DNA from: an uncultured delta proteobacterium
Lineage (GTDB): Bacteria > Desulfobacterota > BSN033 > UBA1163
DNA: 64,000 bases
Reading direction: 5' to 3'
Assembly: GCA_963826305.1 (NCBI GenBank)
Contig: CAWGWZ010000002.1
Location: forward strand, 83,412 to 147,411
This document shows, in pieces, positions 1 through 64,000 of this stretch. Both the position numbers and the translations under genes were made by a program. Every line of letters starts with the position of its first letter. Within the stretch, counting starts at the first letter, position 1. The notes beneath the pieces are model-generated. The model searched no databases. It was not told the DNA's origin and saw only the letters and a list, made by a program, of their open reading frames with translations.

Positions 1-74
1 TGCCGATCGGATATCCAGATGAATCTCCTCCGCCAAGAAAAAGGCTTAAGCTTGAGGAGATATTGATCGATTAA
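1..74 (+). CDS. C-terminal 23 codons of a CDS entering from upstream (..PIGYPDESPPPRKRLKLEEILID*); family not assignable
   Basis: Frame 3 is open from the window edge to TAA at 72-74; too short for a family call. Confidence 0.3.
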   Translation, partial: PIGYPDESPPPRKRLKLEEILID

Positions 75-112
75 AACCGCAACACCCTTTAGAAACCAGA
101 GGAGCATCTTAC

Positions 113-142
113 CGGACAGACTTTACACGGACAGACTTTACA
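113..142. repeat. Perfect tandem duplication, 2 x 15 bp (CGGACAGACTTTACA)
   Basis: Read directly: 113-127 and 128-142 are identical. It lies just upstream of a promoter-like region. Confidence 0.9.
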
Positions 143-143
143 C

Positions 144-172
144 TTGAAATTGAAAGGGGTTTGAGATATTCT
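144..172 (+). promoter_or_regulatory. Candidate sigma70-type promoter TTGAAA-N17-TATTCT for the RAM-domain gene
   Basis: TTGAAA at 144-149, a 17-nt spacer, TATTCT at 167-172. RBS GAAGGAGG at 181-188 and ATG at 196. Confidence 0.4.
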
Positions 173-195
173 ATTTTTCTGAAGGAGGTGATCTC

Positions 196-429
196 ATGCC
201 CATTTCTGCGTATGTCTTTATTGAGTGCACGGCAGGAGCCGCCAGAGATGTCTCGAAAGAAGCGGCCAAGATACAGGGAGTGAAACGGGCCAATGCGACG
301 ACAGGTCCCTATGATGTGATCGTTCTGGTAGAAGCGCCGGACATCAATATCCTGGGTGACTTCATCGTTACTAAACTTCAAGGGCTCTCCGGTGTCCTGA
401 GAACCCAGACCAATGTGATTGTTGATTGA
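196..429 (+). CDS. Stand-alone Lrp/AsnC ligand-binding (RAM) domain protein, 77 aa
   Basis: Family-typical pattern AYVFIEC..GV..A..TGPYDVIVLVEA..L...V...L..L.GV.RT.T.IV, with a strong RBS. Confidence 0.8.
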   Translation: MPISAYVFIECTAGAARDVSKEAAKIQGVKRANATTGPYDVIVLVEAPDINILGDFIVTKLQGLSGVLRTQTNVIVD

Positions 430-446
430 AGACAATTACCAGTCCA

Positions 447-489
447 AATCCCTCCCAACCGCCTTTTTGTAAAGGGGGAGAGGGGGATT
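447..489. repeat. REP-like imperfect palindrome (AATCCCTCC..CCTTTTTGTAAAGG..GGGGGATT family)
   Basis: Dyad symmetry read directly. It belongs to the same family as 7568-7612, 7894-7930, 7952-7989 and 29070-29143. Confidence 0.75.
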
Positions 490-530
490 ACGAATTTTTA
501 TTATTCATAGAATGGAAAGGAAGTGAGATT

Positions 531-623
531 ATGGGAAGTGTGGTCAAGAAACGAAGGAAGAAGATGCGAAAACATAAACACAAAAAGCAATTGGATCGGG
601 ATCGTCATAAGAAAAAGAAATAA
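531..623 (+). CDS. 30-aa Lys/Arg-rich peptide, bS22-like (AURKAIP1/COX24-type small basic protein)
   Basis: MGSVVKKRRKKMRKHKHKKQLDRDRHKKKK matches the conserved MGSV.KKRRK.M.KHKH.K small-protein family as I remember it. The 65-aa track ORF starting at 426 only reads through the REP palindrome. Confidence 0.65.
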   Translation: MGSVVKKRRKKMRKHKHKKQLDRDRHKKKK

Positions 624-632
624 CCGGTTTCC

Positions 633-1451
633 ATGCGAAGAAATATCATCCATATCGTTCTTTTCGTCTTGACCGTGGCCTCAACGTTGGTCATCGGAGG
701 CCTTGCTTACTCCATTACGATTATGCTCATCCTTCTGGGACACGAAATGGGCCATTATTTCATGTCCCGGAAGTATGGGATCAGGGCCACGCTGCCTTTT
801 TTTTTGCCTTTTCCCTTCTCACCTTTCGGGACACTGGGTGCCGTGATTCGTATGGAGAGCACCGTCTCGTCACGTAAGACCCTTTTCGACACAGGGGTCG
901 CGGGACCCCTAATCAGCCTTCTCCTCAGCATCCCTGCCATTGTGATCGGCTTAAGACTTTCTGAGGTGATTCCTGCCTCCCACCTCAAAGAGGGGACGAT
1001 ACGTTTGGGAGATCCTCTCCTCTTCTCCTTCATCCAGCGTTTGGTCATGGGCAACGTTCCGGAAAGTCATGATGTTCTCCTTCATCCCATCGGGTATGCG
1101 GGATGGGTTGGCCTATTTGTCACTGCCCTCAACCTTCTACCCGTGGGACAGTTAGACGGAGGTCATATTGCCTATGCCCTGTTTGGAAAGAAAAGCCGAA
1201 TTATTTTCCTGATCGGTATCGCTCTCATGGCCTTCATCACCATCTTCTATAACCCTGGATGGCTTCTTCTGCTCATTCTCATCATCCTCTTCGGCTTTCG
1301 ACACCCAGCCCCATTGGATGACCAAACGCCGCTCGATCGGAAGAGGAAATGGATGGGGGGAATGGCTTTTCTGGCCTTTATCCTTTCCTTTACTCCTTCT
1401 CCATTTCCCCAATTCGTTGACGAAATTAGACAAACCTTGCATTGGTTTTAG
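633..1451 (+). CDS. Site-2 protease family (peptidase M50) membrane metalloprotease
   Basis: HEMGHY (HExxH) and NLLPVGQLDGGH motifs, with multiple hydrophobic segments. Confidence 0.9.
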   Translation: MRRNIIHIVLFVLTVASTLVIGGLAYSITIMLILLGHEMGHYFMSRKYGIRATLPFFLPFPFSPFGTLGAVIRMESTVSSRKTLFDTGVAGPLISLLLSIPAIVIGLRLSEVIPASHLKEGTIRLGDPLLFSFIQRLVMGNVPESHDVLLHPIGYAGWVGLFVTALNLLPVGQLDGGHIAYALFGKKSRIIFLIGIALMAFITIFYNPGWLLLLILIILFGFRHPAPLDDQTPLDRKRKWMGGMAFLAFILSFTPSPFPQFVDEIRQTLHWF

Positions 1452-1499
1452 ATTCAGGGATTAGGGATTTGGTTATTGGGATTAGATAAAACCTAATCC

Positions 1500-3233
1500 C
1501 TAATTCCCGACACTGCGGCACCATTTCAAGATGCCTTTGAGAGGGAGGGCATTGAGGACATCTTTGGTTTCGAGCCATCCCCTTCTTGCCACGGCCACTC
1601 CCAAACTGACCATCCACATCTGATCCAGATGGTGAGCATCGGTACCAATCGCCACCCGGATTCCCATCTCCTTTGCCCTCCGGCAATGGATGTCGTCCAG
1701 ATCGAGGCGTTCGAAGTAGGCATTGATCTCCAAGGCCTTCCCAAATTGCTTTGCAGCTTCCATCACCTCGTCAATCTCCACCTCGTATGGGTCCCTTGCT
1801 CCGAGAAGCCTGCCGGAGGGGTGGGCAAGGATATGGACATGGGGATTTTCTAAGGCTCGAATGATCCTTTTCGTCATCTTTGCCTTATCCTGTTTGAATC
1901 CGCTGTGGACCGCTACCACAACGAGATCGAGTTTCTCCAATACCTTTTCAGAGAGGTCCAACTTCCCATCGGTCAGGATATCGACTTCCGCCCCCTTAAG
2001 AATTTGAAACCCTTTCAGTTTTTCCCCTTGCAACTTCTCATTAATACGATCGATCTCCTCGATCTGCTTCATCAATCTCGATTCATCAAGTCCATGGGCT
2101 ATCTTAAGGGACATCGAGTGATCACAAATCGCCACATACTGATAGTTTCTCTTCTGAGCGGCCCTGGCAATCTCTTCGATCGAGGAGGTGCCGTCGCTCC
2201 ATTTCGAGTGGACGTGAAGGTCCCCCTTGACTTCGGATTCTTCAACCAGATTGGGAAGGTGGCCCTCCTCTGCAGCCTCAATCTCTCCGCGGTCTTCGCG
2301 GAGTTCGGGTTCGATCCAATCTATTCCCAAAGCCTGGTAAACATCCTTTTCCTCCTTCCCTCCAATCTTTTTCTCTCCCTTAAAGACCCCGTATTCATTG
2401 ATCTTGATCCCCTTGGCCTTAGCAATTCCTCTCAGATGGATGTTGTGACCCTTCGATCCGGTGAAGTATTGCAAAGCAGCGCCATAGGAGCCTTCTTCCA
2501 CAACCCGGAGGTCGATCTGTATTCCTCCCTCCACAATGACCGAGGCCTTGGTTTCTCCCGAGGCCAAGACCTCTTTAACTTCGGGGAGATGGGTGAAGGT
2601 ATGAAAGATCTTCCGGAGATCAGGACCGGTGGCCAGGATGTCAATATCTCCGATATTCTCCCTCATCCTTCGAAGCGAACCTGCCCATTCGATTTTTCTC
2701 GACCCCGTCTTCTCCCTCAAGGCCTCAACGATTCGTTTGGCCAATGGGAAAGCGATACCCAAGTTCATCCTGCCTTTGCTCTGCTTGAGGAGTTGGATTC
2801 CACGCTTGATATTTTCTACCTTCTTCTCCCCCATCCCGAAAAGGCCAATCAAAGAACCATCCTCTACTGCCTTCTCCAGCTGGGAGAGATTACTGATCCC
2901 TTTCTCTTTATGGATCATCGAAAGGGTCTTAGGCCCCATCCCGGGGATATCCATCATGGCAATGAGTTCATCCGATATTCCCTTTTTGACTTCCTCAAGT
3001 TTAGAGATTTTCCCAGTCTTTAGATATTCCGAGATCTTCTGGGCCATGCCTTCGCCGATCCCTGGGACGTCTTTCAGTTTTCCCCTCTCAGTAATCTCCT
3101 CGATGTCTTGCGTGAGGTCTCCGATGATTCGCGAGGCCTTTCGATAGGCACTGATCTTAAAAGGATTCTCCCCCTTAAATTCCAGGATGTCGGCCATCTT
3201 TCCGAAGAGGTCTGCCAACTCCTTGTTTTTCAT
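1500..3233 (-). CDS. polX: DNA polymerase X family protein with C-terminal PHP domain (PolX)
   Basis: N-terminal HhH/Pol-beta-like region, GDIDILA nucleotidyltransferase motif, and PHP motif DLHVHSKWSDG; 577 aa. Confidence 0.95.
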   Translation of the reverse strand: MKNKELADLFGKMADILEFKGENPFKISAYRKASRIIGDLTQDIEEITERGKLKDVPGIGEGMAQKISEYLKTGKISKLEEVKKGISDELIAMMDIPGMGPKTLSMIHKEKGISNLSQLEKAVEDGSLIGLFGMGEKKVENIKRGIQLLKQSKGRMNLGIAFPLAKRIVEALREKTGSRKIEWAGSLRRMRENIGDIDILATGPDLRKIFHTFTHLPEVKEVLASGETKASVIVEGGIQIDLRVVEEGSYGAALQYFTGSKGHNIHLRGIAKAKGIKINEYGVFKGEKKIGGKEEKDVYQALGIDWIEPELREDRGEIEAAEEGHLPNLVEESEVKGDLHVHSKWSDGTSSIEEIARAAQKRNYQYVAICDHSMSLKIAHGLDESRLMKQIEEIDRINEKLQGEKLKGFQILKGAEVDILTDGKLDLSEKVLEKLDLVVVAVHSGFKQDKAKMTKRIIRALENPHVHILAHPSGRLLGARDPYEVEIDEVMEAAKQFGKALEINAYFERLDLDDIHCRRAKEMGIRVAIGTDAHHLDQMWMVSLGVAVARRGWLETKDVLNALPLKGILKWCRSVGN

Positions 3234-4120
3234 AAGTCTTTAGCTCCATGCCGAAGATAATCTTTGAGACAGATCTGAAAATTTTCAACAACATCCTTCT
3301 TGCTGTTGACGATGAAGATGCGATGCTGGACATGGAAGAGTTCCTCGATCAACCTCTCCACCGGATAGAGGGTCATCGATCCCTGGCCATACCTCCTCTC
3401 CAATTCCTCCTCGAACATCACGACCAGCTTATCCTTCATCCTTAATTGGGTATCATTGAAGAGGATGGCCACCTCTGGCAGTAGGTCTTCGATTCTGGAG
3501 AAGAAAGTGGAAACCTCGCTCGATTCCACCCCCCTCGGGGGAGAAGATTTCACCTCCATGTAGACCAGTCTTCGGTTCCAAGAGGCGATGACATCGTAGT
3601 CACCACCGGATGGGGTATTCTTCACGCTGACCCCATGAATCGCGGGGGAGGCAAACTCTCTTTTAAACAACTCAGCGATGAACCACTCCAGGGTCGGCCC
3701 AAAACTGTAGAGGGGCGAGACGCGAGTTCGATACCCGCCCCTTCCACTCTTTGAAAGGACCCCCATCTCGCAGAGCAGGTTGCAGTATCCCTGGGCCACC
3801 TTCGAAGAACAGTAGTGGGTCAAATCCTGGATTCGAAACCGATCCTGGTATTTGATCATATCCCTCAGCACAAGACGAAAGGAATATTTCTTCATCATCT
3901 CGTAAAATCGAGTTTTATAAAAGGGGAGGAGATCAGCAGGAAAGAAGAGACGACCGGTAGAATTCTTGCGAAAAACCCGTATCCCCCTCATTCTAAGCAT
4001 CCCCTCGACAGAGGAGGAATCTTCCAAGGAGGCGGCCTTGATCGATTCGATCTCTTTGGAGAGGTGTTGGACTTTCTTTTTAAGGGATTGGATCTCTCGG
4101 AGAACCTCTTTTGATTCCAC
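3230..4120 (-). CDS. Hypothetical protein with N-terminal coiled coil and a PD-(D/E)xK-like nuclease motif
   Basis: GGDYDVIASWNRRLVYMEVKSSPP fits D...(D/E)xK. Its stop overlaps the polX start (ATGA), and its start abuts the radical-SAM stop. Confidence 0.55.
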   Translation of the reverse strand: MESKEVLREIQSLKKKVQHLSKEIESIKAASLEDSSSVEGMLRMRGIRVFRKNSTGRLFFPADLLPFYKTRFYEMMKKYSFRLVLRDMIKYQDRFRIQDLTHYCSSKVAQGYCNLLCEMGVLSKSGRGGYRTRVSPLYSFGPTLEWFIAELFKREFASPAIHGVSVKNTPSGGDYDVIASWNRRLVYMEVKSSPPRGVESSEVSTFFSRIEDLLPEVAILFNDTQLRMKDKLVVMFEEELERRYGQGSMTLYPVERLIEELFHVQHRIFIVNSKKDVVENFQICLKDYLRHGAKDL

Positions 4121-5026
4121 TCAAAACCCGCGGTGCAGATGGAGGCCCTTAGCGATTTGAATCGCCTCCAGATACTCCTTATGGGTGATCCGACGGTCGA
4201 TCTCAGAATACTCATAGGCCCGGTATTCGGGCCGATACTGATCCATGATGTTGACATAGGAGTGAGCAGAGATCTCCTCGGCGATAAACTTCAGAACCGC
4301 TTCTGAGGAGGCCACCCCCCCGGGCATCACCAAGTGCCGAATCAGAAGGCCTCTCTCAGCAATCCCCATGGAATTCGTTACAAGATCTCCCACTTGGCGA
4401 TGCATCTCTTTAAGAACCTTTTTTATAACCTCTGGATAGTCTGGGGCATTGGAGAACCGTCTTGAAAATTTCTCATCCATGTATTTTGCATCGGGCATAT
4501 AGATGTCGACCACGTCCTCTAAGAGTTGAATCACCTCGATCGATTCGTATCCAGAGCAGTTATAGACAATAGGAAGGCGAAGACCTTTCTCGATTGCTTC
4601 CGGAAGAGAGGCCACAATCTGAGGAGCAAAGTGTGTGGGGGTGACGAAGTTAATGTTGTGACAACCGATTTCCTGGAGTCTCAGCATGGCGCGTGCGAGA
4701 TCAGAGGGGGTGCTGTGTTCCCCCTTTCCGAGATGGCTGATATCGTAATTTTGACAGAAAACGCACCGAAGGTTGCAGTAGGTGAGAAAGAGGGTGCCTG
4801 ACCCGTGAAACCCAACCAAGGGGGACTCCTCTCCGAAGTGGGGAAAAGCACTGGAGACCATAAGTTCTGACCCAGCTCCGCAGTATCCAACCTCCCCCTT
4901 CAGTCGATTGACCTGACACTCCCTCGGGCAGAGCTGACATTCCTTGAGGAGTCCTTTCAGGAGCTTGATCCGCTGACTGAGCTCTCCTTCTTCAAAAAGC
5001 CTCACATAGGAAGGGATGAAAGCCAT
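4121..5026 (-). CDS. Radical SAM protein (PflA/PflX-like activating-enzyme type)
   Basis: CNLRCVFCQN is the CxxxCxxC cluster motif; 301 aa. Confidence 0.85.
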   Translation of the reverse strand: MAFIPSYVRLFEEGELSQRIKLLKGLLKECQLCPRECQVNRLKGEVGYCGAGSELMVSSAFPHFGEESPLVGFHGSGTLFLTYCNLRCVFCQNYDISHLGKGEHSTPSDLARAMLRLQEIGCHNINFVTPTHFAPQIVASLPEAIEKGLRLPIVYNCSGYESIEVIQLLEDVVDIYMPDAKYMDEKFSRRFSNAPDYPEVIKKVLKEMHRQVGDLVTNSMGIAERGLLIRHLVMPGGVASSEAVLKFIAEEISAHSYVNIMDQYRPEYRAYEYSEIDRRITHKEYLEAIQIAKGLHLHRGF

Positions 5027-5307
5027 TTTAGAATCACCTGCGAAACATCAAAATGGTCTTTTAGGTAAGGGTTAGGGAGTGTCCGTTCGGTTTAGGGTCA
5101 AAAGGCTTTGTCGGGAACGCCAAAGGCCAAAGACATAACCTTTACCCAAATCGGCGTCTTCGCCCCAACCTTTAAACCAAGGACTTTTATTCCTGTGCCT
5201 AATTATAAATTACCACAAAATCTGATGGAATTCTATTAAAGATCTCGAAAGAGTTAGTCCGAGGAAGAGAGGAAATTCCCCTGTGAGGAATCCCCCTCCA
5301 TACGTCC

Positions 5308-5964
5308 TTATAGGCCCCGGTAGACAATGAGGATTCTATGGTAATAGCTGGCGGGAATTCTTTGTTTTCTCTCTATAAGACCTTTAATATAGGTGGGACC
5401 ATAGTTATAAGCAGCCAGGGCCACCCCCAGGTCGTCAAAATCGAGGATCAACCGAGAAAGGTAGTGAATTCCCATTCTTATATTAAGAAAGGGGTTAAAA
5501 AGGGTGCGGTCCCCACTCCATTCAATACCCAGTTCCTGGGCAATAGATTCTGCCACGTAGGGCATGATCTGCATCAATCCTTTGGCACCCTGTTCAGAGA
5601 CAGACCAGTTGTGGAAGGAACTCTCAATAGCAATGAGAGCCAGGATAAATTTTGGGTCATAATTGTATCGGGTGGCCTCTTCGTAGATTACCTCTGCAAG
5701 TTGCTCCTTCGTCACATTGGCCAAGCCTGTCTGGTGCCTCTCCAACACTCCAAGGATTTCCTGTATAGTCTGCTCCCTGCCCTGGGTTCCAAAGAGGAGG
5801 TATTTGATTCCATGGGGAAAACCGGGGAGGTGAAAGGAGAGGATGAAGATGAAAACGAAGAGAGCAACTTTAAAGAGAATGCGGGAGGGGGCAAAACCAT
5901 CTTTTCTTTTAGCAACCGAATGGGGCGGATGCCCCGTGCGTATCAGTGGTCCCTTCAGTTCCAT
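5308..5964 (-). CDS. Lytic transglycosylase (SLT domain) with N-terminal membrane anchor
   Basis: AIESSF (catalytic E-S), GLMQIMP and AYNYGP motifs. Confidence 0.9.
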   Translation of the reverse strand: MELKGPLIRTGHPPHSVAKRKDGFAPSRILFKVALFVFIFILSFHLPGFPHGIKYLLFGTQGREQTIQEILGVLERHQTGLANVTKEQLAEVIYEEATRYNYDPKFILALIAIESSFHNWSVSEQGAKGLMQIMPYVAESIAQELGIEWSGDRTLFNPFLNIRMGIHYLSRLILDFDDLGVALAAYNYGPTYIKGLIERKQRIPASYYHRILIVYRGL

Positions 5965-5986
5965 ACCGACCTCCTTATCTTTTCCT

Positions 5987-6032
5987 TGTGAAACTATTTC
6001 ACATTATACTATAGAAAACTTCAATTTGTCAA
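5987..6032 (-). promoter_or_regulatory. Consensus sigma70 promoter (TTGACA-N18-TATAAT) followed by a 17-bp operator-like palindrome TGTGAAA-N3-TTTCACA
   Basis: On the minus strand: TTGACA (6027-6032), TATAAT (6003-6008), palindrome at 5987-6003, RBS AGGAGG, start codon at 5964. Confidence 0.6.
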
Positions 6033-6152
6033 GTCTTTAAATCCCAAAGAGTTTTTTTCGATGGTTTCTTCATCATAACCCATGAAGTAAGAGCCATATG
6101 GAGACTTTTCGGCTTCACTCAGCCCAATGGAATAAAGCTCTTTGGCCGGATT

Positions 6153-7292
6153 CTATTCCCTTTCCAGGAATCTAACCGTCAAGGTGGAGAGAGTTGTCAA
6201 GATTCCTAAGCAGAAAATTCCCACTTGAAAATTGAAATAGTCAGCCGTCAGCCCCAAAAGAAAGGGCGAAACTCCCATTCCAAAGACCACTCCAAAAGAG
6301 ACAATCACTCCAATGGTCAAAGACCGTTCCCAAGGAGGGGTCAACTTTGAGAGGGCAGCCAGACCCACAGGAAAGAAGGTAAGGGAGAGGGTAGCTTGAA
6401 GGACGAGGGTGATCACGATGAGGGGTAAGCTCGAGGCAAGGGAGAGACCAATGGTGCTCAGTCCGGTCGTCAACTGGCTCAATAGGAGCATCTTCCTGTA
6501 TCCATAACGATCGGTTAGAAAACCGATAAAGATGGAGGCAAAGACACCACCAATACGGGAGACCCCAAACAAGGTATTGGCCATATCAAAACCAATACCT
6601 CTCTCTTTGATCAGATAAAGAGGCAGAATGGAATAGACCCCTATACAGGAGGCGGAAGCAAAAATCCAGAGAAGGCTCATAACCCAGGTCGTTTTAGACC
6701 TGAAGAGATCGACATAATGACTCCCTCGCACAGACAATTCATGCTTCGGCTCGGTAGAGACCTTCCAGAAATAGATGGGTAAGAACAAAGAGGGGATACC
6801 CAAAGCAAGAAGGAGTCTTTTCCAGGAGAGGAAGTGCAGGCCAAAGGCGATAAGAATGGGGACGACAAAGATGGAAAGACTGGCTGCAGAGTCATGAAAT
6901 CCAATCGCCTTTCCCCAATGTTTGTAGTCATACGTCTCCGTGATGATGGGAAGGATGGATGGAATGTAAGTACCTGTGGCAACGCCAAGAAGAAAAAAGA
7001 GGATGTGAAAAGTCCAATACGTTTCAGCCCACTGAAATCCCATGAAGACAAGACAGATGCCCACAAAGCCCAAGACAACGGTTCTCTTAAACCCAAAGGC
7101 GGAGGCTAACCGACTCGCTACTAAAAGGGTAAGACCGTAACCCGCTGCAAGGGAGGTGAAGAGCCCGCCGGCTGCCTCATGGGAGAGGGAAAGGGTGTCT
7201 TCGATGAGGGGAAGGATGGGTGAGAAGGCGCTCCGTGTGGAAAAGTTTAGAAACCAAAGACACCAGAAGACGAGAAGGGGGAGAAGCCTCAT
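6153..7292 (-). CDS. MFS transporter
   Basis: 379 aa, about 12 hydrophobic helices, MFS-like loop (DRYGYRK). Confidence 0.8.
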   Translation of the reverse strand: MRLLPLLVFWCLWFLNFSTRSAFSPILPLIEDTLSLSHEAAGGLFTSLAAGYGLTLLVASRLASAFGFKRTVVLGFVGICLVFMGFQWAETYWTFHILFFLLGVATGTYIPSILPIITETYDYKHWGKAIGFHDSAASLSIFVVPILIAFGLHFLSWKRLLLALGIPSLFLPIYFWKVSTEPKHELSVRGSHYVDLFRSKTTWVMSLLWIFASASCIGVYSILPLYLIKERGIGFDMANTLFGVSRIGGVFASIFIGFLTDRYGYRKMLLLSQLTTGLSTIGLSLASSLPLIVITLVLQATLSLTFFPVGLAALSKLTPPWERSLTIGVIVSFGVVFGMGVSPFLLGLTADYFNFQVGIFCLGILTTLSTLTVRFLERE

Positions 7293-7295
7293 TTG

Positions 7296-7556
7296 CTATT
7301 TCACTCGTTTCAGACCCGGATGTCCCTTCAGTGATTTTTCCTCTTTATCTTTCTTCCTCCTCAGTACATTTTCATTGAAGAGGGTATTCTTCATGCTGAC
7401 AGCATTGATGATGCAGTAGATGATCACCGCTTTTTCCCAATCCTTTGTCCCATCAAAATGTTCAATCCGCAATCGGTACTTCTCCCTCAGATGGACCAGG
7501 GAGGCTTCGCCAAAGGAGAGGATCTGTTCAGCCAATTTCTCAAGGGCTTTTTCCAT
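7296..7556 (-). CDS. Hypothetical small protein (86 aa)
   Basis: ORF abuts the MFS start on the same strand; no recognisable motif. Confidence 0.45.
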   Translation of the reverse strand: MEKALEKLAEQILSFGEASLVHLREKYRLRIEHFDGTKDWEKAVIIYCIINAVSMKNTLFNENVLRRKKDKEEKSLKGHPGLKRVK

Positions 7557-7567
7557 AGCAACTCCAT

Positions 7568-7612
7568 AATCCCCCCATCCCCCCTTTAGTAAAGGGGGGC
7601 GAGGGGGGATTT
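7568..7612. repeat. REP-like palindrome AATCCCCCCATCCCCCCTTTAGTAAAGGGGGGCGAGGGGGGATT
   Basis: Near-perfect dyad read directly. Confidence 0.85.
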
Positions 7613-7888
7613 TTAGTCTTCCCTTCTATTTCGACATTCTTCACAGAGATGGTCCTTGAGGGGGAAGCGCCCTCCCCTTGTCCTGTATTGGCCGCAACCT
7701 CTGCAAAGGAAAAGATCATCCCGGCAAGCCGGACAATAATAATACCCGATATGATTGGGATGGGACTTTGCACAGGCCTTTTCTTTCCCCGTGAGATCGA
7801 AACAGAGATATTTTCTGCATTGATGGCAGAATTCAAAGAAGTGCTGATCCAGGAGAGCGCCGCAGACCTCACAGTGCCGATCCTCCAA
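7613..7888 (-). CDS. Cys-rich (multiple CxxC) zinc-ribbon protein, 91 aa
   Basis: Four CxxC pairs (CEVC, CHQC, CPAC, CRGC/CEEC). The gene is bracketed by REP-like palindromes. Confidence 0.55.
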   Translation of the reverse strand: MEDRHCEVCGALLDQHFFEFCHQCRKYLCFDLTGKEKACAKSHPNHIGYYYCPACRDDLFLCRGCGQYRTRGGRFPLKDHLCEECRNRRED

Positions 7889-7893
7889 TTTGA

Positions 7894-7930
7894 AATCCCT
7901 CCCAACCTCCCTTTAGAAAAGGGAGGGGAT
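7894..7930. repeat. REP-like palindrome (AATCCCTCCCAACCTCCCTTTAGAAAAGGGAGGGGAT)
   Basis: Same family as 447-489. Confidence 0.75.
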
Positions 7931-7951
7931 CAATGTTCCGCCTTTTATTAA

Positions 7952-7989
7952 GCCTGCCTGCCGGTAGGCAGGGGGGATGGAGGGGGATT
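7952..7989. repeat. Hairpin CCTGCC-N8-GGCAGG fused to a half REP arm (GGGGGGATGGAGGGGGATT)
   Basis: Read directly; lies just downstream of the ACT gene stop. Confidence 0.6.
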
Positions 7990-7990
7990 A

Positions 7991-8497
7991 TCATGGAGCA
8001 AACTTGGTAATCTGATGGGGAGCCTCGAAGGTTTCGTGCAGGGCCCTCATCGCATCCTCCGTTTGATCCGCCCCAATCAGGCAGGAGCAGCTGGAGATCG
8101 AAGTACTGATCGCCAAGACATTGATCCCCGCTGTTCCCAAGGCATTGAACATTAAACCGGAGATCATCGGCCTTTCCCTAAAGTGGGGGCCGAAGACGCT
8201 GAGCATGGCCACATTGGGATGGTAAGAAATTCCTTTCGCTTCAATCAGGGGCTTGACCGCCTCCAAAGCCTCTATGGCTACCTCTAGATTTTTCTGATCA
8301 ATGCAGAAGGTCATGTTTCCGTTACCTTCCAAGTCGCCACTGAGAACAACAAATTCGATATTGATATTATTTTTTCCCATCGCGTGAAGAATCGTCCCTG
8401 CACCATCGGGGCGGTCTGGAACAGACAAGATACTTACCATGGCTAATCCAGTGCTTACCATAATCCCGCCAACTTTAATCCTTCCTTCGTTTCCCAT
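7991..8497 (-). CDS. ACT domain-containing protein (two ACT-like repeats)
   Basis: Aspartokinase-C-terminal-like ACT pattern. It lies immediately downstream of a PaaK-family gene, a commonly seen pairing. Confidence 0.7.
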   Translation of the reverse strand: MGNEGRIKVGGIMVSTGLAMVSILSVPDRPDGAGTILHAMGKNNINIEFVVLSGDLEGNGNMTFCIDQKNLEVAIEALEAVKPLIEAKGISYHPNVAMLSVFGPHFRERPMISGLMFNALGTAGINVLAISTSISSCSCLIGADQTEDAMRALHETFEAPHQITKFAP

Positions 8498-8502
8498 CCC
8501 TT

Positions 8503-9780
8503 CTACTCCCAGATCCTTCGATCATCGATCTTTTTTGCTCGATCCGGAATACCCCCCTTCTGAACAAACACTACCAGGCCCTTCACCTTAAGAAACTCCT
8601 GCACCTCTCCCTCCAGCCTTCGCTTCAACCCGATCTTGTCTGTTACTTCCTCTTTCAATTCAACATAAATCGTCATCTCGTCACGATATTCTTTCCTGGT
8701 CACCACCACCTCATAATTCGCCACCACAGGGAATTTTGCCATCACTTCATCGACCTGCCAGGGATGGATGAAGATTCCCAAAACCTTTGTCACCTGATCT
8801 GTTCGGCCCAGAATCTTTCCAAGACGCATCGAAGTCCGACCGCAGGGACATGGACTGTCGATCAGATAGGAGAGGTCTCCGGTGGCAAAGCGAATCATCG
8901 GAAAAACTTTATTGAAGGTGGTGGCCACGATTTCTCCCGTCGCACCGATCTCTAATTGCTTTCCTGTTTCCGTGTCAACGATCTCAACCATCACGTCCTC
9001 GGGGATGTGCATCCCGCTCTTCTCCAAACATTCGTATCCAAGACAACCTACATCCACAGTGCCATAAGCCTGCCGGAGGAAGATATCGAGTCTCCCTTCC
9101 AACTTCTGCCGGAGCGATTCTGGTAACATTTCTGCACCGACAAACGCGGCCTTGAGAGAAAGATCTTTTTTAATGTCAAGGGACATCCCCTCTGCTGTCT
9201 CGGTCAGGGACATGAGGAAGCTGGGGGTTCCCAGGAATCCCGTCACATGGAGTTGTCGCATCAGCTGGATCTGCATGGAAAGATTTCCTGGACCGACGGG
9301 GACGACCGTTGCCCCCACCATCTGGAGTGACTCATCGAGCATGAAGGCCAAGGGTGTGAGGTGATAGTTAAAAGTATTCAAAACGATATCCCCTTTTCGC
9401 ATCCCGCAGGCAAAGAGAGCTTGAGCCCAACGAATATCCTTAGAAGCCCACTCCCCCGGTTCAAAGACCGGTCCGGGTGAAATATAAATCCTCCTCATCC
9501 CTTTCCTGGGGGGGACCTCAAATCCTCCAAATGGAGGGATGTCCTTTTGAGAGGCAACCAAATCTGCCTTCTTCGTGATGGGCAGTGTCTCCAAATCCCT
9601 CAGATCCTTTACGGCTCCCGGCTTTACGCCCGTTGCATCAAATCTCGACCGAATCGCCTTTGAATGACGATATCCGTAACGAAGAATTTCAGAGAGCCTT
9701 ATCTTCAAATAGGCCTCTCGTTCGTCCTTTGACATTGTCTCTTTTTCCCTATCAAAATAACCATGCGCTCGATCGATCAT
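8503..9780 (-). CDS. Phenylacetate-CoA ligase (PaaK/F390 synthetase) family protein, divergent, lacking the SSGTTGK loop
   Basis: Family motifs PCPCGRT, GRTDQV and PSFL are present. RIYISPGPVFEPGE occupies the position of the usual ..SSGTTGKP.. loop. Confidence 0.75.
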   Translation of the reverse strand: MIDRAHGYFDREKETMSKDEREAYLKIRLSEILRYGYRHSKAIRSRFDATGVKPGAVKDLRDLETLPITKKADLVASQKDIPPFGGFEVPPRKGMRRIYISPGPVFEPGEWASKDIRWAQALFACGMRKGDIVLNTFNYHLTPLAFMLDESLQMVGATVVPVGPGNLSMQIQLMRQLHVTGFLGTPSFLMSLTETAEGMSLDIKKDLSLKAAFVGAEMLPESLRQKLEGRLDIFLRQAYGTVDVGCLGYECLEKSGMHIPEDVMVEIVDTETGKQLEIGATGEIVATTFNKVFPMIRFATGDLSYLIDSPCPCGRTSMRLGKILGRTDQVTKVLGIFIHPWQVDEVMAKFPVVANYEVVVTRKEYRDEMTIYVELKEEVTDKIGLKRRLEGEVQEFLKVKGLVVFVQKGGIPDRAKKIDDRRIWE

Positions 9781-9929
9781 CTTCCTCTCCTCAAGTTTAC
9801 TTCAAGGAATATTGGAATGTTGGATGATTGGAATAATGTTGAAAAACAAATAGGGCTTGAAACAAATTGGTAATGAAGCCCAATATTCCAGCATTCCATT
9901 ATTCCGATTGAAAAACAAGATCTTGCCCA

Positions 9930-12353
9930 TTATAGGACAAAGACAGGATCGACATCAATATCCAGATTCACACCTTTTCCCTTTGCCTCTTCCTCCAATC
10001 GAATGGCCAACTCCTGTGCAAATTGGTGAAGCAACTGAACGCTCTTTCCCTTTGCCAACATCTGCCAACGAAATTTTCCCCTCATTTTGGCAAACGGAGC
10101 AGTGCTCGGCCCCAGGATCTCTATCCCTTTCTGATACCCTTTTATCAACAGGGATTGTCCAATCCTCCCCATCTCTTCTGCAACGGCCTTCGTCCTTCTT
10201 TCACTGTTCCCAACCAGTCTGAAATTGATCAGCCGGGAGAACGGAGGATATTCCAGGGCTTTTCTAAATTCGACCTCCTCCTGATAGAACCCGATGAAGT
10301 CGTGATCCTTTGCCTTCAGAATGCTATAATGGTCCGGATTAAAGGTCTGTATGACCACTTCTCCAAAGACTTCCCCTCTTCCTGCCCTCCCTGCCACCTG
10401 GGTGAGAAGCTGAAAAGTCCTCTCACTCGAGCGAAAGTCAGGAAAGTGAAGTGACGTATCCGCTGAGACCACGCCCACGAAGGTCACATTTGGAAAGTCA
10501 TGTCCTTTCACGATCATCTGCGTCCCAACTAAGATGTCGATCTTCCCGTTTTCCAGCCTTTTCAGAATCTGCTGATGGGAGCGCCTCCGTGTGGTCGTAT
10601 CCCGATCCATCCTGCCCACCTGCGCCCCCGGGAATAAGGTCCCGATTTCCTGTTCTAACCGTTCGGTTCCGATCCCCATCCCCCGTAGGCGATGTCCCTC
10701 ACATTGCGGGCAGTCTCCAGGTGCCGGGATTCGATAATCACAATAATGGCATTGCAAAGAGCGATCCCGGAGATGATAGGTGAGGGTGACGCTGCAGTTT
10801 GGACATTTGAAGGTAAGGCCGCAATCCGGACAGAGGATAAAATGAGCAAACCCTCTTCGATTCAGAAAGAGAAGGCTCTGTTTTTTCTCTTCGATATTTT
10901 TTTGGAGTGCCGCCCTCACCTTTTCCGACAGGAGACCCCCTTCCCTCTTCATGTCGACGACCTCCACCCGAGGCAAAGGTTTCCCCTCGATCCTCTCCGG
11001 AAGACTCAGGAGATGAAACTTTCCCTTTTCGGCATTATAAAACGATTCCAGGGAGGGGGTGGCCGATCCCAAAAGGAGCGTGGCCCCATCCTGCTTTGCC
11101 CGGACCACAGCCAGATCCCGAGCATGATATCTTAATTTTTCTTCCTGTTTATACGAGGGATCATGCTCCTCATCAACAATGATGATCCCCACATTTTTAA
11201 AAGGGGCAAAGATCGCGGACCGGGCCCCCACGGCAATCTTCACGTCTCCTTTCCAGATCTTTCTCCATTGGTCATAACGTTCTCCCCTCCCGAGCCCGCT
11301 GTGAAGCAGGGCGAGGTTCTCTCCAAAGCGACCCTTAAATCGTGAGAGGAGTTGCGGGGTCAGGGATATCTCCGGAACGAGGACGATCGCTTCCTTCCCC
11401 TGAGTCAGAACCGCCTCAATGGCCCGAAGGTAGATCTCCGTCTTTCCACTTGCCGTGACACCGTGGATGAGAAAGGGAGAAAACTGCTTGGAATGAATCC
11501 CTTTCAAAATCTCGATGAGAATCTTTTCTTGGTCAGAACTGAGTTCCGGTTTTGGGTAGGCCTTCAATTCGGGTCGCGCCGAGAGGTCTCGGCATACCTC
11601 CCTATCGGAGATAGAAATGAGCCCTTTCTCTTCAAGCGATCGGATCGCCTTCGAAGGAGATTTGAATGTCTTGCCCAATTCAGAATAGGAGACTTCTCCT
11701 TTTTCCTCCATCCACTTTAGGATTTCTTCCTGCTTCCTTGAAATGGGTCGGACAGGCTCACCTCCTCGATAACGAACCACCCTCTCAAATTTCGGTTTGA
11801 TTTCTTTCCCTTCTACAACTCCATCAATATTCAGAAACCCCTTTCTCTTCCAAGAAAAAAGTTGGGATTTCGTCACCTCTCCAGGAAAAATCTTTAACAT
11901 CCTCTTCAGAGAAACCTTTCCACACCGTTCGATCTCTCTAAAGATCTTTTGCTGAATCGGATCCGAACCTCCTTGCGCAAGATCTTCCATCCCCTCTTGA
12001 GTGAGGCTCAGGATCATCTCACTCTTCAGGTGAAGCCCTGGTGGAAGCCCGGTCTTGATCACTTCCCCCAATGGATAGAGGTAGTAATCTGCAGTCCAGC
12101 GGTAAAAACGGAGCATCTGGGGGTCAATCAGGGGGACCTCATCGAGGAGATTCTCAACCTCCCGTAACTTCTCTTCTATCTCTTTTGGAAGAGAATCGAG
12201 AAGTTCGATCGTAAAGCCAGTGACCTTCCTGCCTTTAAAAGGAACAAGTACCCTCATTCCCACCTGAAGAGACCCTCTCATCTTCTCGGGAATGCGGTAA
12301 TGAAACCTTTTGGAGACAGGAAGGGCGACCGCCACCTCAACAATCTCTTTCAT
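9930..12353 (-). CDS. priA: Primosomal protein N' (replication restart helicase PriA)
   Basis: GVTASGKTE Walker A, VDEEHD, and the Cys4-Cys4 zinc region (CPDCG..CPNC..CHYC..CPQC). The start is taken at MKEIVEVAV (12353). The track extension to 12464 reads through a repeat. Confidence 0.93.
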   Translation of the reverse strand: MKEIVEVAVALPVSKRFHYRIPEKMRGSLQVGMRVLVPFKGRKVTGFTIELLDSLPKEIEEKLREVENLLDEVPLIDPQMLRFYRWTADYYLYPLGEVIKTGLPPGLHLKSEMILSLTQEGMEDLAQGGSDPIQQKIFREIERCGKVSLKRMLKIFPGEVTKSQLFSWKRKGFLNIDGVVEGKEIKPKFERVVRYRGGEPVRPISRKQEEILKWMEEKGEVSYSELGKTFKSPSKAIRSLEEKGLISISDREVCRDLSARPELKAYPKPELSSDQEKILIEILKGIHSKQFSPFLIHGVTASGKTEIYLRAIEAVLTQGKEAIVLVPEISLTPQLLSRFKGRFGENLALLHSGLGRGERYDQWRKIWKGDVKIAVGARSAIFAPFKNVGIIIVDEEHDPSYKQEEKLRYHARDLAVVRAKQDGATLLLGSATPSLESFYNAEKGKFHLLSLPERIEGKPLPRVEVVDMKREGGLLSEKVRAALQKNIEEKKQSLLFLNRRGFAHFILCPDCGLTFKCPNCSVTLTYHLRDRSLQCHYCDYRIPAPGDCPQCEGHRLRGMGIGTERLEQEIGTLFPGAQVGRMDRDTTTRRRSHQQILKRLENGKIDILVGTQMIVKGHDFPNVTFVGVVSADTSLHFPDFRSSERTFQLLTQVAGRAGRGEVFGEVVIQTFNPDHYSILKAKDHDFIGFYQEEVEFRKALEYPPFSRLINFRLVGNSERRTKAVAEEMGRIGQSLLIKGYQKGIEILGPSTAPFAKMRGKFRWQMLAKGKSVQLLHQFAQELAIRLEEEAKGKGVNLDIDVDPVFVL

Positions 12354-12643
12354 CGTCCCCAAATTATCCCCTTTGCCCCAGTTTGTCAAATCCCCTTGCC
12401 TTGATTGTATTGTCACTACGAATCCTTTGCCATTTGTCATTCTGAGCGAAACGAGGAATCTCACTCCTTTACCCAGGGTAAACTCCGTGAAGCAATCTCA
12501 ATTTTGTTGTGACGTCTCCATTTCATGGGGGCCGCCAACCCTCCTCAAGTATTCCCTTTACAGCCTCTCCGTATAAAACTATAATAGTTCAAACCTCACA
12601 GCAAATTACGCTCGTGGTCGTCATCCTATTCCGAGTTGAATGA

Positions 12644-13159
12644 ATGGAACTTTTTAAAACACTATTTTCATCTTTAAACGAGGGATCAATAAAATATATG
12701 GTGGCGGGCGGCATCGCTGTAAATCTTTATGGGATTGAGAGAGCAACGGCTGACGTAGACATTGTTTTGAAGCTTGAAAAAGGGAACCTGCTAAAATTTA
12801 TAAAGGTTGCTAAAAGACTCGGTTTGAAGCCGAAGATTCCTGTCAAACTTGATGATTTCATTGATCCGGAGAAAAGAAAAAGCTGGAGGATGGATAAAGG
12901 CATGCTGGTCTTTAGCCTTTATGACCCTAAGAACCCCTTTTTTCTCATTGATATTTTTACCGAGATTCCTTTTGATTTTGATGCAGTATACAATCAGAGA
13001 AAAAAAATGAAGTTTGAAAATATCTTCATACCGGTTGTTCCAATAAAAGAACTCATAGCGATGAAAGAAAAATCAGGTAGGCCACAAGATCGGGCCGATA
13101 TTTTCCACCTCAAGAAGATCATGCACGACTGGAAGGATGAAAAAGAGAGGTCTGAGTAA
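12644..13159 (+). CDS. Minimal nucleotidyltransferase-fold protein (DUF2204/DUF6036-like)
   Basis: The GG-x9-13-DxD pattern VAGGIAVNLYGIERATADVDIV, plus a C-terminal GRPQDRADI motif. Confidence 0.6.
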   Translation: MELFKTLFSSLNEGSIKYMVAGGIAVNLYGIERATADVDIVLKLEKGNLLKFIKVAKRLGLKPKIPVKLDDFIDPEKRKSWRMDKGMLVFSLYDPKNPFFLIDIFTEIPFDFDAVYNQRKKMKFENIFIPVVPIKELIAMKEKSGRPQDRADIFHLKKIMHDWKDEKERSE

Positions 13160-13400
13160 ACAAGAGGAGTTGCCTCTCTTGTATTACAAGACAAGACAAG
13201 AGATCGAAGCCTATCGTAAGAAGCCAATAGAACTAAAGCTTCAGTGGCTTGAGGCTCAAATGGAATTCTTTCATAAGGCGATGCCCCTAAAGGCAAAGAG
13301 GATCAGAGAGAGATTACAGAAACCTGGTTTGAGATTATCGATCAGAGGATCTTCTCTTAGCAGGGAAATACTTAAAGAAAGGAAGCAGTCCAGAAGATGA
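13137..13400 (+). CDS. Hypothetical small protein overlapping the NTase gene end (possible cognate partner)
   Basis: 23-nt overlap with 12644-13159; 87 aa, helical and charged. Confidence 0.4.
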   Translation: MKKRGLSKQEELPLLYYKTRQEIEAYRKKPIELKLQWLEAQMEFFHKAMPLKAKRIRERLQKPGLRLSIRGSSLSREILKERKQSRR

Positions 13401-13477
13401 AAATCTCTTTTTGACTCTTGAGCCATCGTAAGAAGTGCTGAAGGTTTAATTTAACGCTCGTTCGTCCAATCAATAGA

Positions 13478-16333
13478 TTGGAAACCATGAAAGAAGCTCT
13501 TAAGCAAATTTCCAACCTCGTTGAACGCTTCGAGCGTAATATCGAGGCCTACCATAGTCCTGTTTACAACGAAACCCAACTGCGAAGAGAATTCATCGAT
13601 CCCTTCTTTGAGGCCCTTGGTTGGGACGTGACCAATAAGGCAGGATATGCGGAGCAATATAAAGACGTCATCCACGAGGATGCTATTAAGATTGCCGGTG
13701 CTACGAAAGCACCTGATTACTGCTTTCGCATCGGAGGTGTCAGGAAGTTCTTCCTCGAAACCAAAAAGCCCTCCATCGATATCAAAAGCCAAGTCACTCC
13801 GGCCTATCAGCTAAGACGGTATGCCTGGAGCGCAAAACTTCCCATTTCTATTCTGACTGATTTTCAAGAGATGGCTATCTATGACTGCCGTCTTCGACCG
13901 AAGCCGAGCGATAAACCAAGTATTGGACGAGTCCGGCTTTACACATATACTCAATACGTCGATTCCTTTGAAGAGATCTATAACCTCCTCTCAAAAGATG
14001 CCGTCCTTAAGGGTTCTTTTGACAAATTTGCAGAATCCGAGAGGCAGAAGCGGGGAACCACAGAGGTAGATGCTGAGTTCTTAAAAGAGATTGAGTCCTG
14101 GCGTGAAGTATTGGCCAAGGACATCGCCATAAAAAACCCGAAACTGTCTATCCGGGAACTTAACTTTGCCGTTCAACTCACCATTGACCGGATCATCTTT
14201 CTACGGATGTGCGAGGATCGAGGGATTGAGCATTATGGTCAGATCCAGAATCTTCTCAATGGCACTAACACATACCGCCGTCTTCGAGAAATCTTCTACC
14301 ATGCTGATGATAAGTATAACTCCGGCCTTTTCGACTTCAGAACAGATCGATTAACTCCTGAACTCAAAATAGAAGACAAACCTTTGAAAGACATCTTTAA
14401 GAATCTCTACTATCCGGAATCTCCTTATGAATTCTCAGTCCTCGGCGCAGACATCTTAGGCCATGTTTATGAACAGTTTCTCGGGAAGGTGATCCGGCTC
14501 ACCGAAGGCCATCGGGCAAAGGTGGAAGAAAAACCCGAGGTGAGAAAGGCCGGTGGCGTCTATTACACTCCAACCTATATCGTTGAATACATCGTGAAGA
14601 ATACAGTAGGGAAACTTTGTGAAGGCAAAACTCCCAGACAGATCAGTTCCCTTCGAATCCTCGATCCAGCCTGCGGTTCAGGTTCCTTTCTCCTTGGAGC
14701 TTACCAATATCTCTTGGACTATCACTTGAATTGGTATCTCACCCGTCACTCAAAAAAGGGAAATGTAGCGCAGGGCTTTAGCCCTGCACCAAAAGAGATT
14801 TATCAGGGACGTGGCGGCCAATGGTATTTGACCATTCAAGAGAAAAAGAGGATTCTTTTGAATAATATCTATGGTGTAGATATTGATCCACAGGCAGTTG
14901 AAGTGACCAAACTGAGTTTGCTTCTCAAGGTTCTCGAAGGTGAAAATCAGGATACTTTGGAACGACAGATGAGGTTATTCAGAGAGCGGGCTTTACCTGA
15001 CCTGGGAAGCAACATCAAATGCGGGAACTCCCTAATCGGTCCCGATTTTTATCAGGGCAAACAAATGAACTTCCTCGACAACGAGGAGATTTATCGAATC
15101 AACGCCTTTGACTGGGAAAAAGAATTTTCAGACATCATGAAACAAGGTGGATTTGATGCCGTGATCGGAAATCCACCGTATGGCGCCTGGTTTCAAGCTG
15201 CTGAAGCTACTTATTTCAGTCAACAATACAAGGTTTTTGGCGGCGTTAAGGACGTATATACTTGTTTCATCGAGAGGGGTCTTGGCCTTTTGAGCAAAGG
15301 GGGAAGACTTTCCTATATTGTTCCATCAGCTTGGATTGGCGGACCAGATTACGCCAGATTACGTTCGGTTCTTTTGCACTATCGGATTGAACGTCTGATC
15401 TTGTTGCCGTTTGATGTTTTTCCAAAAGCCTACGTCGACACAACTATTGTTGTTATATCAAATGAAACCCCAGGTACAAGTCATCTTATTCAGACGCACG
15501 TTTTCGGGAAGCGCGAGAAGTTAACTCGTATCGAGCTAGAGCAAGCCGAATACAAGCGAGTAAAGCAAAGGGATTGGCAAGCAACCGAAGACCACAAGTT
15601 TGTCCTTGACCCTGAGACGGTTTATCTGCTTCGTCGATTGAGAGTTAATTGCCCGCATACCCTAAGTGATGTGGTTCACATGAAGCGGGGAGTTCTGTTC
15701 GATAAGTCGCTGCTAACAAGTAAACCCATTTCTGATCAGAGTCATCGATATTTTGAGGGCAATGTGTACCGGTACAAAATCAATGTAATAGCAAATCAGT
15801 GGATAGAGTTTGGCGATAAGATGAGGGAAAGGCCCAAAGAGTTTTTCTGGTTCGAAGGAAGGAGATTATTACTTCGGCGACTTGTCAACCGCCGCCAACA
15901 ATTGATGGCGGCATTAACCGAAGTAACATTTATTACAAACAAAAACCTGTATACCGTTCGAGTACGTGACAATAACATCGATATTCGAGTATTACTTGGT
16001 GTGCTCAATAGTAAGTTGATTTCTTTTCTTTACATTAAACAGGTAACACAGGCTGTTAAAGACGATTTTCCTCAAGTCACAATTAAAGATATTCTTTCGT
16101 TGCCTTTCCCCTCAGCCACAATCATTGCCGAACATGCCCCCAGGATGGTTGAACTGGTCGAACAGATGCTATCGCTTCACAAACAGTTGGTGGCGGCAAA
16201 AACTCCAGACAACAAGACCCGATTGCAACGTCAGATTGACGCCATCGACCACCAAATCGATTACCTCGTGTACGAGTTGTATGAGTTGACGAAGGAAGAG
16301 ATCAGGATTGTTGAGGATGAGAAAGGAAAGTAA
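13478..16333 (+). CDS. Type IIG restriction-modification enzyme (fused PD-ExK nuclease, gamma-class N6-adenine methyltransferase and TaqI-like specificity domain)
   Basis: The N-terminus YNETQLRREFIDPFFEALGWDV with APDY...FFLETKKP forms an HSDR_N-type D..ExK motif. DPACGSGSFL is motif I and GNPPYG is motif IV. The C-terminal LGVLNSKLISFLY is TRD-like. Confidence 0.85.
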   Translation: METMKEALKQISNLVERFERNIEAYHSPVYNETQLRREFIDPFFEALGWDVTNKAGYAEQYKDVIHEDAIKIAGATKAPDYCFRIGGVRKFFLETKKPSIDIKSQVTPAYQLRRYAWSAKLPISILTDFQEMAIYDCRLRPKPSDKPSIGRVRLYTYTQYVDSFEEIYNLLSKDAVLKGSFDKFAESERQKRGTTEVDAEFLKEIESWREVLAKDIAIKNPKLSIRELNFAVQLTIDRIIFLRMCEDRGIEHYGQIQNLLNGTNTYRRLREIFYHADDKYNSGLFDFRTDRLTPELKIEDKPLKDIFKNLYYPESPYEFSVLGADILGHVYEQFLGKVIRLTEGHRAKVEEKPEVRKAGGVYYTPTYIVEYIVKNTVGKLCEGKTPRQISSLRILDPACGSGSFLLGAYQYLLDYHLNWYLTRHSKKGNVAQGFSPAPKEIYQGRGGQWYLTIQEKKRILLNNIYGVDIDPQAVEVTKLSLLLKVLEGENQDTLERQMRLFRERALPDLGSNIKCGNSLIGPDFYQGKQMNFLDNEEIYRINAFDWEKEFSDIMKQGGFDAVIGNPPYGAWFQAAEATYFSQQYKVFGGVKDVYTCFIERGLGLLSKGGRLSYIVPSAWIGGPDYARLRSVLLHYRIERLILLPFDVFPKAYVDTTIVVISNETPGTSHLIQTHVFGKREKLTRIELEQAEYKRVKQRDWQATEDHKFVLDPETVYLLRRLRVNCPHTLSDVVHMKRGVLFDKSLLTSKPISDQSHRYFEGNVYRYKINVIANQWIEFGDKMRERPKEFFWFEGRRLLLRRLVNRRQQLMAALTEVTFITNKNLYTVRVRDNNIDIRVLLGVLNSKLISFLYIKQVTQAVKDDFPQVTIKDILSLPFPSATIIAEHAPRMVELVEQMLSLHKQLVAAKTPDNKTRLQRQIDAIDHQIDYLVYELYELTKEEIRIVEDEKGK

Positions 16334-16489
16334 CTGAGGAAATATCATATTGAGAGCCCAAGTAAGCGAAATAACACAAATGAATAGCAATTGTACCCCA
16401 CTAAAATCTTTTGAATTTCTGATATTTTGTTTGCCAAAATCCACTCATGGGCATAGGATTAGGAGGAATTATGAGTTGAAGTTTAATTA

Positions 16490-18010
16490 TTGTTCGGCGG
16501 ACAAACTCATAGGCTGACCACAATGCATATAGATGTTGAAAAATACAGTTTCGCTGTCTTTCCATTTTTGAAAACCAGCGATGCGGTTTCGATCGGCGAT
16601 ATTACCTTTCGCTCTACCGAGGATACCGAACACCTAGCAGCAGGGCAGGCGGTGTACGTAAAAGAAATCGCAGGCATGCTTTTCCTGCAAGATAACCTTC
16701 GCTTGCGTTCCGCCACCTACGCCATCATTCCTTACGTGGACCTCAATGATCCAGGGGTAGATCTGCAGCTTCTCGCCAACATCCAAGCCGTCGTAGCATA
16801 CCTCTATGCTTCACCCCACGACATATTTGGCGATCTTTTCCTTTCATCCGAACACGCCACTATGGCAATTTTGAGTCCAAGCCACGTACCGATCGATGTT
16901 GTCCGGCCAGATTTTCACGTCGAAGCAACGGAACCTCCCGCAGACCTCACGCCTGACTCCCGCGGTGAAGTTAAGGGATACGCAGGCCTGTATAATTTTC
17001 GTCACTACTTTTGGGCGGCTAAAGGGTCACGTCTGTACGGCCCAAAGCCTCATATGACTTTGAACATATCGCAAGACTTAAGCGCTGACCTGACACGCGC
17101 GGCAGATGCGAGGGCCGACTATCGCTTACTGCCTAAACTACTGCGGAAGCCTAAAACCACTGTGTCATCCCGGATCTTTACAGCGATCCGCTGGTTCAAT
17201 GCTGCAAATGACAAGTCGAATGACGACTCAACCGCCATCATCAATCTGGCGATTGCTTTTGAATCTCTTCTGAGTTTACCCGCTGACGAAAAGACTGACA
17301 GATTGATTGACACGATTGCGCTGCTGCTTGGGAGAATTTCGAGATTAGATATTTGGGCTCGACAGTTTTATGACACTCGCTCCAGAATCGTTCACGAAGG
17401 ACGTGCAGAGCAGTTGCACTTCGTCGCGACTGACCTGCGGAAAATCTCGGATGGACCGCTGTATCGCTCGCTTCTCTCGTACGGAAGGCAAATATTTCAG
17501 CTCTGTCTTGGGGCACTGCTGGTAGGGGCGGATCTCGCAGAACAGGCTGGTCTTGAGGAGAAACTTGTCACAAACCAAGAGCGGTTTGTTCAAGTATGCA
17601 AAATTCTCTCCGATGAAACGATAGGCGCGTGTGAACGACTGAAGCATGTAGCCCCAGCAGTAGCTGCTGTAGAGCGATATCGTTTCGTTTCCGAGAGCGG
17701 CATCAGGCTCGACGCTATGATAGGCAGTGTTCGTCTTGCTGCCAAAGCGCTACTTGCCTGTGAGAGCGGCTTGGCGCAGGAACTGAAAGAACGTCTCGAG
17801 TGCTTCGTGGCTTCGAAACAAACAAATGATCACCTTAATCAACTCGAGGCACTATGCGCTCTCGATCACAGCTTTCCAGACGAGCCTTCTACGCCGGGGA
17901 TGTCTCACATTCAAACAGTGCGAAAGCTTGTAAAGGTGGTCTGGGGGTATGTCTTTATGCATTACTACTGGTTGAAGGAGCGCCAGCCAGCCGAACATGG
18001 CAAAGCGTAA
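16490..18010 (+). CDS. Hypothetical 506-aa protein with central HEPN-like domain (RSRIVHEG, Rx4H)
   Basis: IINLAIAFESLLS....LIDTIALLLG....FYDTRSRIVHEG resembles the four-helix HEPN pattern. The Rx4H codons lie at 17377-17394. The start is uncertain (TTG at 16490 or ATG at 16523). Confidence 0.6.
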   Translation: MFGGQTHRLTTMHIDVEKYSFAVFPFLKTSDAVSIGDITFRSTEDTEHLAAGQAVYVKEIAGMLFLQDNLRLRSATYAIIPYVDLNDPGVDLQLLANIQAVVAYLYASPHDIFGDLFLSSEHATMAILSPSHVPIDVVRPDFHVEATEPPADLTPDSRGEVKGYAGLYNFRHYFWAAKGSRLYGPKPHMTLNISQDLSADLTRAADARADYRLLPKLLRKPKTTVSSRIFTAIRWFNAANDKSNDDSTAIINLAIAFESLLSLPADEKTDRLIDTIALLLGRISRLDIWARQFYDTRSRIVHEGRAEQLHFVATDLRKISDGPLYRSLLSYGRQIFQLCLGALLVGADLAEQAGLEEKLVTNQERFVQVCKILSDETIGACERLKHVAPAVAAVERYRFVSESGIRLDAMIGSVRLAAKALLACESGLAQELKERLECFVASKQTNDHLNQLEALCALDHSFPDEPSTPGMSHIQTVRKLVKVVWGYVFMHYYWLKERQPAEHGKA

Positions 18011-18110
18011 GTCACTTTCGACACCGCGCCGCTTAGACCGTAAAGCCGCTGTTCGAACGTTCAGATAAATGGGACATCCTATATTGTTCCTGTCAAGAGG
18101 GAAAACGAAG

Positions 18111-18135
18111 AAAAGGGGGCGGTTCCCTTTCTTTT
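18111..18135 (+). repeat. Island junction motif, copy 1 (aaaagggggcggttccctttctttt)
   Basis: Matches consensus WAAAGGGGRCGGYTCTATTTYT; intergenic. Confidence 0.7.
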
Positions 18136-18155
18136 AACTTCCTGGATTTTTATCG

Positions 18156-19142
18156 ATGGCTGTAGATAATAGACAACTCGCCTATCTCAATACTGATTAT
18201 TCTGCTCAGACAGGAATAATAGTCCAAAAGTTTGTCTGTCCTATTACCCTTGATGATGACCCTAATGCCGAATTATGCGATGGACACATACTCAATCAGC
18301 GCATCAACAAAGCTTCTCGGGTAACGGTAATCCAACGAAAGGACGTTGATAATTATTTTGGCCATACCATCGAGCCAGATTTAGTCAAAATGTTAAATAT
18401 TCCTGTTTCCACAAAACAGGAATTGATTCGCAAAGCTCGTAATCTCAGAATCACTGCTCCATCTGGTGAGAAGATGGGGACCTTCTTTTCTAACACCGAA
18501 GCTGGGGGGAGATTTCAGCAGATCAATCTCTTCAACCCAGATGGGACAACTATGATTTCACCATTTCTAAGGAATGGTAGGCTTGAAAACAAGTATTACA
18601 AGGATCTGGAGGTCGAGTTTACTATTACAGTAACCAACTCCGCCATTATAGGCTCTCTCCTCAAAAGTGGTTATCTTGCGCTCTTTCGAATGCTTGGTTA
18701 CAGATGGGTTCTCGATGCTTCTGGTGATAAGGTACGCCGCGCCTTGGCTGCGTTCTACCAAGACAAAGCAGATAGGGAACAGTCAATCAACTACTTTGCT
18801 GAATTCAACGGATCGATTTCCGTTTTGTCCAATGATACCATGAACGATATGGGTGATACACTGGAAGACGGTTTGCTCTTGTTCCACTATGTAGATGGTG
18901 ACCAAGAAACCGGCCTTCTCTTTGCTGTGACATGCCTCTTCCGCGTCAACGACCGCACTTTATCTGTTACGTTACCATGTTATCAGAAGAAGGGTTACTA
19001 TTTGGTCGCATATCAGTACTATCAGGCTTTACTAAAGGATCGTTCGGTATGCCAAAATGTCTATTCTGTCCGATTTGATAAGGAGCAGTTTAATATATCG
19101 ACTACACCACTGCGATTACACTACAAAGAAAAGCAGGAATAA
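18156..19142 (+). CDS. Hypothetical 328-aa protein, possible degenerate HNH (HNH_5-like) N-terminus
   Basis: FVCPITLDDDPNAELCDGHILNQ...VIQRKDVDNYFGHTIE resembles the C..C...EHIIP...CN.FG..iE layout, but the cysteine ligands are lost. The call is weak. Confidence 0.45.
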   Translation: MAVDNRQLAYLNTDYSAQTGIIVQKFVCPITLDDDPNAELCDGHILNQRINKASRVTVIQRKDVDNYFGHTIEPDLVKMLNIPVSTKQELIRKARNLRITAPSGEKMGTFFSNTEAGGRFQQINLFNPDGTTMISPFLRNGRLENKYYKDLEVEFTITVTNSAIIGSLLKSGYLALFRMLGYRWVLDASGDKVRRALAAFYQDKADREQSINYFAEFNGSISVLSNDTMNDMGDTLEDGLLLFHYVDGDQETGLLFAVTCLFRVNDRTLSVTLPCYQKKGYYLVAYQYYQALLKDRSVCQNVYSVRFDKEQFNISTTPLRLHYKEKQE

Positions 19143-19161
19143 GAGGGACAATATATAAAGT

Positions 19162-19184
19162 AAAAGGGGACGGTTCTATTTCTC
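19162..19184 (+). repeat. Island junction motif, copy 2 (aaaaggggacggttctatttctc)
   Basis: Lies 20 nt after the stop of 18156-19142. Confidence 0.8.
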
Positions 19185-19480
19185 AAAAGGAAATCCAAAG
19201 AGACGTCTGGTTTCAATTAATCAAAAGATAGTCAAATGAGCGGCAAGAGACTCTCAACCGGTCAGGCTTCGTAGCTGGACAAAAACTCAGGAGTCGGGAT
19301 ACCTTGGTGAACCAATAAAATGAGATTGGTTCCCTGCCTTTCGGCAGGCTTAGTTTCACTCGCAGCAAGATCTATTTCTCAGAGCGGTCTTCCTGTAAGG
19401 AATTGGTTCAAAAGCAAGAAATTTACTTAATAGTTTCCGAATTTGGTGTAGAATTAGATTGAGAATACAGGAGGTTCGAA

Positions 19481-19657
19481 ATGACCAAAAAAGAACTCCT
19501 TTCAAGAATTTCTATTGATCCCAACATTTGTTTTGGAAAGCCGTGTATTCGAGGGCACCGTATTTGGAAAGGGCAATTGGGGTCTGACTTGCGTATTGGC
19601 TTTGGGACCCCGGCAAAGGGTTCTATTTTGCAGCCGATTGTCAATAATCGTGTCTGA
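19481..19657 (+). pseudogene. DUF433-family (antitoxin-like) N-terminal fragment
   Basis: MTKKELLSRISIDPNICFGKPCIRGHRIW matches the DUF433 core I.IDP..C.GKPCIRGTRI for about 29 aa with a good RBS. The sequence then diverges and stops at 58 aa (the family is usually about 75 aa). Confidence 0.5.
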
Positions 19658-19845
19658 ACCCGTTGGATTCGCCCAGGGATTGAAGAAGCATTTCAGACAA
19701 GGGAACTACGGAGAAGCACAGCTTAATGGGGAAAGTTGTTGGGGCCGGGTCTATTTTATCGACATTCGGTTAGAAGGGTAAAAGAGTGCGGTCTTTAGGA
19801 GAAATATAAATTCAATACAATAAGTGTTTGGAAAGGAGGCGCAAT

Positions 19846-20109
19846 ATGACTCTGGAGACCTTTCAGGCCCACGGAAGGCAGTATGAGATCGACATGGAAT
19901 ACAACGGTAGAGAAATCGAAATCAGAGCATTTTACAATGAAAACCCGGCCAATGGATTTTCCTATCATGTCACTTTGGAGGTTGCGCACGACTTTTCGGT
20001 ACTGGTGGGGCAAAATGCCGTCAAAGTACTCGCAGAGTATGCGAAGGCGGACGTTATTGAACAGCGGTATGAGAATCTCGTCAAAGTCCTGAAGGAAATG
20101 AAGCAATAG
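19846..20109 (+). CDS. Hypothetical protein (87 aa)
   Basis: RBS GGAAAGGAGG lies 5-6 nt before the ATG at 19846. The antisense 122-aa ORF is judged a shadow ORF. Confidence 0.5.
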   Translation: MTLETFQAHGRQYEIDMEYNGREIEIRAFYNENPANGFSYHVTLEVAHDFSVLVGQNAVKVLAEYAKADVIEQRYENLVKVLKEMKQ

Positions 20110-20169
20110 AGGTTTCTGAACATTAACGGGGTACAATGCTACAACTTGCCACAGGGACAGCAATATTTA

Positions 20170-20703
20170 ATGAAAGATATGGCAGATAATTTGACAATTA
20201 AGGAAATAACCCAAGAAGCTGACACATGGCTCAAACAGATGTATTATTCTGGCGGGGAGCTACTTGAAAATCTCAGAAAGGCTTTTCATGCAGAGAAAGC
20301 CAGCGATCCACCAAGAGCCTTATCACAAGAGAAGCGAGAATACTACATGGTTTATGCAGACCAAGACGCTGAACTATTGGCAGGAATTAACTCACAGAGC
20401 TGCGATATTTCTTCTGTTGCAAAGGTAGTTCCAAAAGACAAATCAAAAGCCAGAGGCCGAGACTGTGTAAGAAAACTGATTGAAGAAATCTTAGTCAACA
20501 AGTGTAAGATAAAAGGAAGAGATTCTTTTTCTGTTGTCACGAATGGAGACGGAAAGCGTGTCTTTGAATATCTCAAGAAAAATCTGCCAAAAGGTATTAA
20601 AGAGATAAAGTCTCAACAGACTATCCCTTGTCTTATCCCTGGACAGGATGAATATTATCGTTTCACTTTATTCATAGCTGATCAATCATGGGTAAAGTAT
20701 TAG
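20170..20703 (+). CDS. Hypothetical protein (about 177 aa)
   Basis: ORF follows 19846-20109 on the same strand; start uncertain (20146, 20170 or 20179); no motif recognised. Confidence 0.45.
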   Translation: MKDMADNLTIKEITQEADTWLKQMYYSGGELLENLRKAFHAEKASDPPRALSQEKREYYMVYADQDAELLAGINSQSCDISSVAKVVPKDKSKARGRDCVRKLIEEILVNKCKIKGRDSFSVVTNGDGKRVFEYLKKNLPKGIKEIKSQQTIPCLIPGQDEYYRFTLFIADQSWVKY

Positions 20704-20782
20704 AATACTAGGGACATCTCCCTCATTTTACAAGAAGAGGGCATGGAGGCATTGAAAAGAATAGTGGATATTCTTGAAATTG

Positions 20783-20805
20783 AAAAGGGGACGGTTCTAT
20801 TTTTA
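20783..20805 (+). repeat. Island junction motif, copy 3 (aaaaggggacggttctattttta)
   Basis: Starts a roughly 105-bp block homologous to 25283-25397. Confidence 0.85.
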
Positions 20806-20822
20806 CGAGGGTAACCCCCGTT

Positions 20823-20893
20823 TCAATGTATCGCTCGACGATAGATGCTCTCCATTTCTTTGTGAGTACATTCTTCGCACCAATATTGTGATA
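20823..20893 (-). pseudogene. 3'-terminal remnant of a paralogue of the Zn-ribbon gene 25333-25809
   Basis: Encodes ..QYWCEECTHKEMESIYRRAIH*, compared with ..EYWCEECTRKEMEGAFPRLKH* in the intact gene. An identical 22-nt run is shared (20866-20887 = 25376-25397). The frame is closed upstream by TAG. Confidence 0.75.
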
Positions 20894-20925
20894 GTATAAG
20901 GGGACACCCATGAGACTATAGGAAG

Positions 20926-20948
20926 ATAAAGGGACGGTTCTATTAATA
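20926..20948 (+). repeat. Island junction motif, copy 4 (ataaagggacggttctattaata)
   Basis: Immediately flanks the Zn-ribbon remnant. Confidence 0.75.
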
Positions 20949-21069
20949 CCATCAAGCCAGATATTATTTTAAAACGAGAGAACAAGATGATAAGCCTCCA
21001 TCTTTTTTACGAGACATGTTAGATATTTTCGGACGTAGATGAAATCGGTATGGTTGAAGGAGATTTTGG

Positions 21070-21345
21070 TTGAGCAAGATTAGACGAATTAAAGAACTTG
21101 TTCGCAATGGTCTATATTATCTCACAGAACATGCCGATGACGAAGCCATGGCAGAAGGCTTTGACATTTACGATATAGAATATGGCATATTAACGGGAAG
21201 GATTCGCCGAACTTGGCCGCGAGAAGGCAAATATGAGGTTGTCGGCTCGGCACTGGATCAACGTCCCATCGGGATTGTATGCCGCATTACTCAAACAGGT
21301 AAAGTCCGTGTTATAACCGTTTACGAAGATCAACCTAAGAAATGA
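21070..21345 (+). CDS. DUF4258-family toxin-like protein
   Basis: YYLTEHADDEAMAEGFDIYDIEYGILTG...VGSALDQRPIGIVCRI...VRVITVY fits the DUF4258 pattern. TTG start with RBS AAGGAG. Confidence 0.7.
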   Translation: MSKIRRIKELVRNGLYYLTEHADDEAMAEGFDIYDIEYGILTGRIRRTWPREGKYEVVGSALDQRPIGIVCRITQTGKVRVITVYEDQPKK

Positions 21346-21355
21346 AAAGGAGGAA

Positions 21356-21598
21356 ATGATGGAATTTTGGAAGGGCGAACGCTGTGAATATTGTAATGGA
21401 GTAATCGTCGAGAAGAAAGTAAACTTGTCTCGGAAGGTTAGGGGCACATATGTGGTTATTGAAAACGTGCCTGCCGGTGTGTGCAAAGAATGCGGTACAC
21501 GTTACTATGCAGCGAATGTCCTCAAGACCGTTGAAGAGACTATCCGTGGGCGCCGTAAGGCAGAACGCCAGATTCTTGTACCTATTTACTCACTATGA
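21356..21598 (+). CDS. YgiT-type zinc-finger protein (MqsA-N-terminal-like antitoxin partner)
   Basis: The pattern CEYCNG....VPAGVCKECGTRY and adjacency to the DUF4258 gene. Confidence 0.8.
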   Translation: MMEFWKGERCEYCNGVIVEKKVNLSRKVRGTYVVIENVPAGVCKECGTRYYAANVLKTVEETIRGRRKAERQILVPIYSL

Positions 21599-21663
21599 CT
21601 TCCTATTAAAAAGAGGATGCCCTAAAGGCAAGAGGGACGTCCATAAAATTATGAGATCCTAAG

Positions 21664-22353
21664 ATGCTCAAACCCATTAAATATTCAACCGAGGGTTTAA
21701 TTGAAAACCAGTACGAACATGGAGCCAAAGTTTTAAAAAATAAGCTTGGAATCCGAAAGCGGAGCGAAATGGACCAGCTGGAAGCTACGGCTTTCCAAAA
21801 GACGCAAATTCATTTTTACAAACTTTTTTCAGAAGATCCCCCCCCTGCCATTACAGAAAACCTGATAAAGGAGATGCATCATCATTGGTTGAAGGGGATT
21901 TATCAATGGGCGGGGAATTATAGACGGGTTAATTTAAGCAAAGAGGGGATTACATTTCCTCCGGAATCATTGCAGGACGGAAGCCCAAACATTCCAAGAC
22001 TGATGGAAGAATTCGAAAGGGAAATTCTGGGAAACTGCACCTCCTTGGAAAAAGGTGAAGATCTTTCAAAGGTCGCCCGGGCTATAGCTATTATCCATGG
22101 GGAATTCGAAATGATTCACCCTTTCAGAGAAGGAAACGGAAGGATCGGCCGTTTAATAGCCGACCTCATGGCGCTTCAAGCAGGATATCCCCCCTTATTA
22201 TTTGATATAGAAGGAAAACCTCAAAAAAAAGACCTCTACTTCAAGGCTATGAAAGAGGTTTTTATCAATAAGAATTATGATCCATTAACAGACGTACTTG
22301 AGAAAGCCATGAAAATTGGAATTGAAAAAGCAAGAGAGAGTAGTGTTTCCTAA
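21664..22353 (+). CDS. fic: Fic family protein (AMPylase-type Fido domain)
   Basis: Canonical HPFREGNGRIGR motif. Confidence 0.9.
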   Translation: MLKPIKYSTEGLIENQYEHGAKVLKNKLGIRKRSEMDQLEATAFQKTQIHFYKLFSEDPPPAITENLIKEMHHHWLKGIYQWAGNYRRVNLSKEGITFPPESLQDGSPNIPRLMEEFEREILGNCTSLEKGEDLSKVARAIAIIHGEFEMIHPFREGNGRIGRLIADLMALQAGYPPLLFDIEGKPQKKDLYFKAMKEVFINKNYDPLTDVLEKAMKIGIEKARESSVS

Positions 22354-23057
22354 GTTACAATCCCCTCGATGAGGAAGCTATTCCGAGCATTGAGAGGAGC
22401 GATCGCCTCCAACACTTTAATTGGCTTCAATAGATACCCAGCAAAATAAATTTCATTGGGTTGGATTTCTAATTTAGAAGTTCCCTCATTTTTAAGACAA
22501 ATTATTGCCGAATCTGGCCATCTGAATACCCAGGGTCTCTTAAATCGGTAAGTATTTTCTAAATCAAAATCCTCGATGGTTTGATTGTGGTATTTTATCT
22601 TGCAGGAAAGTCCTTTATGTTGAGGGGAGTATATTTGATGGACGTCATAATGCCCACCCCGAAAATTTGTCAAAGAAATTTCGGCCTCCCTGCCGGCCTC
22701 TATTTCAATTGGTGCCCTCCAATATAGACCATCAAGGGTATATTCCCGGAAGTTAGAATCTTTCATGGAGAAGGTTCGAGGTTCGAATCTAACATCAAGA
22801 CGGATTTCCACTTTAGATCTAAAATCGAAACTAAAAGTTCTGCCTTTATAACTACCAAAAGGCAGAAGTTCTTTTCTGCCTCCACAAAGAATGGGTTTGT
22901 CTGAATAGTTCGTATCGGTATCATTACAACGCATCTCATAAAAAAATGGAGCAGGGCTCTTTAAAGAGATAAAACAAAGGCCGTCATAGGGGAAAGGTGG
23001 GATTTGATAATTTTCTATCTGTCCCTTAGGAGGTAGCAAGAAACGATGAAAATCCAT
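22350..23057 (-). CDS. Hypothetical protein (235 aa), AT-rich
   Basis: Long ORF convergent with fic, with a 4-nt overlap at the ends; no motif recognised. Confidence 0.5.
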   Translation of the reverse strand: MDFHRFLLPPKGQIENYQIPPFPYDGLCFISLKSPAPFFYEMRCNDTDTNYSDKPILCGGRKELLPFGSYKGRTFSFDFRSKVEIRLDVRFEPRTFSMKDSNFREYTLDGLYWRAPIEIEAGREAEISLTNFRGGHYDVHQIYSPQHKGLSCKIKYHNQTIEDFDLENTYRFKRPWVFRWPDSAIICLKNEGTSKLEIQPNEIYFAGYLLKPIKVLEAIAPLNARNSFLIEGIVT

Positions 23058-23193
23058 ATTTTTTTATAACTTATCCTATGCAATAACTCAAGGAGTCCAT
23101 CTTGTCTTCATTCTGCATTCAAAAAACGAGTGAAGTCCTTAAAATTATGAAAAATCCTTATCCCCTGAGACCTGAAGAGATTCTTTCCATATT

Positions 23194-23631
23194 TCACAAA
23201 TTCTGTAAGAACAAAAGTTTTAGAAACTCAGCAGGAGATAATATCTTTGTCCTTTGATATTCTTTCAAAGGTAGGAGATGCTTTCTGTCACCAGAAATGA
23301 GGTATTGAACCCTTCCTTCAATGGCACATTCTAAAATGCGGTTATCATCCTCCTTTTCTTTAATAACAGAGACCTTGTTCTTCGGGTGGATTAGGATTGT
23401 CTTAGCTTTGATTTTTTCTATTGTGTGCTTAATTTGATCTTTGTCCCAACCGAAATCCTTTTTAAGAGTTTCTTCTAACTCTTTTAAAATAAAAGGAGAG
23501 ATACAGGCTTCTATATACCCTCTCCAGACCAAATCTAAAACCTCTCTGGGTTTACCTTTGAAAGTTAACCCAGAGACAAAGACATTGGTGTCGATTACCA
23601 CCTTTGGTTTTAATTTACTTTCGGCGGGCAT
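23194..23631 (-). CDS. PIN-domain toxin (TIGR00305-like PIN family)
   Basis: VVIDTNVFVSGL N-terminal acidic motif, D near ISGDRKHL, and a 17-nt overlap with the upstream RHH gene. Confidence 0.85.
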   Translation of the reverse strand: MPAESKLKPKVVIDTNVFVSGLTFKGKPREVLDLVWRGYIEACISPFILKELEETLKKDFGWDKDQIKHTIEKIKAKTILIHPKNKVSVIKEKEDDNRILECAIEGRVQYLISGDRKHLLPLKEYQRTKILSPAEFLKLLFLQNL

Positions 23632-23851
23632 CGATAATATCTTCTATTTGGTCTTCGGTGATTCCTTTTTCCCTTGCCTTTATTTCCCCGTAACGGTAGA
23701 TTTTTCTCATTTCCTGTTCCTCAGCATATCTTCGGAGGGCTTCTCTCAAGAGCTCGCTCCTTGTTCTGCCCTCTTCTTTCATTAGCTCCTCAATTTTATC
23801 CACCATCTCGGGAGGCAAAGATAAGGTTATAGTCTTACTTATTCTGGCCAT
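23615..23851 (-). CDS. Ribbon-helix-helix (CopG family) antitoxin
   Basis: ITLSLPPEMVDKIEELMKEEGRTRSELLREALRRY is a typical RHH sequence. Confidence 0.85.
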   Translation of the reverse strand: MARISKTITLSLPPEMVDKIEELMKEEGRTRSELLREALRRYAEEQEMRKIYRYGEIKAREKGITEDQIEDIIDARRK

Positions 23852-23875
23852 ACTGCTCCTTTGTTGTTACTTAGT

Positions 23876-25230
23876 GTTACTAACTGAAGTTTTGCACTTT
23901 TTATTGAGTGCATAAGAAAGGCTGTTATCCTAAAATAGGCTAAAAAAAGCGCCAACTTAGTTTAGCCCGAAAAGGAGAACAGCCTATGATGAACATTCGA
24001 AATGCAAAACAAGATATCCAAGGACTATTATCCTGTTTCTCTGAAGTTTTTTCAAGACCTTCCTTCAAACTATTCTCCTCTTTTGTCATCGGGTTTATCC
24101 AGTTGGGTAAGGAAACTCATACCTCCTCGATGGTCCAATCTCTCAGCTTTTCATTCCTTCATCGATCTCTCTCCAGTTTCACCCGATTCCTTGGGCAAAA
24201 CGTCTGGGCCATGGAGGAGGTGGCCGAAACCGCCTTGGAGCAATTCTTTCATACCCTGCACATTAAAGCCCATTCCGTACTCTTTCTTATCGTGGATGAC
24301 ACGATCACCCACAAGAGTGGCAAAAAGATTCCAGGATGCGCTTGGCATCGCGATCATGCTCAGAAGGCTTATGTCTTTGGCCACCAATGGGTCCTCTCGG
24401 CCTTGCTCTATAAGGACTTTCTTCTGCCCCTCTGGGCCAAACTCTATCATCCGAAAGGGACCAAGGGATGCGGTTCGTTCCGGACCAAGATTACCATGGC
24501 CCAAAAGATGCTCCAAGCCCTTCGGCTCCCGATCTCTTGTAAAGTCTACCTTCTGGCGGATAGCTGGTATTGGGCGAAACAATTGGCTCAGCTTTGTCGA
24601 AAGTATGGTTACCATATGATCTCTCAACTCAGAACCACTTCTGTTCTCTTCATGAATGGAGAAAAAACCAAAGTCACCACTCTTTCTACTCTCCATTCAG
24701 CCTATCGAGAAGTCTCTCTGTTCGTCTATGGGAAAAACAAGACCCTCAAGATCGCCCGATTCGTTGGCATCATCCAGGGTCTGGGCAAAGTAGCGGTCGT
24801 GGTCGTGAAAGAGAAACGAAAGAAGACCTCCTATCTTGTTTCTACGAATCTCCATCTCTCTGCCTTGGATATCGTTAAATATTACGCCAAACGCTGGAAG
24901 ATTGAACAGATGATCAAAGACCTGAAACAAAGATTAGGTCTTGGGCATTATCAAGTTCGAAATCCTCAAGCCATCCAGCGTCATGTGGCCTTAGTCCTTC
25001 TGAGTTATTGCATCTTAATCCTTTTGAAAATCCTTCAGCGATTAAGGGATCCACGTGCCTCCGGGGACCTGTCGATTCGCTCTTTAGCCTTCCATGTAAG
25101 AAAACATATCTTGTTGGAAAACATCACCATAACTTTTAAAGCCATGAGAATTCGATTTCAACAAAATATTCTCGATAGTTATCTTGAAAAATTATGGGTC
25201 TAAAAAAGTGCAAAACTTTAGTTACTAAGT
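23876..25230 (+). mobile_element. Insertion sequence (IS4/IS701-superfamily DDE transposase) with about 22-27-bp terminal inverted repeats and a probable 5-bp TSD (TTAGT)
   Basis: IRL is GTTACTAACTGAAGTTTTGCACTTTTT (23876-23902). IRR is AAAAAGTGCAAAACTTTAGTTACTAAG (25203-25229). TTAGT occurs at 23871-23875 and 25231-25235. Confidence 0.8.
23986..25203 (+). CDS. DDE transposase (IS4/IS701-like)
   Basis: Candidate catalytic residues LIVDDT (D), LLADSWY (D) and YAKRWKIEQMIKDLK (E..K); 405 aa. Confidence 0.85.
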   Translation: MMNIRNAKQDIQGLLSCFSEVFSRPSFKLFSSFVIGFIQLGKETHTSSMVQSLSFSFLHRSLSSFTRFLGQNVWAMEEVAETALEQFFHTLHIKAHSVLFLIVDDTITHKSGKKIPGCAWHRDHAQKAYVFGHQWVLSALLYKDFLLPLWAKLYHPKGTKGCGSFRTKITMAQKMLQALRLPISCKVYLLADSWYWAKQLAQLCRKYGYHMISQLRTTSVLFMNGEKTKVTTLSTLHSAYREVSLFVYGKNKTLKIARFVGIIQGLGKVAVVVVKEKRKKTSYLVSTNLHLSALDIVKYYAKRWKIEQMIKDLKQRLGLGHYQVRNPQAIQRHVALVLLSYCILILLKILQRLRDPRASGDLSIRSLAFHVRKHILLENITITFKAMRIRFQQNILDSYLEKLWV

Positions 25231-25232
25231 TT

Positions 25233-25260
25233 AGTATAGCAAATATCAATTTCCTGTCAA
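25233..25260 (-). promoter_or_regulatory. Strong sigma70-like promoter TTGACA-N16-TATACT, now separated from the RHH-PIN operon by the IS
   Basis: On the minus strand: TTGACA (25255-25260) and TATACT (25233-25238). The IS end lies directly downstream. Confidence 0.6.
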
Positions 25261-25282
25261 GGGATTATGAGTTCTGAAGGGG

Positions 25283-25305
25283 TAAAGGGGACGGCTCTAT
25301 TTTTA
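25283..25305 (+). repeat. Island junction motif, copy 5 (taaaggggacggctctattttta)
   Basis: Lies 28 nt beyond the stop of the Zn-ribbon gene. Confidence 0.85.
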
Positions 25306-25332
25306 AGGGAATTACGAATTTACCACCGGGGT

Positions 25333-25809
25333 TCAATGTTTTAATCGAGGGAAGGCGCCCTCCATTTCCTTCCGTGTACATTCTTCGCACCAATATTCGC
25401 TTCCTTTTGTTGAATAGCTATCATATCCCAGAGAGATAACTGCTCCGCAATTTGCACATTTGGTAGGCAAGTACGCGGGAGGATTTTCCAGTTTTTGGAA
25501 ATTGAACTCATTCGTTCCATAAAAGACGTACATCTCAGTTTCAAAGAAGTTCCTGCACTTCGGACAGTCCTTCCAGCCGCCTGGATGTTCTTCAGTATGA
25601 TGGTATCCACAGAGAGTGTAACGTCTGTGATTCCTGTAGCAGCTATTTCTTGCATAGGAAAACAGAACATATTTGTCTTCATCATCACAAATCCACTGAC
25701 CGCAACATTCTGTTTTCGTCAATTTTTTTGTTTTCCCGCATAGGCCACACCTTGGCTTACCATCAGCCTTGTTCTCTTTTCGTGCCCTGGATTTTGCTTT
25801 AGTAGGCAT
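25333..25809 (-). CDS. Cys/His-rich zinc-ribbon protein (158 aa), function unknown
   Basis: Motifs CGLCGKTKKLTKTECCGQWIC, CGYHH, CPKC, CANCG and CEEC, with a basic N-terminus. Confidence 0.65.
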   Translation of the reverse strand: MPTKAKSRARKENKADGKPRCGLCGKTKKLTKTECCGQWICDDEDKYVLFSYARNSCYRNHRRYTLCGYHHTEEHPGGWKDCPKCRNFFETEMYVFYGTNEFNFQKLENPPAYLPTKCANCGAVISLGYDSYSTKGSEYWCEECTRKEMEGAFPRLKH

Positions 25810-25863
25810 ATTCTTCCTCTCTCGGTGATATAATTTTTTCTTACATGATTAAGAGGTAAAAGA

Positions 25864-25892
25864 AATATATCCTGTAGTCCCGAGGTTGTCAA
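25864..25892 (-). promoter_or_regulatory. Sigma70-like promoter TTGACA-N17-TATATT for the Zn-ribbon gene
   Basis: On the minus strand: TTGACA (25887-25892) and TATATT (25864-25869), about 55 nt upstream of the ATG at 25809. Confidence 0.55.
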
Positions 25893-25910
25893 TCTGAAGG
25901 ATAAGAGAGA

Positions 25911-25934
25911 AAAAGGGGGCAGGCTACTTTTTAA
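25911..25934 (+). repeat. Island junction motif, copy 6 (aaaagggggcaggctactttttaa), the most divergent copy
   Basis: With copy 5 it brackets the Zn-ribbon gene as direct repeats. Confidence 0.6.
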
Positions 25935-26008
25935 TTGAATCCCAAAATGTCAAAGAGTCTAAAAGATATTTGAAGTAATGAGAAAATTTGCCTGTGCCCT
26001 TTTTGCCC

Positions 26009-26968
26009 CTAAACGGAGGGAAATCCTTGCCAGCGGGGTTGGGCAAGGACTTCAGGGTTCAGAATACCTTCAGAGGGCTTTTTTCCGTTGAGAACGTGAA
26101 TGATGGACTGGGCCGCTTCAAGAGCCAGCCGCAAGACACATTCCCGGGTGAGGGCAGCCGTGTGAGGCGTTAGGATCACATTATCCAATTCTTTGAGCGG
26201 ATGATCTTTCTTCAGCGGCTCCTGAGCAAAAACGTCGAGTCCGGCACCAGCGATTCTCCTCTCCTTAAGGCACTGGACTAAGGCGGCCTCATCCAAGACA
26301 CCTCCCCGAGAAGTATTGACGAGAAACGCATCGGGTTTCATCCAACTGAGCTCTCTGGCACCAATTAGTCTTTGGGTGCTGGGCAAGAGGGGTATGTGAA
26401 GGGAAACGATATCCGATTCGCGGAAAAGCCTTTCCGTGTCGCAAAATTCAACCCAATCCTGAAAAACAGCCCTTGCCTCTGACGTCAAATATGGGTCGTA
26501 TCCCAGGATACGCATGCCAAAAGCCTGGTGGCAGATTCTGGCAAGCTCGGAGCCGATCCTCCCAAGGCCGATCACCCCCAAGGCCTTTCCTCTTAGATCA
26601 CGGGGAAGGTTCTTAAAACGGATATCGAAATGATCTTGCCGTACCTCCCGATCCATCAGTGGGAGACATTTGGTCAAGGCTAAAACCAAAGCTACGGTAT
26701 GCTCCACCACAGAAATGGTATTGGCTCCAGGAACACAAGTGATGAGAATCCCCATCTCCGTAGCTGCCCGGACATCAACGTTATCGACACCGGCACCTGT
26801 TCTGGAGATCACCCAGAGGTCATCAGCATGGCTCATCAATTCTCGAGTCATTCTTATTCCTGTCCTGAGGATGATCCCCTGAACCCCTTTCATCAGGGGC
26901 AGAACCGTCTCGGGCTTTGAATCTGGCGAAAGAACAATTTCATATCCCGCTTTCTGAATGAGCTCCAT
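26009..26968 (-). CDS. D-isomer-specific 2-hydroxyacid dehydrogenase family (PGDH-like)
   Basis: GVIGLGRIGSELA Rossmann motif, the RGGVLDE and PH.A motif order, 319 aa. Confidence 0.88.
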   Translation of the reverse strand: MELIQKAGYEIVLSPDSKPETVLPLMKGVQGIILRTGIRMTRELMSHADDLWVISRTGAGVDNVDVRAATEMGILITCVPGANTISVVEHTVALVLALTKCLPLMDREVRQDHFDIRFKNLPRDLRGKALGVIGLGRIGSELARICHQAFGMRILGYDPYLTSEARAVFQDWVEFCDTERLFRESDIVSLHIPLLPSTQRLIGARELSWMKPDAFLVNTSRGGVLDEAALVQCLKERRIAGAGLDVFAQEPLKKDHPLKELDNVILTPHTAALTRECVLRLALEAAQSIIHVLNGKKPSEGILNPEVLAQPRWQGFPSV

Positions 26969-27021
26969 CGCCTCTCTCTCAATGGGCTGCGGAAGTAATA
27001 TTCGTTAAGATGATTTCCTAT

Positions 27022-27795
27022 TCATCGCAGATAACGTCCACCGTTCACGTCGATCGTGATCCCTGTAATGTAACTTGATTCGTCAGACGCTAAAAAGACC
27101 ACCACCGATGCGACCTCTTCAGGCGTCCCCAGCCGACCCAGGGGAATGGCAGAAAGAATCTTCTTTTTTTCCTGTTCGCTTTTTGCATTCCAGAGCGATT
27201 CCACCCGATCTCCTGTCAAAGTCACTGTGGGAGCGACTGCATTGACACGGATTCCTGCCTTTCCCCAATCATAGGCAAGCTGTCGGGTCAATCCTTCAAC
27301 ACCGGCCTTGGCTGCCGTATATTGAACCCCAGCGAGGGAGGCCCGCCAGTGACCTGCCAGGGCCGAAACATTCACGATGGCTCCACCGCCCTGTTTTGCC
27401 ATCTCCGGAATAACGGCCTGGCAACATAAAAAGGTTCCTTTCAGGTTGACATCGACGACAAGATTCCAGTCCTTCTCCTCAATTTCATCGAGAGGATAAG
27501 GTGTATTCAAGGCACCTCCGGCATTGTTGATGAGGATATCGACACTTCCCCAAAGTGTTTTAACCTCTTTGATCAGACCATTCACTTCAGCCTTCTGGGT
27601 GACGTCGGCTTTCTTGCCGACGACACGTCCGCCGTCTTGGTCCAATTGTCGGGCAGCTTCGACCGCGCCCTTCCCATCGATATCGATGATGGCCACCCGA
27701 GCTCCCTCCTGATACAATGCCTTGGCGATTGCAAACCCCATACCGCGGGCAGAACCCGTGACGACGGCGTTTCGATTTAAGAGGCGTTTACACAT
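27022..27795 (-). CDS. SDR family oxidoreductase (FabG-like)
   Basis: TGSARGMG (TGxxxGxG), NNAG, and YTAAK (YxxxK). Confidence 0.9.
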   Translation of the reverse strand: MCKRLLNRNAVVTGSARGMGFAIAKALYQEGARVAIIDIDGKGAVEAARQLDQDGGRVVGKKADVTQKAEVNGLIKEVKTLWGSVDILINNAGGALNTPYPLDEIEEKDWNLVVDVNLKGTFLCCQAVIPEMAKQGGGAIVNVSALAGHWRASLAGVQYTAAKAGVEGLTRQLAYDWGKAGIRVNAVAPTVTLTGDRVESLWNAKSEQEKKKILSAIPLGRLGTPEEVASVVVFLASDESSYITGITIDVNGGRYLR

Positions 27796-27813
27796 ATTGC
27801 TCTCCTTTGAATA

Positions 27814-29046
27814 TTATTTTCCGTGATCTCTCATCATCGATAAGAAGGCTTCTGTCACAGGATCGATAAATTCAGGGTCGTTGATGTGGGCGTCCAGTTC
27901 GGTCAAAGGAATCGATGAATGAAGATTTCTTTTAAGCGAATCGACAAAGGCCTGGTTTCCCTCTGGTTCCCAATGGGGCAGATTTTCTCTATCCGGATAG
28001 GAAAATCCCCTCAATGGAATGAATACGTGTACGGGCCCCTTTGCCCGGTTGAGTTTTTCTGCTACCTGTTTTCCCACACCCCGAAGTTCATCTCGATTCA
28101 GCCGGACCAGAGTAAGGTTCGGATTGTGGACGATGAGCTTCCGAGACTTCCATTCAGGGGATAGGCAGGCAAGAGGCCCCAGAACCACATAATTAATGCT
28201 TCCCGGAGCCACGACCTGTGGAATCCCGATCTCCCCCGCAGCTTCCAAACGATCGTCCCGTTCTGAGCTATGCAATCCCCCTACAAAACGATCTCCGATT
28301 TCATGGAGATTGAGATCAAGCACTCCCTTGAAAGCGCCCTCTCTGACCATATCCTCCATGGCGATGCCGCCTGTACCATTCTGGTGAAAGGTGACCACCT
28401 CAAAACCCCTGCTTTCCAGAATCCCTTTGCATCGCAATGCACCCGGCGTGGTCGTACCTAACATGGACAATGCCACTGGGATTCTTTCAGGCTTCATTCG
28501 TTTTTCTTCAAGGTTCTCCATCATCCCACAAATGGCACCTGCTGCATTTTCCAAAATGGTTTTGGTCAAAAAGTTTAATCCCTGTATATCTGCTACGGAA
28601 TGCATCATGGTGATGTCTTTGGTTCCCACAAAGGGACCAAAAGCAGCCCGACCTGAAGCAACGGTGGAAACCACCAATTTGGGGACACCTACAGGCAACT
28701 TCCGCATGGCTGCACACGCGATCTCCGTTCCTTGGGCGCCACCGATACTGATGACCCCGTTAAACTCCCCCTGCTCATACAGTTCCCGGGTGATCACCTC
28801 CGCGCCGCGAATCATATTGAGGATACACCTGGCTTTATCGCCTGTGGCCAAAGCTTCTTTGAGAGGAATGCCTCCTCGAAGGGCTACCTGATTTTGATCG
28901 ATATCGACTTTGCTATGAGGGGGAGCAAGAATTCCTGTATCCATGGTGAGGACATGAACCCCCTTGGCTTTAATCCTTTTTTCCAGGAAGAGGGCCTCCT
29001 CTTCTTTGGTGTCAAATGTCGCAATCAATAAGACTGTCTTATTCAT
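27814..29046 (-). CDS. UPF0261 / Tm-1-like ATP-binding domain protein
   Basis: N-terminus VLLIATFDTKEEEALF and overall 410-aa UPF0261-like pattern, from memory of the family. Confidence 0.7.
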   Translation of the reverse strand: MNKTVLLIATFDTKEEEALFLEKRIKAKGVHVLTMDTGILAPPHSKVDIDQNQVALRGGIPLKEALATGDKARCILNMIRGAEVITRELYEQGEFNGVISIGGAQGTEIACAAMRKLPVGVPKLVVSTVASGRAAFGPFVGTKDITMMHSVADIQGLNFLTKTILENAAGAICGMMENLEEKRMKPERIPVALSMLGTTTPGALRCKGILESRGFEVVTFHQNGTGGIAMEDMVREGAFKGVLDLNLHEIGDRFVGGLHSSERDDRLEAAGEIGIPQVVAPGSINYVVLGPLACLSPEWKSRKLIVHNPNLTLVRLNRDELRGVGKQVAEKLNRAKGPVHVFIPLRGFSYPDRENLPHWEPEGNQAFVDSLKRNLHSSIPLTELDAHINDPEFIDPVTEAFLSMMRDHGK

Positions 29047-29069
29047 GACCTCAAGCCACCAAAATTATT

Positions 29070-29143
29070 AATCCCCCTTCATCCCCCTTTAGTAAAGGGG
29101 GATTCTTCAGCCTCCCTTTCTTAGATGGAGGCGTAGAGGGATT
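29070..29143. repeat. Double REP-like palindrome (AATCCCCCTTCATCCCCCTTTAGTAAAGGGGGATT + CCTCCCTTTCTTAGATGGAGG..GAGGGATT)
   Basis: Read directly; intergenic between the UPF0261 and ADH genes. Confidence 0.8.
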
Positions 29144-29146
29144 TTT

Positions 29147-30172
29147 TTAAAAGGTCAAAACCGTTCTTCCTATTTCTCTTCTTTTTTGAATTTCCTGGAT
29201 GGCTCCGTTCGCATTTTCCCAAGAGAACCGCTTGTAAACAATGGGTTTAATCTTTCCTCTCTCGACGAGATCGATGACCTCCAAAAGTTCCTGCTTCGTG
29301 GATACTCTCGACCCGCACAGGATCCATTCATTGTAGTGCATCTCCATGGGATTGAGGGGATAGGGGCTTAAAGGATCATAACCCACCAGGACAAGTCGTC
29401 CTCGTCTTTTTAGGCAGGGAAGACTCCATCCCATGGATTGAGCAGAGCCAACGTTCTCAATCACCACATCCACACCTCTTCCCTCGGTCATTTCCATGAC
29501 CTTTTTTGAGGAACCTTCTTCTGACGAGTCAATCACAAAATCGGCACCGTGCTCAGAGGCCAATCTCAGGGGATCTTCTCTTCTTGCCACCGCAAAGACT
29601 CTGGCTCCCATCAGCTTTGCAATCTGAACCGCATGGATTCCCAATCCTCCCACACCCATGATCAATACATCCTGGCCAGCCTTCACCCCACCCATCGTTT
29701 TTAGCGCGTGATAGGGCGTGGCGACGGCATCCGGGAGGATGGCTATCTCATGGATAGAAATTCCCTCACGAAACGGACAGAAATTGTAGGCTGGCATTTT
29801 GACCAATTCGGCAAACCCTCCAGGGAGTTCAAATCCGAGACGCCGGATCGAAAAACAGACGTTCTCTCTCCCTGTCCTGCACATTTCGCAATCCTTGCAC
29901 CCGACGTAAAAATAGACGATTCCCTTCTGCCCTACCGAAACATTTTTCACGGCAGAGCCGATGGCCACCACCTCACCTGCAATTTCATGGCCCGGTGTAT
30001 GGGGGAGGGTGACAATAGGTGGTGGAATTTTCCCTGAAAGAATCTTAAGGTCCGTTCCGCAAAGACCGCAGGCTTTGACACGGAGGATAATATCAAGGGG
30101 GCCCGGTATGGGATCTGCCACATCCTCCAGCAACATATCTTTGTTATAGTCTCGAAGGACAAAGGCTTTCAT
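29147..30172 (-). CDS. Zn-dependent alcohol dehydrogenase (MDR family)
   Basis: GHEIAGEV, the structural-Zn Cys cluster (CKDCEMCRTGRENVC) and GVGGLG. Confidence 0.9.
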   Translation of the reverse strand: MKAFVLRDYNKDMLLEDVADPIPGPLDIILRVKACGLCGTDLKILSGKIPPPIVTLPHTPGHEIAGEVVAIGSAVKNVSVGQKGIVYFYVGCKDCEMCRTGRENVCFSIRRLGFELPGGFAELVKMPAYNFCPFREGISIHEIAILPDAVATPYHALKTMGGVKAGQDVLIMGVGGLGIHAVQIAKLMGARVFAVARREDPLRLASEHGADFVIDSSEEGSSKKVMEMTEGRGVDVVIENVGSAQSMGWSLPCLKRRGRLVLVGYDPLSPYPLNPMEMHYNEWILCGSRVSTKQELLEVIDLVERGKIKPIVYKRFSWENANGAIQEIQKRREIGRTVLTF

Positions 30173-30220
30173 TCAATTCCTCATTGCTCACTATTGCTCA
30201 CTGACCATTGATTATTTCAT

Positions 30221-31102
30221 CTATTCTTCAAACCCAAATGCCTTACCTGCAATCCCAAACAGTCCCGTTGGCTTGATAAGGATCACAAAGAACATGACCA
30301 CAAAGGGCGCAATATAGGAGAGGGGAGCCCATATGGTTCCCCCCACGGAGATCACCTGACCCAAAATAATGGCCGAGACCAAAGTTCCTTTGATGCTTCC
30401 GAGGCCACCCAGGATGACGGTAACAAAGGCGTATAAGAGCATATCAAATCCCATATAGGGGCCAACCATGATGAGAGGAGCATTCAAGGCCCCGCCCAGA
30501 CCCGCCAGGCCGCTTGCCACGACAAAGGTAAAGGTGAAAATTCTATAGATATTAATCCCGAGCCCCTGAACTTTATCCGGATCCTCAATCCCAGCCCGGA
30601 GCGCCCTTCCGATGATCGTCTTATTCAGAAGGAGTTGGATGAGGACATAAACTAAAGCGGCGATGCCGATAATAATCAGGCGATAAAGGGGCATGCTCAC
30701 ATCCCAGAGATCCACCATGATTTCAGTCGGTGAAGCAACGGGCTTCGGAACGAGTCCCCATACATATTGAACGATCCCGATCCCGATTAAAAAGACGCTA
30801 AAGGTCACCACCATGGTGAACATCAATTCTTGACCGTAAACCCGGCGGAGCAACATTCTCTCAACCAGAAAGCCCAAAAGAGCAGCCAGGAGCACCCCGC
30901 ACACCAATCCCAACCAGAAACTTCCGGAAAGGGTGAGCATGGTGTAGGTGACATAGGCTCCAAAGGTGTAGTAGATCATCTGCTCCATGTTCACAATTCT
31001 CATCAGACCAAACCCGATCGATATCCCCAGAGAGACAAGGAAGAGGATCCCGCTTGTGCTGATTCCGAAGACAGCCGCTCTAAAAAACATCTCCATGTCC
31101 AC
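30221..31102 (-). CDS. livH: Branched-chain amino acid ABC transporter permease (LivH type)
   Basis: 293-aa polytopic protein, LivH-like; operon context with livM, livG, livF and an SBP gene. Confidence 0.85.
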   Translation of the reverse strand: MDMEMFFRAAVFGISTSGILFLVSLGISIGFGLMRIVNMEQMIYYTFGAYVTYTMLTLSGSFWLGLVCGVLLAALLGFLVERMLLRRVYGQELMFTMVVTFSVFLIGIGIVQYVWGLVPKPVASPTEIMVDLWDVSMPLYRLIIIGIAALVYVLIQLLLNKTIIGRALRAGIEDPDKVQGLGINIYRIFTFTFVVASGLAGLGGALNAPLIMVGPYMGFDMLLYAFVTVILGGLGSIKGTLVSAIILGQVISVGGTIWAPLSYIAPFVVMFFVILIKPTGLFGIAGKAFGFEE

Positions 31103-31108
31103 GGTCTT

Positions 31109-32116
31109 CTATTGATCTCCTTTTTGATTCACAGGGCAGGATACATCTCCAAACTGGATGCTCTCTCTTTTTCTCCCAAACTTTTCGTGAATGAGTAGAT
31201 CAATATTTCCCCAGATCCCTTTCGCAAATCTGAACAGGACAATCAGAGTGAGGATGCCGACAAAGAATTCCCATCGGGTAATATATTTGCTCACCACGTC
31301 CCGAATCCCGATAAAGGCAAAAGACCCAAAAAAAGGCCCATACACGGTACCGGCTCCTCCAATGAGGGTGGCTACGAGAACCTCAGCAGCTCGATGGGGT
31401 GTCCCCAGATATGGATTCACAAAACCAAAATTGACCGCATAAAGCGCCCCTGCCAAGCAGGAAAGCATGGACGCCAAGGTGAATCCGATCCACTTAATTT
31501 TAAAGGCGCTGTAACCCAAAAATCGCATCTTTCTCTCATTCACCTTGATGGCCAGAAAGGAAATACCCAGTACGGATTGATCCATATATCGGAATAAAAT
31601 CAGGACCACGGCAAAAACTAAAAGAACAAAAAAGAAGAAATTGGCCGGCTGCCTGATATCGAGCAAAGGCGTTTCTGACATTCTTGCCCGGTACCATAAA
31701 CCGTCATCCCCCCGGGTGATGGGAAGGAGGAGCTTTTCAAAAACAAAGAGACCGATCGCGCAGATCGCTGCATTGACCAGGGCAAAATAATCCCCCCGGA
31801 GCCGTACAAAGAAAGGGCCCAGCACCACGCCTACGATCAACCCAACTCCTATGCCACAAGCGACCGAAACGAGGGGGTTATTTCCGAGGTAGGCTAAATA
31901 AATCGCTGCAGAGTAGGCCCCTACGCCGAGATAAAAAGGTTGTCCAAAGGAGACCATCCCTAAGTATCCGTAGAGGAGATTACAACCCATCACATAGATC
32001 GTAAAAATAGAAATTTCTGTGATGAAATTCATTTTGGTGGGAATCAGTATTCTTGCTACGATCAGAGCCGCCACCAGTAATAGGGGTCCCCCGATTATTC
32101 TCACACTGTTTTTCAT
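31109..32116 (-). CDS. livM: Branched-chain amino acid ABC transporter permease (LivM type)
   Basis: Polytopic, LivM-like. The start is taken at MKNSVRIIGG (32116); the track ORF extends to 32155. Confidence 0.85.
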   Translation of the reverse strand: MKNSVRIIGGPLLLVAALIVARILIPTKMNFITEISIFTIYVMGCNLLYGYLGMVSFGQPFYLGVGAYSAAIYLAYLGNNPLVSVACGIGVGLIVGVVLGPFFVRLRGDYFALVNAAICAIGLFVFEKLLLPITRGDDGLWYRARMSETPLLDIRQPANFFFFVLLVFAVVLILFRYMDQSVLGISFLAIKVNERKMRFLGYSAFKIKWIGFTLASMLSCLAGALYAVNFGFVNPYLGTPHRAAEVLVATLIGGAGTVYGPFFGSFAFIGIRDVVSKYITRWEFFVGILTLIVLFRFAKGIWGNIDLLIHEKFGRKRESIQFGDVSCPVNQKGDQ

Positions 32117-32273
32117 CTTTACCCCTACACGAATGGGTGATTCATCTTGACGCAATAAATGAAATCCCGATCATCAAATTTCAAACCCCCGACCTGTTCC
32201 CGACAGGTTCAGGAGTAAATCCAAATTCTTCTCAGTCATCAGGTCACCGGGTAATTGCTAAGGAGAGCCTATT

Positions 32274-32396
32274 ATAGTTTGCATTAGCCCCAGTATGTCA
32301 TTGCGAGGAGCGCAGCGACGGAGCAATCTTAAGGCGAGATTGCCACGCCCTACGGGCTCGCAATGACAACCTTTTGCGGTTCCGAATGCAAACTAT
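32274..32396. repeat. Nested-palindrome miniature element: core GTCATTGCGAG...CTCGCAATGAC (32297-32367) inside an outer 12-bp inverted repeat ATAGTTTGCATT/AATGCAAACTAT
   Basis: Both inverted repeats are perfect when read directly. The core also carries an inner GCAATCT/AGATTGC hairpin. Confidence 0.85.
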
Positions 32397-32532
32397 TTCA
32401 TACTCTCAGTAGTAAGTCATTCAATGAATAAAAACTTATTGACCGAATGACGCGGTATCTTACCATTTGGTGCCTGGGATTTGATCATTCTCAATATTGA
32501 TAAATTTGTAAAAACTCAAAAACCAAAAAAAT

Positions 32533-32604
32533 GTCATGTTGAACTTGATTCAGCATCTCACAAGAACAAGGACTCACAGGACCCTGAAACAAGCTCAGGG
32601 TGAC
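32533..32604. repeat. Second miniature inverted-repeat element (GTCATGTTGAACTTGATTCAGCATC ... CCCTGAAACAAGCTCAGGGTGAC)
   Basis: Imperfect terminal inverted repeat GTCA..TGA.CTTG.TTCAG, read directly. Confidence 0.65.
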
Positions 32605-32671
32605 AAATCGGGACTTTTTCCAAGAGCATTAATATTCGTATATCTGATGTCGTGTTCACTTCGATTCAACA

Positions 32672-33373
32672 TTATAGACAACTTTCGAAAACGAGGCTTT
32701 TAATATCCTGCCGATCGGTCGTCTCATTAATGATCTTTCCCTCTTTCATACAATAAACCCGATCGGCGATCTCTCCTGTCAAGGGGAGGTTTTGCTCAAT
32801 GATGGCCAGAGTTATTTTCTTGCTCATTTCCTTAAAGACGTGGGTTAAATCCGTGACAACGTGTGGGGCCAGTCCCTCGGTCGGTTCGTCCATGAGCACA
32901 AGTTCTGGATTTCCCAGAAGAGCCCTGGCGATTAAGAGCATCTGCCGTTCCCCGCCGCTCAAATGCCCGGCCTTTCTATCCATCAGGTTAGTTAATTTAG
33001 GAAAATACTGAAAGACTTTCTCCCAGTCATAATCTCGGGTGGCATAACTTCCAAGTTCCAGGTTTTCACGGACTTTCAAGTCTGCAAAAACCATCTTGTC
33101 CTGGGGAATGTATTTGACACCCGACCTTGCAATCTCGTAAGGTTTTAATGCGCCAATCTCTCTGCCTTTCAGCAAAATGGAACCGTTCTCTTTCCTTATA
33201 AAGCCAGTGATCGTTTTGAAGAGAGTCGTCTTCCCCGCCCCATTTCTTCCAACCACTACCACCACTTCTCCTGCACGAATCTCCATGGAGATCTGGAACA
33301 GGACTTTCAACTTCTTATAAGAGACATTCAATTCCCTCACCTGAAGTAATTTTTCATCTTGGAGAGAAGACAT
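32672..33373 (-). CDS. livF: Branched-chain amino acid ABC transporter ATP-binding protein (LivF type)
   Basis: GRNGAGKTT Walker A, LSGGERQML signature, LVLMDEP Walker B. Confidence 0.9.
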   Translation of the reverse strand: MSSLQDEKLLQVRELNVSYKKLKVLFQISMEIRAGEVVVVVGRNGAGKTTLFKTITGFIRKENGSILLKGREIGALKPYEIARSGVKYIPQDKMVFADLKVRENLELGSYATRDYDWEKVFQYFPKLTNLMDRKAGHLSGGERQMLLIARALLGNPELVLMDEPTEGLAPHVVTDLTHVFKEMSKKITLAIIEQNLPLTGEIADRVYCMKEGKIINETTDRQDIKSLVFESCL

Positions 33374-33396
33374 TTCTTATCCCTCGATTTCGTCCC

Positions 33397-34158
33397 TCAT
33401 ACTTTCCAGTAAACCCTTCGAACCTCTGGATCCTCAAGGGTCTCTCGTGGCAACCCGCTGGCAATGATCTTCCCTTCATGCATGACAGCAAGGCCGTCAA
33501 CAATGTCGATCAGTTTCGAAATCTTGTGTTCGACGATCAGCATCGTTTTTTGATGACTGTATTTTCTGAAGACCCGGATGACCTCATCGATTTCCAGATC
33601 ACTGAGGCCTGAAAAAGGCTCATCCAATGCCAAGACAATCGGATTTGCGACAAAAGCCATGGCGATCTCAAGCCTCCGCTTGCTTCCGAGAGAAAGATCT
33701 CCAACCCTCTCTCCGGAAAGATGGCCGAGTTCAAACATCTCCAGACTTTCATTCACCTGCTGCCGAATCTCATGATGATCCAAGTTGGAAATAAACATAT
33801 GGAAGGGGAGAGAGGACCCTCTCTTTTTTCTGTAATAAGCCAACCCCATGTTCTCATAAACCCTTAAGTTATCAAACACCCGTACGAGTTGAAATGTTCT
33901 CACAATGCCGGCGGCAACCCTCTTTTCTGGAGAATCACCCGTAATCTCTTTCCCTTCGTAAAAGACAGACCCTTCGTCCGGTGGATAAAATCCGGTGAGG
34001 AGGTTCAGGAAGGTGGTTTTCCCGGCCCCATTGGGGCCGATGATGCCTATGGTCTCATTCCTATGGATGACAAAGTCAACCCGATCTACGGCAACAAAAT
34101 CCCCAAACCGTTTCGTCACTTTTTCCGTTTTGATGACATCCAGATGAGAAGGATCCAT
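33397..34158 (-). CDS. livG: Branched-chain amino acid ABC transporter ATP-binding protein (LivG type)
   Basis: GPNGAGKTT Walker A, LSLGSKRRLEIA signature, LALDEP Walker B. Confidence 0.9.
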   Translation of the reverse strand: MDPSHLDVIKTEKVTKRFGDFVAVDRVDFVIHRNETIGIIGPNGAGKTTFLNLLTGFYPPDEGSVFYEGKEITGDSPEKRVAAGIVRTFQLVRVFDNLRVYENMGLAYYRKKRGSSLPFHMFISNLDHHEIRQQVNESLEMFELGHLSGERVGDLSLGSKRRLEIAMAFVANPIVLALDEPFSGLSDLEIDEVIRVFRKYSHQKTMLIVEHKISKLIDIVDGLAVMHEGKIIASGLPRETLEDPEVRRVYWKV

Positions 34159-34239
34159 CGTCCACCATCATAGGATTGATTGACGATCCCCTCATCCCTG
34201 TCGGAGGGCAGGAGTGAGGGGGGTTGAATAGATGCCCAA

Positions 34240-35484
34240 CTAAAACCCTAACATTTTCAAAGACGGAAGGGCTGCGTCGCCTCCAAAATAGCCTTCCACC
34301 TTGAAAAGATCCCACTTGCCTTTCTTCTCCTTTGGTTCCTTCCCCTTGACGACGAAGGCAGCATACTTTGAAACCATCTCGTGATCTTCTCTAAAATGGA
34401 CGGCTCCTTTGACGCAGGTCAGATCTTTCGACTCCATGATGGCCTTGCTGATTTTCTTTGCCTCGAAGGAACCTGCCTTTTCAATTCCTTTGAACATCAG
34501 CTCGCAGGCGATATAGGCGATCGTGCCATAGGCGTCGGGCGGCTCCCCGTGCTTTTTCATGTGGGCGGCCGTGTATTCTTTTGCCCGTTTGACAACATCT
34601 TTATCTTCAAACTTTTCCAAATCGTAGTAGTAATAGTTGAGGGCATAGAGTCCTGCCAGGGCATTTTCAGGAATTCCGCTTCCGACGACATTCGTGATCC
34701 AAGCGCTGAACATGGTCGTGTCCTTGGAAAGCCCTAATTCATAGGCCTGTTTAAAGGAGGCGATGGCATCTCCGGCAAAGAAATCGTTGTAAAAGACATC
34801 GGGTTTCATCGACTTCGCCTTATTGATGGCTGCGGTATAATCGATCGTTCCTTGAGGGCTCTCCGATAGGCCGATTACCTCTCCTCCATATTCCTTCAAG
34901 GCCTCAGCCAGGCCTTCTCGGATCGTTTTTCCCCAGGAATCAGCCCTCGAGAGGTGATAAATCTTCTTCTTTCCCATGTTTTTACTCATGATGGCCCCTC
35001 CCAGGTAGCCAATGCTCCATGGCGTAAAGGCTACAGAGAAAGTCGCATCCGCCATGTTCCCCTTTTTGAAAGAATCGATCGCCGGGACACATCCCGGAAA
35101 GAAGGGAACCGGCGTGATCTTGCATTCCTCATTGAATGCGGCCGCCATCGGGTTCCAAGTGGTTCCCGTGATACCGTTGGCCCCTTCGGCAATCAGTTCT
35201 CTGAACCGGCGAACGCCAACGTCCAGTTTTGTCTCGTCATCTTTGGTCAGAACTTCGACCTTCACTCTGCCCCAGGGCATCCTCAACCCGCCCTTCGCAT
35301 TGGTCTGATCCACGGCGAGGAGAACTCCCATTCTCTGAGTCTCTCCAACGGCAGCAAAAGTCCCACTGAGAGAAGTAATGAACCCCAATTTAAAGACCTT
35401 CGGGTTTTCCGCCGCAGCTGAGATCACTGGATTTAAAATCAGACAAGAAAAAAGAATGATCGATAAGAAAATGTTCTTTCTCAT
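34240..35484 (-). CDS. ABC transporter substrate-binding protein (LivK/type-1 periplasmic binding fold)
   Basis: Signal peptide MRKNIFLSIILFSCLILNPVISAAA; 414 aa; leads the liv-type operon. Confidence 0.85.
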   Translation of the reverse strand: MRKNIFLSIILFSCLILNPVISAAAENPKVFKLGFITSLSGTFAAVGETQRMGVLLAVDQTNAKGGLRMPWGRVKVEVLTKDDETKLDVGVRRFRELIAEGANGITGTTWNPMAAAFNEECKITPVPFFPGCVPAIDSFKKGNMADATFSVAFTPWSIGYLGGAIMSKNMGKKKIYHLSRADSWGKTIREGLAEALKEYGGEVIGLSESPQGTIDYTAAINKAKSMKPDVFYNDFFAGDAIASFKQAYELGLSKDTTMFSAWITNVVGSGIPENALAGLYALNYYYYDLEKFEDKDVVKRAKEYTAAHMKKHGEPPDAYGTIAYIACELMFKGIEKAGSFEAKKISKAIMESKDLTCVKGAVHFREDHEMVSKYAAFVVKGKEPKEKKGKWDLFKVEGYFGGDAALPSLKMLGF

Positions 35485-35605
35485 GGTACCCCTCCTTGGT
35501 CATGATGCGGTTTCTAAAATGATCCCCGCTCTAAAAAGGATTTTCAAAAAGAGAAGAGTTTTGATTTTTCGATCTCCACCTCCTTTCTCCAATCGGAGGG
35601 CTGGC

Positions 35606-36658
35606 CTAATTGCGGTTGGGCCTTACCACCACTTTGATCGCTCCCCCGATCCTCTCTCTAAAGGTCTTGAACGCTTCAGAGATATCCGCAAGAGAAAAGG
35701 AATGGGTCACCAGAGACTTGAGATTTACCTTGCCGGACGCTAACAAAGAAACGGCTCTTCCGCAATTTGCCCATCCTTCTCCTCTCACCGTGTGAATCGA
35801 TTTGTTGTCCTTTCCCAACGCAGAGAAATCAGTCTGGACGGGTTCCTCCGGAAATCCCAAAAGCAAAATTTTGCCCATCCGTTTGGCCATGTCAATGGCC
35901 GTTTGAGGGGCTTGGGCAGCCCCAGAAGATTCGATCACGAGGTCCGCTCCAATGCCTTTTGTCTCCTCCCTGATCACTCGAACAGGATCCTCTTGGTGGA
36001 TATCGATGATGCGGTCCGCACCCAAAGTCTCTCCCATTTGAAGCCTGGAGGCCCTGGTCCCGACCAGAATGACTCTTCCTGCGCAGAGTGCTCTCGCTAC
36101 CTCGACCGATATCAATCCCAGGGGACCCGGTCCGATGACCACCACATAATCGCCGACAATATATCCCCCGATCGTTTCAAAACCATAGAGCACACAGCCA
36201 AGATTGGTAATCAAAGAGGCCTCATCAAAACCAACCGAATCAGGGATGGGATAAACGGTATTGACATGGTTGACCACATACTGGGCAAAGCCACCGTTGG
36301 TGGTAAAGCCGTTCGCACGATGGCCTTTTTTCCCATAATTCAAGCACGCCGTATAGTTGCCAAGTCTGCAATTCCTGCAGCGCAGGCACCCCAGATGGGC
36401 TTCGACGGCTACCCGATCTCCGGTCTTGAATTCATCGACGGTCTCGCCGAGGGCAGCAATCGTTCCAGAATATTCATGGCCCGGGATAAAACTTCCGTAG
36501 GGAGGCTGAGCTGGCCACGGTTTTGTCATCAGGCTCACATCGGAGCTGCATACCGCGCAGGCCTCAACCCGGATGAGCACATCCGCTGGCCCCGGCAGCG
36601 GAGTAGCCACCTCTTTAACCTCTAAGACATGAGGGGCCATCAATACCGCTGCCATCAT
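35606..36658 (-). CDS. Zn-dependent dehydrogenase (MDR; threonine/sorbitol dehydrogenase-like)
   Basis: GHEYSGTI, CLRCRNCRLGNYTAC and VIGPGPLGL. The start is taken at MMAAVL (36658); the track ORF extends to 36700. Confidence 0.85.
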   Translation of the reverse strand: MMAAVLMAPHVLEVKEVATPLPGPADVLIRVEACAVCSSDVSLMTKPWPAQPPYGSFIPGHEYSGTIAALGETVDEFKTGDRVAVEAHLGCLRCRNCRLGNYTACLNYGKKGHRANGFTTNGGFAQYVVNHVNTVYPIPDSVGFDEASLITNLGCVLYGFETIGGYIVGDYVVVIGPGPLGLISVEVARALCAGRVILVGTRASRLQMGETLGADRIIDIHQEDPVRVIREETKGIGADLVIESSGAAQAPQTAIDMAKRMGKILLLGFPEEPVQTDFSALGKDNKSIHTVRGEGWANCGRAVSLLASGKVNLKSLVTHSFSLADISEAFKTFRERIGGAIKVVVRPNRN

Positions 36659-36759
36659 CTTTTCTGGGACCTTCAAAGTTCTCCCCGTCGCTAAATACAA
36701 ATCAAAGATTCTTAAAAGTTTCCAAACATATTTCCCCTCCCACGGAGGGAAGGGGAAGT

Positions 36760-37464
36760 TTATGATGACGGTCGATAGAGTATCTTTACGAATTCCTTTT
36801 CAATATCGGCAATGTGTTCTGCCATGGCCCGGCGTGCTCGAGAGACGTCGCCATCCCTGATCGCCTCAAAGATTCGCTGGTGAAAGCCCAATGACCGTTT
36901 GCTGATGGCTGACTTCTCAATCACCATGGCGATGTTGCTTCTGAGCAGATCGCGGACCTTCACAATAAAATCTTCAAGAATTCGATTCTTGGCTGCCTTG
37001 GCAACGCAGAGGTGAAAGTGCTGATTCGAATTAATAAAACCCACTGGGTCGTTTAACCGTTTTTTCATCTGTTGGAAGCTTTTTGCTAAGGCTTTGATGT
37101 CTTCTGCCTCAGCTCGCTTCGCGGCCAACGCGCAGAGCTCAGTTTCGATGATCTTGCGCACTTCGATCATCTCCGCAACATTGAGGTCCTCCTGAGATCT
37201 GGGAAAAGGGATGGAGAGATTTGTCCGCCATTGCATTTCAGGATTCACATAGATTCCTTTGTTCCGCCGTTGCAAATAGCCAAGGTGCACGAGGGCATTG
37301 AGGGCCTCCCTTAACGAACTTCGGCTGACAGTCAGGTGCTCAGCCATCTTTATTTCCGAAGGAAGTCTCTGACCGGGAAAAAATTCACCGGAGTGGATCA
37401 GATCTCGGATCTGCTCGAGGATACCATCGGAGACCAAGATCTTTTCAACAGGTTTCAGAGGCAT
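36760..37464 (-). CDS. GntR-family transcriptional regulator (FadR/FCD subfamily)
   Basis: wHTH segment LPSEIKMAEHLTVSRSSLREALNAL plus a helical FCD-like C-terminus. The start is taken at MPLKPVEK (37464); the upstream extension translates a repeat. Confidence 0.85.
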   Translation of the reverse strand: MPLKPVEKILVSDGILEQIRDLIHSGEFFPGQRLPSEIKMAEHLTVSRSSLREALNALVHLGYLQRRNKGIYVNPEMQWRTNLSIPFPRSQEDLNVAEMIEVRKIIETELCALAAKRAEAEDIKALAKSFQQMKKRLNDPVGFINSNQHFHLCVAKAAKNRILEDFIVKVRDLLRSNIAMVIEKSAISKRSLGFHQRIFEAIRDGDVSRARRAMAEHIADIEKEFVKILYRPSS

Positions 37465-37641
37465 GCGACTCTCGGTACACCAAACTCCAATAGCCAAATC
37501 CCAAATTTCAAACAAATTCCAATTACCAAATATCCAATGACTCAAACATATGTTTAAGACTTTTAACTTTAAGAAGATTTAGTCATTAGAGTTTCGGTCA
37601 TTATTTGGTTATTGGAGCTTGGGATTTGGTCATTTTCAAGA

Positions 37642-38505
37642 TTAGGCTCTGTTGTTAAATTCCCGGTTCGTTGCCTGGATAGAAAATTTCTTAACTTCTT
37701 TCAGAAAGGCTGCCAGGTGTTTGGCACTGTGTTCGAAATATTTGAGCCCCTTCTCCTTGCTCCCCCGGAACGGATTTCCGATGGTGGAGGTATCCGAGTA
37801 TTCATGGTGTTCCATAGGAACCCATGCCTGCTCCGTCTCCATAAATTCCACCATTCCAGAACCATCCTTTTTTGAGAAGGCTGGCCCCATCCACCTTGGG
37901 GCATGGGTCCGATCCTGGACGGCCTGGGACATATCCACACATGTCTCGTCATAGGCGAGACAGGTAGACGTTTCAATCTCTCCGGAATGCCAGCCCGGGG
38001 TTTCCTCTGGGGGACCTTCGATGATACCCCTCAGGGCATTGTACTCTCTCTCTGTTGGCGTCTTGTACCAGCAGGTGAACGCCCCGGTCTCATAACGGAT
38101 GCGGCGAAGGACCTCGTCCACCACCTTCGAATTGGAACCGTGATGGGTGACAAAGACCACTTTGTTAAAACCGTGATAGATGAGGGATTTACCAATATCA
38201 TAAACGACCCGACGGTAAGTCTCTCCGGAAAGAGTGATCGTCCCAGTGCCTTCTCCCTTCCCATGCATGTGGTGAGGTGAATAACCATAGGGAATGATGG
38301 GGGTGTAAATCACGGAAGCCTTCTCACTTGCCCGCTTCACCACTTCCCAGGTGGTCAAGGCGTCGCAGCCCAGAGGAATGTGGGCTCCATGACGCTCCAG
38401 GCTTCCCATGGCAACCATGACCACATCAGATGTCTTCAGATAGTCAGCGACATCCACATAGGTCATATCGTGGAGGTAAAGGGTCTTCCTTTTTGCCATT
38501 GTCAT
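37642..38505 (-). CDS. Creatininase-family amidohydrolase
   Basis: GSLERHGAHIPLGCD and THHGSN resemble the E.HG.HLP..TD and HGGN motifs of the family. Confidence 0.8.
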   Translation of the reverse strand: MTMAKRKTLYLHDMTYVDVADYLKTSDVVMVAMGSLERHGAHIPLGCDALTTWEVVKRASEKASVIYTPIIPYGYSPHHMHGKGEGTGTITLSGETYRRVVYDIGKSLIYHGFNKVVFVTHHGSNSKVVDEVLRRIRYETGAFTCWYKTPTEREYNALRGIIEGPPEETPGWHSGEIETSTCLAYDETCVDMSQAVQDRTHAPRWMGPAFSKKDGSGMVEFMETEQAWVPMEHHEYSDTSTIGNPFRGSKEKGLKYFEHSAKHLAAFLKEVKKFSIQATNREFNNRA

Positions 38506-38543
38506 GCTCCTTTCTGAAACAAACTCTCCTCAACGGGGCTTTC

Positions 38544-39473
38544 TTATTTTAAGAAGCCAGAATTTAAAAGATCCTCCTCTAACTTCTTCCTCTCGTCGCT
38601 CGTTAGGGGTAAAAGAGGAGTCCGGGGAGGGCCGCCATAGAATCCTGCAATATCCATAGCTGCCTTAACCCCTGCGACACCAAATCGCCCTGAGACCCTC
38701 TGATTTAACGTCATCAGTCTGTACTGCTCTGCTTTTGCTTCCTCCAATTTCCCGGCTTTCCAGAGATCATATACCTTGCAGCAGGCCTCCGGAGCAAAGT
38801 TAGCAATGGAGAGGACTCCTCCCACACCGCCCATGACCAAGGCCTCCAGGAAAAAAGTTGCCGATCCGGCCAACAGGTTAAAATCGGGACCTGCGGCCAA
38901 AAGATAAGAAGCAAAATTTCCTTTGGAGCTGTCTTTCATACCAATGATATTTGGATGTTTCGATACCTCACTGATCAAACCGGTACTGAAGGTCACCACT
39001 GCAACCTCTGGGTTGTTATACAGAAGCACCGGAATAGGGGACACGTCGGAAATCAAGCGAAAGTGTCTTAAGAGAATCTGGTCCGTCATCTTTTTTGCGA
39101 AAAAGGAAGGGGCGATCAAGCTTGCAAAATGTGCTCCCATGGCAGCTGCCTCTTTGGTATCCATGATGGACTGTTGGGTCGATTCACGGCCTGTCCCTGC
39201 CATAATCACTTTATCTTTTGCAGACATTTTAATGACCGCTTCCAATACCTTCCGACGTTCTGCCTCAGATAAACTTTTAAATTCCCCATTTGTTCCAAGA
39301 ACCAGATAACCTCTTAATCTGGACGAGTTTAACTTTTTTATATTTTCTTCCAGCCCCTGGTAAGAAATTTCACCCTCCTCGTCAAAGGGAGTCACGATCG
39401 GTGCAAAGACACCTTCCAATTTTTCTCTGTACATCTCCACCTCTTTGCTCTTTTCGGTATGATTGTCTGACAA
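38544..39473 (-). CDS. Dihydrodipicolinate synthase/N-acetylneuraminate lyase family (DapA-like) aldolase
   Basis: GVFAPIVTPF, LGTNGEF, and IIGMKDSS (Schiff-base Lys context). The start may instead be 39434. Confidence 0.88.
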   Translation of the reverse strand: MSDNHTEKSKEVEMYREKLEGVFAPIVTPFDEEGEISYQGLEENIKKLNSSRLRGYLVLGTNGEFKSLSEAERRKVLEAVIKMSAKDKVIMAGTGRESTQQSIMDTKEAAAMGAHFASLIAPSFFAKKMTDQILLRHFRLISDVSPIPVLLYNNPEVAVVTFSTGLISEVSKHPNIIGMKDSSKGNFASYLLAAGPDFNLLAGSATFFLEALVMGGVGGVLSIANFAPEACCKVYDLWKAGKLEEAKAEQYRLMTLNQRVSGRFGVAGVKAAMDIAGFYGGPPRTPLLPLTSDERKKLEEDLLNSGFLK

Positions 39474-39576
39474 TCTACATCTACTATAAAAACATTTGCT
39501 CCGGCTGTCAATAAGAAAACAAAATGTGTAGGCGTCTTCTTTCCCGTGATAGATTCATGAGGCCCATCCGTGCCTT

Positions 39577-39754
39577 AGAAGCAGATAGGCCGGCTGAGAA
39601 AGTTTTAAAGCGGAACCTCTAATGGATTTGACTGGAACGTTCAAAAGCCCTTGGAAAAACATCTATCTCGGTGAATGAGAAGTTACCCCTAAGACTCCAA
39701 ATAACCGCAATTCTAAAACTTTCGAAGCCCGGTCTATCTGCTTCTTTTTTTTTT
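39577..39754 (+). ncRNA. Candidate structured RNA or MITE: ~31-nt imperfect closing stem enclosing ~106 nt, followed by T10
   Basis: The 5' arm AGAAGCAGATAGGCCGGCTGAGAAAGTTTTA (39577-39607) pairs with TAAAACTTTCGAAGCCCGGTCTATCTGCTTCT (39714-39745). A T-run occupies 39745-39754. No ORF is present. Confidence 0.3.
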
Positions 39755-39866
39755 CACGGAACTGGGGAAGCTTCCACAAAATGTCGTCAGGACCACAGGG
39801 GGGATAAATCATGCTCCAGCCAACGCCGTGACCGGCCTAAATGCCGAGTTTCAACTTCCTTCGGTC

Positions 39867-41507
39867 TCAAGGCCGATATCCGAATCGCTCTTCAAAGATC
39901 GGAGCGATCAAATTGTCCACGGGCACGTAATCGTCGGTGAGGATCACGGAGTAGCGTTCCTTCAGATATTCCTGCAACCGCTCTTGAGGCATAACATGGG
40001 CGGTCATTTCGTCCTCCATCCCTTTGACCGCCGTGACGAAATCGTCCATATCTAACCTATAAGGGCTTGCTACCACGACGCTGGTGCTGATCCCGATGCG
40101 GTCATAATCCGAACTGAGAGTAAGGAGATGGACATTCCCTTTGCCAAACACCTCTTCCAAGGTTCGGATATAGGAAGGCATGAAGGCTCCTTTTTTAAAA
40201 CTATCGATCACATTGGCCAGAAGCAATCCGTCTGGTTTGAGAAGCCTTTTCAATTCCATGGCAAATTCTTTTGTGGTCAAGTGGTAGGGTATCGATAGGT
40301 CATTGAAGGCATCTCCAAATATGAAATCATAGCTCCCCTGCTCCTCGCAATTCATCACAAACCAACGGCCATCCTCATTGAGGGAGCGGATTTTTGTATC
40401 CTCCGAAATCCCAAGATATTCTTTCACCACCCGGGTGATCTCCGGGTCAATCTCCACCACATCGATCCCTGCCTTTGGATATTTTGCCTCGAGAAAACGA
40501 GGGAAGGTATATCCCCCTCCGCCCAGGAAGAGGGCTTTAAACGATTCTCGCTTGCTTGCCTGCCATCTCACTATTTCTTCGTAAATCCGAATATATTCAT
40601 ACTCCAGATAGAATGGATCCCTCAAGTCTGTGTAAGAATGAACCAGATGGTCGAGGATCAAGGACTCTAAGGGATTCCCTTCGCTCCCTCTGATGCTCCT
40701 CTTCAACTTGATCGTATAGTAATCGCTTTCCTTAAAGAAATAGGTCTCTTCTTCCAGGGGCGGCTTGAAGGCGTATCCGTAGGCTGTCTTCAAGGATTGA
40801 ACGGGAGAGAGGGGAAGTGATATTTCGTCTGGCCAGATCGCGGCATATCCGTACATTGCGACCAATGGCAGAATAAGAAGGACGAGGAAGAGAAAGATGG
40901 AAAAGAGGACAAGAGATTTTTTTCGACTGAAGAAGCCTCCGAAGACCAGAGCAGAAAGGACGAGAATAATCCCCATGGCCAAAAGGATATGACGAGTCCC
41001 CATCCATGAGATGAGGAAGAATCCGGTGGCGAAGGTACCGAGGATGGAACCAAGGGTGGAGAAGGCATAGATCTTTCCCACGACATTGCCTGTCTTTTCC
41101 AGATTGTTGAGAGTCAGCTTGACGACAACCGGTGAGATCATCCCGAGGAGACAGGAGGGGACGAAAAAGATGATGGTTGTAAGGAGAAGGATTCGGACCA
41201 TCAGACTCGTCTGAAACGGGGCTCCTCCGGCCAGATTGGTTAAGGGCGAAATGGAGAGGGCCCCTAAGCCCGAGAGGAAGAGAAGCCAGCCGAGTGTCGA
41301 GGGCCGAGGATATCGGTCCGCAATCCGTCCACCCAGATAGGCTCCGATGCTGATTCCGGCAAGCACCACACCAATGATGCTCGTCCAGGTATAGAGGGAA
41401 ACCCCTACATAAGGTGCCATCATCCTTCCCGCCACCAGTTCAATGACAAGCGTGCAGAAACTGGCGATAAAGACGACGACATTGGCTTTGATCACTTCTC
41501 TCTGCAT
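39867..41507 (-). CDS. Fused polytopic membrane domain / spermidine synthase-like methyltransferase-fold protein
   Basis: About 7-8 N-terminal TM helices, then LFLGGGGYTFPRF (SAM/dcSAM-binding Gly-rich motif) and DFIFGDAFND. Confidence 0.8.
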   Translation of the reverse strand: MQREVIKANVVVFIASFCTLVIELVAGRMMAPYVGVSLYTWTSIIGVVLAGISIGAYLGGRIADRYPRPSTLGWLLFLSGLGALSISPLTNLAGGAPFQTSLMVRILLLTTIIFFVPSCLLGMISPVVVKLTLNNLEKTGNVVGKIYAFSTLGSILGTFATGFFLISWMGTRHILLAMGIILVLSALVFGGFFSRKKSLVLFSIFLFLVLLILPLVAMYGYAAIWPDEISLPLSPVQSLKTAYGYAFKPPLEEETYFFKESDYYTIKLKRSIRGSEGNPLESLILDHLVHSYTDLRDPFYLEYEYIRIYEEIVRWQASKRESFKALFLGGGGYTFPRFLEAKYPKAGIDVVEIDPEITRVVKEYLGISEDTKIRSLNEDGRWFVMNCEEQGSYDFIFGDAFNDLSIPYHLTTKEFAMELKRLLKPDGLLLANVIDSFKKGAFMPSYIRTLEEVFGKGNVHLLTLSSDYDRIGISTSVVVASPYRLDMDDFVTAVKGMEDEMTAHVMPQERLQEYLKERYSVILTDDYVPVDNLIAPIFEERFGYRP

Positions 41508-41645
41508 GTTGAAACCTCTCTTTGGGATATTAAAAAAGGGGCAAAGACGCCCATCACCTCATTCTTTCCCTTTATGAATTACCCTTTGCCATCGGCGGCG
41601 GATATTCTATAAATTATCGAAAAGAAATTCAAGAAATTTATGACC

Positions 41646-41856
41646 CCCAAATCCCGATTTAGAAACCGAAACCCTTTTCCTATCCGGTCATTGCGAGTCC
41701 CGCTAAAAGCGGGACAAGGTGCATGCCTGCACGCCGAAGTGCAATCCTTCGCCGGAGCGAGGCAGGCGTTTCGGCATGCAGGCGTGGCAATCTCATTGAA
41801 AAAGGCGAGATTGCTTCGGTTCCCTCGCAATGACAATTTCTAAATCGGAATTTGGG
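41646..41856. repeat. Nested-palindrome element: outer 20-bp IR CCCAAATCCCGATTTAGAAA / TTTCTAAATCGGAATTTGGG enclosing core GTCATTGCGAG...CTCGCAATGAC
   Basis: The outer IR matches 19/20. The inner 11-bp IR is perfect (41687-41697 and 41824-41834). An inner GCAATCTC/GAGATTGC hairpin is present. Confidence 0.85.
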
Positions 41857-42320
41857 TGACCCATCCCAATTAGACAGAAGGGTTTGTGCAATCCCTCAGT
41901 CTTCTTTATAACTAACTTACAAATACTGATGCAATTTAATCGTTTGCCCTGGCGGGCCCATCTATTCATAAACCTCGACCTTCGCGCACAATACGGGATT
42001 ATATTTCCAACCTCACGAACCGTAAAATCTTGTAGAATTCATCCTCCATCAGTCCGTACCTAGAATCTACATAGTAGATGAGCCGCAAAATACAGTATTT
42101 TGCTTCATAAAATACAGGGTCTACCTTATTTACTTCTCACATCTTTTTATCGAAAATTGTCCCATAACGGTCGTTCCCGGAGCCTTCTCCAAGGAGAGGA
42201 ACAAGGGCAGGAGGAGCGAACGTTGGTGCCAATGAGGTAGGTGGCCCCACGAAGATGACGAGCAAACGCGGGGAAAAGTTGTGGGAAAACTTTAATCATC
42301 TTATTTCTGAGGAGGTTCTT

Positions 42321-42464
42321 ATGAAGTGCCATCGATGCGGAGGCATTATGATCTACGAGAAGTTCTACGGGATATGTGAACATTTTTTTGGATGGAGATG
42401 CATTTCTTGCGGAGAGATTTTTGACCAGGTGATCTTGGAGAACCGACATAATCAGAAGCGGTAA
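42321..42464 (+). CDS. 47-aa zinc-ribbon micro-protein (MKCHRCGG...CISCGE)
   Basis: RBS GAGGAGG lies 6 nt before the ATG at 42321. Two CxxC pairs are present. The track ORF from 42255 carries an unsupported extension. Confidence 0.5.
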   Translation: MKCHRCGGIMIYEKFYGICEHFFGWRCISCGEIFDQVILENRHNQKR

Positions 42465-42972
42465 TATTCTCGCTTGCCTTGACGATTCAAACCACTGCCC
42501 CTTCTGACATCCGGAACGAAAAGGTCAAGAACTTCCTCTCTTTACAAAAGATTTCAGCTCTCTGCTCTCCACTTCCTCGGGATGACGAATCGTCCTGCCC
42601 GCTCACTCCTTGACGAATTCGTACCCTTTTATTAAGAAGAGCATAAAGATGATGTCTTTGGGTTGATCCTTGACCGGATTATCGGCGAAAATGGAATCCC
42701 TGTCAATTCAAATTTGAGATGGCAATGCAATTCAGACACTATAGAGGTCCGCATTCGTGTAAGGAGGCCGGTTTGGGGTTAGAAGGTTCTCAATGGTGGG
42801 TCAACAAGTCAAAGGCACGACGCTGGGGATTTTAGGAAGGGCGTTTCAAAGTCGGCAGACAGTTTTAATGGAGGCAACGAGAAGAATCGACGATGGCAGA
42901 GCGATTATTCCCTCTATCTTTTACGAGGTAAACGTTGAGCGGTGATCACTGTTGGCGGTAGAGGTAAAACCT

Positions 42973-44646
42973 CTATGGGGGTCGAGGATTCTGCATCAGT
43001 CCGTTCAACTCACGACCGATACGTCGGCATTTGTCTGCGATCTTTTTGCGTGCTTCCTCATGAAGCATCACCACAAATCCGATAAGTTCGAACGGTCTGA
43101 ATAGACCGTAGTAGGTCTGGTAGTAGACAATGATGTGGTTATCGGAAGGCAGAAGCTGTTGACGGATACGAGGGAGCGTCTTTTGGTTCAGCTCCTTGCG
43201 TCCTCGCTTCAGCAGGTAAAGTTGAAGAAGATTATAGGCCAGCATAATAAAGACGACTTGATTGATGACCACGGAGAAGGCACGAGAGGTGAAATGGGTC
43301 AAGTCGCTAAAACACTTGAGCTGACGATACCGCTCTTCCGTCGAGGGACGCAGATGGTACTCCTGCTGGGTCTGGCTTGGATCCCGTACCTCTTTGGTGT
43401 CGATTAAGAACCAGATCTCCTGATGACCATCGGCATAGTGTTCCCGGTTGGCCACCACGGTGAGAGGTACGGTGCAGGAGGACCAACTCCGAAACTCGCC
43501 AATGGCAGCCGCCTCTTTTTTGATCAAGACCTCTTCGGGCGGTGGGGGCGGCTGTTGTTGTTTTAACTGACGGAGTTTCTCCTGCCGCTTTTTTTCTCGT
43601 TTGCGGATGGCCTTGGGCCTGAGGTGAATCGATTCCTTGACCTCCTCTCTCGGCGGTTTGCACTCCACCCACGCAACGTCCGGCTCTTGGAACAGAGCCA
43701 TCGCATCGACATAGAGATCCATGTTTTGACGAATCGGGATGAGAATATCAATGTCGTATTTCTTCTTGCAGACGGAGATCGCCTTCCCATCCAAGAAACC
43801 CCGATCCAGGATGAGTCTCTTCATGACCCCTTTACCCACCGTCTCCACAAACCGTTTCACCAAAGCATAAAGCACAGGAGATTCGTGGTCCTTGCCCGAA
43901 ACCACCTTCACCGCCACAAAGAGGAAGAAGTCCAACGCCCGGTTCGTGTGCAGCAACGTCACCATCTTATAGCACCGCCGCCACTGGCAGCGGATCTTCT
44001 GTCCATCGGTCATCTTGTGGTATTGCCCCTCGGAAACGGGATGATCGTGTTCGTCAAACAGAAGCTTCACGGAGCCTTCATAGCGGGGGTTGTCCGGAAC
44101 AAACAAGTAGGAGGCATCCCCGATGAAAAGGCCTCCTGGATCAAAGGCACGTTGGCGCTGAAACACCCGAACCCCATCCTGCCCAAACCATCTCATCAAG
44201 GCTTGGCCTTCGGTGTCCTTGGCGACCTTGCGCAAATAATCCGGATCACAGGGGGTCTCCCGGTCGTAGTGATTCTTCTGGTTAAACCCCTCACAGAAGA
44301 TCGTCGTCTCCCCTGTCTTAGGATGAACCACCTTGCGGCCCGCCTTGGGCCCAAAGGCCTGAAGCATCCCTCCAGAACGAACCACCAGGGGAAACGCATC
44401 AAAAGCGTGCACCCCGTGAAGCCGCATGGACAGATTGCTGGCTACATAAAACCAGAAGGGCACATCCTCTTTCTTCCGCGGCGTAGGATAACTCTCTGCC
44501 AGTTGATCGAGTATCGCTCGGGCTTTGATGAAACGGAAAAAATCGGCCTCGAACACTTCGCTGGCCGCTTCCATATAGTCAAACTCTCCATTCCCCAGCG
44601 CCTCCAAAACGAAGGGCTTGTTCTCCTCAAAAATCACGAGGTCCAT
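42973..44646 (-). CDS. IS4-family DDE transposase
   Basis: FIGDASY (D), LILDRGF (D), and YHLRPSTEERYRQLK, an exact Y-x2-R-x3-E-x6-K signature; 557 aa. Confidence 0.9.
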   Translation of the reverse strand: MDLVIFEENKPFVLEALGNGEFDYMEAASEVFEADFFRFIKARAILDQLAESYPTPRKKEDVPFWFYVASNLSMRLHGVHAFDAFPLVVRSGGMLQAFGPKAGRKVVHPKTGETTIFCEGFNQKNHYDRETPCDPDYLRKVAKDTEGQALMRWFGQDGVRVFQRQRAFDPGGLFIGDASYLFVPDNPRYEGSVKLLFDEHDHPVSEGQYHKMTDGQKIRCQWRRCYKMVTLLHTNRALDFFLFVAVKVVSGKDHESPVLYALVKRFVETVGKGVMKRLILDRGFLDGKAISVCKKKYDIDILIPIRQNMDLYVDAMALFQEPDVAWVECKPPREEVKESIHLRPKAIRKREKKRQEKLRQLKQQQPPPPPEEVLIKKEAAAIGEFRSWSSCTVPLTVVANREHYADGHQEIWFLIDTKEVRDPSQTQQEYHLRPSTEERYRQLKCFSDLTHFTSRAFSVVINQVVFIMLAYNLLQLYLLKRGRKELNQKTLPRIRQQLLPSDNHIIVYYQTYYGLFRPFELIGFVVMLHEEARKKIADKCRRIGRELNGLMQNPRPP

Positions 44647-45073
44647 CCCGCTTCACCCTTCCCGGACGCTTGTTGCTCGATGAAGACCATTCCTCCCGAC
44701 GCATCCCCTCCATCTGATCCATCACCTGCAGCATCTTCCGATAAATCTCTCCCAGTCGGGCCCGAACCCGCCGAAGCTCCTGATAACGTCCTACCTTCAC
44801 TTGAACCTCAACAAGAAATCCATGGGGGATCACCTGTAATCTCGTCTTCCCTCCCTCGCTGGCACTGACCACCATGCGCGCATGAAGCTCCCCACGAGCG
44901 CATTTACACCCCGACTTTCCACATCGGCGCTTCAGTTCATAGACCGTCCCTTTGATCACTGGCCGGTCAGAAAAAAAAGGTTCGACAAGTCCCTTGATCG
45001 CGTCGGTCAGGTGAAGAAGGGACTGTCGAAGTCGACTCAACTTCTCTCGGTCTATTTTACTCTGTATGCCCAT
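44627..45073 (-). CDS. IS accessory protein (DUF6788-like, CGKSGCKCARGELH zinc motif)
   Basis: GTVYELKRRCGKSGCKCARGELHARMV...GKTRLQVIP pattern; 20-nt overlap with the transposase gene. Confidence 0.6.
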   Translation of the reverse strand: MGIQSKIDREKLSRLRQSLLHLTDAIKGLVEPFFSDRPVIKGTVYELKRRCGKSGCKCARGELHARMVVSASEGGKTRLQVIPHGFLVEVQVKVGRYQELRRVRARLGEIYRKMLQVMDQMEGMRREEWSSSSNKRPGRVKRDGPRDF

Positions 45074-45266
45074 ATATTAATAACATACAGATTTTAAAAC
45101 AAAAGTCAAGAAAAAAGTGAAGCTCCCCAAAAATTTCTTTCAAGGGAAACGGAGGCAAATCTCCTAGCCCCCCCAAATAGCGATTTATAGCGGGGTCACG
45201 TGGGGCCGGAGGAATCCGCCTGGTTGGAATTCCCTACTGTCTGAATTGCAGTGAGATGGCATCTGA

Positions 45267-46310
45267 TCACGGCTTTATCTCTTTTGAAACTGAATGAGTA
45301 AACCCAAAGCCAGGACAATAGGCAGAGTGTTTTCCTGCACCGCCAGCCACAATGATCATGAAGTCCTCTTCCTTAGGTACGACGGGGATAAGAGCTTCGT
45401 CAGGAAATTGAGAGAAGAGACCTTCCTGATGCTCTTTGGAAAATGATGCCTTAGGAATTCGGGCTTTCCTATGAAGGAGACGTTTGACTTCCTGCTTGGA
45501 GAAACCACTCTCTGCAATGGTTCTGGCATGCTCAGGTCCGATCACGATCAGAGAGTCGCCTCTTTGATAGAGAATGTTATTATTGCCTTGAGTGGCAATC
45601 GTTCCAGCAAAGGTGGTCAGAATGCCCTCTGCATCGATACTATTATGGTCATTGATGTTATGCGGGTTTTCAACGCCGCAGACGGTGACGGTGCTCGACC
45701 ATTTATCAAAACCCTTCTCCACCTGAAGGGGTTCCCAGGGATTTGATTCTTCATTTTCTGAAATACAGGAGGAATATTTGCTGGGCTGTCCATGGGTTGC
45801 TCGGTCAAGTTTGCCCGGTATTGCTCCACCTGTATTGGTCAGCACCAGTCTGATGGCACGGCCAATCGTGGCATTGGCTCGATTACCCTGTCCGAAAACA
45901 TTACATCCTGAGTTCATCTTAAGCCTGTTTCGAACGGGTCCATTTACAATAATGAGTGGGGCCACAGGGTGGGTTGTGCACTGTATCCAGTGAAGATTGA
46001 ATTGTTTATCTAAGAGGGCTTCAACAGAGGATAGAATGACTGGCATGTATTCAGGAAGACACCCCGCCATCACAGCGTTAATGGCAATTTTTTCTACGGT
46101 AGCCTCCCCTCCACCAGGAGGGACGATGCCCAATGAGTCCTCTGGTTTTCTTCGGGTTCCGGTAAGCATTTTCATGACCCGATCTTCGGTTGGTAAAATT
46201 ATAGGAAGTCCATCCGTCCAACCCTTTTGGTAATAGAACTCATTGATTTCCTCCATGTTTTCATGAATTTCGATTTTTTCTGAAGCCATCTCCGCTGAAT
46301 GAGCCAACAT
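45267..46310 (-). CDS. Conserved hypothetical protein (347 aa; GWTDGLPIILPTE motif)
   Basis: Long ORF downstream of the selenoprotein gene on the same strand; no family name recalled. Confidence 0.6.
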   Translation of the reverse strand: MLAHSAEMASEKIEIHENMEEINEFYYQKGWTDGLPIILPTEDRVMKMLTGTRRKPEDSLGIVPPGGGEATVEKIAINAVMAGCLPEYMPVILSSVEALLDKQFNLHWIQCTTHPVAPLIIVNGPVRNRLKMNSGCNVFGQGNRANATIGRAIRLVLTNTGGAIPGKLDRATHGQPSKYSSCISENEESNPWEPLQVEKGFDKWSSTVTVCGVENPHNINDHNSIDAEGILTTFAGTIATQGNNNILYQRGDSLIVIGPEHARTIAESGFSKQEVKRLLHRKARIPKASFSKEHQEGLFSQFPDEALIPVVPKEEDFMIIVAGGAGKHSAYCPGFGFTHSVSKEIKP

Positions 46311-46421
46311 CTCTCCTCCCTTAACTTAAACTGAGAAGCTGAGACGGGTTAACCTTGACGAATGGATGACACTGAACGGTTCGAAATACGAACGGAGGGA
46401 ACTCCTCGAGTCCCTCTCAAA

Positions 46422-46991
46422 TTAAAATTGCTTTTTACTTTCTTCGGACAATTCCTCCGAGGACATAGTTAAAATCCTTACCATATCCTCGAAAGCGTTA
46501 TCCGCCTTCCTTCTCACTTGATCCAAGTCGATGCCCCCAATGGGATGGGGGACACTGACTATCGCCAGATGAGGGAAATCTCTTTCCCGAGCTGTTTCTC
46601 TTCCAAGAGAAGCAAATTCATAAGTACAAACGGTTGCGGTGGGAACTCCTTTTTTTTCAAACTCAATCGCGTTGTGGATACACCACAACGTGCATCCCCC
46701 TCAATCGCCCACACCCACAATGACAAAATCGCACCTCTCGGCAAATTCATTCAATCTGTTCTCAGCAATGGAAGCACCAAGTTGATGATGGAGTTTCAAG
46801 GTCTGTTTCAAATGAAAGCGTTCTGCCAAAAGATCACCAAAGCGGTTCAAAAGGACCTCCCCTCCAGGCTTGTCATTCCAAACAATCCCCATCACCTTAT
46901 CTGCCAGACTCATGGGGCGCTCTGCCATCTCCGACTCCCTGAACCTTTTCTTCGAAGTCGGATCAAAAACTTTGATCATTTTAGTCACCAC
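46422..46991 (-). CDS. UGSC-like selenoprotein (189 aa) with in-frame TGA (Sec) at 46701-46703
   Basis: Track ORFs 46701-46991 and 46422-46688 share one frame, separated only by TGA plus 4 codons. The joined sequence reads ..CDFVIVGVGD-U-GGCTLWCIHNAIEFEKKG.., a redox-type U/CxxC context. Confidence 0.7.
46676..46697 (-). promoter_or_regulatory. Candidate bacterial SECIS hairpin (GGAUGCAC-GUUGUG-GUGUAUCC)
   Basis: An 8-bp stem (one G-U pair) starts 4 nt after the UGA, with a G/U-rich 6-nt loop. The distance from the UGA is at the short end for known bSECIS elements. Confidence 0.4.
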
Positions 46992-47042
46992 CGTTGTCTC
47001 CTCCCATTCCGAAAACGGATGGAATTCGCCCTTTTTCTTTTC

Positions 47043-48629
47043 TCAAATCAGTTCTCGAAGCTTTCTTTTCAGGATCTTGCCCACAGGTGTCTTGGGCAAT
47101 TGATCTATAAAGCGCACCTCACGGATACGTTTATAAGGAGCGATCCTCTCATGACAGAATTCGATGAGTTCCTCGGGAGTCGTTTTTTGTCCGTCCTTGA
47201 GGACCACGAAAGCAAGGGGTATTTCCCCTGCAATGGTATCGGGTTTTCCGACGATCGAGCACTCGCGAACAGCATGATGCTGCAAGAGCAGATCCTCGAG
47301 TTCAGCGGGAAAGACGCCATAGCCTTTATACTTGATCATATCTTTAAAGCGTTCAACAAAGTGAAAGTAGCCCTCTTCATCCATGGCGACAATATCTCCT
47401 GTGTGGAGCCACCCCTTCTCAAGGGTTCTTTCTGTTTCCTCAGGCCTCTTCCAATAACCCTTCATCACCTGAGGTCCCCTAACCAGCAACTCCCCTTCTT
47501 TTCCCGGTGGCAAGGCATTCCCTTGGTCAACGTGAACCACTCTCGCCTGGGTGTCCATGATGGGAATGCCAATGGTCCCAACCTTCACCCGATGAAGAGG
47601 GTTGTTCATACATTCCGGAGACGCTTCTGTCAGGCCGTATCCAGGAACCAAAGGTACCCCAGTGATCCTTTCCCATTCATTCTTCACTTCACTCAAAACG
47701 GGCATCCCTCCTGCCTTCACATACCGAAGCGAAGAGAGGTCATACTTGCGGATGGAAGGATGGTTGATGAAGATCTGCCAAAGAGAAGTGACACCGTAAA
47801 AGATCGTGATCCGTTCCCTCTGAATGAGTTCCAGGCATTCCTCCGGTTCGAAATGAGACATGATGTATACGGTTGCTCCGACATAAAAGACTGAATTGAT
47901 GCAAACGGTTGGCCCCCAAGTATGATAGAAAGGCGTCACGCCCATGACCTCATCGTTCTCGGTCCATGCAAACCACTGGGCATTCATAATGGCATTCGAG
48001 ACCAAGTTGAAATGGGTCATCATGGCCCCCTTGGGGACGCCTGTTGTTCCGCCCGTGTATTGAATGACAGCCACATCTTCCTTCGGCTGAATGGCCACCT
48101 TAGGAGGGCGGGGTGGATGTTGAGAGAGGATCTCTTTGAACAGTAAGGCTTCTGGAATGGTCCGGTCTCCAACGGAGATAAATCTTTTTAGACAAGTACG
48201 ACCGATCAGGGGCTCGATGTTGGGGTGAAGGGCATCGAGAAAGACGATCGTTTCAGCACCCGAATCATTCGCTTGATAGGCCAATTCCATTTCTTTGAAC
48301 ATGGGGCTCGCCGTAATGACAATTCCCCCAGCTTTCAGGATGCCATAATAGATAATGATAAATTCAGGGCTATTTCTGAGATAGACGATGACGCGGTCTC
48401 CCTTGCGGACGCCCATTGCATGGATGGCGCAGGCAAATCGGTCAGAAAGATCCTCCAGTTCCCGAAACGTGAGGCGATTCCCTTCGTAGAAAGTTGCTAC
48501 CTTTTCACCGAAGGTTCTGGCAGCATTTGAGAGAATTGCAAAGACAGGGATCTCAGGATAAGAGATCGTTTTTGGAACGTTTTCAGGCCAAAAGGCCATC
48601 CATAAAGGCTCAGTCAATTCTGATCTCAT
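47043..48629 (-). CDS. AMP-dependent acyl-CoA synthetase (FadD-like)
   Basis: YTGGTTGVPKG, GYGLTE, and the TGD...KYKG order of motifs. Confidence 0.9.
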   Translation of the reverse strand: MRSELTEPLWMAFWPENVPKTISYPEIPVFAILSNAARTFGEKVATFYEGNRLTFRELEDLSDRFACAIHAMGVRKGDRVIVYLRNSPEFIIIYYGILKAGGIVITASPMFKEMELAYQANDSGAETIVFLDALHPNIEPLIGRTCLKRFISVGDRTIPEALLFKEILSQHPPRPPKVAIQPKEDVAVIQYTGGTTGVPKGAMMTHFNLVSNAIMNAQWFAWTENDEVMGVTPFYHTWGPTVCINSVFYVGATVYIMSHFEPEECLELIQRERITIFYGVTSLWQIFINHPSIRKYDLSSLRYVKAGGMPVLSEVKNEWERITGVPLVPGYGLTEASPECMNNPLHRVKVGTIGIPIMDTQARVVHVDQGNALPPGKEGELLVRGPQVMKGYWKRPEETERTLEKGWLHTGDIVAMDEEGYFHFVERFKDMIKYKGYGVFPAELEDLLLQHHAVRECSIVGKPDTIAGEIPLAFVVLKDGQKTTPEELIEFCHERIAPYKRIREVRFIDQLPKTPVGKILKRKLRELI

Positions 48630-48675
48630 TTTCTTCTTTCAACTCCAAATATAGGTTTTTATGAATCACAGAATC

Positions 48676-49857
48676 TCATTGAATATCCCTAAATTGACCT
48701 GGGATCTTGATACGAGGCCGATTTGCCTTTTTTACTCCCAACGCGTCATCTCCGATGATGAGGCGCATGATATTGGCTGTCCCTTCACCAATTTGATAGA
48801 GCTTTGAGTCACGGTAATATTTCTCCACAGGGAGATCTAAAGAATACCCCATCCCTCCATGGATTTCCATGGCCCAACCCGCAGCACGCACGGCGGCCTC
48901 CCCAGCAAAATACTTGGCAATGGCGATCTCCCTCGTAAAGGGCCGTCCCTGATCGTTCAGCCAAGCCGCGGACCGGACCAAGAGACGAGATGCTTCCGTA
49001 TAGGTCACCATATCTGCAATGATCTGTTTGACCATCTGATAATCCCGAATGGGGCGTCCAAACTGAACACGTTCTTTTGCATACTTCACTGAGGCGTTAA
49101 GGCATGCCTGACAAATTCCTAAAGCTCCGCTACTGACACTGATTCGACCTCTGTCCAGAGCCGTCATGGCCACCTTAAAACCGCCCCCCCACTCACCTAA
49201 GAGGTTCTCTTTGGGCGCCACGACGTCGTCAAGAAAGACTTCTGCAATCGGTGAGGATTTATCTCCCAGCTTGGGAATCTCCTTGGGTTGCCAGCCGGCC
49301 TGATCCGTCTCAACGACAATGGCACAGAGCCCTTTATGCTTGAGAGATCGGTTGAAAGTACAATAGACGACAGCGTAATCAGCCACTGTCCCATTAGAAA
49401 TCCATGTTTTGATTCCGTTGATCAGGTAATGATCTCCCTTCTCTACAACCTCCGTCTCGATCGCTGCAATGTCTGATCCGGCATTCGGTTCCGAGAAACA
49501 GGTACAGCCTAATTTTTCGGCGGTGACGAGGGCCTTGACGTATTTCGTTCGTACCACATCGCTGCCCCATTCCATGATCGTATAAGGTACAGTAAGAGCT
49601 TGAAGGTTGAAAAGGCTGCGCAAGCCCGAATCGTACGTAGAAACCTGCTCACAGACGATGGAATGGGCGAGGAAACCCAATTCCGACCCTCCCATACCAA
49701 CGGGAAATGCACAGCCAAAAAAGCCTAAGGAACCCATCTTCCTCACCAGTTCTCGATCGAACTCTTCTTTTTTCAAATGGGGAGCAATTTCTTTTGCAGC
49801 AAAATCTTTGACTGCCTGCACCATGACCCTCTGTTCCTCTGTTAAATCAAAATCCAT
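48676..49857 (-). CDS. Acyl-CoA dehydrogenase
   Basis: Family-typical CFSEPNAGSD and YQIGEGTANIMRLII; 393 aa. Confidence 0.9.
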   Translation of the reverse strand: MDFDLTEEQRVMVQAVKDFAAKEIAPHLKKEEFDRELVRKMGSLGFFGCAFPVGMGGSELGFLAHSIVCEQVSTYDSGLRSLFNLQALTVPYTIMEWGSDVVRTKYVKALVTAEKLGCTCFSEPNAGSDIAAIETEVVEKGDHYLINGIKTWISNGTVADYAVVYCTFNRSLKHKGLCAIVVETDQAGWQPKEIPKLGDKSSPIAEVFLDDVVAPKENLLGEWGGGFKVAMTALDRGRISVSSGALGICQACLNASVKYAKERVQFGRPIRDYQMVKQIIADMVTYTEASRLLVRSAAWLNDQGRPFTREIAIAKYFAGEAAVRAAGWAMEIHGGMGYSLDLPVEKYYRDSKLYQIGEGTANIMRLIIGDDALGVKKANRPRIKIPGQFRDIQ

Positions 49858-49957
49858 AGAATTACCTCGCCTTCCTTATCGCCTATGCCCACCCATTCAA
49901 AAAGTTCTATCGTATAAGTAGTGAGCCTTTTTTTATTTCAGGGAAGTGGACATTAGA

Positions 49958-50788
49958 CTATTCAAGACTCATGAATTTATCGAGGCCGATAAAACGCTCG
50001 ATGACAAAGACTAAAATGACAGTACAGGCGATCAGCATCGCGGACATGGCGGCAATGGTGGGATCGTCCATGGCCCGCACATACTCCAAGGCTTCCACGG
50101 ATAATGTGGTGGTGCCGATACTGGTCAGAAAGATCACAACAGTGACATTGTCAAGCACTGTGACAAAGACAAAGATGAACCCGCTCAGAATTCCTGGCTT
50201 TAATTGCGGGAGTACAATCTTAAAAAAACTGGTCCACCGACTGGCCCCCAGGTTGATGGCAGCCTCTTCAATAACTGGGTTCAACCCGTGCATATTGGCA
50301 CTGACCGTCCGGATGGGAAATGGCAGAGAAAATAGCGTGAGGCCGAGGGCAAGGTTAATAAAACTCCATTTCAATCCGACGGTCCCAAAAAACGTCATGA
50401 GCGCCAAGCCGGTCACCACCCCTGGAATGATGAGAGGTGAAAGAAAAAAGGCGTTCAGGAGTTGGGCTCCCCGGAAACGTCCACGGACCACCGCATAGGC
50501 AGCACCAATCCCAATGGCATTTGTTACAGGGGTGACCACTGCGGCAAGACCGAGGCTGATCCCGATGGCGTGCCTGAAATTCTCCAGACCGAAGAAGTTC
50601 TTATACCAGTGAAGTGAAACTCCCTTGGGGGGATAAGTGATATAAGCGGTACTATTAAAGGAATAAAAAATGACAAAGATGACAGGAATGATAAGAAACC
50701 CCACCACCAGGGCTGCGAACAGACCGACGAAATTGCCAATCCCACCGGGTTCACGAAAAATCTTCATCGAAGAGCTGCGCTCAGCCAT
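49958..50788 (-). CDS. ABC transporter permease (PotC-like)
   Basis: EAA-type loop IEEAAINLGASRWTSFFKIVLP. Confidence 0.85.
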   Translation of the reverse strand: MAERSSSMKIFREPGGIGNFVGLFAALVVGFLIIPVIFVIFYSFNSTAYITYPPKGVSLHWYKNFFGLENFRHAIGISLGLAAVVTPVTNAIGIGAAYAVVRGRFRGAQLLNAFFLSPLIIPGVVTGLALMTFFGTVGLKWSFINLALGLTLFSLPFPIRTVSANMHGLNPVIEEAAINLGASRWTSFFKIVLPQLKPGILSGFIFVFVTVLDNVTVVIFLTSIGTTTLSVEALEYVRAMDDPTIAAMSAMLIACTVILVFVIERFIGLDKFMSLE

Positions 50789-51749
50789 AGATTCTCCGAA
50801 CCAAACGCTGTAGGTACGTAAAAGAAGCTACGGTCAATACAGAAACGATCAGCAAGAGGGTGGCGAGTGTGGCGGCTAAGGGAAAATCAAAGGAAACAAA
50901 AATGGATTCAAAGATTACGTTCGCCATCATATTCACTCTGCCTCCCCCCAACAACATGGGGAACAGGAAAGAGCTCAGGGCAATGGCATAGGTAAGGGAG
51001 ACGGCATCGACCATTCCCGGCAGAGTCAAAGGAAGCATGACCCGAAGGAACACGTTTGGTTTAGAAGCACCCAGGTTCACCGCTGCCTCCTCTAAAGCAC
51101 GGGGCACATTTCGAATAGGGCCTACGAGAGAGAGGGTTGTAAAGGGGAGCAGAAAATGGATCAAACTGGTGATGACCCCAAACCGATTGTATATCAAACG
51201 CAATGGACTTTCGATGAAACCCAGGCCAAGTAGACCGGAATTCACCAAACCTCTGTTTCCCAAAATCACCATCCAGGCATAAGCGCGCGTGAGGCCACCG
51301 GAAAGGAATGGAACGATCAAGGAGATCAGGATGATGTGCCGGATCCGTGTGGAGCTGCTGCGAGCCAGACAATAAGCTAAGGGGTAGGCAAGGAGAAGGC
51401 TGCCCATCGTCATTTGTGCAGAGAGGTAAAGGGTGTTGAAAAGGAAAGAAGGGTAGAGAGGATCGGAAAAGAAACGCCGGTAATTATTAAGAGTCAAGGC
51501 ACCACCCCACGCTGCCTTGCCTGAAACGGATTGATGGAAGCTTACAGAGATGAATGAGGAATAACTGGCGGCGAAGAGAGCCAAGATGACAAGACCCGGA
51601 AGCAGCAGCATCATGATGGATGTGCGAGGCAGGAGAGCAAAATCTTCCTCCAGCAATTTGATAAACTGCGTTCCGGATCCTTTTTGCTCTTCGATAGACA
51701 TGACGGCCTTGCCCATCCCCTCTCCCTGAAAGGCGCCATTATTTTTCAA
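50781..51749 (-). CDS. ABC transporter permease (PotB-like)
   Basis: EAA-type loop LEEAAVNLGASKPNVFLRVMLP. Confidence 0.85.
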   Translation of the reverse strand: MKNNGAFQGEGMGKAVMSIEEQKGSGTQFIKLLEEDFALLPRTSIMMLLLPGLVILALFAASYSSFISVSFHQSVSGKAAWGGALTLNNYRRFFSDPLYPSFLFNTLYLSAQMTMGSLLLAYPLAYCLARSSSTRIRHIILISLIVPFLSGGLTRAYAWMVILGNRGLVNSGLLGLGFIESPLRLIYNRFGVITSLIHFLLPFTTLSLVGPIRNVPRALEEAAVNLGASKPNVFLRVMLPLTLPGMVDAVSLTYAIALSSFLFPMLLGGGRVNMMANVIFESIFVSFDFPLAATLATLLLIVSVLTVASFTYLQRLVRRIYG

Positions 51750-52893
51750 GGATGGTGCAGTGCTCTCCTTTCAATTCGATGAGGAGAGGGTCACCTGCCC
51801 GATACATGGTCGAACGATCCAACCGTTGAGTCTCGACTACCAGAAGAGGTCCTCCGTTCAGCTTGACCTCGTAAGATACCCGAGAACCCAAGTTTGCAAC
51901 AAAGGCCACCACTCCTGTAGCCCAAAGGATTGAGGGGAATGTACCGGAGGGACAAGCACATGCCGGATCTCTCAGCGGCTGGCAACCGATCGGAGAAAGT
52001 CCGATACATTCTGGCCGAACGGCCACGGTCACATCGGACACATTCGGGTTACAAGTTGCGCGGATCCCTAAACGGAGGTTTTCTCCCAACTCAACAACGG
52101 TAAAACCTTCCAAGACTTGACACACTTGTGCAGGGATCAGGTTTGGCGTTCCAAGGAAGCGAGCCACAAAAACGTTCTCTGGCGAATCATAGATCGCTAC
52201 CGGGGTTCCTTCTTGTTCTACTTTACCGTGATTCATGACGGCAATGCGATCAGAAATGATCAAGGCCTCTGTTTGATCATGGGTGACAAAGAGGGTGGTG
52301 ATGCCCAATGCTCGCTGTAGCTTCCTCACTTCAATCTGCATCTCATCACGGAGACGCCGGTCAATGGCTCCAAAGGGCTCGTCCAGCAGGAGGACCCTCG
52401 GCTGGATGGCAAGGACCCGCGCTAAGGCAACGCGCTGCTGCATTCCGCCGCTCAACTGGCTGGGATAGGCCTCCTTCCATTCGTTGAGGTGAACAAGCTC
52501 CAAAACATCCGTCACCCTCTTCTCGATGGTCTGCTTACCCATATGATGCATGCGCAAGCCGAAGGCCACATTGTCATAGACCGTCATGTGGGGGAAAAGT
52601 GCAAAACTCTGAAAGACTAAACCGACATTACGCTTCGAGGCCGGGATATCATTAATGCACTTCCCCCCCAACCAGACCCCCCCTTTTGAAGGACGGACAA
52701 ACCCTGCCAGGATGCGCAACAGGGTGGTCTTTCCACAACCACTGGGCCCCAGCAGGGTCAACAGTTCTCCTCTCCGGATAGAGAGGGAGACATTTCTGAG
52801 TACTTCGTTGGGCCCGTAAGACTTGCTGATGTCCCTAAATTCAACATCTATTATATCCACATCCACCATATCTTTTTCTTCACTTCGTAGCAA
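51739..52893 (-). CDS. ABC transporter ATP-binding protein (PotA/MalK-like with C-terminal TOBE-like domain)
   Basis: GPSGCGKTT, LSGGMQQRVALAR and LLLDEP. The start may be 52869. Confidence 0.9.
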   Translation of the reverse strand: MLRSEEKDMVDVDIIDVEFRDISKSYGPNEVLRNVSLSIRRGELLTLLGPSGCGKTTLLRILAGFVRPSKGGVWLGGKCINDIPASKRNVGLVFQSFALFPHMTVYDNVAFGLRMHHMGKQTIEKRVTDVLELVHLNEWKEAYPSQLSGGMQQRVALARVLAIQPRVLLLDEPFGAIDRRLRDEMQIEVRKLQRALGITTLFVTHDQTEALIISDRIAVMNHGKVEQEGTPVAIYDSPENVFVARFLGTPNLIPAQVCQVLEGFTVVELGENLRLGIRATCNPNVSDVTVAVRPECIGLSPIGCQPLRDPACACPSGTFPSILWATGVVAFVANLGSRVSYEVKLNGGPLLVVETQRLDRSTMYRAGDPLLIELKGEHCTILEK

Positions 52894-53950
52894 TCTCGCG
52901 ATTCCACCGTTCTACCCAAGAGCCAATGTTCTTATTAATGACAGCCGTGTCAAAGCTGATGGTATCTGCTGGATTGGGAACCGCGCCCTCCAACTCTTTT
53001 GCAGGCGGAACCTTCTTATTGACCGGAACCATCTTCAAAGGAGTAACCCCTGCTTCCTGGGCCTCATAGGTGACCATAAATTTAATAAACTCGGCAGCCA
53101 ACTCCTCCTTCCCGCCTTTCACGATTGTCATCACATCAAACATGATCGGCGTCGGCTTTGGGCTCACCACTTTGACTGGTATATTCTGCTGGACGAGGTA
53201 AGCCATGTAAGAAGGCGGGCCGATAGCGACTGCCACCTCACCCTGGGCAAGGATCTTACGGGCCGTGGCATCGGAGTCGTAGATCGTGACGACGTTGGGA
53301 AGGATTGCCTTCACTTTCTGGAACCCTGGGGTAATATTATTCTCGTTCCCGCCATTCAGGTAAGCACACAGGACCAAAAAATAGGCTTGAAAAAAACTGG
53401 CACTCGTGATCCCTACCTTGCCCTTAAAGGCTGGATCCCAGAGGTCCTCCCAGCTTTTGGGCGGTCTAGGGACGAGATCAGGACGATAAATAATGCTGAA
53501 GGGATAATAGTAGAAGCCAACGAATTTTTTTGCGATGGCCCCGTTAACCAGGTCTGCTTTGTTCGTGACCGTCGATTCCGGGATTTCAGCTAATAGGTCG
53601 GGGTCAGCACGATCAACTGTTGAGGAAATAGTAAACAAGACGTCAACAGAGGGCTTCCCTTTCATCGATTGAAGCTTGACCAGGCCTTCGGCCGCATTCG
53701 TCTGAGTCATATGCTTGACCTTCACACCGTATTCCTTCTCAAATTTCTCGGCGGCGAACTTCACTCCATAATTCCATGTCGTGCCCCAGATCAGGACCGT
53801 TAGTTCCTGTCCCTTAAACTTGTCCGTGGCTGCTCCGGCAACCCGTGGAAGGCTGAAAAAGCCCATTGCAAAGGCACAAATCAAGATTCCAACAAAGCAT
53901 CTTTTAACTAAATTTTTCATCATTTTCTCACCTCTCTTTGAGAAGATCAT
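52880..53950 (-). CDS. ABC transporter extracellular solute-binding protein (PotD/family-1 type)
   Basis: Signal peptide ..ILICAFAMGFFSLPRVAGAA; operon leader of the pot-type transporter. Confidence 0.8.
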   Translation of the reverse strand: MIFSKRGEKMMKNLVKRCFVGILICAFAMGFFSLPRVAGAATDKFKGQELTVLIWGTTWNYGVKFAAEKFEKEYGVKVKHMTQTNAAEGLVKLQSMKGKPSVDVLFTISSTVDRADPDLLAEIPESTVTNKADLVNGAIAKKFVGFYYYPFSIIYRPDLVPRPPKSWEDLWDPAFKGKVGITSASFFQAYFLVLCAYLNGGNENNITPGFQKVKAILPNVVTIYDSDATARKILAQGEVAVAIGPPSYMAYLVQQNIPVKVVSPKPTPIMFDVMTIVKGGKEELAAEFIKFMVTYEAQEAGVTPLKMVPVNKKVPPAKELEGAVPNPADTISFDTAVINKNIGSWVERWNREIATK

Positions 53951-54086
53951 TTAGAAACTTTAGCCGTCTAATAGCCTCCCATTCCCCTCCGACTGCGCTC
54001 AATCAAAAGGGCTCCTGTACTCGTTGATGGTGGAGAACTAAAGGCCTCTCCTACCTTTTTACGTACTCCCATTTCACCCCCTTTCA

Positions 54087-55727
54087 TTAAAATTGTAAAG
54101 TGCGGATCCCTGCTGTCTTGGCTGTCTCGATCGCTGCATCATATCCGGCATCGGCATATCGTAGAACGCCCAATCCTGTTTCAGCGTTCAACGTCCGCTC
54201 GGCCCGGCGACCTCCAGCCTCCGTCCCATCGGCGATGACGGTTGTCCCACAGCTCATCCCATGGCCGGCCCTTCCGCCAGCCGTCGAATGGATGGTCACC
54301 AGATCGGCTCGACAGGCAACACTCAGGAGTGCATTCAACAACGGCCAATCTGCCACCGCATCACTGCCATCCAACATATTCTCCGTTTCCCGATAAGGCA
54401 TCGCAACCGAAGCAGCGTCAAGATGATCCCGGGTAAAAGCGACGGGGCCGTGCAGCGTTCCGTCATGAACCATTTTATTGACGATCAAGCCAAGCCGACT
54501 CCGCTGACCATGTTTGAGCCAGCAAATCCGAGCAGGAAGCCCTTGGAATTGAATGTATTTCCGTGCCATCCCGATCCAATGGCTCGCGTACGGGTCTTCG
54601 GCAAATTCTTCTAAGATCACCTCGTCGATGGCATCGATGTCCGCCGGGTCGCCAGAGATGGCCACCCAACGAAAAGGACCACGGCCCTCACAAAAAAGAG
54701 GTCTGATGAAACGAGGCATAAAGCCAGGGATGTCGAAAGCGCCCTTGACCCCAGCGGTCACCGCCTGAGCCCGGATGTTGTTGCCATATTCAAAAGCCAT
54801 CGCCCCTTTTTTCTGGAATTCCAGCATGACCTCCACATGTCTCCCAATGGATTCAAATACACGCTGAAGGTAGGTCTTCTGGTCACTCTTCCGTAATTCG
54901 GCCGCCTCGGCGATCGAGAGGCCTGCCGGAATATATCCGTAGAGCGTATCACTGGCTGAAGTTTGATCCGTGATGATGTCAGGGATCACATGGCGACGCA
55001 GTAGCTCCGGCAAGACCTCTGCCGTATTGCCGACCAGGCCGACGGACAGAGGCTCTTTTAAGGCCAGGGCCCTGTTGCAAAGGGCGAGGGCTTCGTCCAG
55101 CTTGTAGGAGATCTTATCGCAGTACCCTGTATCGATCCGGCGCCTTATTTTCTGTTCATCAATCTCGATGACCAGAGCAACGCCACCATTCATTGTTACA
55201 GAAAGTGGCTGGGCCCCTCCCATGCCCCCGCAGCCGCCCGTGATGACCAGTCGTCCCGCTAACGTCCCACCGAAGGCTTCCCGAGCAGCGGCAGCAAAGG
55301 TCACATAGGTTCCCTGCACGATTCCCTGGGTTCCGATGTACTGCCAACCTCCAGCAGTGAATCCAGCAGGCATTGTGAGGCCGCGGCGATCCAACTCATA
55401 AAATACCTCGGGCACGGCCCATCGCCCTACCAGATTTGCATTCGCCATGACGACGAGGGGAGCTTCGGGATGAGTAGGAAAGATTCCAATGGGCTTTCCC
55501 GATTGCATGACGAGGGTCTCCCCTTCCTCTAAGATCTGGAGGGCATGGACGATCTTGTCAAAACAATCCCAGTTTCGGGCTGCACGGGCGGTAGCAGCGT
55601 AGACGACCAGATCCTCGGGCCGCTCACCAACTTCGAGGACGTTTTCCAACATGCGGAGCAACGATTCTTGGCGCCACCCTTTGCATCGCAGTCTTGCCCC
55701 TTTATTCACGCGAATCTTTCGTGTCAT
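54087..55727 (-). CDS. Urocanate hydratase (HutU) family protein, divergent paralogue
   Basis: Full-length similarity to urocanase motifs (SGKP.G.F.TH..AP, GGMGGAQPL, TDQTSA, FRWVA.SGDP, ETE.M.DGSDAVADWPLLNA). Several canonical positions are altered. Confidence 0.8.
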   Translation of the reverse strand: MTRKIRVNKGARLRCKGWRQESLLRMLENVLEVGERPEDLVVYAATARAARNWDCFDKIVHALQILEEGETLVMQSGKPIGIFPTHPEAPLVVMANANLVGRWAVPEVFYELDRRGLTMPAGFTAGGWQYIGTQGIVQGTYVTFAAAAREAFGGTLAGRLVITGGCGGMGGAQPLSVTMNGGVALVIEIDEQKIRRRIDTGYCDKISYKLDEALALCNRALALKEPLSVGLVGNTAEVLPELLRRHVIPDIITDQTSASDTLYGYIPAGLSIAEAAELRKSDQKTYLQRVFESIGRHVEVMLEFQKKGAMAFEYGNNIRAQAVTAGVKGAFDIPGFMPRFIRPLFCEGRGPFRWVAISGDPADIDAIDEVILEEFAEDPYASHWIGMARKYIQFQGLPARICWLKHGQRSRLGLIVNKMVHDGTLHGPVAFTRDHLDAASVAMPYRETENMLDGSDAVADWPLLNALLSVACRADLVTIHSTAGGRAGHGMSCGTTVIADGTEAGGRRAERTLNAETGLGVLRYADAGYDAAIETAKTAGIRTLQF

Positions 55728-55896
55728 CTTCTCTTTCCTTTCCGTGCCTAAGGCAAACGATCAAGAACGAATATCTCTGCTTCTGGCCGCTCTCCACCCG
55801 GTATCGAACACGTTAAAGTTCAGGGGATAGATATGCTCGAACCTTGCTACATTCCTAACTTCGTGTCAACCGCACAACGATCAGGAGGATTTGTGA

Positions 55897-56328
55897 CTAA
55901 TCCTCTTTTATTAACGTGATCAAACCCTGATCTGCATTCACCTTCACGTAACTGTCATTTTGAACGTTCTGATAAAACTTTTCTTCCACCCGATCTACAA
56001 GGGGGAGATTCCAAATGACCGCACCCGCCACCAAGACGGGGTCTGGATTTCGGACAATCATGGCCTTGGGAGCTGTTCCTTTCTTGGTCAGGTTGTGAAG
56101 ACCCGCACCTTGAGCTACAGAGCTTCCCTTTCCGGCTGGGAAGATTAAGATCTTGTTCGCCACGCTCCGCCCCTCCAAGGCATGATCCTTCTCCATCACG
56201 TTGCCCGTATCTGGATGAGCGAGATAAAAGCAGATATCATCCATCGAAATCAGGACTCTCCCTTCGCCTGTACCGCCCGAAATTTTGTGGCATTTGAATG
56301 AAAGAACCTGTTTTTCACCCATTAGCAA
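55897..56328 (-). CDS. Aconitase X swivel-domain subunit (DUF126)
   Basis: GEGRVLIS...LSF..G......G.......H.L.G.S...KILIFP.GKGSS pattern, adjacent to a DUF521 gene. Confidence 0.85.
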   Translation of the reverse strand: MLMGEKQVLSFKCHKISGGTGEGRVLISMDDICFYLAHPDTGNVMEKDHALEGRSVANKILIFPAGKGSSVAQGAGLHNLTKKGTAPKAMIVRNPDPVLVAGAVIWNLPLVDRVEEKFYQNVQNDSYVKVNADQGLITLIKED

Positions 56329-57539
56329 CCCCCTCTCAGAGCGGCTTCAATACATTCAAACCTTCTTTTGAGAATGAACTGAATCCCTCTCGGCAAATCG
56401 TAGTAAGCGGCTTTGAAACTATCGGTGATTCCAACTTTTCCTCTATAAAACCGCTCCCAGCAAATCATGTCGGAACACGTTCCAGCGATCAGATGTCCTC
56501 CTGCCCTATTGATGATCTCAAGATATCCCATGCGCTTTGCGAGTTCCTTTGTATAAAAAGAAGTCATCACCCAGAAGTCAACACCTTTGGAAATCGTTTT
56601 CCCCTCTAACAGGCGAGCGACATCTCGAACCTGGTTCAGGTTATAGTGGGGACACCCAAACATGACAAAATCGATCTTGCCCTCGCCATAGGAGGTGACT
56701 TGTTGCATTTTCTTTAGATCGGTATCCGACACGGTCACTTCTTTCTTGGGAGATTCTCCACCCAGAGCTGCTTCCAGGTTCGGTGCTTCTGAAGTCAATC
56801 CGACAAGATGGTACATCGCAACGGCGCCACTGGTAGCCAATTCGGCACCGAGGCTCGTTAACTCCTCGGGAGAAGGACGAAGAGAAGACATGCCCGTGAA
56901 AACAGGAATGCTCGCACCCACTTCCTTTCCAACCTTATAGCCCAAGCAGTGATAATCAAAATCGTTTCTTAGCGTTGCCTCCACGTTGACTAAAACTTCC
57001 CCCCTCCTGTTCTTCTCCAGGAGCAGGCCATACCACGGAACTCTCCCAATAACCGCTGCAGCCAGTGCGCTATTGGCGGACTCGCGGTGACTCCTCGCCC
57101 CGCAAACAGAGTTGACATACGGTGTCGCGCTCGATTCTGAAAATGCGATGATCTCGCCAACGTGGGGGACATTATCCCCCAGGTATGGGGTACAGCACTC
57201 ACTCGGAATGATCCCTATTTTTTTGCGGGCCTCCCTTGCTCTGACCGTAGGCCTCACGTCTTCTTCGAAGACCGGTTTACCTATGCTTTTCAAGTAATCG
57301 GCATCCCACGTGGGATTACATGTTGTGGGTACCTGACAACGGGCACCCATTTCCGCAAGGAGTTCCAAGAACCAGACGCTTGACTCGGAGGCACCAAAGG
57401 CTTCATGAGCTCGATGGATCCTCACCATCCGCTCGGCATCAAAGGCCTCCCCCAAGGCAACTTGGATCTTCATTGCGTAGGCCATTGCCTCCCCAAATTT
57501 CCCCTCTAACATTTGTTGCTCATCATCGGTCAGATACAA
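56322..57539 (-). CDS. Aconitase X catalytic subunit (DUF521)
   Basis: MYLTDDEQQMLEGKFGEA..AMKI N-terminus typical of DUF521; 405 aa. Confidence 0.85.
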   Translation of the reverse strand: MYLTDDEQQMLEGKFGEAMAYAMKIQVALGEAFDAERMVRIHRAHEAFGASESSVWFLELLAEMGARCQVPTTCNPTWDADYLKSIGKPVFEEDVRPTVRAREARKKIGIIPSECCTPYLGDNVPHVGEIIAFSESSATPYVNSVCGARSHRESANSALAAAVIGRVPWYGLLLEKNRRGEVLVNVEATLRNDFDYHCLGYKVGKEVGASIPVFTGMSSLRPSPEELTSLGAELATSGAVAMYHLVGLTSEAPNLEAALGGESPKKEVTVSDTDLKKMQQVTSYGEGKIDFVMFGCPHYNLNQVRDVARLLEGKTISKGVDFWVMTSFYTKELAKRMGYLEIINRAGGHLIAGTCSDMICWERFYRGKVGITDSFKAAYYDLPRGIQFILKRRFECIEAALRGGC

Positions 57540-58095
57540 TTTGTTTTCTCCTTTTCTCTACGTACCAGTCCCTTCCTGCTTTGATTGCTTTGAGATTTTC
57601 TTCGAGAAGGCTGCCCTTGCCTTTTTTCTTCATCTCCTTCGTTAGCGCTTCCTCAATCATATCCACATTTAGGTTGGTATCCATTTCTGCAAAAATTCCC
57701 ATCGCGATCATATTGTGATACTTCTCCGGTCCTAAATTTCCAAAGGGGACAGAGATGAGCTGAAATTCTTTACCAAAAGAAGAAACGATTGCCGCCGTTT
57801 TCTCCGACTCCGCGCAGATCAAGACCCCGCCCTCCTTTACTTTGGACCCATACTTTTTCAGGGAGGCCTCATTTAATGTCACCACGAAGTCAGCATTTTC
57901 CACCGCCGGATCATGAATCTCTTCATCGGAGATGACAACCCCGCACTTGACCTCTCCGCCCCTCATGGCTGCGCCGTAAGAAGGAATGGAGATCACCTTC
58001 TTCCCTTTTTGGGCAGCAATGAGACTGATCATCGTCCCGAAGAACAAGACTCCTTGTCCGCCTGCACCAGCTACCAATATTTCCTCCCTACCCAT
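57523..58095 (-). CDS. 2-oxoacid:ferredoxin oxidoreductase gamma subunit
   Basis: ILVAGAGGQGVL motif; 190 aa; operon with the alpha and beta subunit genes. Confidence 0.88.
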   Translation of the reverse strand: MGREEILVAGAGGQGVLFFGTMISLIAAQKGKKVISIPSYGAAMRGGEVKCGVVISDEEIHDPAVENADFVVTLNEASLKKYGSKVKEGGVLICAESEKTAAIVSSFGKEFQLISVPFGNLGPEKYHNMIAMGIFAEMDTNLNVDMIEEALTKEMKKKGKGSLLEENLKAIKAGRDWYVEKRRKQIVSDR

Positions 58096-58867
58096 TACCC
58101 GCCCCCTTGCTCATATCCTTCTTCACACCTAAAGGATACTCTTTCATCACTTCTTGCTCCAGCCTCTTCACTGCTTCCTTTGGAGACAGGTGCCAGTTGG
58201 TCGGACAAACCCCTAATACTTCAACCGAATTGAACCCATGGCCCTCCATTTGGAGTTGTATCGCTTTAACAATCGATGCCCGACATCGATCCTTGTTGGT
58301 CCTGGAATTGACTGCTTCCCGGGTGATGAAATAAGATCTCTCGATGCTCGCCAGCATTTCTGAGACATGCAAGGGGTTTCCTGCATCCTCTCTATTCCTT
58401 CCTCCCGTTGTTGTGCTCGTTGCCTGTCCTAAAAGGGTTGTGACGGACATTTGACCACCCGTCATTGCATAAAGACCGTTGTTCACCCATATCGTAGAAA
58501 TCTTCTCCCCTCTCGCCGCGGTGTGAACCGCCTCAGCAATCCCGATCGATGCAAAATCTCCATCCCCTTGATAGGTGATCACGATTTTATCCGGGAGACA
58601 CCGCTTGACTGCCGTGGCCAGAGAAAGGGCTCTTCCATGGGGACCGCTCACGGCATCGACATTCAGGTAATTGATAATCTGTTCTGAGCATCCGACTGGA
58701 CCAACTAATATTAATTTGTCCCGTATCTCAAGCTCTTCGATGATCTCTGCAAGCATTCGAGTTAAGATATCATGAGTACAGCCAGTTCCTGCACAATATT
58801 GAAAGGGAACATCGAAGAGCACGCTGCTTCTATCTTTACCCAATTCGCTACCCTCCTGCTGGGTCAA
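58088..58867 (-). CDS. 2-oxoacid:ferredoxin oxidoreductase beta (TPP-binding) subunit
   Basis: YCAGTGC.H cluster-ligand region and GDGD TPP motif (YQGDGDFASIG). Confidence 0.88.
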   Translation of the reverse strand: MTQQEGSELGKDRSSVLFDVPFQYCAGTGCTHDILTRMLAEIIEELEIRDKLILVGPVGCSEQIINYLNVDAVSGPHGRALSLATAVKRCLPDKIVITYQGDGDFASIGIAEAVHTAARGEKISTIWVNNGLYAMTGGQMSVTTLLGQATSTTTGGRNREDAGNPLHVSEMLASIERSYFITREAVNSRTNKDRCRASIVKAIQLQMEGHGFNSVEVLGVCPTNWHLSPKEAVKRLEQEVMKEYPLGVKKDMSKGAGNG

Positions 58868-59897
58868 TGGTTTTGCGAACCTGCACCATGACCTCGTCGC
58901 TCGTAGGGACGATCCCTCCTACCCGTCCATAAAATTCAATGTCCTTGAGATTGGCCGCGGCGATCCTTACATCATCGATCATCTGCCCAGGGCTCATCTC
59001 CACCACCAGGAGCTTCTTCGTCTTCTGCGCAGCCTTTTTCAACTCTTCATAGGGAAAAGGATATAAAGTAATGGGTCTAAACAGACTCGTCCGGATCCCC
59101 TCTTGGGAGGCTTTTAAGACGACCGATTTGCAAACCCTAGCCATGGTGCCAAAGGCCACGATGAGGAGATCGTCCATCCTGTCGCCCCATAATTCGAATC
59201 GTTCTTCCTCTCTCCTGATTTTCTCATACTTCTCCTGGAGTTTTAGGTTGAGTTTTTCTCCACTGAAAAATTCAGGAAATTTATTCCTCGGCCGGTTGAA
59301 TGCACCGGTCAAAGCCCAGGGAGGGGGAGGGGGAAGCTCTTGGAGGGGCGGTGGAAGGTGAACGAGTTCGTAGGCCTGACCCAACATCGCATCGGTCAAC
59401 ATCAATACGGGGATTCGATACCTTTCGGCAAGCTCAAAAGCGGGAAGAACCATATCCACCATTTCCTGTGCAGTGGAGGGTGCCAATACGATTGTCCGAT
59501 AGGGACCGTGCCCGCCCCCTCGTGTTGCGAGAAAATAATCGGATTGCGAAGAGCTGATCCCGCCGAGACCTGGACCATCCCGACTAATATCTATAATCAC
59601 ACAAGGGAGCTCTGCCCCACAGATATAAGATATTCCTTCTTGCATCAAACTAATTCCAGGGCCAGAGGAGGCGGTCGCTGCTCGCTTTCCCGTCGCCGCA
59701 GCACCATGAACCATGTTGATCGCCGCGATTTCACTCTCCACCTGTAAGAATATGCCCCCCACTTGTGGCATCCTCCACGACATGTACTCAAGGAGCTCAG
59801 ACACAGGAGTAATGGGATAGCCGCAGTAAAAACGGCAGCCTCCTCGGATGAGTGCCTCTCCCAAAACATGACACCCTTTTGCGAATTGCTCTTCCAT
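58848..59897 (-). CDS. 2-oxoacid:ferredoxin oxidoreductase alpha subunit
   Basis: GYPITPVSELLEY, ESEIAAINMV.GAA..G and TASSGPG motifs. Confidence 0.9.
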   Translation of the reverse strand: MEEQFAKGCHVLGEALIRGGCRFYCGYPITPVSELLEYMSWRMPQVGGIFLQVESEIAAINMVHGAAATGKRAATASSGPGISLMQEGISYICGAELPCVIIDISRDGPGLGGISSSQSDYFLATRGGGHGPYRTIVLAPSTAQEMVDMVLPAFELAERYRIPVLMLTDAMLGQAYELVHLPPPLQELPPPPPWALTGAFNRPRNKFPEFFSGEKLNLKLQEKYEKIRREEERFELWGDRMDDLLIVAFGTMARVCKSVVLKASQEGIRTSLFRPITLYPFPYEELKKAAQKTKKLLVVEMSPGQMIDDVRIAAANLKDIEFYGRVGGIVPTSDEVMVQVRKTIDPAGG

Positions 59898-61243
59898 CAG
59901 TCCATTTTCCTCTTGTCGACCATGCGTATATTGCCTGTCTTAGATTGGTCATCTGTTGCCGTCGGCAAGCTATACGGTTCTACAAAGTTAATTTGTTTGG
60001 GAGTGACTCCCAAAACGGCTTGAAAACTGTCTTTTAGACGTTTCGTTAAATCGATCTGCTTTCTTTCATCTTCGAGTAAATTTCGATCACTCACCTCTAA
60101 ATCGACGACCAGTCGATCAAGCCCTTTTTCATCCGAATCCACGATGCATCGGAAATTGGAACCTGCCTCCTCAAATTTGAACAGAACCTCTTCCACTTGT
60201 GAGGGAAAAACTGTAAATCCCCCGATGGAAACACCGTCATCGACTCTCCCTTTGACGCTCCCAATTCTGATATGCGTTCTGCCGCAGCTGCATGGCTCAG
60301 GGATGATTTTGGAAAGGTCACCGCTCCGGTACCGGATGATGGGCACCGTTTCTGAGACTAAAAATGTCCAGACCAATTCCCCCTCCTCCCCATCAGGCAC
60401 CCATTCACCCGTCTTCGGATCGATGCACTCAACGAGGATATGGTCCGTCCAAACATGCATCCCCTCTCGCCTCTCGCATTCACAGGCCATTCCGGGACCG
60501 AGGAGTTCTGTCATCCCATACTCATCGTAAGCCATGAGGCCAAACAAAGATTCAAGCTTATTCCGTGTCGATGTGGAAGTGGGTTGTCCGCCAAATATCG
60601 CGACCCTTGGATAAGGCTTCTCATGAAAATTCATCCCTTGTTCAGCAGCCAGTTGGGCCATATATGCCATGAATGTAGGGCTGCCCCCAATACAAGCTAC
60701 TTTTAAATCCTCCATCAATTCGATCTTTTGCTGGGCCCGTCCCAATCCGGTGGGAATGACGCAAGCCCCGATATAGTGCGCTCCGAAATGATATCCAAAG
60801 GCTCCCGTGGCCAGTCCATAACCCCCGATTTTTAAAAAATATTCTCCCGGGCGGAGGCCGATAGCCCAGAGATTTCGTCCGTTCCGTTCCGCCCATAGCT
60901 TGATATCCTTATTCGTTGCAAAGATGAGCGTAGACTTCCCCGTTGTTCCACTACTTCCATGGATCTGCTTCACCTTTTCTCTTTCAACTAAAAGCAATTT
61001 GTCCGGATAAGCTTCGCGAGACTCTTTTTTGCTCATCAAAGGGAGCTTTTGAATGTCTTCCAGTCTTTTTATCTTTACGTTTTGGGCGTTGTGTTTTTCA
61101 AGGAAGTCTCTATAAAAAGAACATTGGGTGCGCGCTCGATTGAAAAGGCCTTCTAATCTTTCCACTTGAAGACGGCGCAGTTCTTTTCTTGGCATGCATT
61201 CCGCTTTTTCATTGAGATATTTCTCTCCTCTCTTTGCCTTCAT
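59897..61243 (-). CDS. Phenylacetate-CoA ligase (PaaK) family protein, canonical type
   Basis: GSSGTTGKST, DEYGMTE, IRYRSGD, CSCGRT and GRVDD motifs. Confidence 0.85.
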   Translation of the reverse strand: MKAKRGEKYLNEKAECMPRKELRRLQVERLEGLFNRARTQCSFYRDFLEKHNAQNVKIKRLEDIQKLPLMSKKESREAYPDKLLLVEREKVKQIHGSSGTTGKSTLIFATNKDIKLWAERNGRNLWAIGLRPGEYFLKIGGYGLATGAFGYHFGAHYIGACVIPTGLGRAQQKIELMEDLKVACIGGSPTFMAYMAQLAAEQGMNFHEKPYPRVAIFGGQPTSTSTRNKLESLFGLMAYDEYGMTELLGPGMACECERREGMHVWTDHILVECIDPKTGEWVPDGEEGELVWTFLVSETVPIIRYRSGDLSKIIPEPCSCGRTHIRIGSVKGRVDDGVSIGGFTVFPSQVEEVLFKFEEAGSNFRCIVDSDEKGLDRLVVDLEVSDRNLLEDERKQIDLTKRLKDSFQAVLGVTPKQINFVEPYSLPTATDDQSKTGNIRMVDKRKMD

Positions 61244-61273
61244 TTTGCCTTCCTTTCAATACGACCCACTGGC

Positions 61274-62302
61274 TCACCGATGGTTAAGTGCTTCGGGGTT
61301 AATCATATCTTCTGGAATTTTTCCTTCTAATGCGTCGGCTACTGCTTTGATCGCTCTGGACTTGCATTCCATCCGCGCTTCTTGAGAAACAAAGGCAGAG
61401 TGAGGTGTCACAATCACGTTAGGCATCGACAGCAATGGGTTCGTACGATCGGGGGGCTCTTGGGCTAAAACATCCAAGCCTGCACCGGCGATTTCTCGTT
61501 TCTTGAGGGCATCAACGAGGGCTAACTCATCGATCACTTCTCCTCGGCAGGTATTGATCAGGTAGGCTGTATCTTTCATCGACTCAAAAACTTCTGCATT
61601 AAAGAGATGATATGTCTCTTTGGTCAGAAGCACATGCAGGGAAATGAAATCAGAAGTACGAACCAAGTCGTCGAAACGAACGCACTCAATACCCTGTCCC
61701 GACAAATCGGATTCAGAAACATACGGATCATATCCCTTTACGCTCAAGCCAAAGCACCTCGCCTTCCGGGCGACGGCTCTCCCAATCCTCCCCAAACCCA
61801 GGATTCCCAAAACCTGTCCTTTAATCCTTGTAAGAGGCCCAATATCAGAGGCTTTCCACAAAGCTTTCCTGGTCATATTCTGGCACTCTGGCAAATGCCG
61901 GCTGAGAGCCAGAATCAAAGCCAAAGTATGGTCGGAGACTTCTTCCAAACAGTAACCAGGGACATAGGTGACAATGATTCCATGTCGGGTGGCCGCATCA
62001 ATATCAACGTGGTTAAATCCCCCTCCTGTAACCGATATGATTTTACAGGAAGCTAATCCTCGAATATCCTCTGCGCTCAATGGGGAAAAGCTGACTTGAA
62101 GGAGGATCCCTTTAGCCTGGGGAGCATACTTACCATAATCCTCTCTGTAAGCAGAACTCCGAGTCACCACTAAATTCGTATACCCCTGTTCTTGAAGCAT
62201 TTCGCGCTCTATCTCATGCGAAGGATTCTCGTCATCCAATCTCCAAATTAAATCATTCCGGGCAGGCCCTTTCCGCTCAGGCGGGGTCGTGCTCATAGAC
62301 AA
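61274..62302 (-). CDS. D-isomer-specific 2-hydroxyacid dehydrogenase family protein
   Basis: GILGLGRIGRAVA, RGEVIDE, and the PH.A..S order of motifs. Confidence 0.85.
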   Translation of the reverse strand: MSMSTTPPERKGPARNDLIWRLDDENPSHEIEREMLQEQGYTNLVVTRSSAYREDYGKYAPQAKGILLQVSFSPLSAEDIRGLASCKIISVTGGGFNHVDIDAATRHGIIVTYVPGYCLEEVSDHTLALILALSRHLPECQNMTRKALWKASDIGPLTRIKGQVLGILGLGRIGRAVARKARCFGLSVKGYDPYVSESDLSGQGIECVRFDDLVRTSDFISLHVLLTKETYHLFNAEVFESMKDTAYLINTCRGEVIDELALVDALKKREIAGAGLDVLAQEPPDRTNPLLSMPNVIVTPHSAFVSQEARMECKSRAIKAVADALEGKIPEDMINPEALNHR

Positions 62303-62332
62303 CTCCTTTACAAATCTTCATCCGTCTTATTT

Positions 62333-63667
62333 TTATTTATGAAAAAGACTTGTCAGCTCGGTCAAATTGGAGAGCTTCTCCAGTCTCTGAACCCCTTCCA
62401 TCACTCTTTTTGAATTCTCTAAACGGATGCTCTTCGTGGCAAGTCTCTTGAATTTATCCGTGAATTCACGATCACTCAATGGATTTTGGGGGTCCCCTTT
62501 GGGCCGAGTCACTTTCGCTCTATAGAATTTCCCAGAGGTCGTCTCGATTTCTACTTCACAAGGGGCCATCTTCGGGAAATCCTTATCGAGTTCAGGGCTG
62601 TGGAGGACTTCAACCCTATCCGCAATAGCTGTAATATCCGGGTCGGATAGCCTTTCTTCCATGATTTGATCCGGGCCCACCTCTCCGTCGGTTACCGCAG
62701 CACCGACCAAGAAGGGAATGCTGTACTGGGCAGATTCCATCGTCTTCGGATGGGCCTTATTTAAATGGGTTGCATCAAGAAAAGTTCTGACAGAAATTTT
62801 CTTAATCGTCCCTCTTCTCACGTCATGATGCTCTTTCATTAACTGCACGATCCCCTCTATGGCTGGGTGAGTCCATCGACAGCAGGTGTAGGGTTTAAAG
62901 TAAACATTATTGATTTCAAAAGACTCCCCATAATCCGGGAGCGAACTTAAAGAAAAGTCAATCGCAGAGGAAACCCCAGTAAATCCTTCTTTTGCCAAGA
63001 GGGCTGAATGGATTCCCACGACGGCTCCCCATCCGCTACAAAACTTGGTCATTGGCACGAAACCATTTATTTTGAGATCGTCTGTAACGGGAGCCACTGG
63101 AGCCAAAGTGGCACTAATCGCAAGGGCCTGCTCGATTTCTTCTAAATTGAGCCGCAAAAGCTTCGACACCGCAGCCGCTGCACCCACACTTCCCCATCGT
63201 CCGCTCCCTAAGCTTGTGGCAGGTGGTAATTTGACCCTAAAAATATGCCCAACGCGAATCCCGACCTCGTAGCCGCAAACGATCGCCTCAAGAAACTCCT
63301 GACCCGTATTCTGGTTACTTTCTGCGATGGAGAAGGCTGCTGGAATCACCACGCCTCCTGGATGCCCAACTGCCGCTCGATGACCATCATCGATATCCAA
63401 AACCGAGCCCATGGTACCGTGGACAAAGGCAGCATTTTGGCTGAAAACCTTATCATTTGTAGGCCATATTGTCGCTTCTCCGGCCCCCCCTGAGATCCTT
63501 GCGATTTTGAGAGAGATTTGACCCGCCTTCGTCTTCGCTCCCCCCAACACAGCCCCCATTAAATCGACAAGGCAGCTTTTTGCTTTTTCGACGGTCCGAT
63601 CATCGAGTCGATTGAATTTTAGATTTTTCACAAATTCTGCAGATCGTCTCATCCCCTGGTTGATCAT
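62333..63667 (-). CDS. MmgE/PrpD family protein (2-methylcitrate dehydratase-like)
   Basis: 444 aa with N-terminal pattern FV..L.F..L....V.KAK.CL.D..G..LGG typical of PrpD. Confidence 0.85.
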   Translation of the reverse strand: MINQGMRRSAEFVKNLKFNRLDDRTVEKAKSCLVDLMGAVLGGAKTKAGQISLKIARISGGAGEATIWPTNDKVFSQNAAFVHGTMGSVLDIDDGHRAAVGHPGGVVIPAAFSIAESNQNTGQEFLEAIVCGYEVGIRVGHIFRVKLPPATSLGSGRWGSVGAAAAVSKLLRLNLEEIEQALAISATLAPVAPVTDDLKINGFVPMTKFCSGWGAVVGIHSALLAKEGFTGVSSAIDFSLSSLPDYGESFEINNVYFKPYTCCRWTHPAIEGIVQLMKEHHDVRRGTIKKISVRTFLDATHLNKAHPKTMESAQYSIPFLVGAAVTDGEVGPDQIMEERLSDPDITAIADRVEVLHSPELDKDFPKMAPCEVEIETTSGKFYRAKVTRPKGDPQNPLSDREFTDKFKRLATKSIRLENSKRVMEGVQRLEKLSNLTELTSLFHK

Positions 63668-63680
63668 AGCGAATCGGATA

Positions 63681-64000
63681 TCACCTCTTTCTCTTCTCCA
63701 GCTTCGACAGGTTAGAGAGGATGGCAGGAAAGCACTTCACCGCTTCCTGCATCATTTCTAAACTGATCCTTTCCCTACTCGTGTGCGAATATTTTGACTC
63801 GCCTGGAGAAAATCCAACGATCGGTATTCCCTCGTCCGCGAAATATCCACAATCCGTTGCCCCTTGCCACCAACGGATTTCCACCTCCCTCTTGAGAACC
63901 GTTCTTACAGCCTCTGCTACGGCCTCAACTTCCGGATGGCCTCTATCCACTGAAAAGGGTAATTTTCTGCGCTTCATCCGTAGGGTAAGGCCTGTGTAAG
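63681..64000 (-). CDS. M20-family peptidase/deacylase (ArgE/DapE-like), C-terminal part; the gene continues beyond the window
   Basis: GATDCGYFADEGIPIVGFSPG....HTSRERISL matches the M20 C-terminal motif. The frame is open to the window edge. Confidence 0.7.
   Translation of the reverse strand, partial: YTGLTLRMKRRKLPFSVDRGHPEVEAVAEAVRTVLKREVEIRWWQGATDCGYFADEGIPIVGFSPGESKYSHTSRERISLEMMQEAVKCFPAILSNLSKLEKRKR

What the first reader, a model, noticed from the sequence alone, without database searches (positions are those of the whole stretch)
16490..19142. Orphan HEPN-like (RSRIVHEG) 506-aa protein and degenerate HNH-like 328-aa protein directly downstream of a type IIG RM enzyme
Gene 16490-18010 has a central segment, ..AIINLAIAFESLLSLPADEKTDRLIDTIALLLGRISRLDIWARQFYDTRSRIVHEG.. 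This reproduces the layout of HEPN RNase domains: a conserved E-containing helix, then Rx4H followed by G. The flanking ~210-aa N-terminal and ~170-aa C-terminal regions are unrecognisable to me. Gene 18156-19142 starts with FVCPITLDDDPNAELCDGHILNQ...VIQRKDVDNYFGHTIE. This resembles HNH_5-type nucleases (C..C...EHIIP...CN.FG..iE) but lacks the zinc cysteines. Both genes follow the single-chain RM enzyme (13478-16333) on the same strand. By eye, the HEPN-like gene is more G+C-rich than its neighbours, which suggests mosaic acquisition. RM-linked HEPN anticodon nucleases (PrrC with EcoprrI) are an established precedent for an RM enzyme paired with an abortive-infection backup. This pair could be an undescribed analogue, or two independent single-gene defence cassettes.
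Basis: partly seen in the sequence, partly recalled or inferred. Interest (0 to 1): 0.7.

Follow-up and report, generated by a model that had tools for sequence, protein, structure and literature searches.

The report
ApeA-like RNase cassette beside restriction enzyme
Two uncharacterised genes follow a restriction enzyme but are independent solo genes, not a pair: one is a recently inserted cassette encoding a probable infection-triggered RNase distantly related to the known defence protein ApeA, and the other has no recognisable fold and no support for the proposed DNA-cutting (HNH) identity.

Summary
Both ORFs are real and belong to conserved families with no Pfam, NCBIfam, PADLOC or PHROG match. 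The 506-aa ORF probably starts at 16523, giving 495 aa.

**506-aa family**
- It is large: 619 hits among 50%-identity cluster representatives.
- E258, QFY292-294, R297, S298, H302 and G304 are essentially invariant in 276 members.
- The predicted helices fit the HEPN layout.
- A profile of the central domain finds only ApeA cryo-EM structures at the top of the whole PDB (E = 0.009-0.046). Its R-x4-H aligns with ApeA's catalytic R502/H507.
- I read it as an ApeA-type HEPN RNase in a different three-domain architecture.

**328-aa family**
- There is no support for HNH: hhalign against HNH_5 gives ≤2.6%, and PDB sequence and fold searches find nothing.

**No linkage**
- None of 59 independent 506-family loci has a 328-family gene within 10 kb.
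- A syntenic contig has RM followed directly by the 328 gene with no 506 gene.
- Another contig carries an HNH_5 gene in the same slot.
- Between window and L066 the cassette (16334-18105) is 98.5-100% identical, against flanks of 81% and 94%.

A PrrC-like coupling to the RM enzyme is unsupported. These are two independent solo genes in a defence/toxin-antitoxin island.

The parts
13478..16333 (+). Single-chain type IIG restriction-modification enzyme (951 aa). It is the resident neighbour, not shown to be functionally coupled.
   Evidence: Pfam finds HSDR_N, N6_Mtase, Eco57I and TaqI_C. PADLOC REase_MTase_IIG scores E = 7.8e-199.
16334..18105 (+). Discrete 1.77-kb single-gene cassette: 189-bp leader, the gene, and a 95-bp tail. 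It sits between the RM stop codon and a conserved hairpin motif.
   Evidence: The cassette is absent from syntenic L067 and L065 and is replaced by an HNH_5 gene in L064. Between window and L066 it is 99.5/98.5/100% identical by segment, against 81.4% for the RM part and 94.3% for the 328 gene. The gene's GC is 0.508 against flanks of 0.43-0.45.
16523..18010 (+). Gene for the ~495-aa three-domain protein.
   Evidence: Homologues begin at the position of M12, and P0001 (97% identical) is 495 aa. The AF2 model has pLDDT 82.8.
16523..17128 (+). N-terminal alpha/beta domain (residues 12-213) with many invariant polar and aromatic residues (E121, H122, N169, H172, N192, Q195, D196). I infer it to be a sensor or ligand-binding domain.
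   Evidence: Conservation comes and secondary structure. No match was found in any library. The sensor role is inference by analogy with ApeA.
17129..17557 (+). Central ApeA-type HEPN domain (residues 214-356). Helices are H1 224-239, H2 246-261, an insert helix 268-280, H3 286-303, a beta-hairpin insert 310-327, and H4 328-352.
   Evidence: Helix positions come from DSSP on the AF2 model. In profile searches against the PDB the best natural-protein hits are Ec2ApeA and Ec3ApeA, at E = 0.009-0.046 with the more diverse profile, matching two collinear segments.
17261..17263 (+). Codon for E258, the invariant acidic residue in HEPN helix 2 (AFESLL).
   Evidence: E258 is conserved in 274/274 members. 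It aligns with the AIESLI segment of Ec2ApeA. The translation was checked.
17378..17401 (+). RSRIVHEG, the R297-x4-H302 catalytic motif at the C-terminal end of helix 3, followed by G304.
   Evidence: R297 is conserved in 276/276 members, H302 in 275/276 and G304 in 273/275. The motif aligns residue for residue with Ec2ApeA R502-N-L-I-V-H507-T-G509. R502A is the catalytic mutant in the ApeA preprint.
17558..18007 (+). C-terminal all-helical domain (residues 357-506). Its role is unknown; an extension of the HEPN domain or an oligomerisation surface is inferred.
   Evidence: The domain is conserved across the family.
18111..18130 (+). Copy 1 of the island-specific motif AAAAGGGG[A/G]CGG[T/C]TC..TTT. 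It is a terminator-like hairpin, it marks the right boundary of the cassette slot, and it lies 25 nt before the 328-aa gene.
   Evidence: The motif is conserved upstream of the 328 gene in L064, L065 and L067.
18156..19142 (+). Gene for the 328-aa protein, a separate solo-gene family of unknown fold and function.
   Evidence: The family has 75 clusters. The AF2 model has pLDDT 92.8 and pTM 0.90. No library or structure match was found. dN/dS against relatives is 0.18-0.27.
18231..18380 (+). Conserved N-terminal segment FVCPITL...CDGH...QRKDVDNxFGxxIE (residues 26-75). It has a predicted beta(40-44)-beta(57-61)-alpha(62-71) topology with invariant C28, P29, H44 and D65 and near-invariant Q60 and E73.
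   Evidence: The HNH_5 relationship was tested and not found.
19162..19181 (+). Motif copy 2, immediately after the stop of the 328-aa gene.
20783..20802 (+). Motif copy 3. A weaker copy 4 lies at 20926-20945.
25283..25302 (+). Motif copy 5, near the right end of the island.

Best explanation
The region is part of a low-GC defence and toxin-antitoxin island (about 12.5-25.9 kb) between priA and core metabolic genes.

**The 506/495-aa gene.** 16334-18105 is a discrete, recently transferred single-gene cassette. Its ~495-aa product has three domains:
- an unrecognised N-terminal alpha/beta domain;
- a central HEPN RNase domain of the ApeA type, with E258 in helix 2 and R297-x4-H302 at the end of helix 3;
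- a C-terminal helical domain.

I infer that it works as a stand-alone abortive-infection effector. It would be kept inactive until an infection-derived signal is sensed through the non-catalytic domains. The invariant R285 and W289, on the helix just upstream of the catalytic motif, align with the ApeA ligand-pocket residues R490 and Q494. The HEPN dimer would then cleave RNA, most likely tRNA anticodon loops, in a metal-independent way and stop growth.

**The 328-aa gene.** This is a different, independently distributed solo gene. It is resident behind the RM gene in this lineage and is often found in conflict islands elsewhere. Its fold matches nothing known and its function is open. A small beta-beta-alpha (His-Me-like) nuclease site around H44/D65 is only a hypothesis.

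**What is shown and what is inferred.** Shown: family conservation, cassette boundaries, lack of co-occurrence, and the ApeA-register match. Inferred: RNase activity, activation by a ligand, and a defence role.

Neither gene forms a system with the other, and neither is shown to depend on the RM enzyme.
For: **HEPN identity**
- The motif positions are invariant in 276 members that go down to about 25% identity.
- The predicted helix layout matches the published HEPN definition: R-x4-H at the end of helix 3, an acidic residue in helix 2, and an insert between helices 2 and 3 (against PMC3710099).
- Central-domain profiles give Ec2ApeA and Ec3ApeA as the best natural proteins out of 177,635 distinct PDB sequences. 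E is 0.27-0.38 with A5 and 0.009-0.046 with the more diverse A10.
- Those matches fall in two collinear segments: AFESLL with AIESLI, and WxxQFYxxRSxxVHxG with WQIRRIYRTRNLIVHTG.
- R502 is the catalytic residue mutated in the ApeA work, and R490 and Q494 are pocket residues there.
- JGI labels three members 'Apea-like HEPN'.

**Cassette and independence**
- L067 has priA, RM and the 328 gene in synteny but no 506 gene. L064 has an HNH_5 gene in the slot. L065 keeps the 328 gene beside an RM remnant.
- Identity between window and L066 is 98.5-100% for the cassette, against 81% and 94% for the flanks.
- The gene's GC is 0.508 against 0.43-0.45 in the flanks.
- None of the 59 genome loci carrying the 506 family has a 328-family gene within 10 kb.
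- The 506 family has no conserved neighbour.

**Conflict-island context**
- Flanks of the 506 family include type IIG and type I RM, DISARM, BREX, PARIS AriA, GajA, MADS, SspH, HamB and Old.
- Flanks of the 328 family include type ISP RM twice, GmrSD, SIR2_2, Schlafen/AlbA_2, CHAT, and PIN and ParE toxin-antitoxin genes.
Against: - No Pfam, NCBIfam, PADLOC or PHROG model hits either protein, including HEPN_Apea and the PADLOC ApeA model.
- Whole-chain Foldseek of the 506 model finds no HEPN structure in the PDB or BFVD. The best E-values are 0.5-0.7.
- The ApeA sequence match is only borderline significant (best E = 0.009).
- The full-length profile A1 gave no PDB hit at all.
- Three-dimensional proximity of E258 to R297 and H302 could not be checked.
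- Many immediate upstream neighbours of 506 homologues are housekeeping genes (PNPase, RNase J, enolase) rather than defence genes.
- Defence enrichment was not measured against a background.
- No experiment bears on RNase activity, toxicity or phage defence.
Confidence: 0.68

Rival explanations
1. This is an RM-coupled backup, a PrrC/EcoprrI analogue. The type IIG enzyme would hold the HEPN protein (and/or the 328-aa protein) inactive, and a phage anti-restriction factor would release the nuclease.
For: - The genes are adjacent and on the same strand directly after the RM gene.
- In relatives the same slot behind the RM gene carries either this HEPN gene or an HNH_5 gene.
- Two of 106 upstream neighbours of 506 homologues are type IIG RM enzymes.
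- 328 homologues lie next to type ISP RM genes in two other lineages.
- ApeA-type and PrrC-type HEPN genes are reported in R-M operons (PMC3710099).
Against: - The 506 family has no conserved neighbour in 59 loci. Most copies sit beside housekeeping or unrelated genes.
- The cassette is absent from syntenic L067, which has an intact RM gene.
- The 328 gene stays intact and under purifying selection beside a decayed RM remnant in L065.
- The RM-adjacent 328 homologues are co-directional, convergent or divergent in different lineages.
- There is no ABC-ATPase or other PrrC-like regulatory domain.
Confidence: 0.08
2. The 328-aa protein is a degenerate HNH / His-Me-finger DNase. H44 would be the general base and D65/N66 plus E73 the metal ligands. 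It would act as a solo defence or toxin nuclease.
For: - H44 and D65 are invariant, and Q60 and E73 nearly so.
- The confident AF2 model places H44 at the end of a beta strand, followed by a second strand and a helix carrying D65/N66, which is a beta-beta-alpha arrangement.
- The gene is frequently found in conflict islands.
- The DGH...DN...E spacing recalls DRGH-type beta-beta-alpha-Me nucleases. This last point comes from my own memory and was not tested.
Against: - No Pfam HNH-clan hit at E <= 1.
- hhalign against an HNH_5 family alignment gives probability 0.5% for the full length and 2.6% for the motif region, and not in the proposed register.
- PDB sequence searches with the full and the N-terminal profile return nothing or noise.
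- Foldseek against the PDB has a best E of 0.3, to beta-lactamases.
- The zinc-binding cysteines that define HNH_5 are absent.
- The same segment also resembles the U-box 'FxCPIxL' motif by eye, which shows how weak such by-eye resemblances are.
Confidence: 0.3
3. The two genes form one two-component system, with one protein as sensor and the other as effector.
For: The genes are adjacent and co-directional, 145 bp apart, in the window and in L066.
Against: - L066 is a near-identical relative of the window, so it is not independent evidence.
- None of 59 independent 506-family loci has a 328-family gene within 10 kb.
- Among the 328-family loci and places examined (about 27 in all), the only one with a 506-family gene is L066. 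L064, L065 and L067, whose 328 genes are 92-96% identical to the window's, lack it.
- A terminator-like hairpin separates the two genes.
- dS differs eight-fold between the two genes for the same pair of contigs, 0.020 against 0.163.
Confidence: 0.03
4. The 506-aa protein is not an immune effector. It would be a selfish toxin, an addiction module, or an accessory RNA-processing enzyme whose HEPN site serves another role.
For: - Many copies sit directly after housekeeping genes such as PNPase, RNase J and enolase rather than in obvious defence islands.
- The cassette holds no partner gene.
- About eight of 59 loci hold disrupted copies, as expected for a dispensable and possibly costly gene.
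Against: - The closest relative with a known function, ApeA, is an anti-phage abortive-infection RNase.
- A noticeable share of neighbours are known defence genes.
- The patchy distribution across phyla and the cassette-like mobility fit defence genes.
Confidence: 0.15

Closest known systems
ApeA (HEPN_ApeA, single-gene abortive-infection tRNA anticodon nuclease; bioRxiv 10.64898/2026.01.26.701840; Anantharaman et al. 2013, PMC3710099)
   Same: - It is a single polypeptide and a solo gene.
- Its HEPN core aligns in catalytic register: AFESLL with AIESLI, and R297/S298/H302/G304 with R502/N503/H507/G509.
- R285 and W289 of the window protein align with the ApeA pocket residues R490 and Q494.
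- Both have an insertion after helix 3 and large non-catalytic domains.
- ApeA genes are sometimes embedded in R-M loci.
   Different: - The domain order and content differ. ApeA has a helical N-terminal domain, a Mid domain and a C-terminal HEPN domain (335-583 of about 590 aa). Here an alpha/beta N-terminal domain is followed by a central HEPN domain and a C-terminal helical domain, in about 495 aa.
- ApeA has about 100 residues between the two matched segments. This protein has about 7.
- There is no Pfam HEPN_Apea or PADLOC ApeA hit and no full-length similarity.
- Oligomeric state, ligand and RNA target are untested.
DARNA / PD-T7-3 (bioRxiv 10.64898/2026.02.22.705581)
   Same: It follows the same principle: a single-protein HEPN R-x4-H RNase with a large non-catalytic sensor domain, activated on infection, cleaving tRNA and causing abortive infection.
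   Different: In DARNA the HEPN domain is N-terminal (1-159) and is followed by a Pds5-like helical ssDNA-binding domain. There is no sequence or PADLOC match to the window protein.
PrrC-EcoprrI (RM-linked HEPN anticodon nuclease)
   Same: It is a HEPN RNase gene placed next to a restriction-modification gene. PrrC/RloC are 'often found in R-M operon' (PMC3710099).
   Different: PrrC has an ABC-ATPase N-terminal domain and a conserved embedding in a type I hsd operon. Here there is no ATPase domain, and adjacency to RM is not conserved across the family.
   Same: There is a by-eye similarity of 'GHIL..' and 'DNxFGxxIE' to EHIxP and CNxxxG..D. A true HNH_5 gene occupies the neighbouring slot in L064.
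   Different: The CxxC...CxxC zinc ligands are absent. There is no Pfam hit, and hhalign probability against an HNH_5 family alignment is 0.5-2.6%. The protein is not a member on present evidence.

Membership tests
HEPN superfamily (definition of Anantharaman et al. 2013, PMC3710099) | Conserved R-x4-6-H motif | tested here: met
   R297-x4-H302. R is conserved in 276/276 members and H in 275/276.
HEPN superfamily | Polar residue immediately after the motif arginine (typically N, D or H) | tested here: met
   S298 is conserved in 273/276 members. It is polar, though not one of the commonest residues, and it aligns with N503 of Ec2ApeA.
HEPN superfamily | Motif at the C-terminal end of helix 3 and the start of the loop to helix 4 | tested here: met
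   DSSP on the AF2 model gives helix 286-303, with the motif at 297-302 and G304 in coil. This rests on a predicted structure only.
HEPN superfamily | Second conserved acidic residue in helix 2 (typically E-x3-[KR]) | tested here: inconclusive
   E258 is invariant (274/274) and lies in predicted helix 246-261, but the +4 position is not K or R. Its 3-D proximity to the motif could not be measured.
HEPN superfamily | Four-helix up-down bundle of about 100-120 aa, with an insert between helices 2 and 3 | tested here: inconclusive
   The order and lengths of the helices fit, with an insert helix at 268-280. Whole-chain Foldseek gave no HEPN hit in the PDB or BFVD. No domain-level search was possible.
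HEPN superfamily | Statistically supported profile match to an established HEPN family | tested here: inconclusive
   Pfam, NCBIfam, PADLOC and PHROGs give none. The central-domain profile against PDB sequences puts four ApeA entries on top, at E = 0.009-0.046 and in catalytic register. That is specific but borderline.
ApeA family proper | Full-length N-terminal + Mid + C-terminal HEPN_ApeA architecture, detectable by Pfam HEPN_Apea or the PADLOC ApeA model | tested here: not met
   There are no hits. The full-length profile finds no PDB ApeA entry. The domain order differs.
PrrC-like RM-linked anticodon nuclease | N-terminal ABC-ATPase domain and conserved linkage to an R-M operon | tested here: not met
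   There is no ATPase domain and no conserved RM neighbour in 59 loci.
HNH_5 (PF14279), for the 328-aa protein | Match to the family profile, including the CxxC...CxxC zinc ligands and the H...N...N/H catalytic motif | tested here: not met
   There is no Pfam hit at E <= 1. hhalign gives 0.5% and 2.6%. The cysteine pairs are absent.
His-Me finger (beta-beta-alpha-metal) nucleases in general, for the 328-aa protein | Beta-hairpin with the catalytic His at the end of strand 1, followed by a helix that supplies an Asn/Asp/His metal ligand | tested here: inconclusive
   The predicted topology and the invariant H44 and D65 fit. No structural or sequence match to any such nuclease was found.
Integron gene cassette array (considered for the motif-delimited slot) | Adjacent IntI tyrosine recombinase and attC sites with GTTRRRY cores | tested here: not met
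   No recombinase was found among the ORFs scanned in and beside the island. The motif is a 20-nt hairpin with no attC-like core.

The most novel reading that the evidence does not exclude
The gap between the stop codon of the type IIG RM gene and the conserved 20-nt hairpin motif would be a dedicated cassette-exchange site. Alternative nuclease effectors are swapped in behind the same restriction enzyme: an ApeA-like HEPN gene here, an HNH_5 gene in L064, and nothing in L067. In L066 the incoming cassette carries its own copy of the motif at its 3' end. That would amount to a modular 'RM plus exchangeable second-line effector' arrangement, mobilised by an unidentified site-specific mechanism that uses the island-specific motif.
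Probability: 0.1. Interest if true: 0.75.

Novelty: new variant of a known kind. Interest (0 to 1): 0.45.

Why it matters
Single-protein HEPN effectors such as ApeA and DARNA have only just been shown to sense small molecules or nucleic-acid structures produced during infection.

- **A new sensor to study.** This family is large: 619 cluster representatives with E <= 0.001, across Acidobacteriota, Alphaproteobacteria, Planctomycetota, Chloroflexota and others. It is invisible to Pfam, NCBIfam and PADLOC. It joins an ApeA-type catalytic core to a different, strongly conserved N-terminal domain. If it is a defence protein, it offers a new sensor domain, and possibly a new activating ligand, on a known effector chassis.
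- **A gap in annotation.** The family would fill a blind spot in defence-system annotation of soil and sediment bacteria.
- **A caution about adjacency.** Lying next to an RM gene does not by itself imply a PrrC-like coupling.
- **An open question.** The 328-aa family has a very confident predicted fold that matches nothing, so it remains genuinely unexplained.

Tried and rejected
1. **Family libraries.** Pfam, NCBIfam, PADLOC and PHROGs on both proteins, on 41 family members and on divergent members gave no hits.
2. **Full-length PDB searches.** Full-length profiles A1 and A2 against PDB sequences gave zero hits at E <= 10. Only the domain-restricted profiles A5 and A10 revealed ApeA.
3. **Foldseek.** Both AF2 models against the PDB, and the 506 model against BFVD, gave nothing below E = 0.3. 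The Retron-Eco7 and beta-lactamase top hits have TM about 0.1 and were dismissed.
4. **Search for distant HEPN relatives.** A HEPN-domain profile search of the 1.84-billion representative library was meant to reach distant annotated HEPN relatives. The 150 listed hits were all members of the same family, so it gave only family size and architecture.
5. **HNH_5 test.** I built an HNH_5 family alignment from the L064 slot gene. hhalign against the 328 family was negative for both the full length and the motif region.
6. **U-box lead.** I rejected it as evidence.
7. **Plasmids and phages.** tblastn found nothing for the 506 protein, and only a 23%-identity hypothetical protein on a Phycisphaera plasmid for the 328 protein.
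8. **Non-coding features.** Rfam and tRNA scans of the island found nothing. nhmmer of the cassette leader and tail against all loci matched close relatives only.
9. **Integron idea.** No integrase was found among the ORFs scanned in and beside the island, and the motif is not attC-like.
10. **Source contig.** Looking up the source contig of the window's 328-aa protein returned nothing on record.

Full report
**1. Observation**

ORF listing confirms 13478-16333 (+, 951 aa), 16490-18010 (+, 506 aa) and 18156-19142 (+, 328 aa).

- The first is a complete type IIG RM enzyme. Pfam finds HSDR_N, N6_Mtase/Eco57I and TaqI_C, and PADLOC REase_MTase_IIG scores E = 7.8e-199.
- The quoted peptides lie where stated.
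- The 506-aa start is the most upstream TTG. Homologues begin at the position of M12, and the 97%-identical P0001 is 495 aa, so ATG 16523 is the likely start.
- The 506 gene has 0.508 GC, against 0.447 for RM and 0.426 for the 328 gene. The island 12.5-25.9 kb has 0.432 and the rest of the window 0.494.

**2. Both proteins are 'dark' but real families**

Neither protein hits Pfam, NCBIfam, PADLOC or PHROGs at E <= 1. Full-length profiles also find nothing in PDB sequences.

- The 506 family has at least 499 clusters at 90% identity.
- A profile of its central domain finds 619 representatives of 50%-identity clusters at E <= 0.001, and 280 at E <= 1e-10. The full-length listed hits (about 480-510 aa) carry this domain at about 200-350; the shorter ones appear to be fragments.
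- In one-genome-per-species contigs it occurs in Acidobacteriota, Alphaproteobacteria (including Bradyrhizobium), Planctomycetota, Chloroflexota, Nitrospirota, Desulfobacterota and others.
- The 328 family is smaller, with 75 clusters.

**3. HEPN test for the 506/495-aa protein**

I took the defining features from Anantharaman et al. 2013 (PMC3710099).

- *Conservation.* In 276 members down to about 25% identity the most conserved positions of the central domain are E258 (274/274), Q292-F293-Y294 (276/276), R297 (276/276), S298 (273/276), H302 (275/276) and G304 (273/275).
- *Predicted structure.* The AF2 model (pLDDT 82.8) has helices 224-239, 246-261 (carrying E258), an extra helix 268-280, helix 286-303 (with R-x4-H at its C-terminal end), a beta-hairpin 310-327, and helix 328-352. 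This is the published HEPN layout: the motif at the end of helix 3, the acidic residue in helix 2, and an insert between helices 2 and 3.
- *Fold search.* Whole-chain Foldseek against the PDB and BFVD gave nothing. That is a weak test for a four-helix domain inside a three-domain model.
- *The informative result.* Domain-restricted profiles searched against PDB sequences gave the key evidence.
  - With A5 (29 sequences), two of the three hits at E <= 10 were Ec2ApeA and Ec3ApeA.
  - With the more diverse A10 (59 sequences), the top four of 177,635 distinct sequences were all ApeA entries, at E = 0.009-0.046.
  - The match has two collinear segments. 'nLaiAfEsLL' aligns with Ec2ApeA 'NLWIAIESLI' (about 366-375). 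'rldsWleQFYeaRseivHeG' aligns with 'RINWQIRRIYRTRNLIVHTG' (490-509).
  - This places R297, S298, H302 and G304 on R502, N503, H507 and G509. R502A is the catalytic mutant used for the best ApeA structure.
  - The invariant R285 and W289 fall on R490 and Q494, which line the ApeA ligand pocket.
  - Three family members carry the JGI name 'Apea-like HEPN'.

I conclude with about 85% confidence that the central domain is an ApeA-type HEPN domain.

The protein is not an ApeA orthologue. The domain order differs, the N-terminal alpha/beta domain has no match, and the ApeA models in Pfam and PADLOC do not hit.

**4. HNH test for the 328-aa protein**

- C28, P29, H44, D65, K170, F214 and P274 are invariant.
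- The very confident AF2 model (pLDDT 92.8, pTM 0.90) puts H44 at the end of strand 40-44, followed by strand 57-61 and helix 62-71 carrying D65/N66. This is a beta-beta-alpha arrangement compatible with a His-Me finger.
- Every homology test was negative.
  - Pfam gave no hit.
  - The full PDB profile and the N-terminal profile gave nothing or noise.
  - Foldseek against the PDB had a best E of 0.3, to beta-lactamases.
- The same segment looks by eye as much like a U-box 'FxCPIxL' motif, with hhalign probability 14.7% over 12 residues. Such by-eye resemblances therefore carry little weight.
- The gene is under purifying selection, with dN/dS 0.18-0.27.

Its function remains open. A small metal-dependent nuclease site is a hypothesis, to which I give about 0.3.

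**5. Are the genes linked to each other or to the RM enzyme?**

*Linkage between the two genes*
- 59 genome loci carry the 506 family with up to 10 kb of flank. None has a 328-family gene, and no other gene family recurs next to it.
- Among the 328-family loci, only L066 has both genes, and L066 is a close relative of the window.

*Comparison with related contigs*
- L067 is syntenic (priA, type IIG RM, 328 gene), but the RM stop codon is followed directly by the hairpin and the 328 gene.
- L065 has the same junction beside a decayed RM remnant.
- L064 has a 425-aa HNH_5 gene in the slot.

*Identity between window and L066, by segment*

| Segment | Identity |
|---|---|
| RM 3' part | 81.4% |
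| Cassette leader | 99.5% |
| Cassette gene | 98.5% |
| Cassette tail | 100% |
| 328 gene | 94.3% |
| Downstream of the 328 gene | 76.7% |

dS is 0.020 for the 506 gene against 0.163 for the 328 gene. So 16334-18105 is a discrete cassette that arrived, or was exchanged, recently.

*Neighbours of the 506 family*
- Immediate co-directional upstream genes are often housekeeping: PNPase, RNase J (twice), enolase and Ldh_2.
- Within ±2 genes PADLOC finds type IIG RM (twice), type I RM, DISARM, BREX BrxH, PARIS AriA (three times), GajA (twice), MADS mad3 (three times), SspH, HamB, Old, SoFic and several PDC candidates.
- This suggests defence-island residence, but I did not measure it against a background.
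- About eight of the 59 loci carry disrupted copies.

*Neighbours of the 328 family*
- It lies next to type ISP RM genes in two further lineages, in divergent and convergent orientation. It also lies near GmrSD, SIR2_2, Schlafen/AlbA_2, CHAT, a helicase-nuclease, and PIN and ParE toxin-antitoxin genes.
- It also sits twice directly after thiC, and elsewhere beside ordinary genes.

Neither family occurs in sequenced phages. Only a 23%-identity relative of the 328 protein was found on a plasmid.

A PrrC-like coupling is therefore not supported. It would need an ATPase regulatory domain and conserved embedding in an R-M operon, and neither is present.

**6. Mechanism proposed**

*Shown*
- A conserved three-domain family with an ApeA-register HEPN core.
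- Cassette-like mobility.
- No partner gene inside the cassette: the 189-bp leader and 95-bp tail hold no ORF beyond a two-codon mini-ORF.

*Inferred from ApeA and DARNA*
- The protein dimerises through the HEPN domain.
- It is held inactive until a signal produced during infection binds a pocket between the N-terminal domain and the helix preceding the catalytic motif.
- It then cleaves RNA, probably tRNA anticodon loops, and causes abortive infection.

**7. Novelty and verdict**

- The 'pair' is not a system, and the HNH label is unsupported.
- The HEPN label is right, and the domain is more specifically ApeA-like.
- The family is a new architectural variant of a known kind, the single-protein HEPN abortive-infection effector. 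It is currently missed by all the annotation libraries tested.
- Interest is moderate, at 0.45. The family would be a useful addition to defence catalogues and a potential new sensor domain, but not a new principle.
- The island-specific 20-nt motif at cassette junctions is the most unusual loose end.

Noticed in passing
window 18111-18130, 19162-19181, 20783-20802, 20926-20945, 25283-25302; L066:3860-3879: A 20-nt motif, AAAAGGGG[A/G]CGG[T/C]TC..TTT, occurs five times. All copies are on the + strand and all lie inside the island, where shuffles predict about 0.4 matches (mean 0.36 for the 13-nt core pattern with one mismatch). The copies sit at gene and cassette junctions. In L066 the 506 cassette is followed by its own copy and then the resident copy. 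The motif is terminator-like, has no Rfam match, and has no recombinase nearby.
   Followed up: partly
L064:832-2106 (+): In a close relative, the slot between the RM gene and the 328-aa gene holds a 425-aa protein with a true HNH_5 domain (Pfam E = 7.5e-9) instead of the HEPN cassette. Its family (27 clusters) has a conserved C-terminal domain and, in some members, a helical N-terminal extension.
   Followed up: partly
window 15180-16145 compared with L067: The middle-to-C-terminal part of the type IIG RM gene, the target-recognition region, does not align between the window and syntenic L067, although both ends do at 76-84% identity. Overall dS is 1.4. This suggests the specificity domain has been swapped or has diverged.
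   Followed up: no
window 16461-16480: A strong Shine-Dalgarno sequence (AGGAGG) is followed by a two-codon mini-ORF (ATG AGT TGA) in the cassette leader, 43 nt upstream of the likely start of the HEPN-like gene.
   Followed up: no
window 12644-13159, 21070-21598, 21664-22353, 23194-23851: The island also carries other conflict genes: an AbiEii/DUF6036-like nucleotidyltransferase, a DUF4258 toxin followed by an 80-aa putative antitoxin, a Fic protein, and a PIN_3 toxin with an RHH antitoxin.
   Followed up: partly
window 23877-25228: A DDE_Tnp_1 (IS4-like) transposase gene at 23986-25203 is flanked by 26-nt inverted repeats (23877-23902 and 25203-25228, 92% complementary).
   Followed up: partly
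window 20822-20887 and 25332-25397: A 66-nt direct repeat (79% identical), together with the adjacent motif copy, looks like a remnant of the 3' end of the Cys-rich ORF 25333-25809 (-) duplicated at 20.8 kb.
   Followed up: no
L015, L030, L058, L038 (506 family); L062/L063, L082 (328 family): Both solo-gene families repeatedly sit a few tens of bases downstream of, and co-directional with, housekeeping genes. The 506 family follows PNPase, RNase J (twice) and enolase. The 328 family follows thiC in two lineages, each with different cargo after it (a ParE toxin-antitoxin pair or a Schlafen/AlbA_2 gene). These look like insertion hot spots at the 3' ends of conserved genes.
   Followed up: partly
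L077:204-2312: Two 328-family genes lie in tandem on one short metagenomic contig.
   Followed up: no
L043, L045, L047, L048, L052, L046: Several 506-family copies are split by frameshifts. In L046 a truncated copy (residues about 20-339) is followed, in the same stop-free reading frame (a 1419-codon stop-to-stop ORF), by a DEAD/ResIII helicase-like sequence. Pseudogenisation appears frequent.
   Followed up: no
window 18231-18290 (328-aa residues 26-45): The segment F-x-C-P-I-T-L...D-P...G-H resembles the start of eukaryotic U-box domains by eye.
   Followed up: yes
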